Below are positions 1 to 32,000 of a DNA stretch of 32,000 nucleotides, piece after piece (position 1 is the first letter of the stretch; each line of letters opens with the position of its first letter). Position numbers and translations under genes: made by a program. Location: positions 1 to 32,000 of the forward strand of contig PRDJ01000041.1 of the NCBI GenBank assembly GCA_003345555.1, written 5' to 3'. Source of the stretch: Candidatus Thorarchaeota archaeon. GTDB taxonomy: Archaea; Asgardarchaeota; Thorarchaeia; Thorarchaeales; Thorarchaeaceae. The notes beneath the pieces are model-generated. The model had not been told where the DNA came from. It did no database searches and was given only the letters and a program-made list of their open reading frames with translations.

Positions 1-52
1 AGACACTGACATGTAGCATCCAAGCCTACTGAAGCTTGGAGCGGGTGTTGAC

Positions 53-517
53 ATGGCTGAATCAGAACCCACTTCCATCGCGCAGCTGAAACCCGTGTTT
101 CGCCCCCCACTGGTTATCTTCAAGGTGCTTGACATAAACGAACCAAGAGATGTTCGGGTGAAGAGGACAGGTCTGATTCATAGAGTCGCTGATGCAACCG
201 TGGCAGACTCGACAGGCCGAATCACGCTTACGCTGTGGGACTTCGATATCGACGAGGTTGCTGCTGGCAAGACGTACATGTTAAGGAACGGCCGCATCAA
301 CGTGCGCGACGAATGCATGAGCCTCACCCGTGGATTCTCTGGGGAGTTCCATGCGGTCTCGGAACCAATCGCCCGTGTTTCTGAGTCCCCCGACATGAGC
401 AGACCCTTTGCTGGTGTGACAATCAGACGAAGAAGAGGTGAATCCGGAAAAGGACGCAACTTCCAAGGTACAATGGGGAGAGAGGCAAGAGGATTCTGCT
501 CGAGGAAGTCGTTCTAA
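53..517 (+). CDS. ssb: Single OB-fold ssDNA-binding protein, crenarchaeal SSB / hSSB1-like, with Gly/Arg-rich tail
   Basis: LKP...IFKVLD...VADSTGRITLTLWD matches the Sulfolobus SSB and hSSB1 OB-fold pattern; basic tail RRRRGESGKGR; GGGTG purine-rich motif before ATG 53. Confidence 0.8.
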   Translation: MAESEPTSIAQLKPVFRPPLVIFKVLDINEPRDVRVKRTGLIHRVADATVADSTGRITLTLWDFDIDEVAAGKTYMLRNGRINVRDECMSLTRGFSGEFHAVSEPIARVSESPDMSRPFAGVTIRRRRGESGKGRNFQGTMGREARGFCSRKSF

Positions 518-644
518 GAACGCACATCGGACCCGTAAGAAACAGACTCTGCTAGTAAGACACCCTCTTCCGCGATACGGATGAAGTCATGATGCATGGA
601 GGAAGTGCTTTTGAGCCGGCAACATTCCTAAAGTCCGAGCGACA

Positions 645-1544
645 ATGAGAGTTGCTATACAGGGTGAGTCTATTCCCTATCCTATCGCTGTGCTTCGCGG
701 CAAGCTCAGGCTCAGTGGTGTTCCTTACCTAGAGACAGAGGAGATAATCTCGGAGGTTCTTGCCACGTCCAGCAAGAGACCACCAACTGAACAGACTGTA
801 ACCAAGCTTGTCAGAGACCGGGTGAAGTCACATCATTCTGCGGCATTGCCACGATTCGATATTCTCATTAAGTATGACTTGTCGAGAAGTGCTGATAGAG
901 CACTGCCTCCTGTTGTTCTTGTCCTAGAAGGAGCATCTGCAACGGGCAAGTCGATGCTCTCACTGCCGATGATACTGAACCTCGCGGCCACACGGGTGAT
1001 CGGCACTGATACAATCCGGCAGGTGCTCAGAGCAGTCTACAGCGAACGCGATCACCCCGAGTTGTACTGCCACACGTACCAAGCTTACGAGTACCGTCAG
1101 GTGGGTCCCAAGGAATTGAGCCCAATTGTAAGAGGGTATCTTGCTCAATGCGAGCTTATCGAGCCCGTCGTAAGGGACCTTGTTGAGAGGATAGCTCAAG
1201 AAGGAGCAGATGCGGTGATTGAGGGCGTCCATATTAGGCCGGGAACGTTGAAAGGGCTGAGCGCAGGAGTCATTGAAGCCGTCGTGGAGCCGGGAGAAGA
1301 CTCCCATAGAGCGATGTTCATGACAAAGCACGCGGCCGCGAAACTGAGGACTGTCAGCGGAGACCATGCAACCAGGGAAAGAGAATTTCAAGCCACCAGA
1401 TTGATTCAGGAGTATCTAGTAGATATGGCTAGGCGCGCTGGAGTTCATATATTGCAGCTATCGGATTACGACCAGGCAGAGAAAGACATGTGTAACTTGG
1501 TGGTTGAGTCCGCGAAGAGAATCATTGAGATGGGAGGAAAATGA
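645..1544 (+). CDS. 2-phosphoglycerate kinase family protein (ATP-cone-like N-terminus plus P-loop kinase)
   Basis: Walker A GASATGKS; GTDTIRQVLR; IEGVHI; N-terminus IPYPIAVLRGKLRLSG resembles the PFSRGIL..SL..AG ATP-cone of archaeal 2PGK. Substrate not certain. Confidence 0.72.
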   Translation: MRVAIQGESIPYPIAVLRGKLRLSGVPYLETEEIISEVLATSSKRPPTEQTVTKLVRDRVKSHHSAALPRFDILIKYDLSRSADRALPPVVLVLEGASATGKSMLSLPMILNLAATRVIGTDTIRQVLRAVYSERDHPELYCHTYQAYEYRQVGPKELSPIVRGYLAQCELIEPVVRDLVERIAQEGADAVIEGVHIRPGTLKGLSAGVIEAVVEPGEDSHRAMFMTKHAAAKLRTVSGDHATREREFQATRLIQEYLVDMARRAGVHILQLSDYDQAEKDMCNLVVESAKRIIEMGGK

Positions 1545-2933
1545 ATGAACTGGAAGGATGAATCTCTGAGTAAGCTCTTCAATCCTGAGACAATCGCTGT
1601 CGTCGGGGCCTCTGACAAGCCGCAGAAGCTGGGCGGTCTTGCCCTCAGGGCTCTCAGCACATCGAAATGTAATCTCATTCCTGTGAACCCTCGGATCTCA
1701 TCGCTTGGCGGCTTGAAGTGCTATCCAAGTGTAGAAGCCGCCGGCCAAGAAGTAGACTTGGCCGTGATTGCCCTTCAGGCCCCACTAATCCTTCCTGCCA
1801 TTCAAGACTGTGCCGCTGCAGGTGTGAAGTCGGCCATTGTCTTCTCTGCAGGCTTCAGGGAGCTCGGTGAAGCGGGCGAAGAACTCCAAGCACAAATGAA
1901 AGCTGTCGCGGATGCAGCTCATATCGCGATCATCGGGCCCAACTGCCTAGGTGCCGGCAACAGTAACATCGGGCTGAACGCGACATTCTTTCCACACCCC
2001 GTTGAGCTGAAAAAGGGAAAGGTCTCACTCGTGAGCCAGAGCGGCGGCGTTGCTGGATTGATGATATATGCTGCGTCAGATGCTGGCCTCGGCATCGCGA
2101 AGTTCGCCAGCATCGGCAATAGGGTAAACGTAGATTTCGATGACATGCTGAGGTTCTTGGCTCAAGATTCTGAGACGGAAGTCGTGTGTCTTTTCGTTGA
2201 AGGCACCGAACGCGGGAGATCTATGTATGAGGAGATGGCAAAGCTTACTCCGAGGAAGCCAGTGGTCGTATACAAGGTTGGTAAGACCCCCGCAGCCATG
2301 AGAGCAGCAAGGAGCCATACAGGTAGCCTTGCAGGACAGCAGAGACTGTATAGCGCCGCAGTTCATCAAGCCAAGGGCATCGAAGTAGATACCGTCTCGG
2401 ACATGATTGATGCGGCTAAAGTGCTGGTGGCAAGTTCCGGCCGACGCCGCGGCCCAAACGCTGTAATTCTGACCCACACGCTCGGACCGGCTCTCATCGT
2501 TGCCCAGATACTGGAGGAACGCGGCATCAGACTTCCGATGCCACTGCCTGACACGGCGACGACCATTGAAGAGATGCTGTCAATGCCGGTTCACGTACCG
2601 ATATCCAACCCCGTTGACTTGCTGGCTCAAGGGTGGTCAGAACCCCGAATCTTCGCGGGAGCCCTAGAACTGCTGTTGAAAGATGACAGATACGACGCTC
2701 TGATGACTGTCTTCTCCCCGAACTACCAAGAGGATATCGGGGGTGGTATGCCCGTCGAACATATCGTCAGATGTGCAAACGAGTCGGACAAGATAGTCAT
2801 CGCGGTCTTGAACGCACCGGAATCTAGACCTCCTCCCGGTAGATCTGTTCTCGAGGAGGGAGGAATCCCTGTGTTCTTTAGTCCGGAACGGGCAGCACGT
2901 GCGTTGGCCAGTGTACTTGCCACGAAGGACTGA
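1545..2933 (+). CDS. acdA: Acyl/acetate-CoA ligase (NDP-forming) alpha-subunit-like protein
   Basis: CoA-binding IAVVGAS..KLG; IIGPNCLG; SQSGG; SIGNRVNVDFDD; phospho-His motif HTGSLAG; NPVDL. No ATP-grasp beta subunit in window. GGAGG SD lies in the end of the upstream gene (TGA-ATG junction). Confidence 0.82.
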   Translation: MNWKDESLSKLFNPETIAVVGASDKPQKLGGLALRALSTSKCNLIPVNPRISSLGGLKCYPSVEAAGQEVDLAVIALQAPLILPAIQDCAAAGVKSAIVFSAGFRELGEAGEELQAQMKAVADAAHIAIIGPNCLGAGNSNIGLNATFFPHPVELKKGKVSLVSQSGGVAGLMIYAASDAGLGIAKFASIGNRVNVDFDDMLRFLAQDSETEVVCLFVEGTERGRSMYEEMAKLTPRKPVVVYKVGKTPAAMRAARSHTGSLAGQQRLYSAAVHQAKGIEVDTVSDMIDAAKVLVASSGRRRGPNAVILTHTLGPALIVAQILEERGIRLPMPLPDTATTIEEMLSMPVHVPISNPVDLLAQGWSEPRIFAGALELLLKDDRYDALMTVFSPNYQEDIGGGMPVEHIVRCANESDKIVIAVLNAPESRPPPGRSVLEEGGIPVFFSPERAARALASVLATKD

Positions 2934-3086
2934 ACTCAAAGTTTCACACTTGTTCACAACACGCCGAGAGATACTACGGTCGTGAGATGTGGTCTCGTCT
3001 TCTGCAAACATATTTGTGGACGTGAAATGAATCAATGCAGACAGTCCCTAGTCCAAAAAGGGGCCAAGATGGTGCAGGGAAACGAG

Positions 3087-5690
3087 ATGAGCATATCGAC
3101 GCCTATGAGGCAGCAGTACACGCAGCTGAAAAGACAGTACCCTGACTGCCTGCTTATGTTCAGGCTAGGAGACTTCTTTGAGTTATTCAATGAAGACGCC
3201 AAGACCGCGAGTCAGGTCCTCGACATAGTATTGACTGCGCGCGGTGAAGGTGTCGACAAGTGGCCCATGTGCGGAGTGCCGTACCATGCCGTTGAGACCT
3301 ATGTGGCAAGACTGCTGCAAGCCGGGTACACAGTCGCGATGGCAGACCAAGTTGAAGATCCTGCAAAAGCGAAAGGACTCGTCAGACGCGAAATCGTCCG
3401 AGTCTTGACGCCCGGTACTTTGCTCGAACCCGGGATGCTGCAGGAGGCCTCAAACAACTACCTTGTTGCAATGATAGAGCATGAGACCAGGGTGGGTATT
3501 GCTGTAGTCGACGTCTCGACCGGCGAGTTCGCAGTAACTGAGTTTGAGGGTAGGATAACCGGTGAGAAAGCTGTAAATGAACTTGGGCGACTTGGGCCAG
3601 CTGAGCTCCTGTTACCTGACTCTGTCTCGAAACGAGCAGACGTCAAGGCAGTGTTGGAGAATACAGGAGCCAAGATCACATTCAGGACCGACCTTGATTT
3701 CTCATCTTCATCCGCTGAGGAGCGGCTGAAGGAAAGATTCAGAGTGGCCACCCTTGAAGGATACGGCCTCTCTGGGAAGAGAGTAGCAATTGGGGCCGCG
3801 GGCGCGATATTGGCATATCTCAATGAGGTCCACAAGAACAATGCGATAACGCTGTCGGGGATCAGGGCATATTCTCTTGACGATTTCATGATTATCGACA
3901 ATATCACAGTAAGGAATCTCGAACTGGTCAGGAATGCTAGGGACGGGACACCAAGAGGGACACTCCTGAGTGTAGTCTCCAGCAGCGAGACATCGATGGG
4001 CAAGAGGAAACTGAGGAGTTGGATACTGCAGCCCTTGATGAATGAGGAAGCTATTGGAATGCGGCTTGATGCAGTGGAGGAACTTGCCCGAGGAGCTCTT
4101 ATTCGGCAAGCGCTGTCTGAGAGTCTTCGCCATCTAGGTGACCTTGAGAGGATAACCAGCAGGACAGTGTTTGGGACTGCCAATGGAAGAGACCTAGTTG
4201 CCCTCAGAAACGCATTGACGCGAATTCCGTCCGTTAAGAAAGCACTGACAGGCTGCAGTTCAATGATACTGAAGGAGGCGGCGGAATCAATCGACTCCTT
4301 ACCTGAGCTGGCGGACATATTGCAGAAAGCGCTGGTTGATGATCCGCCTGTAAGCGTGCGTGAAGGAAGAATGATTCGAGAGGGCTACAGTGATGACCTT
4401 GATCAGCTGAAGAAATCTATCTCGTCCGACAAGAAATGGATTGCATCACTTCAAGAGCGAGAACGCAGGCGCACCGGCATCAAGACATTGAAGGTGGGAT
4501 ACAACAAGGTCTTTGGCTACTATATTGAAGTTAGCAGTTCCAATGCCAGCCATGTTCCAAAGGACTACGAAAGAAAACAGACACTCGTTAGTGGAGAGAG
4601 ATACATCACACCGGAACTGAAGGAAAAGGAATCTTCTGTATTGGCCGGAGAAGACAGAATCAGTGAGTTGGAGTATGAGCTTTACGAGAGACTAAGAACT
4701 CAAGTCAAGGATGTTATGAACGTTCTGCAGCGTGACTCAGATGTCGTGGCCACAGTCGATGCTCTCTCCAGCTTGGCTGAGACTGCCGTGAAGAGAAGGT
4801 ACGTCAGACCAAGAGTGCACACAGGAACACGGATCAGCATTGTCGACGGCCGTCACCCTGCCCTTGAGATGATTCTGGGACCGAACGAGTTTGTGCCGAA
4901 TAGCGTGGATATAGGTGATGGCGGCACGACGCTCCTCATTGTGACTGGACCCAACATGGCCGGAAAGAGCACTTACATGAGACAGGCGGCGCTCATTGTG
5001 TTAATGGCACAGATGGGGTCATTCGTGCCCGCAAAGGAAGCCGAGATAGGACTCGTTGATAGAATCTTTACAAGAGTGGGCGCATTTGATGACCTGACAG
5101 CCAAGCAAAGCACGTTCATGGTAGAGATGATTGAGACTGCAAACATACTGAACAATGCCACTGAGAGAAGCATGGTCGTGCTAGACGAAATCGGCAGAGG
5201 AACCTCAACGTTCGATGGCATGGCACTTGCATGGGCTGTGGCAGAACGCATCGTACATCTGAAAACCCGAACCCTGTTCGCAACCCACTTCCATCAACTA
5301 ACGGATATGTCAGGCTTATACCATGGAGTCAAGAACGTACACACACTTGCTCGAGAATCAGGAGACACAATCATCTTTCTTCACAAGGTTGTTGACGGCG
5401 GCACGGACAAGAGCTATGGAGTTCACGTAGCAGCTCTAGCAGGCATCCCGGAACCAGTTGTCAGGAGGGCTAGAGAGATCCTAGCTCGACTAGAGCAGGA
5501 GAATGCTACAGACCTTGGTAAGACTACCGGCACGTCCACTGGGTTGCTTCAGACGTCTCTCGAACCTCTGATGGCTGATGACCCGCTGATAGAACGCATT
5601 ACCCATATGGATCTTGAGAGGACTAGTCCAATTGACGCACTGCTCCAGCTCAAGGAGATGCAGGACGAGGTCAAGAAACGAAAGAGATAG
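3087..5690 (+). CDS. mutS: DNA mismatch repair protein MutS (MutS1 type)
   Basis: TPMRQQY, FRLGDFFELF (Phe-X-Glu mismatch motif), PMCGVPYH, GPNMAGKSTY (Walker A), DEIGRGTST (Walker B), FATHFH, SYGVHVA. Start placed at ATG 3087 by homology (3069 possible), not the ORF-track 2982. Confidence 0.97.
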   Translation: MSISTPMRQQYTQLKRQYPDCLLMFRLGDFFELFNEDAKTASQVLDIVLTARGEGVDKWPMCGVPYHAVETYVARLLQAGYTVAMADQVEDPAKAKGLVRREIVRVLTPGTLLEPGMLQEASNNYLVAMIEHETRVGIAVVDVSTGEFAVTEFEGRITGEKAVNELGRLGPAELLLPDSVSKRADVKAVLENTGAKITFRTDLDFSSSSAEERLKERFRVATLEGYGLSGKRVAIGAAGAILAYLNEVHKNNAITLSGIRAYSLDDFMIIDNITVRNLELVRNARDGTPRGTLLSVVSSSETSMGKRKLRSWILQPLMNEEAIGMRLDAVEELARGALIRQALSESLRHLGDLERITSRTVFGTANGRDLVALRNALTRIPSVKKALTGCSSMILKEAAESIDSLPELADILQKALVDDPPVSVREGRMIREGYSDDLDQLKKSISSDKKWIASLQERERRRTGIKTLKVGYNKVFGYYIEVSSSNASHVPKDYERKQTLVSGERYITPELKEKESSVLAGEDRISELEYELYERLRTQVKDVMNVLQRDSDVVATVDALSSLAETAVKRRYVRPRVHTGTRISIVDGRHPALEMILGPNEFVPNSVDIGDGGTTLLIVTGPNMAGKSTYMRQAALIVLMAQMGSFVPAKEAEIGLVDRIFTRVGAFDDLTAKQSTFMVEMIETANILNNATERSMVVLDEIGRGTSTFDGMALAWAVAERIVHLKTRTLFATHFHQLTDMSGLYHGVKNVHTLARESGDTIIFLHKVVDGGTDKSYGVHVAALAGIPEPVVRRAREILARLEQENATDLGKTTGTSTGLLQTSLEPLMADDPLIERITHMDLERTSPIDALLQLKEMQDEVKKRKR

Positions 5691-5849
5691 TCCACGGACG
5701 TACACCCCGAGGTGAGCCTGTACAGAATTCGCTGGGAGAGCATTCAATACCAGGCAATCATAGGCCGAATCAATGAGGAGACCCAGAAGGCTTAATTGCA
5801 TGCGCAGATAGGCGGCTTTCTGTAGACATCGAACGGAGTGCAAATCGCC

Positions 5850-6512
5850 ATGAAGCCGCTGATATCGCCTTCAGTCTTATCTGCGAACTTCGCGAGACTA
5901 CAAGAGGACATTAGGGCTGCAGAGAAAGGCGGGGGAGAACGGTTCCATTTGGATGTAATGGACGGGCACTTTGTTCCAAACATCAGCTTTGGCCCGATGA
6001 TCGTGAGAACAATGAAGAAGGTCACCAATGTACCGCTCGATGCCCACCTCATGATTTCAGATCCTGACAAGTACATACCTGAGTTCGTCGACGCTGGAGC
6101 CGAGTTCGTCATCCCGCACATAGAGGCCTCGTATGATGTCTATAGGTCAGTTCAGCTGATCATAGAGCTGGGAGCAAAGGCTGGGATTGCATTGAACCCG
6201 GGAACCCCAGTCGAGTGGGTCGAGCCATTGTTGGATAAGATCGACTTGGTGCTCATCATGAGTGTGTGTCCCGGTTTCGGAGGCCAGAAGTTCCAGCCAC
6301 AGTCACTCAAGAGAATCAAGGCACTACGATCACTGCTTGATAAGGCCAACCCAGGTGTTCACATTGCAGTTGATGGTGGGGTGAAGAAAGAGAATATTGT
6401 TGAGATTAGCGCGTCGGGGGCAGACATTCTGGTAGCGGGTTCTGCCATCTTTGAGGCCCAAGATATCGAGAAAGCAGTCAGAGAACTGAAACGGCTTATC
6501 GACAAACAGTGA
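5850..6512 (+). CDS. rpe: Ribulose-phosphate 3-epimerase
   Basis: SPSVLSANF, HLDVMDGHFVPNISFG, DAHLM, MSVCPGFGGQKF, VDGGV, VAGSAIF. ATG 5850 preferred over GTG 5838. Confidence 0.97.
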   Translation: MKPLISPSVLSANFARLQEDIRAAEKGGGERFHLDVMDGHFVPNISFGPMIVRTMKKVTNVPLDAHLMISDPDKYIPEFVDAGAEFVIPHIEASYDVYRSVQLIIELGAKAGIALNPGTPVEWVEPLLDKIDLVLIMSVCPGFGGQKFQPQSLKRIKALRSLLDKANPGVHIAVDGGVKKENIVEISASGADILVAGSAIFEAQDIEKAVRELKRLIDKQ

Positions 6513-6587
6513 AAGGAAACGGACATAAACCCGACAGATGCCTTCAGAGCATGGTCAATCCATACTGAAACTGGAGACGATACTGGG

Positions 6588-7259
6588 ATGAAGTTCTTCA
6601 TTGATACAGCGAACGTACAAGCGATAAGAGAGGCACATGATCGCGGAATGGTGGACGGCGTTACCACGAACCCATCTCTTGTCGCCAAGGAAGGCCGTGG
6701 TTTCAAAGAGATCGTCTTGGAGATTGCATCATTCGTTAAAGGCCCAATCAGCATCGAAGTCGTAGCAACGGACTACGAAGGTATGATGAGAGAGGCCAGA
6801 GACCTGAACGGATGGATTGACAATGCGGCAATCAAGATACCCATGACTTGGGATGGACTCAAGGCAGTCAGGAAGTGCGCCGACGAAGGCATTAAGACGA
6901 ACGTTACGCTCTGCTTCAGTCCAAACCAAGCACTGTTGGCGGCAAAAGCTGGTGCGACATTCATGTCGCCTTTCATCGGTCGCCTCGATGATGTCGGCCA
7001 TGTTGGGATGGATATAATACCCGACATAGTTCAAATCTACTCGAATTACGGATACAAGACAGAGATTATCGTGGCAAGCATACGACATCCCGTGCATGTG
7101 TACGAAGCCGCCTTGGCAGGTGCGCACATCGCAACGATTCCGCCGGATGTTTTGGACAAGATGGTGAAGCATCCGCTGACGGACGTGGGGATTGAGAAGT
7201 TCCTCGCTGACTACAAGAAGATACCTCCGGCCGCCGAGCCAAAGAAGCATGGCAGATAA
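6588..7259 (+). CDS. tal: Transaldolase (short TalC/FSA-like family)
   Basis: [14 protein letters not shown], Schiff-base Lys in AIKIP, NVTLCFS, ASIRHP. Glu in SIEV and Phe in SPFIGR are the transaldolase-type rather than FSA-type (Gln/Tyr) residues. Confidence 0.93.
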
Positions 7260-7337
7260 GATGTCTATCTGCGTATGATAATACAGCAAGAATGATATGC
7301 CAACTTGAGCCAATGTACTACGAGCAGGGTGTCGCCA

Positions 7338-8897
7338 ATGAAGTTGCAGGCAGACCTCGTAGTATTCAACGGAAACATCATCACGATGGATCCGGAGAAT
7401 CCAACGGCCACGGCATTAGCAGTCAAGAACTACAAGCTTATCGCAGTGGGTAGCGATACACAGGTCTTTGACCTTGTGACGAATGCCCGAAAAGCCATGG
7501 ATCTAGGAGGGAAGACCGTAGTTCCGGGTTTCGTGGATGCCCACACTCACATCACAAACGCTGGCATGAGAACTTCGCAAGTGAATCTGGAATCGAAGCT
7601 TTCTATCGCAGAGGTAAAACAAGCCCTGAGTGATGCGCTTTCGAGATGTAGCCCCGGGCAGTGGGTTCGCGGGTTTGGATGGGATGAGAGCTTTTGGCCT
7701 GAGAAGAGGTATCTCACGGCTGCCGATTTGGACGAGGTCGCCAAAGAATTCCCAATTGCTGTCGATAGGGTTGATGGGCATCTGACCTCTGTCAACAGTC
7801 TTGCATTGAAGAAGCTGGGCATTTCTCTGGATCAGGAAGGCGTCCTCAAGGACAAGAGGGGAAAGCCCACCGGAGTACTGAGGGATGTTGAGAATCTCTG
7901 GAAGAAGGTGGCTCCCTCACCTGAAGAAATCAGGCAAGGCGTCTTGGCAGCGAGTCGGATCGCCAGTGAATGTGGCATCACAACACTCGTAGATAACGAA
8001 CGGCCCGGCATATTCCGGTACGTAAGGGCATGCGAACAGGAGGAGCTTCTTGGCGTAAGAATGGTGGTCAACCAACACGCTGAAGTCATAAAGAACATGA
8101 TCGAGCTTGGAATCACGTCAGGCATGGGCGGATCCATGGTGAAAATTGGCGGCATGAAGTCGTTCATGGATGGGTCGATTGGGGCGAGGACTGCAGCTTT
8201 GTCACAGCCCTATAGTGATGACAAGCGCAACAAAGGTAGGATGCTCACATCGCAGAAAGAAATGACGGCACTGCTGAAGAAAGCCATCAAGAACGAAATA
8301 CAAACTGTCACACATGCAATCGGAGATGATGCGATTGAGACTCTTATTTCTGCGTTCGAAAGCTTGAGTGAGGATGAAAAGGCCAAAGTCAGGAATCAGC
8401 GGCACAGAATAGAACACGCGGAGATGATCAGCGAAAGCCAGATTCGACGGGCGGTAGCTCTAGGTTTGATTCTATCGATGCAACCCAATTTCGTTGGCGT
8501 GTGGCAGCAGAAAGGGGGTCTCTATGAGCAAAGACTTGGGCCAGAGCGAGTTTCGAAGATGAACATGTTCAGAGTGGCACTTGATAATGGAGCACGTTTA
8601 TGCTTCGGCTCAGATGGGATGCCGTATGGTCCGCTCTACGGCATTTGGTCGGCAATAGCGCATCCGAATCCGAAAGTCAGGATTACAGTCGAAGAGGCAC
8701 TGCGCTGCTACACGATGGAGAGTGCTTACTCGGCATTCATGGAGACGAAAATAGGAAGTCTCACCGAAGGAAAGAGAGCCGACTTTGTGATTCTCTCCAA
8801 CAACATCATGACCGTTCACCCACGTAGAATCAGGGACATCAATATTGAAATGACAGTCCTAGGCGGCCGCGTCGAGTTTGGCTTGGCAGGCGGGTGA
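7338..8897 (+). CDS. YtcJ-like metal-dependent amidohydrolase (amidohydrolase_3 family)
   Basis: DLGGKTVVPGFVDAHTH (HxH), GFGWDES, KSFMDGSIGARTAAL, HAIGD, RIEHA, GSDG, GSLTEGKRADFVIL. ATG 7338 preferred. Confidence 0.9.
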   Translation: MKLQADLVVFNGNIITMDPENPTATALAVKNYKLIAVGSDTQVFDLVTNARKAMDLGGKTVVPGFVDAHTHITNAGMRTSQVNLESKLSIAEVKQALSDALSRCSPGQWVRGFGWDESFWPEKRYLTAADLDEVAKEFPIAVDRVDGHLTSVNSLALKKLGISLDQEGVLKDKRGKPTGVLRDVENLWKKVAPSPEEIRQGVLAASRIASECGITTLVDNERPGIFRYVRACEQEELLGVRMVVNQHAEVIKNMIELGITSGMGGSMVKIGGMKSFMDGSIGARTAALSQPYSDDKRNKGRMLTSQKEMTALLKKAIKNEIQTVTHAIGDDAIETLISAFESLSEDEKAKVRNQRHRIEHAEMISESQIRRAVALGLILSMQPNFVGVWQQKGGLYEQRLGPERVSKMNMFRVALDNGARLCFGSDGMPYGPLYGIWSAIAHPNPKVRITVEEALRCYTMESAYSAFMETKIGSLTEGKRADFVILSNNIMTVHPRRIRDINIEMTVLGGRVEFGLAGG

Positions 8898-8907
8898 AGG
8901 TGGACAG

Positions 8908-10680
8908 ATGGGCAGAATCAGGACCCTCAGTCCGGACTTGGTGTCTTTGATATCCGCAGGCGAAGTTATCGACGGACCGTGGTCAGTGGTCAAGGAACTC
9001 ATTGAGAACTCGCTCGATGCTGCATCCAAGCACATAGACATTGAAATCGTGAAAGGTGGTACAGCCGCAATAAGAGTTTCTGACAACGGTTCGGGCATCA
9101 CGAAGGATGATTTGCGACTGTGCGGGCTGCGTCATTCCACGAGCAAGATAATGGCCAAGAACGACCTCGAATCCATAGCAACGTTCGGGTTCCGCGGCGA
9201 GGCACTTGCCAGTATGGTCGCCGTGGCTGATGTTGAGATAACCAGCCGATCTTCAAATGAGGAGACCGGGATGAAAGTTGTATCAAGAGCGGGCGAACAT
9301 CGAATCTATACACATGCATCAAGACCACAAGGAACAACCGTAGAGGTCTCGAATCTTTTCAGTCATGTACCAGCTCGAAAGAAGCATTTATCCTCTCCAA
9401 AGACCGAGGGGCAGCGCGTTGTCGATGTCGTTTTGCGCCATGCAATTCTGAGACCGGATGTAGGTTTTAGACTCATTAGGGATGGCCAGACAGTATTGGA
9501 TTGCCCGCCCCAAGCTGCAAGAGACAGGGTCAATGCCATCTGGGGTACAGATGTTGCCAAGAACCTAATGGAAGTAGATTACATCAAGGATGAGACCAGG
9601 GTCACTGGTTTTGTCGCCAGACCGCCTATCTCGAGAGGAAATCGTTCCCGAGAGTACTTCTACGTCAGGGGCAGACCCATAGAGGATGGTCAACTCAGTG
9701 GAGCACTTGAAAGCACCTACTCTTCTCTTCTAATGCGTGGACGCTACCCTATTGCTGCTCTAGACATCTCCCTAGACATAAGCCGTATCGATGTCAATGT
9801 GCATCCGACGAAGCGAGAAGTGAGGATAGCAGGAATTGAGGAAGTCAAGGCTGCAGTGAAGGAAGCCGCAAGAGAGGTCTTGGTTCTAGAGACTCCACCA
9901 GAAGAGACCGCTTTCGTTCTCAGTTCGAAGGCCAGAGTCGTCTCTGGACCACCGGGAGTAGTTGCCCAAGAGATTTCAGAGATCGCAGAGCATTCGCATG
10001 CAGAGTCGTCTGCAGTAGATGCGCTCGTTGAAGCGGATACGCTCGAAGCAACCGCTATTGCTGAGACGTATGAGACCATGCAGGTCCCCACGCTGGGCGG
10101 GGTCTTCAGAATAATAGGTCAGCTTCAGAACCTCTACATACTTCTCGAGTTCGAAGATGGCCTCGTGCTAGTTGATCAACATGCGGCACATGAGAGAGTG
10201 ATGTATGAGCGGCTGCGGCGCGTACTGGACAGTGGTGCAATGCCCGTGCAAGAACTGCTTGAGCCCATAGTTCTTAGACTCGAACGCGGTGATTGTGAGC
10301 GAGTACTGGAGCTCGTACAACCATTGGATAGGCTCGGGTATACCGTCGCCAGCTTTGGCGGCAATGAAGTACTGGTTTCAACACTCCCAGATGTACTTGG
10401 GCATCAGGTCTCCGACAAGGAGGTCTTGGCCATCGTTGACGAGATCCTTGATCTCGGCGAAGACCATACCTCGGAACACTTCATGGACGACCTCGTTAAG
10501 CTAACGGCATGTCACGCAGCCATCAGAGCTGGCCAGCCACTGAGTACCGAAGAGATCAGGAATCTCCTTACCACCATGGCCAGCACCCCCAACCGTTACA
10601 ACTGCCCCCATGGGCGACCGACAATCGTCCGGATAACCTCAGATGAGCTGAAGAAGAGGTTTGGCAGAGTGCAGCCTTAG
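8908..10680 (+). CDS. mutL: DNA mismatch repair endonuclease MutL
   Basis: GHKL motifs VKELIENSLDA, DNGSGI, HSTSKI, TFGFRGEALAS, GTTVEV; DVNVHPTKREV; endonuclease motifs DQHAAHERVMYE, ACHAAI, CPHGRP; clamp motif QELLEP. ATG 8908 preferred. Confidence 0.97.
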   Translation: MGRIRTLSPDLVSLISAGEVIDGPWSVVKELIENSLDAASKHIDIEIVKGGTAAIRVSDNGSGITKDDLRLCGLRHSTSKIMAKNDLESIATFGFRGEALASMVAVADVEITSRSSNEETGMKVVSRAGEHRIYTHASRPQGTTVEVSNLFSHVPARKKHLSSPKTEGQRVVDVVLRHAILRPDVGFRLIRDGQTVLDCPPQAARDRVNAIWGTDVAKNLMEVDYIKDETRVTGFVARPPISRGNRSREYFYVRGRPIEDGQLSGALESTYSSLLMRGRYPIAALDISLDISRIDVNVHPTKREVRIAGIEEVKAAVKEAAREVLVLETPPEETAFVLSSKARVVSGPPGVVAQEISEIAEHSHAESSAVDALVEADTLEATAIAETYETMQVPTLGGVFRIIGQLQNLYILLEFEDGLVLVDQHAAHERVMYERLRRVLDSGAMPVQELLEPIVLRLERGDCERVLELVQPLDRLGYTVASFGGNEVLVSTLPDVLGHQVSDKEVLAIVDEILDLGEDHTSEHFMDDLVKLTACHAAIRAGQPLSTEEIRNLLTTMASTPNRYNCPHGRPTIVRITSDELKKRFGRVQP

Positions 10681-10870
10681 CATACTGGAGCCAATTGGAT
10701 CTAGCATTTCATGCCCGCAACGGGTATGGCATCGCGGAAACCGTTCGCAGGGGCCGAATGGGGGAAGTTCGGAAAAGCGAATAGTTTTACTAGGATCTAG
10801 CAAGTAATGTAGAGCGCCTCTTTATCGAAAAACGGTCTGCTGTGCCGGGATTCGGAGATGACGATGGCCT

Positions 10871-11272
10871 TTGAGCACGACGTGGTTCATTGCCAAGGAA
10901 TACCTCAAGCGACTCCAAATCAGCTTTGAGGAGAATGCCCGCAAGACATTCAGTGTTCGACCTCACGCCCCGCCAGAGCCTGTCGAAATCGAAGTGTTCC
11001 CGGGCACGAACTGGATAACTCTAACGACGAGATTGATGGACCTATCCGACATACCGGATGGAAAAAGAAAGGGCGCATACGAGAAGCTGCTCAAATCCAA
11101 TGCCAAACTTGCCGAGGTCAGTTTTGGAATTGACAAGAAAGACTGCCTTATCATCCGCAACGCGATTCCTGTCGAAGGCATATCGTATGATGCGTTCAGT
11201 TCAACCTATGAGGCACACATTGCAGGGATCAAGTTCTTTCAACAGACTCTCCTTCCCGTGCTTGAGCAATAA
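10871..11272 (+). CDS. YbjN / type III chaperone-like fold protein
   Basis: 133 aa; LLKSNAKLAEVSFGID...IPVEGISYDAF fits the YbjN pattern (LL..N......F.ld); TTG start with GGAG upstream; in-frame TGA at 10859 bounds the start. Confidence 0.65.
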   Translation: MSTTWFIAKEYLKRLQISFEENARKTFSVRPHAPPEPVEIEVFPGTNWITLTTRLMDLSDIPDGKRKGAYEKLLKSNAKLAEVSFGIDKKDCLIIRNAIPVEGISYDAFSSTYEAHIAGIKFFQQTLLPVLEQ

Positions 11273-11348
11273 GCGAACTCGCTGAATGCTGTTTCCTACA
11301 TACTATCACAGATTCCCCAAGAGGACATGATCCCGGCTGGTCTAGAGT

Positions 11349-14027
11349 CTATGGACTGAACATCGCCACTACTAGGGGTGTAATGTTCGCTTCAATCAGT
11401 GCTCCGATGAAGAGGAAGAAGAGCACCATTGCGTACGTTCGCCATAGACGCATGTCTTTCAAAAGAACCCAAGTCTTCAAACGAACCGACCCCCAGTCCT
11501 TGGATTGGATACTCGGTGCCAAGTCACGCGCAATCCTCAGAGAAGCGGCAGCAGCAAAGAGGAAGGCCGGTATCTCTACTATGCCATGCGGCAGAATCAT
11601 TGCCAAATAATGGACCACACTTCCGCCTATCAGCGAATCGACTGTCCCTAAACCAGCAACCCAGAGCGCAGTGGATAGCACCTCGGCGACTGCAACAGAC
11701 ATAAGGCTCAGGCGAATATAAGTGACTAGCACAGTCTCGTTCTTGATTTGAGGAGTTCCGTGGTATACAAGTCTGTACAATGCAGTCATAACTATAGGCA
11801 AGATTACGAGTGCAATCAATGTAAACTGGTCATCATAGACGAAGTATTCGATGGCGAGAAGCATCAACAATGGCGGGAACCACCATCCCCGACTGTCTCC
11901 ATGGGCAATCCGATTATACAATAAGACAATGCAGCATGCCACGAACAGTATTCCCAGCGTAATGGTTGCTCTTAGTCCCAGTTCGGCAACAAACGGCCAA
12001 GCAGGATTGAGCTTGCCAGCCATAGCGTCGAGATAGGTCCACATGAAGGCAGCAATCCCGGCCATGAACGTCGCGAGCAAGCTTGCCCAGCCTACAACGT
12101 TGCCGGCTCTCTCCTCTCCCTTGCTGCCAGAAAGCCAGAGAATCAGGGTCCAAAAGACGGGACCTGCTACGAGCATGAGAAGTGTCCTTATCATGTTGTG
12201 CTCGGCTATCAAGATGAACGGTGAGACAATCTGCGCAAACACGAATTCTAATCCATTCGGACTGCCAATCTCATCGATTACGAACGCAATCAGCGAGCCC
12301 ACACTGAACACATTAATGAAGTAACTTAGAAGGAGAACTCCCAGAACCGAGCCCAATATACCGACGGCAAACATGGCTATGGAGTCCCAGATATCTCGTG
12401 CGTGCACTGTGAGAAGGGGACCGACTACCTCGCCTGTTTCCTGTCTCCACTGCTGCCGGAACTCGAAGTAGTACAATATGAAAAGAACTGCGGCTATGTA
12501 CATTGGCACAGCAACCGCGAATTCGGATGCTATACGCATCAGAGTATCGGATGCCTGAGGAATCATTAGTACTGGTCGTAATCTGAAGAAGAGTAAGCCT
12601 TCAATTGAAGCTGGCGTGACTAGTGCCTCGATTAAGTAGTCCATGCCGGGCAGCAGGACCCAGACGGCTACAGAGGTAAGGAGTCCTGCGAAGAATGCGA
12701 AACCTTCCAGTCCTCCTTTTGTTCTGCGACGAATGTAGTGGCCAAGAACACCAAGCAATAACATCGTGCTCAACGGGATGATTATCATTAATAGCGTCAG
12801 AATCGTTGGGGGTACGAGAGCTGCATTACTCAACCCATTGAGACTCATATACTGAACACTCTCGTCGACCTGGTCGGGATAGACGAATAGCTGATGTGAC
12901 ATGAAGTTGTAAGCGAAGTTCAACGAGACGCCCATGACCGCTCCGACAAACGCTCCTGTGGCTAGTGCACCACTCCCGACTGCCGAAAGCAGATTAACCA
13001 CCGTATTCTTCCAGTGAACATTCGACAGCCTAGTGCGACCGCTCCTAATCGTTTCAAGAGATCTCTTGTAGAGAACCTGCGCAAAACCCTCTGACATCGG
13101 GAGTAAGACTAGTGCAAAGAGTATTGGCGGTGCTGCCTGAACTATCCCTAACATATAATACTGGCCCAGGCTGTCAAGCAGATTCGCTTGCATTCTCTGA
13201 ATAATCTCAAAGGCAATCAAGATGACAGTGAGTAGGATATTCAGCCTGAAGAACCAACCAAGAACCCCGCGCATCATCTCGGACCCAATATCCCGGTCGC
13301 CCAGCTTAATGCCAAGCCCTTTAGCTATGCGGTTGGATGCGGGGTATCCGAATCTGTAAATCCAAGTCAGAAAGACCCATATTCCTACTGCGTAGAAGCT
13401 GACGTTTGTATTGGGGGTCATGTCAAGATTGAAGGACATCATGTACACTCCAACGCTAGGCAGTAAGGTCGCTAGTCCGATTATGAGGTAATCCTTCCAC
13501 GATTCGCTCCATGCCCTTGAGACTACGTCTGGGTTCAGAGGCTGAGACTCAGCTTCTGAGAATGTTATGTGATTCAGGCGGTCTCGCAGCCCCGAATAAC
13601 CATCGCTGAGCGGCCGGTGACCAGTCAGCCTGTTCATCAAATTCCCGAATCGCAACTCTAGCGGTTCCTGCAGAGCCAACTTCGCGACAAGCACAACTTG
13701 GCCAAAGAGAACAGCAATAAAGGCAACCATAATCCAAGTGAAGAATTCCTGTAGAGCGTAGGCGAAATGGTAGATGAAATTCGTAATGAGTACCCAGTAT
13801 AGGTCGCTCGCATCCAGAGTGTCAGTGAACCCAGAAGGGAGCCCGTAGCTTGGGTCAGACGCCCAGATATTGTAGATGAAGTATGTGACCGCTTTGATTG
13901 CCATAAGAAGTATGAAAGCCTCAATGAAGTGGTTTCTTCGGTCACGAAAGGCAACAAGATAGACGAAGGCCACAACCAAGGTGGGAAGGAACTCAAGAAG
14001 AATAGTCAGTGGGGTGATGTCAGTCAC
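11349..14027 (-). CDS. Large polytopic membrane protein with C-terminal SpoIIM-like domain
   Basis: 892 aa with roughly 20 hydrophobic segments by eye; ILPHGIVEIPAFLFAAAASLRIA and FFLFIGALIEANITP match the SpoIIM PHG..E.PA and A.IE..ITP motifs. Confidence 0.72.
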   Translation of the reverse strand: MTDITPLTILLEFLPTLVVAFVYLVAFRDRRNHFIEAFILLMAIKAVTYFIYNIWASDPSYGLPSGFTDTLDASDLYWVLITNFIYHFAYALQEFFTWIMVAFIAVLFGQVVLVAKLALQEPLELRFGNLMNRLTGHRPLSDGYSGLRDRLNHITFSEAESQPLNPDVVSRAWSESWKDYLIIGLATLLPSVGVYMMSFNLDMTPNTNVSFYAVGIWVFLTWIYRFGYPASNRIAKGLGIKLGDRDIGSEMMRGVLGWFFRLNILLTVILIAFEIIQRMQANLLDSLGQYYMLGIVQAAPPILFALVLLPMSEGFAQVLYKRSLETIRSGRTRLSNVHWKNTVVNLLSAVGSGALATGAFVGAVMGVSLNFAYNFMSHQLFVYPDQVDESVQYMSLNGLSNAALVPPTILTLLMIIIPLSTMLLLGVLGHYIRRRTKGGLEGFAFFAGLLTSVAVWVLLPGMDYLIEALVTPASIEGLLFFRLRPVLMIPQASDTLMRIASEFAVAVPMYIAAVLFILYYFEFRQQWRQETGEVVGPLLTVHARDIWDSIAMFAVGILGSVLGVLLLSYFINVFSVGSLIAFVIDEIGSPNGLEFVFAQIVSPFILIAEHNMIRTLLMLVAGPVFWTLILWLSGSKGEERAGNVVGWASLLATFMAGIAAFMWTYLDAMAGKLNPAWPFVAELGLRATITLGILFVACCIVLLYNRIAHGDSRGWWFPPLLMLLAIEYFVYDDQFTLIALVILPIVMTALYRLVYHGTPQIKNETVLVTYIRLSLMSVAVAEVLSTALWVAGLGTVDSLIGGSVVHYLAMILPHGIVEIPAFLFAAAASLRIARDLAPSIQSKDWGSVRLKTWVLLKDMRLWRTYAMVLFFLFIGALIEANITPLVVAMFSP

Positions 14028-14217
14028 AGTTCGGGGTCTCCCCTAGTTCTCAGACATGCCCCCTCCAGCCGATGGTAAAAAACATTCGTTGGATATCCCG
14101 GTCTCCAATGCACCGGCAGGACCGCGAGCTCATACTCCGAACTACTGATGGTCCAGTCCCGAGAGGAAGCTACTACTTATTGAGCTGTTGAGCAGTATAG
14201 ACCGGCGAAGATGCAAT

Positions 14218-16206
14218 ATGTTGCCGCAGGATATCGTCGAGTGCGTGGCTGATCTCGTTTCAGGTATACGTTCCATTGACTACGTACGGGAGATCTCTCG
14301 TTTTCACAGAATACAGGCGAGCCCGGGTTTTCGTGGTGCCATTGAGTATCTCAAACAAGAGATTTCTAAAGTGTCTGGAGCAGAAGTCAAGTTATTCGAA
14401 TTCCCGGAGGATACAACGAAAGACATCGAAACGTGGGAGAGTAACTACGGATGGTTTCCGAACCATGGTGTACTTTCCTTGCTCCAACCCGAGCAGAGGA
14501 TTCTCGCAGACTTCGATTCTGAACCCGTATCTCTGATAGGGCAGTCATGCTCCGCAGACATTGAGACCGATGTGGTATACGTAGGAAAGGGGTTCAGACC
14601 CGAAGATTTTCAGGGTAAGGAAATTGCAGGGAAAATCGTGTTGGCCGAGGGGAGAGCATCAAATGTGCATAAGGCTGCATGTATCGAGCGGGGTGCGGCA
14701 GGGATTCTTCTGTTTCAAGCTCCTTCAGGAATTCAAGAGGTCCCCGACCTGCGTCCCTATGCCGCCTTATGGCCGAGGCCCGGTGAAGCCCAGAAGACCC
14801 GATTCGGCTTTGCGCTCACTTACTCAGACGGGATGAAAATCAAGCAGTGGCTCGAGGAGAACAAGCGGGTCACCGTGAGGGCGAATGTTGATGCACGCCT
14901 TGGCGTGGGAAAGGCCGAGGCAGTCTCAGCTCTCATCAAAGGCACAGAATTATCAGATGAGGTCTGGCTTGTCGCTCATATTTGTCACCCTCATCCAAGT
15001 GCAAACGACAACGCATCAGGTAGCGCAACATTGCTGGAAGCTTTGAGAGTCATCTCAAGGATGATGAGAGAAGGCAAGATTCCACAGCCTAGCCTTTCGA
15101 TTAGGTTCCTTTGGGTTCCCGAATGGAGCGGCATGACCAAAATGCTGCATTATGCAAAAGAGACTGTAGCCAAATGCAGATTCATGGTCAATGCAGACAT
15201 GGTTGGAGCCGACCCCAGTAAGACCGGCTCGGTGCTGCACCTCTTCAGGACGCCCTACTCACTGCCGACGACGCTGAACAACGTTGTACGCTTTTGGTTA
15301 GCTACTGAGGTGAAGAGGAAGATGAAGCATATGTCTGCAAGTGGAAGGACCCCTCTGCCTTGGGAATACAACGTCTATTCTGGAGGCAGTGACCACGTGT
15401 TGCTCGCATCCAAGGCTTCCGGCATCCCGGCAGTCATGCTGAACCAATGGCCTGAACCGTTCTGGCATACATCTGCAGACGTTCCTGAGAACCTCAGCTG
15501 CAACCAGCTAGAGTTTGTCGCCAGAGTGGTAGTTCTAACAGCCGTCTCTCTTGGTCTGCCTAGTAGAACAATGAAAGAACTCGTATTGACTGACTGCAGG
15601 AACGAGGCAGTTGAAATCATTCACGACGTTGGTATGAAAGCCGTTCGAGAACTCTCCGCCTGTGCAGATAACCCGGAGACGCTTTACAAGAGGTATCTGA
15701 AATGGCTTGATCTTGCCCTCCAGCTTGGTCAAGCATCAATTGACTCGGCCTCACATGAATGGCCGCTAATAGAAGAACAGGAGGCTCTTAAACAAGGACT
15801 CAAGGCAAGCCTCGACATGACGTACACTGCTGAGATGGTTGTCGTGAGAAGGGCATACGAAGGAGCATGTGCCGAGGCGGGTCTCGAGCCGAAAGATGAG
15901 ACCCATTTCGAGACCGGATCAGGCAGCTTCAACAAGGAGGCAAGAAGGTTGATCAAATATGCGCTGAACCCGGGCTACATGATGAAAGACCCCGACATCA
16001 TGCTCAGGTTCACCGGTCTTCAAGAGACGGACAGGCAGCTCTTCGAGCGCATTGACGAAATCCTGAATCTTTGTGCAGACTGGAGATCGTTGGACGATGT
16101 CTACGAGCACGTCTGTCTTGAATTCGGCTTGTATAATCCTAGTCTGTTTACGGAAATCGTCAGAGACTTGGAGAGGATGAAAGTGATAGAGACCCGGGAG
16201 GTGTAA
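14218..16206 (+). CDS. DUF4910-type M28 family Zn aminopeptidase-like protein with PA domain
   Basis: RFHRIQASPGF, PA-like VVYVGKG...IAGKIVL, AHICHP..ANDNASG, WVPEWSG, NADMVG, GSDH, WHTSAD. ATG 14218 preferred over TTG 14188. Confidence 0.82.
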   Translation: MLPQDIVECVADLVSGIRSIDYVREISRFHRIQASPGFRGAIEYLKQEISKVSGAEVKLFEFPEDTTKDIETWESNYGWFPNHGVLSLLQPEQRILADFDSEPVSLIGQSCSADIETDVVYVGKGFRPEDFQGKEIAGKIVLAEGRASNVHKAACIERGAAGILLFQAPSGIQEVPDLRPYAALWPRPGEAQKTRFGFALTYSDGMKIKQWLEENKRVTVRANVDARLGVGKAEAVSALIKGTELSDEVWLVAHICHPHPSANDNASGSATLLEALRVISRMMREGKIPQPSLSIRFLWVPEWSGMTKMLHYAKETVAKCRFMVNADMVGADPSKTGSVLHLFRTPYSLPTTLNNVVRFWLATEVKRKMKHMSASGRTPLPWEYNVYSGGSDHVLLASKASGIPAVMLNQWPEPFWHTSADVPENLSCNQLEFVARVVVLTAVSLGLPSRTMKELVLTDCRNEAVEIIHDVGMKAVRELSACADNPETLYKRYLKWLDLALQLGQASIDSASHEWPLIEEQEALKQGLKASLDMTYTAEMVVVRRAYEGACAEAGLEPKDETHFETGSGSFNKEARRLIKYALNPGYMMKDPDIMLRFTGLQETDRQLFERIDEILNLCADWRSLDDVYEHVCLEFGLYNPSLFTEIVRDLERMKVIETREV

Positions 16207-16223
16207 GGAACGAAGCAGACTTC

Positions 16224-16698
16224 ATGGCCTTACAAGAAGGTAGTATTCGCTGGGACTTTCGATCACTTGCATGAGGGCCACAAGCATTTGCTGAGAACCG
16301 CCCTCAAACTGGGGGAATGGGTGGGAATCGGCATCACGACAGACCGATTGCTTGGCGAGAAGACCGACCCTGATAGAATCCAGAACTTCGACGAGCGAAA
16401 GAAGTCAGTCCTAGAGTTCGTAAAGAAGGAAGGTCGGAGCGAAAGATGTACCATGTTTGCGGTAGACACCAAGGAGGGGGGTGCTGAATCCATGAAAGGT
16501 CTTGAGGCGCTCATAGTCTCAGATGAGATAACAGTCGTCGCTAACGCATTCGAGATAAACGAGAAGCGTGCACAGAACCGCCTTCCTCGCTTTCACATAG
16601 TCGTCGTCCCGCGAGTCAGAACCGAAGATGGAGCGCCGTTGTCTTCTTCGAGGATAAGGCGAGGAGAATCCTTTGACCGCAAGAAGCTCGTCTATTAG
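16224..16698 (+). CDS. coaD: Archaeal phosphopantetheine adenylyltransferase; the only nearby ATG is one base out of frame
   Basis: Open frame 16207-16698 reads ..PYKKVVFAGTFDHLHEGHK (HxGH), GITTD, INEKR, PLSSSRIRRGE. The ORF-track TTG 16267 falls inside the GTFD-HxGH motif; ATG 16224 is out of frame by one base. Confidence 0.88.
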
Positions 16699-17966
16699 TC
16701 TCCTGAAGGAAATAGCTGGGTCTGAGCGTACTTGATTTCGAACGCCGCGTTATCGAGCAGCTCCAAGTACCGAATAGAACTCGCAACCTTCTCCGCCCTT
16801 CGTCGAGCAGTCGTGTCCCAAACCATGACATCTGCACCGATGGAGGCACCCCCGCGAACCTGATTCATGCGGGCATGATCGAACCTAGGGAAGAGACCAA
16901 TTCGGAAAGCGTCCTCAAGATCGAGCTGCGATCCGAACGAACCCGTCATATAGACCGTTTGGATTCGGTCGGGAGAAAGGCCGCAGGCTTGGAGCACAAC
17001 TGCAATCGCGGCATGAATGGCGGCTTTTGATTGCTGAACCAGCCTCACATCGGGCTGCGAAACATAGACCGGATGCCCAGATGCGCTTTCGACGGCCTGA
17101 CAAAGCAGGTACCTCGCAGTAACATGACTCCTAGGAAGCCAGACTGATTCCATACTCCGATTGAATGAACCAACAGAATCGATGATTCCCGCCCTGAGCA
17201 TTTCGGCCAAGGCTGAAACTATGCCGGTCCCACATATTCCCCCCGGTTTCTCGTTGCCTATTACTTCTGGGAGCGGCCTCAGACTGCTGCGATTTATCTT
17301 CACTCTGAATATCGCACCACTCTTCGCGGGCATTCCACACTCGATGGCCATACCTTCGAAAGCTGGCCCCGATGCAGCCGATGCCACCCAGAGTCCCTTG
17401 TGTGACTGAAGGAGAACCTCAGTATTAGTCCCGATGTCAATCATCAATGACGGCTCTGCCCTACCGATTAAGTTGGAGGCTTCGAGCACCGCAAGAGCAT
17501 CCGGACCCACATAGGACTCTACCACAGGAGGGGAATAACAGACCGTGTTCTTACCAAGGCACAAACCGACCATGCTTGCTTTGGTGCTAATGGAACTCTT
17601 TGTCTCTGCAACGTAAGGAGTCCGGACAAGCATATCTACGGGCAGACTATAGAACAAGTGGTGCATGACAGTATTGCCGACGACGACGACCGTCTTGACG
17701 GATTCAGGTTGGACGCCTAGTGCACTCAGAGATTCCTGCACTGCTCGGTTGATTGACTCTCTTATGATAGAGGTCAGCCATCCGGAGCGGCTCGCGTCAT
17801 TCGCTCCGTACTTGATGCGTGTGACAACGTCAAGGCCCACGACCGACTGAGGATTCTCAAAGACCCTCTCTAGGACAACCCGCTTCCTTAGGATGTCGAT
17901 TATGTGAACCGTCACCCAAGTGGTGCCAATGTCAACCGATATGCCGTAGGGAACTGTCTCGTCCAC
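16695..17966 (-). CDS. ASKHA-domain ATPase, RACo/RamA (DUF4445) corrinoid reductive-activase family, no ferredoxin domain
   Basis: DIGTT, NPQ..GLDVVTRI, GNTVMHHL, VGPDA, DIGTNTEV, SGPAFEG, GICGTG, QPDVRLVQQSKAAI, TGSFG. GTG start. Confidence 0.85.
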   Translation of the reverse strand: MDETVPYGISVDIGTTWVTVHIIDILRKRVVLERVFENPQSVVGLDVVTRIKYGANDASRSGWLTSIIRESINRAVQESLSALGVQPESVKTVVVVGNTVMHHLFYSLPVDMLVRTPYVAETKSSISTKASMVGLCLGKNTVCYSPPVVESYVGPDALAVLEASNLIGRAEPSLMIDIGTNTEVLLQSHKGLWVASAASGPAFEGMAIECGMPAKSGAIFRVKINRSSLRPLPEVIGNEKPGGICGTGIVSALAEMLRAGIIDSVGSFNRSMESVWLPRSHVTARYLLCQAVESASGHPVYVSQPDVRLVQQSKAAIHAAIAVVLQACGLSPDRIQTVYMTGSFGSQLDLEDAFRIGLFPRFDHARMNQVRGGASIGADVMVWDTTARRRAEKVASSIRYLELLDNAAFEIKYAQTQLFPSGD

Positions 17967-18012
17967 GACTTATCGCTCTCTGATATGAGTATCCGATTAC
18001 TGCATGATGATT

Positions 18013-18483
18013 CTATCGTACAATCATGACGGGACACGAGGCGCTCTTGGCCACCTTGTCACTTATCGTGCCCACAAACACACGCCTTATTCCACTAACA
18101 CCCCGCGATCCGACAAGAATCAGGTCCACTCTCCGTTCTTCAGCCACCTCTATAATCCTGTTTGCAGGATCTCCGTGAGAAAGCAAGTCAATCACCTCGC
18201 AGCCGTAAGAACGTGCCAGTTCCTTAGCTCTAGCCAGAATATCCTCTCCTACCTTCTGCAATGCAAGGAAGGGTTGGTCGGATACGGTGTCGTGGTATGG
18301 CGTTGCAGAAACGAGCATCGGTACGACATGCAGAAGGATTATCTCGGCGCCAATGGAGGATCCGAGAAGACATGCATAGCGTACGGCCTTGTAGGAATAC
18401 TCAGAGCCATCTACTGCCACTAGTATGTTCTTCAATTGGACGGGCTCAGTATCCATGCCTAGCTCATCATCGTTGCTCATCAT
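18013..18483 (-). CDS. Universal stress protein (UspA family)
   Basis: KNILVAVDGS, GDPANRI, DLILVGSRGVSG, GTISDKV, CPVMIVR. Confidence 0.93.
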   Translation of the reverse strand: MMSNDDELGMDTEPVQLKNILVAVDGSEYSYKAVRYACLLGSSIGAEIILLHVVPMLVSATPYHDTVSDQPFLALQKVGEDILARAKELARSYGCEVIDLLSHGDPANRIIEVAEERRVDLILVGSRGVSGIRRVFVGTISDKVAKSASCPVMIVR

Positions 18484-18605
18484 GGACCCGCGAGACTGAC
18501 TGGGACGAACAGCTTATCTCTCTTTCTGACTATTCTCAACAGACGCAATTCGGTTATATCGCTGTAGCACAGTGATAAGAATGATTGCCTATTCGGTGGT
18601 GCGCA

Positions 18606-18839
18606 ATGAGAATCACAGGTACTCAATACACAGTAGAGAAGAAAGAATCAGGCATTGAACTCAAGAACCAAGGTAGGGTGGTCGAGACCTTTCAGTTCCA
18701 GGGTAAGACTCTCTCTGAGGTAGCTGACGCGGTGTGGGATACACTGAAGCGCAAGGGTGTGGTAGTACAAAGGGCTGCCTTGAAGGAGGATCTTGCTGCA
18801 TTGTTCCCAGGTTCCCGTCCTTCAGGACCTCTGAAGTAG
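18606..18839 (+). CDS. Hypothetical 77-aa protein
   Basis: Fills the gap between divergent usp and convergent glyS; protein-like composition (beta-rich then amphipathic helices); TTATA at about 18560-18564 upstream. No family recognised. Confidence 0.65.
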   Translation: MRITGTQYTVEKKESGIELKNQGRVVETFQFQGKTLSEVADAVWDTLKRKGVVVQRAALKEDLAALFPGSRPSGPLK

Positions 18840-18885
18840 ATTCCCGTAGACGACTGTGTGTTTTGTGCGAGGGGAGCCCCAATAT

Positions 18886-20409
18886 CTAGGTGCGTTGGCC
18901 TGTTGGCGGCGCACCGAGGACTTGGTTTCCCCGCACCAGGTCTTGAAGTGTCTTGAGCAGGTCAGTTCGTGAGACTCGGACTTGCTCCATAGAATCCCTG
19001 TCTCTAATCGTGACAGTATTGTCCTTGAGTGACTGATAGTCCACCGTCACACAGAACGGAGTACCTACTTCGTCTTGGCGCCTGTATCTTCGGCCTATGG
19101 AACCGGAGGAATCAAGGTAAGCCACTAGTCCGCTGTCGAGAAGCTCCTTGTGAATCTCAGCAGCTGGTCCTTCAAGTTCAGGCTTTCCCATTAGTGGGAA
19201 GACACCGACCTGAATCGGTGCTATGTGAGGCGGGAACTTCAACCAGACCCTTTCACTATCCTCGGCATAGGCGCGGTCTATGTGACAGAAAAGGGGTCTC
19301 TCAACGCCGAATGCAATCTCGAGTACATTGGGCACAACCGTTTCAGTGCCCGACTTCACGCTCAAACTTTCTTTCGAGAATTCTTGGTGTCGGCCCAGAT
19401 CATAACTGCCTCTGTCATGTATGCCGCAGCACTCAACCCAACCAAAGCTATTCGTATACACTTCTATGTCCCAAGCATCAGCTGCATAGTGTGCACGCTC
19501 TGCAGGCAGATGCTGACGCAGTCTCATTGATTCGAGCGAGAATCCCATGGTCCTGAAAATCCTGAACGCCAAATCAACGCACCATGCGTAGGCCTTCGTC
19601 TTGAAGTGCCCTTGCTCCAAGGCATCAGATATACTGAAGAGCTGGACCTGATTCGGCCCATCAATCTGAGCTTGGTAGGGCAATAGCGGCAGCTCATCAC
19701 CCTTGATGCTATCAAACTGGGACCAAGACTGTTCGTCTTCGGTAAGTATGAAGAGCTGGCCCTCGACTTGAGTGAACTCTCGAAGCCTGAGCATTCCTTG
19801 CCTGGGAGAAATCTCATTACGGTATGCCTTGCCAATCTGAAACACGCCTGCTGGCAGCTTGTCACGGAAGAATGTGAGAAGCCGCTTGAAGATCAGATAC
19901 GTGGTTGTGGCAGTTTCTGGACGCATGTACGCATCTTGATCGAGGCCAAGCCGGGTTTTCAGCATGAGATTGAATCGTTCGACAGGACCCAGCTCGCCCT
20001 TGCACGCCGGACATCGAACACCCAATTCCTTGATTTTCTTTGTAAGCTGGTCCAGAGAGAGTCCCCTGATCTTGGCATCCGGTGCCTGCTCTTCGATGAG
20101 ATTGTCCGCGCGGTATGCTTGGCCACATTTGGTACAACGAGTCACCGGGTCTACAAAGCCTTCGAGGTGACCTGATGCCTTCCAGACGATTTCGGGAGCT
20201 ACAGTGGGGCACTCAACTTCCCAATAGTTGACACGCACGAATGAATCACGGATGGCTGCCTCCAAGCGGTTCTTCATCAGCTTGCCCAAAGGACCAAGAT
20301 CGTAGAGACCGGAGCTGCCGCCGTATATCTCAGGCGACGGCCCCCAGAAAAAGCCTCTCTTCTTACAGAGCCCTACGACAATGTCACTGATGTCTCTCTT
20401 TGAAGTCAT
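18886..20409 (-). CDS. glyS: Glycyl-tRNA synthetase, archaeal/eukaryotic alpha2 type
   Basis: KKRGFFW, IYGGSSGLYDLGPLG, SGHLEGF.DP, RPETA, QIGKAYRNEISPRQG..RLREFTQ.E, RAHYA, EIAFGVER, SIGRRYRRQDEVGTPFCVTVD. ATG 20409 preferred over the ORF-track 20541. Confidence 0.97.
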   Translation of the reverse strand: MTSKRDISDIVVGLCKKRGFFWGPSPEIYGGSSGLYDLGPLGKLMKNRLEAAIRDSFVRVNYWEVECPTVAPEIVWKASGHLEGFVDPVTRCTKCGQAYRADNLIEEQAPDAKIRGLSLDQLTKKIKELGVRCPACKGELGPVERFNLMLKTRLGLDQDAYMRPETATTTYLIFKRLLTFFRDKLPAGVFQIGKAYRNEISPRQGMLRLREFTQVEGQLFILTEDEQSWSQFDSIKGDELPLLPYQAQIDGPNQVQLFSISDALEQGHFKTKAYAWCVDLAFRIFRTMGFSLESMRLRQHLPAERAHYAADAWDIEVYTNSFGWVECCGIHDRGSYDLGRHQEFSKESLSVKSGTETVVPNVLEIAFGVERPLFCHIDRAYAEDSERVWLKFPPHIAPIQVGVFPLMGKPELEGPAAEIHKELLDSGLVAYLDSSGSIGRRYRRQDEVGTPFCVTVDYQSLKDNTVTIRDRDSMEQVRVSRTDLLKTLQDLVRGNQVLGAPPTGQRT

Positions 20410-20522
20410 ACTGAGTCCGAAGCGAAGGCAAAGATGCACTGTCTTAAACCTATTCTCAAAGGCCCTTGGCATCACATGGGCTCCAGCATTCTTATTAGGG
20501 CTCCAAGGAGACCGGGTGAAAG

Positions 20523-21836
20523 GTGTCGTTCTTGGATTCAAGAATCTCTGGCTTCTACAAGCTCACAAGAGAAGAACGGGTCAAGAGACTATCAGAGATA
20601 GTGGGGATAAGCGATAGTGATTTTGCGGCTCTCGTAGATCCCGGGAAGGTCGAAATGGAGACGCTCGACCACATGATTGAGAATGTGGTCGGTGCAATGA
20701 CTCTGCCCGTTGGAATAGCGACAAACTTCTTGATAGATGGAAAAGACTACTTGATTCCGATGGCAATTGAAGAGCCATCCGTGGTCGCCGCGGCCAGCAA
20801 TGCCGCGCGCTTTGCTAGAGACCATGGCGGATTCACAGCGACAGATACTGGTCCCCTCATGATAGGACAGATCCAGGCGGTTGACATTGCCAAGCCGAAT
20901 GAAGCGAAGCGAGAGATACTGAAGGCTAAGGACAAGATCATAGAATTAGCCAATGCTCAAGATCCTGTCTTGGTGCGTTTTGGAGGCGGAGCCAAGGACC
21001 TTCGTGCGAGAGTCATAGAAACAAAGGTTGGGCCGATGGTCATCACAGAACTGATCGTTGACACTCGAGACGCCATGGGCGCAAATGCTGTCAATACGAT
21101 GGCAGAAGCTGTCGCCACCATGATAGAGAAACTGTCGGGCGGCAGGGTCTTATTGAGAATTCTGTCAAACCTAGCAGACCAGAGGCTTGTGCGGGCAAAG
21201 GCAACATTCGACAAGGTACTCCTCGGTGGCGACGAAGTGGTTGATGGCATAGTAGCTGCATGGGCATTTGCTGAGGCAGACCCGTACAGATGTGCGACCC
21301 ACAACAAAGGGATAATGAATGGGATTGACGCAGTCGTGATAGCAACTGGAAACGACTTTCGTGCAATCGAGGCGGGAGCACATAGCTATGCTGCCACGCA
21401 TGGATACACGTCCTTGACGAAGTACGAAAAGGACGCTGATGGCAACCTGGTTGGTTCGATAGAAATCCCGATGGCAGTAGGGCTTATTGGGGGCGCGACA
21501 AAGATTCACCCTGCAGCAAGAGCATGCGTGAAGATACTCGGAGTGAAGACCGCACAGGAACTAGGTCATGTTGTCGCAAGTGTTGGTCTCGCCCAGAACC
21601 TAGCAGCACTTCGAGCGTTGGTATCGGAAGGTATTCAGAAAGGGCACATGGCACTCCACGCCCGGAACATCGCAGCTACAGCTGGCGCAAAGGGAGACAT
21701 GATTGAAGTAATCGCGGACCAGCTCGTGAAAGAGAAAAACGTCAGAGCAGAGAGAGCAAAGGAGATCCTTGATGGGATGGTGGCAAGCGAAACCAAATCG
21801 CGTGCCGCCGGGGCAGGCAAGAAACCAACGAGATAA
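20523..21836 (+). CDS. hmgA: HMG-CoA reductase, class II (bacterial MvaA type)
   Basis: SRISGFYKL, MIENVVG, EEPSVVAAAS, DAMGAN, THNKGIMNGIDAV, GNDFRAIEAGAH, GIQKGHMALHA. GTG start with GGTGA SD. Confidence 0.96.
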   Translation: MSFLDSRISGFYKLTREERVKRLSEIVGISDSDFAALVDPGKVEMETLDHMIENVVGAMTLPVGIATNFLIDGKDYLIPMAIEEPSVVAAASNAARFARDHGGFTATDTGPLMIGQIQAVDIAKPNEAKREILKAKDKIIELANAQDPVLVRFGGGAKDLRARVIETKVGPMVITELIVDTRDAMGANAVNTMAEAVATMIEKLSGGRVLLRILSNLADQRLVRAKATFDKVLLGGDEVVDGIVAAWAFAEADPYRCATHNKGIMNGIDAVVIATGNDFRAIEAGAHSYAATHGYTSLTKYEKDADGNLVGSIEIPMAVGLIGGATKIHPAARACVKILGVKTAQELGHVVASVGLAQNLAALRALVSEGIQKGHMALHARNIAATAGAKGDMIEVIADQLVKEKNVRAERAKEILDGMVASETKSRAAGAGKKPTR

Positions 21837-21846
21837 TGCTAGGATA

Positions 21847-21880
21847 ACATCTAGGCTGTCAGTGTGCTGACCCTAGATGT
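21847..21880. other. Strong stem-loop just after the hmgA stop (terminator, stabiliser or regulatory RNA)
   Basis: ACATCTAGG(21847-55) pairs with CCTAGATGT(21872-80); GTCAG(21858-62) pairs with CTGAC(21867-71); 2-nt bulge and TGTG loop; 14 Watson-Crick pairs; T-run at 21898-21902. Confidence 0.6.
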
Positions 21881-22011
21881 CGAATACACTAAAGCGGTTT
21901 TTCGACAGCCAATACGTCAGAGTAACATATTTGTGCTTCACGCGCCCTAATTGTTCTCTAGTTCAGCGTTTGAGTGCAGTCCATAGACGCGCCGTCCGGA
22001 GCTTGAAGAAT

Positions 22012-22761
22012 ATGGAAGACGAATGTGGCCAGTGGGAAAGGCTTGCAGGTGAGTTCGCTGAAGCCGAGAAGTACTTTCAGGCTGCGAACCAGTACAAGCA
22101 GGCTGCAAGCTGCTATCTCGACCATGTTGTGGAGATGACCCGGAAAGCAGCCGAGTACTTTCATCGGTATGCAGAAATGAGCTATGAGAAAGGCGACCAC
22201 AAGGCTGCTGCTATGGCCTACTTCGAGGCGGCCAGTCAGTATCGGCAGGTGGATGAGCAGGCCACTGCACTCACTCTCTTCGAGAACGCAGCAAGAGAAG
22301 CCCTCGAGGGAGGGCTGACCGAAATCGCAGCGCAGTCGTACCTTTGGGCTGCCCATGCATGTCACAAGCTAGGCAATGCGGACTACTTTCTTACTTGCGC
22401 CGAAGAGATGGCAAAGCTCTATGACAAGGCTGCGGAAGAAGCTCTCCAAGATGGAAAAGCAGAGAGAGCTCTCATAGATCTGTCTCTCGCGGCCATGGGG
22501 TTCGCAACGATTGAAAAGGCACCCGAGGCAAAAAAGAGGATAGACAGGGCAAAACGCATAGTGGACAAGACCGCTTGGGATTGGCTCAAGACGCTCCTGT
22601 CATTCAGCCAAGCTCTGACCGAGAACCGGTTTGATGACGCCCGCGACCTTCTGAAGATGTTTAAACAGGAGGAGACAATCATGGGAGTGATGGATGCCTG
22701 TCTAAGCATCCTTGAAGAAAGAGAGAAGAAGCGAAAGAAGGTTGGGTCAAAGAAACCCTAA
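22012..22761 (+). CDS. All-helical TPR-like protein resembling soluble NSF attachment protein (SNAP)
   Basis: Repeated AA..Y..AA..Y helices (AANQYKQAASCY; AAAMAYFEAASQY; IAAQSYLWAA). ATG 22012 preferred; the upstream 45 codons are not protein-like. Confidence 0.7.
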   Translation: MEDECGQWERLAGEFAEAEKYFQAANQYKQAASCYLDHVVEMTRKAAEYFHRYAEMSYEKGDHKAAAMAYFEAASQYRQVDEQATALTLFENAAREALEGGLTEIAAQSYLWAAHACHKLGNADYFLTCAEEMAKLYDKAAEEALQDGKAERALIDLSLAAMGFATIEKAPEAKKRIDRAKRIVDKTAWDWLKTLLSFSQALTENRFDDARDLLKMFKQEETIMGVMDACLSILEEREKKRKKVGSKKP

Positions 22762-24008
22762 GCTACTCTGACAAGAGCTGTCTTGGCCGTCTCCTTTTCT
22801 TGAGTAGGTTCCTTTGTCTTGATTGTGACAAGACCATCCCCACGACCCACTGCTTTCACATAGAGCAGGAATCTCATCTCCTCGCCCGTAGCAAGGAACT
22901 GGATTGACTTCTGGTCATTCCCCAGTGAGAGCTGAAGTCCAGCTGATAGCTCAGTGGTGACTGTGATATTGCTTGCCGCACCATGTCCGCTGTTCTTCAA
23001 CACAACGTCGATCACAACTTCATCACCGACTGAACAAGACAGCTGCTGCGGGTTCAGAGACAATTCGAGCAGAGGCGGTGCAGGAGAAACCCCGAATCTT
23101 ATTGTATTGCTCTGCCTGTTCACGAGGACTTTATCGCCTTCCAGTCTCATCTTGATTGGCCCTACTACTCCACCGCCATCCAGAATCGGGGTCACTTCCA
23201 TGAGCCACGAATCTTCCGTAGCGACGTTGCCAGCGATTTTCGGCATTTTCGACATGACAAGGTTCGACGATAAGGAAACACGGTAGTCAACGACGCGGAC
23301 TGAAGCAGGACATCTGTACTTGACTTCAAACTCGATTGGCGTCTTCACAAGAACAGTATCTTCCTTTCGGCCGGCCCATTCTACGACGACGTTTGTATCA
23401 AGCGCCAATTTCAATGATGAAACTATGAAATCGAGTAAGGTCGACTCTGAAGGCTTACCCTTGAATTGATCAACAGCCTTCTGAAGCTCCTTCCGCGTTA
23501 CGCCCTCGCCCTCGCAGAGTATTGCTACAGCAATGGCGGCCAGATTGAGAGCAGGGTTTCTTTCCTCTGAAGACCCCGTTAATCGCCCCTCTGCTTTTCG
23601 GAGGAGATTCACGGCAGTCTCGAAGCTTCGGGCGGCAAGGTAGCAGAGGACGGCCGTCGATAGGGCTCGAGCAGACTCACCACCCTTTCTGTCGTGATGG
23701 TAATGGTCAGATGCTTCAGAGTACATACTGCCGGCTTCTTGGAATCGACCGTCGGCCACCAAAGCTTCGGCTGCAGTGGTCTTGATGTCACCTGCACGGA
23801 CATGGTCCTCCGATTGCAGGGCACAGTTTGCCGACTCTCGGAAGTATTTCACAGCAAAGTCGATTTCCTCTGCTTCCAGAAACAGTCTTGCAGCATGCTC
23901 GTATTCCTGACTCGCATAGTCAGGATAGTTGCTCTGAAGCTCATTCAACGCCTTCTCAATATACTTCTTCGCTTTGGAAACGGGATCTCGCTTAAGGAAT
24001 CCAACCAT
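22758..24008 (-). CDS. SNAP/TPR-like N-terminal solenoid fused to two Ig-like (CARDB/DUF11-like) domains
   Basis: About 200 aa helical repeats (YEHAARLF, YFRESAN, GRFQEAGSMYSEASDHY, AVLCYL), then beta-rich domains (VGDEVVIDVVLKNSGHGAASNITVTTEL). No signal peptide or TM segment seen. ATG 24008 or GTG 24020. Confidence 0.7.
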   Translation of the reverse strand: MVGFLKRDPVSKAKKYIEKALNELQSNYPDYASQEYEHAARLFLEAEEIDFAVKYFRESANCALQSEDHVRAGDIKTTAAEALVADGRFQEAGSMYSEASDHYHHDRKGGESARALSTAVLCYLAARSFETAVNLLRKAEGRLTGSSEERNPALNLAAIAVAILCEGEGVTRKELQKAVDQFKGKPSESTLLDFIVSSLKLALDTNVVVEWAGRKEDTVLVKTPIEFEVKYRCPASVRVVDYRVSLSSNLVMSKMPKIAGNVATEDSWLMEVTPILDGGGVVGPIKMRLEGDKVLVNRQSNTIRFGVSPAPPLLELSLNPQQLSCSVGDEVVIDVVLKNSGHGAASNITVTTELSAGLQLSLGNDQKSIQFLATGEEMRFLLYVKAVGRGDGLVTIKTKEPTQEKETAKTALVRVA

Positions 24009-24078
24009 CTGCGGTGTCACCAGTCAATGAGGGTCGAGTTTAAGGTGGGTTTTGTGTGTTTCGGCTGATGATGATAGC

Positions 24079-25290
24079 ATGGAAAGTGATATCCTCCCGT
24101 ATTGGACTGACCCGTTGATTCCGGAATTCAGGGTCACTGTATTGGATTGTCAGCCTGTGGGCAAGGCTTTCGAAGTCAGAATCCGAGAGAACGTCATTAG
24201 GCCCGAAGGCGGCGGCCAAGCAGGAGACAGAGGCGAACTGAGAATCGGAAAGAAGAGTGTTCCGTTCACTGACACCGTTATGAGGGAACAAGGTATCGCT
24301 GTCGTCACCCAAGAACCTGTCTCGGGGCGGACAGAAGCTGCACTAGTAGTGAACATGGATTGGAGAAGGGCAATGATGCGGAACCACAGTGCCGAACACT
24401 TGTTTGTCGGCACCCTCAGGAAGCACAAGCCCCAATTGCAGCCGGGATATATCTGGATTGATGGCAAACATGGAATCGTCGAGTTGACGGGAGCCTCCGT
24501 AGCAGTAGAGGATATTCTGAGAGCCGAATCTGAGGTTCAACACCTAGTGGCGCTCGATATCCCTGTTACTACCGAGATTGTCGATTCTTCACGACTTGAT
24601 GCAAGCGTGAGAGTCCGCGAAGGAGTGACCTCCAAGCACGACAGATTGCGGATAGTGAAAATAGGGGAGTCTGACAGTTCGGCCTGTTCAGGTACTCATG
24701 TGCTGAAATCCGGAGACATAGGGCTGTTCAAAGTGGTCGACTACAAGCTTACGGATTCCAGCGTCCGGCTTGAGTTCGTGGCCGGTGAACCGGCATCGGA
24801 GCTTGTCTCCAGTGTGTTTAATGCTGCGCTTACAAGGAAGTACGAATATCCTTACGAATTCGACCAGCTCGGGGCAGTACTAGACAAGAGCAAGACTGCA
24901 TGGAATGAGCGGAATGAGCTCCTTGATACTGTCGAGCGTTTAGTTGTCGAGCGGCCTGTCGTAGAGGTGGCAGGTAAGATTGCATTTGTTCACGAGTATC
25001 TGCCCGCTTTTGACACGAACAGAATGAAACGACTTGTCAAGAAGATGCACATGACGGGTGCTTCAATAGTCCTCTTGATGTCCCCCGGAGAGAAGTCTAA
25101 CTTCATAGTTGTGACTAACGACATCAATGATTCAGCGGAGAGCATCGTGGGCGATTTGATAAGACAGATGGGAGGAAAGGGAGGAGGGAGCAACGACGTG
25201 TACACGGGAGGGTTCCTGGGTGTACGCAACCCCTTGGAGTTGTATGATCGTCTCGTCATCGGACTGAAGCAGCGTCTGGGGACACTCTGA
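24079..25290 (+). CDS. alaX: Free-standing alanyl-tRNA editing protein (AlaX, long form with C-Ala/DHHA1 domain)
   Basis: PEGGGQAGDRG, RNHSAEH (HxxxH), ACSGTH (CxxxH), C-terminal GGKGGG. Confidence 0.88.
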   Translation: MESDILPYWTDPLIPEFRVTVLDCQPVGKAFEVRIRENVIRPEGGGQAGDRGELRIGKKSVPFTDTVMREQGIAVVTQEPVSGRTEAALVVNMDWRRAMMRNHSAEHLFVGTLRKHKPQLQPGYIWIDGKHGIVELTGASVAVEDILRAESEVQHLVALDIPVTTEIVDSSRLDASVRVREGVTSKHDRLRIVKIGESDSSACSGTHVLKSGDIGLFKVVDYKLTDSSVRLEFVAGEPASELVSSVFNAALTRKYEYPYEFDQLGAVLDKSKTAWNERNELLDTVERLVVERPVVEVAGKIAFVHEYLPAFDTNRMKRLVKKMHMTGASIVLLMSPGEKSNFIVVTNDINDSAESIVGDLIRQMGGKGGGSNDVYTGGFLGVRNPLELYDRLVIGLKQRLGTL

Positions 25291-25292
25291 GT

Positions 25293-25742
25293 CTATTTCA
25301 GTCCATGCTTCCTTGCTACCTCACTCCAGAACTTCTTGACCGCCCATGGCACTGCCAAGAACTCTTCGCGGAACTCATCGAAATTGAGTCCCTGAGCCAT
25401 CATCTCTTGCGAGGTGCCTATCATGCCCCGGGACTCATCAAAATCAAAACAGACCTCAGCATATTTCCTGTTGCATCCTAGCAGGTCAAGGAGGACGTCG
25501 GCTTTCTTGTCCGGAGGTATGTTAGCCAAGGGATAGACATCACAATACACTTCGACCCATTTCTCTCTTGGGCGAATCCATATGGTATATCGGAAATAGC
25601 CTTCTTCAGCTGTTCGTCCGGGAGCAGCAGGCCTGTCATCCTTTCTTTCACTGAATAGAAGCTCAAAGATGCCGTCCTTGTATGTATACTTCATTTTCAA
25701 GAAATCTAGATACTCCGATATCTGAGCCTTCAGGTCTGTCAA
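25293..25742 (-). CDS. YbjN / type III chaperone-like fold protein (second copy)
   Basis: IPPDKKADVLLDLLGCNRKYAEVCFDFD...GLNFDEF parallels IPDGKRKGAYEKLLKSNAKLAEVSFGID...GISYDAF of the 10871 gene. Start uncertain (TTG 25742, GTG 25778 or ATG 25694). Confidence 0.65.
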   Translation of the reverse strand: MTDLKAQISEYLDFLKMKYTYKDGIFELLFSERKDDRPAAPGRTAEEGYFRYTIWIRPREKWVEVYCDVYPLANIPPDKKADVLLDLLGCNRKYAEVCFDFDESRGMIGTSQEMMAQGLNFDEFREEFLAVPWAVKKFWSEVARKHGLK

Positions 25743-25863
25743 GTGTCTCTCCCTACGCCGCAAAGAGACGTGACCCACATAAGCTTATTCTTTAATCGAC
25801 GGCCTCAGAACGTCAGTGACTTATTCACTATCCGAATCACCTCAGCTTAAATCTGAGAAGTTC

Positions 25864-27456
25864 TCAACTGAAGCTTGTCTTGCTCCAGTTCACCCGAAAC
25901 ACAGACATTGTGTCTCGTCCGCTTATGAAATTGTCCTCCAAATGAACCGTATAGATTTTGTCGTACGCGCCGGGTAGCCAGTACCAGTAGAAGAATATCT
26001 CATCGAAGAACACAAAGTAGTCGCATCCGTGGTTTTTGAGGTAGCTCAAAGTCTCTATAACGGTCATGTTGCCGTGAACGATGGCAGGAGTCACGAGACC
26101 AGCCAAGTCTATCACAGAACGTCCGGAGAAGAAACGCAGCGCTCCAGCATCGTGAATTGCGAAGACTGCATCTTCCGGTGTATTGTCTCTCAGCCAGATG
26201 CCAATCTGGACTTGCTGCTCGTTTATGTTCTTTACAGCGTTGCCAAATAGCTGTGCTTGAATGAAATACTCGGGGAGGAGCGGTACTAGTACGAGGTCTA
26301 TGACAATGAACACGGCAGCAACCTGTACAAGTGCTTCTGTTCCTGGCCGAATTCTCGCAGTAAACAATCTTTGAAACAAACAAGCAAATCCAGCAACCGC
26401 AGTAATGACGAGCAGGTCGAAGACTGGCACAAGATACCTTGCGTTATTGATGAGTGCCCCATATGGATTAGAAAATCTGTAGAGCAGTAGCAGAGAGAGA
26501 CCCAGCAACCATGTATAGGGCTTTCCCTTGATAGCCAGATAGATGCCTGAAACTACCCCGATAGTGATGAAGGGGAACTCAAGCAACCAAACGGACCACC
26601 AGAAATCCCAAGCCTCGATTTCCGAAACGTTTGGCACGTGAACCTTTGCATAGAAGGTATCGGGCAGGGGATATCCCGTTGTACTGAGGCAGTACATGAC
26701 CCAAGGAACCACAACAAGCAAAGCCAATGCCCCAGCCAAGAGGAACGAAGCTACACGGCGGAGTGTAAGTTGTCTTCTGATTGTGACAATCAGGAATCTC
26801 ATCGGAAAGCAAACCAAACACACCAAGATACCCTCGGGCCTTGAAAGATAAGCAAGTCCTGCAACAACTCCTAACAGAGGATCGTACTTCACCTCGGTCT
26901 TGTCAAGGAGGTAAATGGAGAGCATTAGCATGAAGACGAAGAGGGGTGTTTCCATGCCAGAGAGCATCAGCCAAGTGTTTCTCGGAAACAGAACAAAGGC
27001 AGCCATGGCGAGAAATCCCCAAACAGTATGTCCTGTATAGCTTCTCACGACAAGTCCGACCAGAAAAGTGCATAGACAGTAGAGAACTGTCGCGATCACG
27101 TAAGTTCCCAATACCAGCCTTTCAGGATCGTTGGTGAAGAGAAGAAGAGAACTAAGCAAGATGGACCACAGAGGACTTGTCGAACCGGTCGACGGAACGC
27201 CTGGTGAATACTCCCAAGGGTGACCTTCATAGATTGTCCGGGCGAATTGGAGGTGAATCCAGGAGTCATCAAGTGCGAACCCTGGCTGGGTCCACATGAG
27301 CAGCGTGACGAAGTAATGAATGCACGATGTGACAGTCATCAAGATCGAAAAAAGGAGAATCTCCACTCCCGCTTTGTGTCCCGGAAGCCAATCTGAGATG
27401 CGGTCACTGATACGCCGCTTCGTCGGACCAGCAGCTTGCAATCCTTGGCCCGCCAA
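25864..27456 (-). CDS. GT-C superfamily (ArnT/PMT-like) polytopic glycosyltransferase
   Basis: First-loop acidic pair LDDSWIH; STGSTSPLW; SGMETPL; SRPEG; PDTFYAK; RYLVP; C-terminal soluble domain DAGALRFFSGRSVIDLAGL; many TM segments. Confidence 0.72.
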   Translation of the reverse strand: MAGQGLQAAGPTKRRISDRISDWLPGHKAGVEILLFSILMTVTSCIHYFVTLLMWTQPGFALDDSWIHLQFARTIYEGHPWEYSPGVPSTGSTSPLWSILLSSLLLFTNDPERLVLGTYVIATVLYCLCTFLVGLVVRSYTGHTVWGFLAMAAFVLFPRNTWLMLSGMETPLFVFMLMLSIYLLDKTEVKYDPLLGVVAGLAYLSRPEGILVCLVCFPMRFLIVTIRRQLTLRRVASFLLAGALALLVVVPWVMYCLSTTGYPLPDTFYAKVHVPNVSEIEAWDFWWSVWLLEFPFITIGVVSGIYLAIKGKPYTWLLGLSLLLLYRFSNPYGALINNARYLVPVFDLLVITAVAGFACLFQRLFTARIRPGTEALVQVAAVFIVIDLVLVPLLPEYFIQAQLFGNAVKNINEQQVQIGIWLRDNTPEDAVFAIHDAGALRFFSGRSVIDLAGLVTPAIVHGNMTVIETLSYLKNHGCDYFVFFDEIFFYWYWLPGAYDKIYTVHLEDNFISGRDTMSVFRVNWSKTSFS

Positions 27457-27695
27457 AGCTGACTCTCCCGAGTCAAACTCTCCACCCTAAGGACAACATA
27501 AACCTTGGGAACACGGCTGCCCACGGCCATGCAGGTCGGTCAGAACTCGGAGAAAAGACAAAGTCAAGGAGATACTTTCGGAAACCCCCCTCTGGGATGC
27601 TCATGTTCCAAGTGTCATATTCCTGTGTTGAACAACTGGCTTAGCAATCCTCGCAGTCGAATAACTCAGTCTGGAGAAGTTCAGGTTGGGTTAGA

Positions 27696-28853
27696 ATGTC
27701 AATTGGACAAGTAATCACGACCCAAGTTCAACTGGTTCCGATGCCAGTGAGAAGATCATTCACAGTATTCAGTCCACCCGGTATTTCTGTCGAACCCGCC
27801 AAGTATCCGTACTTGCTTGCAGGCGTACTCGCTTCGACCGACGCTTCAGAGCATCTTTCAATTTACGATCATCCTGGGGCTTGGAAAGGTCTAGATCGTG
27901 AAGCAGTCATCACCATGAGAAGGTGCCTCTATAGATTCGTTACACCAGTCAATGCTCGAGAGATGTATCCCAAAGACACAGTTCGGGCTCTCCAGACAAT
28001 AGCCCTCTCTGTTAGCCCTGTAGCGATACGTGTCGAAACAAGTGAGATTCCACCCATCAGAATCCAGACTCAACCCGCTCTGCTCCCGTCAAGTCCATCA
28101 GTCACTGTAAAGTCAATCGAACTCCTCTCGGAACCAGAGATCACCAAGGTGGCAGAGAGAATCACCAGCAAGGACATTCCGGCATCTGACGGAATCTGCC
28201 AGCTCCTTGAATACGACTATAGCCTTGACCAAGTTGCCCGCCTGCTGGCTGTTGGTCTCTTGGGAAGACTCAACAGCAGAAGGCTCGTCCCCCTAAGGGG
28301 AGCATACAAGGCAGCAATCGATGCCTTTGTCAGCAAGGTCCTGATGGATATCGTTGAGAGGCCGTCATCTCAAACATATAGAATCCACCTTGGCAGTCTA
28401 TATGGAGACACCTTTGTGGTACTATTCCAACCCGGCGACCCCAGAGTCGACTACCTCCGGGTGGAGACGGGGAATGGGTCTCAGTCAGGAGGCTACAGCC
28501 TAGAGGACCCTCGCCATCCGACAACGGATCCAAAAACGTCCATCTACGCCGACCACGCAAGGTTTTCAGCATACCAGTGCCTAGCGAGGGAAAGGAACAA
28601 CTCCCATATCATCGTCTTTCACCACTCTCGAGGCCAGCTGAATCAACTCCTTGGACCTTGGCTGGTCAGGGCAGGCGTGGAGGAAGCTCTCGACTCGGAA
28701 CCCATTCTATTTGACAATACGCAGGACATGGCGCAGGCCCTGAACTCGATTCTTACTCCGGAGCTCAGAGCAGTATTCCGCGAATCGCCAATACCGTCTC
28801 GATTGGGACTCAATGGTGATGCAGTCGAGTTGCCTACTCCTCTCTCTTCTTAG
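27696..28853 (+). CDS. Divergent Nre (DUF650/DUF651) DNA-repair family homologue
   Basis: FSPPGISV...YP, DHPGAWKG, LQTIALSVSPV, LLAVGLLG..SRRLVPLRGAYKAAID and LGPWLVRAGV correspond to Nre SPPSVFVG..GYP, D.P..W.G, Q..ALS..PV, LS.G.LG..RKLVPTRWSITAVD and VGVWQVRE. Start 27696 or 27741. Confidence 0.72.
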   Translation: MSIGQVITTQVQLVPMPVRRSFTVFSPPGISVEPAKYPYLLAGVLASTDASEHLSIYDHPGAWKGLDREAVITMRRCLYRFVTPVNAREMYPKDTVRALQTIALSVSPVAIRVETSEIPPIRIQTQPALLPSSPSVTVKSIELLSEPEITKVAERITSKDIPASDGICQLLEYDYSLDQVARLLAVGLLGRLNSRRLVPLRGAYKAAIDAFVSKVLMDIVERPSSQTYRIHLGSLYGDTFVVLFQPGDPRVDYLRVETGNGSQSGGYSLEDPRHPTTDPKTSIYADHARFSAYQCLARERNNSHIIVFHHSRGQLNQLLGPWLVRAGVEEALDSEPILFDNTQDMAQALNSILTPELRAVFRESPIPSRLGLNGDAVELPTPLSS

Positions 28854-28889
28854 AGACAAGTGCAAAAAAGTTGAGGTAGGACGTATGTC

Positions 28890-29894
28890 CTACTCCTTCT
28901 CCTTTGCCTGCTTTCTTGAAGCTCCCTTGTACATGAAAACGAGAGCCACTGCCATCAGTAGGCCCCCTGCTACAAGATCTCCACCCACATATGCTCCCAC
29001 GAGTTCTTGTATAGGCGCGAACGGAATCTCCAGTACGCCAAGGCCCATTGCCAAGAGGACTGCACCGATGATTAGGAGAACGAAGCCGAGCCCGAGCCCC
29101 ATTGCTCTGAATGCTGCAGACCGCGGATACTCACTTTCTATGACATATCCGGTAGAGGCAGACACAGACGCTTTGAAGCTCTTGTTGCCATATCGATACT
29201 GAATCTCCCAGACTGGAACATGAACCAAGAATGTCTCTCCAATGTTGACCTTATCGTCTCTCGATTCAATTTTCGAAATCTCTTGCGTAATCAATCCAGT
29301 CTGTCGGTCAAGCGCAATCTGCTTAGCGGCTGCCTTCGCTCCATCCTCAGACATCTGACTATGAAGCAATGTGCCGCCATACTGCTCCGCGTGGTCATGG
29401 CTGAAGTACTCCTTCGCCCTAGTCGGAATCGCCATCGATTTTATGTCTTGGTCAATCGCGCCTACTCCGGGAACCTTAATCTCGTAGTTCCTGCTGAATT
29501 CGCCAGACTCCGGTTTCCAGAAGAAATCGATCCTCTTGTAGGCCCCGCGGTACTGCGGCCATTCATCGCTGAACGTAGCATCCCGGCCAAGGCCTTTGTA
29601 CGAAGACTGTGCATCGATGCGACTCACCCAGAAGGGGTACCAGATTTGCTCAGCCTTTAGCAGATGGGCGGTCGATCCAAGATCACCGGGCACGCCAAGC
29701 TGCTTTGAGACCCAGTCTAGGAGCGTTGTGAATGACTGATTCTGATCGAAGTGGACACGAATCATGTAGTGCTCCTTTAGCTTGGCTCCTTCAACGGTCT
29801 GTGCAGTCCCACAGAATGGGCATATCAACAACAAATCATCAGGGTTAGATTTGATGTCTCCACCACAAAACGCGCACTTTGTCACTGCTATCAC
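28890..29894 (-). CDS. Zn-ribbon membrane-anchored protein, YdjG-like (paralogue 2)
   Basis: CAFC..CPFC ribbon; QIWYPFW; VPVWEIQYRY..K...VSASTG.V...P; two C-terminal TM helices. GTG start overlaps the upstream stop (GTGA) after a GGGG purine run. Confidence 0.7.
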   Translation of the reverse strand: MIAVTKCAFCGGDIKSNPDDLLLICPFCGTAQTVEGAKLKEHYMIRVHFDQNQSFTTLLDWVSKQLGVPGDLGSTAHLLKAEQIWYPFWVSRIDAQSSYKGLGRDATFSDEWPQYRGAYKRIDFFWKPESGEFSRNYEIKVPGVGAIDQDIKSMAIPTRAKEYFSHDHAEQYGGTLLHSQMSEDGAKAAAKQIALDRQTGLITQEISKIESRDDKVNIGETFLVHVPVWEIQYRYGNKSFKASVSASTGYVIESEYPRSAAFRAMGLGLGFVLLIIGAVLLAMGLGVLEIPFAPIQELVGAYVGGDLVAGGLLMAVALVFMYKGASRKQAKEKE

Positions 29895-30919
29895 CCCTTC
29901 TCCTCTCGCTGAGGCATCATCAGAATCCTGATGCCGAGAACTGTCATTATGATTCCCACCACTGTTGCTGCGATACCAGCTATCATCACACTGCCCGGTT
30001 CGGTGATATACCCACGATAGGCGAACTCACCGCCCACTGCAGCCACGATAATGCCGAGGATTGCAAGGAGTGTCCATAGCGCCCTCTGCCCTTTCGTGAT
30101 AGGAATCTCTCCGACAAGCACTCTGCCAGTGTGTCCGTCCATGGCGCACTTGAAAAGACCACCGCCGAACTTATACCGAATCAGCGCAAACGGGGCTTGA
30201 AGGTAAGTCGTACCCCGAACAGCCGTTGTTGTTCTGCAGTCGAAAAGCTCAGAAAGACCGGACTTGGCCTGAGCCCTGTGCCTGTCAGCGACTTGACCAC
30301 TGGCACTCTTCTCGTATTCATCTGCTCCTATCTCGGCATTGAGCATGGTGGGCTTTAGGTCCTTGATCTTCTCGAAATCGTATCGCACTGTGTCTTTCAA
30401 GTCAATCGCCTTGAGGTAATCTTCCAGACCGTAGAAACGGGACCCTTTCCTTGCCAACAATGGTTCATCTGTATCGGAGTGAATCTCACTTTGCACCGGC
30501 ACATAACCGGTCTCGTACGCGGTGTAGGTTTCAGTACGAGTGTGGCCCTGCGAATCTCTCACGGTCCGTGTTCGTTGCACCGGAACCTGTACTGTCTTGT
30601 AGCCCTTGTACCAGCTATCAGCCTTCACCTTGGAAGTCCAGACGGGAACGAAGATCAGATTGTTCTCCACGACTTGAGCGCCTTGCACGAGAGCCTTGTT
30701 CGCCCCCTTGTGCTTCCCAAGATACGCACGAAAACCATCTGTTCGCTCTCTGTCGCCTATGGCCATTTCCATAAGGTGGTCCCCAATTGCTTTCCCTTCT
30801 ATGGTCGTCGTACTGCCACAATAGCTGCAGGTAATGACCATATCATCGGGACCAATTCGGACGTTACCATTGCAGACCGGGCACTTGAAAATGTCCGCTG
30901 CCTGTGCTTCTGTCCCCAT
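29891..30919 (-). CDS. Zn-ribbon membrane-anchored protein, YdjG-like (paralogue 1)
   Basis: CPVC..CSYC ribbon; IFVPVW; AMDGHTGRVLVGEIPITKG resembles B. subtilis YdjG AMNGQTGKVVGKPPISRG (from memory); two C-terminal TM helices. Confidence 0.72.
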   Translation of the reverse strand: MGTEAQAADIFKCPVCNGNVRIGPDDMVITCSYCGSTTTIEGKAIGDHLMEMAIGDRERTDGFRAYLGKHKGANKALVQGAQVVENNLIFVPVWTSKVKADSWYKGYKTVQVPVQRTRTVRDSQGHTRTETYTAYETGYVPVQSEIHSDTDEPLLARKGSRFYGLEDYLKAIDLKDTVRYDFEKIKDLKPTMLNAEIGADEYEKSASGQVADRHRAQAKSGLSELFDCRTTTAVRGTTYLQAPFALIRYKFGGGLFKCAMDGHTGRVLVGEIPITKGQRALWTLLAILGIIVAAVGGEFAYRGYITEPGSVMIAGIAATVVGIIMTVLGIRILMMPQREEKG

Positions 30920-30968
30920 GTTTAGTTCTCCGCGATTTGTGAACTAGGATAACCATACGGTCATTCTC

Positions 30969-30993
30969 TATTATTAATTCCTATTGTATATAC
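30969..30993 (-). promoter_or_regulatory. AT-rich TATA-like promoter region for the YdjG-like pair
   Basis: Minus strand reads GTATATAC..AATTAATAATA, 50-75 nt upstream of ATG 30919, in an otherwise roughly 50% GC window. Confidence 0.4.
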
Positions 30994-31066
30994 CCAGCGC
31001 GGATTGCCAATAGTGGGTTGGCTTTGAATCGGTGCCATCAGATGTGCACTTAGGAAATGGTAGACA

Positions 31067-31999
31067 CTACCTTCTGACTTCGTCACGGAGGCGCGCCGCA
31101 GAAAACTCATCCACTCGATCTTTCATTTCTTCTCGTGCGGCCTGATGGCGTTCCAAGAATTCAACCATCCTTGGCGCAAGTATTTGTTTGCATTCACCAC
31201 AAAGAATCGCTCCGCTTCTGCATTTCTGGTCGATGTCTGCGAGTTCTCTGTCGTCCGGCATGAAGATGAATGAGTAATACTTGAAGACCGAACACACGTC
31301 GGGATTTGCTCCAAGCCTCCTCTGCTCCTCTGCTGTGGCCCTGCCGCCTGTGAACGCGTTCATGACTTTCTTCCTAGCCAGTTTCGGTTTGTCAGTCGTA
31401 AAGATGGCCGACATTGGATCAGAAGAGGACATCTTTCCCCCTTCACCCAAGCCTGGGACAAATTTGTTCTGGATAGACGCGGGCTTGTAGTATCCCAGCT
31501 TGTCTGCAACATCGCGAGTGACTCTCCAATGCGGGTCTTGGTCTATCGCACAAGGAATGAGACAGGGAACGTTCTTGCCAACAATCCAAGAATGCAGAAA
31601 CGCCGGCACAGCTTGAAGAGCTGGATACCAGATACCTCCGATATTCATGGAGTTCTCAAAGCCGTAGACTGCCTTTGCAGTGGAGAACGTCACTTTCTTG
31701 GCAACCTGAACACCAAGCTCGTATAGCAGGTCAATGTGTTTGATGTCATCAATCAGGAACGTCGTTTCAGGTTCAAATCCTAAGGCCAGAAGATCCAAGG
31801 AGTTCTCGTAGGTATAATGACGGACCTCCTCGATTGTCATGCACTCCTCAAAGAAGAATTTCTCATCATTGGTCAGCTGGAAGTACAGGCGCGTCTTGAA
31901 ACGGTCCTTCAACCATTTGGTGAACATCCAAGGTATGAGGTGACCAATGTGGACTTGGCCGCTAGGTCCTCTGCCTGTGTAGATGAAAAACGGGTGGCC
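31067..31999 (-). CDS. trpS: Tryptophanyl-tRNA synthetase, archaeal/eukaryotic type; 5' end lies beyond the window
   Basis: The frame is open to the window edge: FFIYTGRGPSGQVHIGH (HIGH), IPCAIDQDPHWR, KMSSS (KMSKS), AFTGG, CGECK. Confidence 0.96.
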   Translation of the reverse strand, partial: GHPFFIYTGRGPSGQVHIGHLIPWMFTKWLKDRFKTRLYFQLTNDEKFFFEECMTIEEVRHYTYENSLDLLALGFEPETTFLIDDIKHIDLLYELGVQVAKKVTFSTAKAVYGFENSMNIGGIWYPALQAVPAFLHSWIVGKNVPCLIPCAIDQDPHWRVTRDVADKLGYYKPASIQNKFVPGLGEGGKMSSSDPMSAIFTTDKPKLARKKVMNAFTGGRATAEEQRRLGANPDVCSVFKYYSFIFMPDDRELADIDQKCRSGAILCGECKQILAPRMVEFLERHQAAREEMKDRVDEFSAARLRDEVRR

Positions 32000-32000
32000 T

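Follow-up and report, generated by a model that had tools for sequence, protein, structure and literature searches.

The protein described here shares parts of its architecture with several described systems. The SNAP family (alpha-, beta- and gamma-SNAP and Sec17, Pfam PF14938, with HAP40 as a derivative) comprises all-helical proteins of about 290 aa made of a single domain; they are described as having an apolar membrane loop close to the N-terminus and as binding Sec18/NSF through a C-terminus that is free (PMC8143792, PMC2139964). Up to 160 N-terminal residues of alpha-SNAP can be deleted with little effect on the stimulation of the NSF ATPase (PMC2139964). The large TRAPP subunits (TRAPPC8/9/10/11; Trs85, Trs120, and Trs130), longer than 1000 aa, carry a GTPase-like N-terminal domain, an alpha-solenoid and four Ig-like domains, and the solenoid of Trs85 consists of five helix pairs with an amphipathic helix in front (PMC10152722). 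Ig-like sandwiches are also seen in DUF11/CARDB proteins (PF01345 and PF07705, e.g., the CARDB domain of P. furiosus PF1109, PDB 3idu), in MG domains and in the luminal domain of TRAP-beta.

Within the window, i.e., the whole stretch of 32,000 nt analyzed here, we have characterized a gene for a 416-aa protein that joins a SNAP-type TPR solenoid to two Ig-like domains, together with a convergent neighbor (Table 1). Our preferred reading, to which we give about an even chance, is that of a soluble cytoplasmic scaffold or adaptor belonging to an undescribed Asgard family, usually present as a single copy per genome and found in most lineages.

Table 1. Features of the solenoid-Ig gene and its neighbor, with positions counted from the first letter of the window.
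Feature	Position	Strand	Remarks
CDS of the 416-aa protein, complete	22758..24008	(-)	Stop codon 22758-22760 included; ORF listing, homologues
N-terminal hydrophobic/basic motif, residues 1-9, MVGFLKRDP	23982..24008	(-)	Precedes helix 1; putative docking peptide
SNAP-type TPR solenoid, residues 9-203, ten helices (five hairpins)	23400..23984	(-)	AF2 and profiles
Ig-like beta-sandwich 1 (Ig1), residues 206-308	23085..23393	(-)	Divergent, MG/cohesin/CARDB/TRAP-beta class
Ig-like beta-sandwich 2 (Ig2), residues 314-416	22761..23069	(-)	DUF11/CARDB-type repeat
249-aa SNAP-type TPR paralogue, without Ig domains, tail-to-tail	22012..22761	(+)	Pfam SNAP 24.8 bits

The ORF is undamaged and spans 22758..24020 on the minus strand when an upstream GTG at 24020 is included. 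Judging from the homologues, however, the start codon is the ATG at 24008 and the GTG was rejected, because close homologues are all 415–417 aa long and the match in the source genome (G000:C41:22761-24008) ends at 24008; database homologues likewise start at the Met of this ATG. The intact CDS and the start given in the earlier note are thus borne out by the ORF listing and by homologue lengths. In the AF2 model (mean pLDDT 92, pTM 0.74) the ten helices are followed by the two beta-sandwiches, modelled at residues 206–308 and 314–415 and mapping to nt 23393-22761, in agreement with the two sandwiches that had been placed at 23396-22761, and the pTM suggests that the arrangement of solenoid and Ig domains is fixed. 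Conservation is strong among the 83 Thor homologues (mean column identity 62%), with T205, W211, A212, and G213 invariant at the domain junction, and the Atlas model superposes on the Promethearchaeota cluster with a TM of 0.71 across 393 residues. Domain-family searches with the protein and with 32 family members matched no catalytic family; in our preferred reading the protein is no enzyme and does not count among the classical surface proteins.

The fused family was matched in 299 of 400 Asgard genomes, mostly with one copy per genome, in 70 of the 90 high-quality ones, in 64 of 85 genera, and across more than 20 families. Its named members belong to Thor, Odin, Hel, Loki/Prometh, Heimdall, Hod, Ran, Sif, and Hermod, and a word-indexed search with the pan-Asgard alignment returned almost solely Thor sequences. 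None of the 397 genomes searched outside the phylum gave a match covering both modules, so that the architecture was not found to be widespread in non-Asgard prokaryotes; 101 genomes of the phylum of a Desulfobacteraceae MAG yielded TPR-only partial matches and nothing full-length. Within the genomes searched, the fused family appears to be restricted to Asgard archaea. The literature searched on Asgard SNAP/Sec17, TRAPPC, and ASH-domain proteins provided no description of it, and the combination of a SNAP-like domain with tandem Ig domains is apparently undescribed.

That the N-terminal domain is SNAP-like, as first proposed from short motifs, was confirmed by Pfam SNAP, which scores 28.2–28.3 bits on the protein (cut-off 25) and matches 23 of 32 diverse family members at E < 0.01. 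Against PDB sequences the pan-Asgard profile reached alpha-SNAP (6e-12), Sec17 (9e-12), and also gamma-SNAP, all within 6e-12 to 1e-11, and SNAPs are the nearest solved relatives of the solenoid both by profile and by unbiased structure search. At the level of profiles, this likeness is more than chance. Of the two motif pairings with SNAP put forward in the earlier note, AVLCYL with KAALCHF is reproduced by the HMM alignment, while DGRFQEAG with MGRFTIAA is not, MGRFTIAA of alpha-SNAP lying one hairpin earlier; the offset is a register ambiguity, normal for repeats. The aligned part covers about 190–200 residues and corresponds to SNAP residues about 86–292.

From this correspondence one could propose that the protein is a SNAP-like cofactor of an AAA+ ATPase. 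Its solenoid would bind a helical-bundle substrate and hand it over to Cdc48 or another unfoldase of this kind, much as SNARE bundles are presented to NSF by SNAP, and the family would mark the prokaryotic root of the SNAPs. The retained segment (SNAP residues ~90–290) and the tolerance of NSF stimulation to N-terminal alpha-SNAP deletions would fit, but we regard this as unlikely. The first ~85 SNAP residues, with the apolar loop, are missing, and the C-terminal end of the solenoid, instead of forming a free tip, runs on into Ig1, so the full SNAP architecture is not there. The Pfam SNAP model is also unspecific, with matches in 4 of 14 control genomes and with the 416-aa protein only the third-best match of its own genome, and SNAP-tagged TPR clusters occur in Bathyarchaeota, Methanobacteriota, Chloroflexota, and Thermodesulfobacteriota. 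The Thor-only profile gave no PDB match at E 1e-4, SNAPs being reached by the pan-Asgard profile only; none of the 24 loci compared has an AAA+ gene linked to the family, and no SNARE link was seen. TPRs of the SNAP type occur widely among prokaryotes, and the resemblance is therefore not enough to call the family a eukaryotic signature protein.

Both Ig domains belong to the DUF11/CARDB type. With Pfam DUF11 the protein reaches 21.7 bits, slightly below the cut-off of 24.6, and CARDB and TRAP_beta exceed their cut-offs in other family members, TRAP_beta in a Hod one. Ig2 resembles DUF11/CARDB, MG and TRAP-beta luminal domains in its fold and carries the motif N-x-G-x-G-x-A (N339, G341, and G343), in keeping with the N-x-G-x-x-x-A of DUF11/CARDB repeats. 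The tandem of residues 204–416 superposes on consecutive DUF11 repeats with TM values of 0.76–0.79, and the family profile matches giant DUF11-repeat proteins with E down to 5e-38, solely via residues ~297–416. Compared with DUF11/CARDB proteins, the 416-aa protein has two copies only, placed behind a TPR solenoid, and no export signal. A similar combination at a similar size is provided by bacterial proteins with a BamD/YfiO-type TPR and a DUF11 Ig domain (an Atlas cluster of 433 aa from Thermodesulfobacteriota), for which the feature score of 0.76 is a lead only and full-length homology with the 416-aa protein is not detectable. Proteins of the BamD type are lipoproteins of the envelope.

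As a rule, DUF11/CARDB domains are found outside the cell, an observation that counts against a cytoplasmic scaffold. A CARDB protein that is exported or associated with the envelope, and that gets to the surface with no classical signal, would agree with this preference of such domains for surface proteins, with the name "COG1470 family protein" given by NCBI to one member, and with TRAP_beta, a luminal domain, being above its cut-off in the Hod member. Nevertheless, we consider export scarcely probable. A hydropathy scan (not SignalP) of 32 diverse members detected neither a signal peptide nor a TM segment nor a lipobox Cys in any of them; their N-termini are charged and the 19-residue hydropathy maximum is 1.83 (median 1.33). 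Moreover, the N-terminus goes straight into the TPR solenoid, and no link to envelope or secretion genes was found in the loci examined. The scan therefore agrees with the earlier view of the protein as cytosolic, with neither secretion nor a lipid anchor indicated, and from sequence we take it to be soluble and probably cytoplasmic.

The order of solenoid and Ig domains is also that of the large TRAPP subunits, and it had led to the proposal of a proto-tether or adaptor, i.e., an archaeal forerunner of TRAPPC8-11 in which a TRAPP-like core would carry the solenoid, with the Ig domains as arms. There are several points of likeness: both solenoids have about ten helices, the Trs85 solenoid likewise consisting of five helix pairs, with an amphipathic helix in front (PMC10152722); the top whole-model Foldseek matches are the large TRAPPII subunits 7u06_A and 7u05_A (E 1e-10 to 7e-10); language-model features point to TRAPPC11-like (0.79) and TRAPPC8-like (0.78) clusters, although scores this low are leads only; TRAPPC13_C was matched below cut-off in 6 of 32 members; and the source genome has two Bet3 genes. 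However, we find this origin highly unlikely. Despite the Foldseek E of 1e-10 for 7u06_A, superposition on TRAPPII gave a TM of 0.29 and an rmsd of ~20 A. The GTPase-like head is missing, the solenoid beginning at residue 9, there are two Ig domains against four, and with 416 aa the protein is shorter than those subunits, which exceed 1000 aa. None of the TRAPPC8-11 Pfam families (Trs85, Trs120/TRAPPC9, TRAPPC10, Foie-gras/Gryzun) matched the protein at E up to 1, and the only TRAPP-family match among the 32 members in this respect was one sub-threshold NTS_TR130 (E 0.0035). Ordinary DUF11 surface proteins yield equally weak matches to the TRAPPC13, ASH, and adaptin families. Queried singly, the two halves retrieve prokaryote-wide SNAP-type TPRs or DUF11/CARDB repeats rather than TRAPP; Ig1 alone matched TRAPPII chain J at no better than E 1e-3. 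TRAPPII chains do not appear among the 50 matches shown of any VIA-align list, although this is a missing match and no exclusion. The distribution is decoupled as well, Bet3 (PF04051) being present in 84 of 400 Asgard genomes (78 of 85 in f1, 1 of 1 in f2, 4 elsewhere), almost all of them Thor-type, vs 299 of 400 for the fused family, and the Bet3 genes of the source genome adjoin roadblock-like genes and not the target gene. Neither homology nor a functional link to large TRAPP subunits or adaptins is supported, and membership of the protein in the SNAP or TRAPP machineries cannot be demonstrated.

The GFL near the N-terminus had been likened to the SNAP membrane loop. We rejected this equivalence, as the loop lies in a part of SNAP that has no counterpart in the 416-aa protein. 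The motif is nonetheless conserved in its own right, with a Thor consensus of MFxFLKxDP in which M1, D8, and P9 show little or no variation among the 83 sequences; similar motifs of the FLK/FMK/FLD kind are present in the Heimdall, Odin, and Ran subfamilies and missing in Loki/Hel types. AF2 confidence is poor here (mean pLDDT 61 over residues 1–10, with residues 1–4 below 50). Residues 1–9 may represent a membrane-docking or partner-docking peptide.

The 249-aa neighbor, whose true start is M46 of a 294-aa ORF, overlaps the target by 4 nt at their 3' ends. Positions 11–199 of the N-domain profile align to its residues 90–279 (iE 2e-7). It is 66% conserved, has four invariant Cys, and is confined to Thor-type genomes, where in almost every one of 16 Thorarchaeaceae genera it lies next to the target gene in convergent orientation, even if the outer flank is rearranged. 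Co-folding of the two proteins, both as alignments, gave a score of 0.00 against a mark of 0.32, which is no argument on binding in either direction. In two wetland metatranscriptomes, RNA-library contigs fall on this neighbor and on HMG-CoA reductase and none on the target, although contigs cannot show absence. A further paralogue of 610 aa (G000:C17) has a SNAP-type TPR head, one Ig2-type domain and ~270 further residues, so the TPR is common to all three proteins while the target has two Ig domains, the neighbor none, and the 610-aa protein one. Over the 24 loci compared, from Thor, Loki-type, Hod, and other families, no neighbor gene is shared phylum-wide. Synteny is kept within lineages only (AlaX and the SNAP-like paralogue in Thor; a run of HdrA-like, MvhD, and AMP-phosphorylase genes in Loki-type genomes), and in all lineages examined the gene is surrounded by housekeeping ones.

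Both TPR and Ig modules serve in protein–protein interactions. In the scaffold or adaptor that we favor, a TPR solenoid of ten helices, rigid and with the geometry of SNAP/Sec17, would hold the two DUF11/CARDB-type sandwiches at its C-terminal end. The solenoid may grip one partner by a helical or extended stretch, through helices that we infer to form its groove, and the Ig pair could offer a second protein-binding surface, so that the protein would bridge two partners. Helices 1, 3, 5, and 7 of the solenoid carry most of the polar residues that are invariant in Thor (K14, E23, K54, Y55, R57, E58, E98, S100, D101, H102, K138, and R142). Only A32 and A39 among the Thor-invariant solenoid residues are kept phylum-wide in the pan-Asgard alignment, which makes one common ligand doubtful. 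The N-terminal hydrophobic/basic motif might add a weak membrane or partner contact, in some subfamilies only.

The solenoid-then-Ig order is no evidence of TRAPP ancestry, and the Pfam SNAP label is no eukaryotic signature. That the family is the surviving archaeal form of a solenoid-plus-Ig scaffold from which eukaryotes built SNAPs and/or large TRAPP subunits is highly doubtful; if true, a cytoplasmic trafficking-type adaptor would already have been in the Asgard ancestor. Most proposed membrane-traffic links between Asgard archaea and eukaryotes are patchy, whereas the fused family is found in about three quarters of the sampled Asgard genomes. In it, Ig domains of a cell-surface type follow a helical domain that is nearest to SNAP/Sec17 among solved structures, and they do so in a protein that appears to be cytoplasmic. 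This makes the family a clearly delimited subject for pull-downs and structural studies in cultured Asgard archaea.

The gene studied here, which joins a SNAP-type TPR solenoid to two Ig domains (Ig1 and Ig2), is intact. Its close homologues, almost all of them 415–417 aa long, begin with the Met whose codon starts at 24008, and a whole-genome search matched it at 22761-24008; the real product therefore has 416 aa, and the limits given in the earlier note (22758-24008) are right. An AlphaFold2 model from an alignment of 83 homologues (mean pLDDT 92, pTM 0.74) shows ten helices in five hairpins (residues 9–203), followed C-terminally by two beta-sandwiches (206–308 and 314–415). This domain arrangement looks fixed, because the ESM Atlas model superposes on a Promethearchaeota cluster with TM 0.71 over 393 residues and T205, W211, A212 and G213, at the helical/Ig junction, are invariant.

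Coordinates of the gene, its paralogues and other features (window positions unless a locus or contig is named; G000 is the source genome)
Feature	Position	Strand	Length	Remark
Solenoid-Ig ORF	22758..24020	-		intact
SNAP-type TPR paralogue	22012-22761	+	249 aa	tail-to-tail neighbour
MutS	2982-5690	+		full bacterial type, all five domains
MutL	8878-10680	+		
ORF	25293-25778	-	161 aa	no Pfam match at E 0.001
ORF	28890-29894	-	334 aa	no Pfam match at E 0.001
ORF	29891-30919	-	342 aa	no Pfam match at E 0.001
Paralogue (L020)	G000:C17:1-1858		610 aa	cut by contig end
N-domain paralogue	G000:C77:48160-48993			
N-domain paralogue	G000:C66:5578-6546			
Two tandem Bet3 modules (L022, L021)	G000:C77:29794-36084			roadblock/longin-like gene (310-333 aa), then Bet3/TRAPP-domain gene (157-168 aa)
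Loki-type orthologue run	L014:5534-10906; also L043-L054	same strand		conserved: NAD-binding protein, 4Fe-4S/HdrA-like, FlpD/MvhD, orthologue, AMP/thymidine phosphorylase
C1orf109-like gene	L060:9138-9776	+		PF15011, E 6e-12
VTT-domain membrane protein	L057:3135-4166			

Using a pan-Asgard profile at E<=1e-10, the family was matched in 299 of 400 genomes of the Asgard phylum (70/90 high-quality genomes, 64/85 genera), mostly once per genome and in open frames of about 415–465 aa. It is near-universal in phylum families f1 (84/85), f11 (22/22), f14 (17/19), f21 (14/14), f22 (123/135), f23 (4/4) and f28 (3/3), and absent or weak in f8, f13, f15, f27, f29 and f30; named members come from Thor, Odin, Hel, Loki/Prometh, Heimdall, Hod, Ran, Sif and Hermod MAGs. 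Beyond the Asgard archaea, samples from another archaeal phylum (191 genomes), from the phyla of a Desulfobacteraceae MAG (101) and of a Planctomycetota MAG (100), and five single genomes gave no match spanning both modules; partial matches there were TPR-only or Ig2-only. One bacterial Atlas cluster (433 aa) combining a BamD/YfiO-type TPR with DUF11 may be analogous, its feature score of 0.76 being a lead only.

The helical domain is a SNAP-type TPR with SNAPs as its closest solved relatives, in keeping with the SNAP likeness first noticed. Pfam SNAP scores 28.2 bits (cut-off 25) and matches 23 of 32 diverse members; the pan-Asgard profile reaches alpha-SNAP (6e-12), Sec17 (9e-12) and gamma-SNAP (1e-11) ahead of the next natural TPR protein (8e-9), although the Thor-only profile matched no PDB sequence at E 1e-4. 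These alignments span SNAP residues about 94–279. The likeness is limited, however, to the C-terminal two thirds of SNAPs; the N-terminal part, site of the apolar loop, has no equivalent, and Ig domains replace the C-terminal tip. The Pfam model also matches 4/14 control genomes (B. subtilis, D. radiodurans, B. thetaiotaomicron, M. acetivorans), our protein is only the third-best match to it in the source genome, and SNAP-tagged TPR clusters occur in Bathyarchaeota, Methanobacteriota, Nitrososphaerota, Chloroflexota and Thermodesulfobacteriota. We therefore rejected both a SNAP proper and the SNAP-type TPR by itself as a eukaryotic signature.

Ig2 is a DUF11/CARDB repeat. Pfam DUF11 scores slightly below its cut-off (21.7 bits), CARDB and TRAP_beta exceed theirs in other members, and in an exhaustive profile search giant DUF11-repeat proteins matched residues about 297–416 only (E down to 5e-38). 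The Ig pair, residues 204–416, superposes on DUF11 repeats that follow one another in planctomycete surface proteins (TM 0.76–0.79). Weak matches of some members to ASH, HYDIN, TRAPPC13, Transglut_C and adaptin families are also given by ordinary DUF11 proteins and thus carry no specific information.

The earlier note had seen a candidate membrane-trafficking component, with a layout like that of the large TRAPP subunits (TRAPPC8-11) and of adaptin-type coats. TRAPPC8-11 do share the order of solenoid (five helix pairs in Trs85) and then Ig domains (PMC10152722). A large TRAPPII subunit is the top Foldseek match to the whole model (E 1e-10), and language-model features give 0.79 for a TRAPPC11-like and 0.78 for a TRAPPC8-like cluster. 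However, the Foldseek match superposes poorly (TM 0.29, rmsd about 20 Å), the signal is lost once the halves are queried separately, no TRAPPC8-11 family matches in Pfam (32 members also scanned), and the protein has no GTPase-like head and two Ig domains instead of four. Bet3/TRAPP-domain genes occur in 84/400 Asgard genomes, almost all f1 and f2, whereas the present family is far broader, and both Bet3 genes of the source genome lie on another contig, each directly 3' of a roadblock/longin-like gene. We have therefore treated the resemblance as architecture only. Bet3 itself was seen in 78/85 Thorarchaeaceae genomes, usually as two matches about 3 kb apart, and is nearly absent from the remaining phylum, agreeing with the placement of TRAPPC3 homologues in Thor (PMC10933270).

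The flanking genes are housekeeping ones (class II aminoacyl-tRNA synthetase, HMG-CoA reductase, AlaX-like editing protein, membrane glycosyltransferase-like protein and Nre). In Thorarchaeaceae the gene converges with the 249-aa paralogue, with 3' ends that overlap or lie a few bases from each other, and the pair is kept in almost every one of 16 genera, also where the outer flank differs. This paralogue, found in Thor-type genomes only, is more conserved than the solenoid-Ig gene (66% mean column identity among 21 genera-level homologues) and has four invariant cysteines (C5, C34, C117, C230); two RNA libraries have contigs lying on it. The orthologue of Loki-type families is part of a run of genes on one strand, after HdrA-like and MvhD genes and before AMP/thymidine phosphorylase; other families have different neighbours, and no phylum-wide common neighbour emerged among the loci compared. 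In one Asgard family the C1orf109-like gene is two genes downstream of the orthologue, in another family the VTT-domain protein is three genes away. Besides a head of the same SNAP-type TPR kind, the 610-aa paralogue has one Ig2-type domain and a further stretch of about 270 residues. Elsewhere in the window, MutL, like MutS, is full and of bacterial type. When Thor-type genomes are set aside, the nearest relatives of MutS in the genome collection come from bacteria (Aminicenantes, Planctomycetota, Nitrospirota, Clostridia; 42–48% identity).

As first noted, no signal peptide or TM segment is visible: in a hydropathy scan, none of the 32 diverse members had a hydrophobic N-terminal region, lipobox cysteine or TM-grade segment. 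Their 19-residue hydropathy reached 1.83 (median 1.33), highest in the solenoid's buried part around residues 108–116. A short N-terminal motif, MFxFLKxDP in the Thor consensus, is found again in the Heimdall, Odin and Ran subfamilies and is missing from the Loki/Hel-type members compared. No published description of the family was found in the literature searched. The best-supported reading is that of a lineage-specific cytoplasmic scaffold or adaptor made of two prokaryote-wide interaction modules, whose conservation is high enough for a part in core Asgard cell biology.
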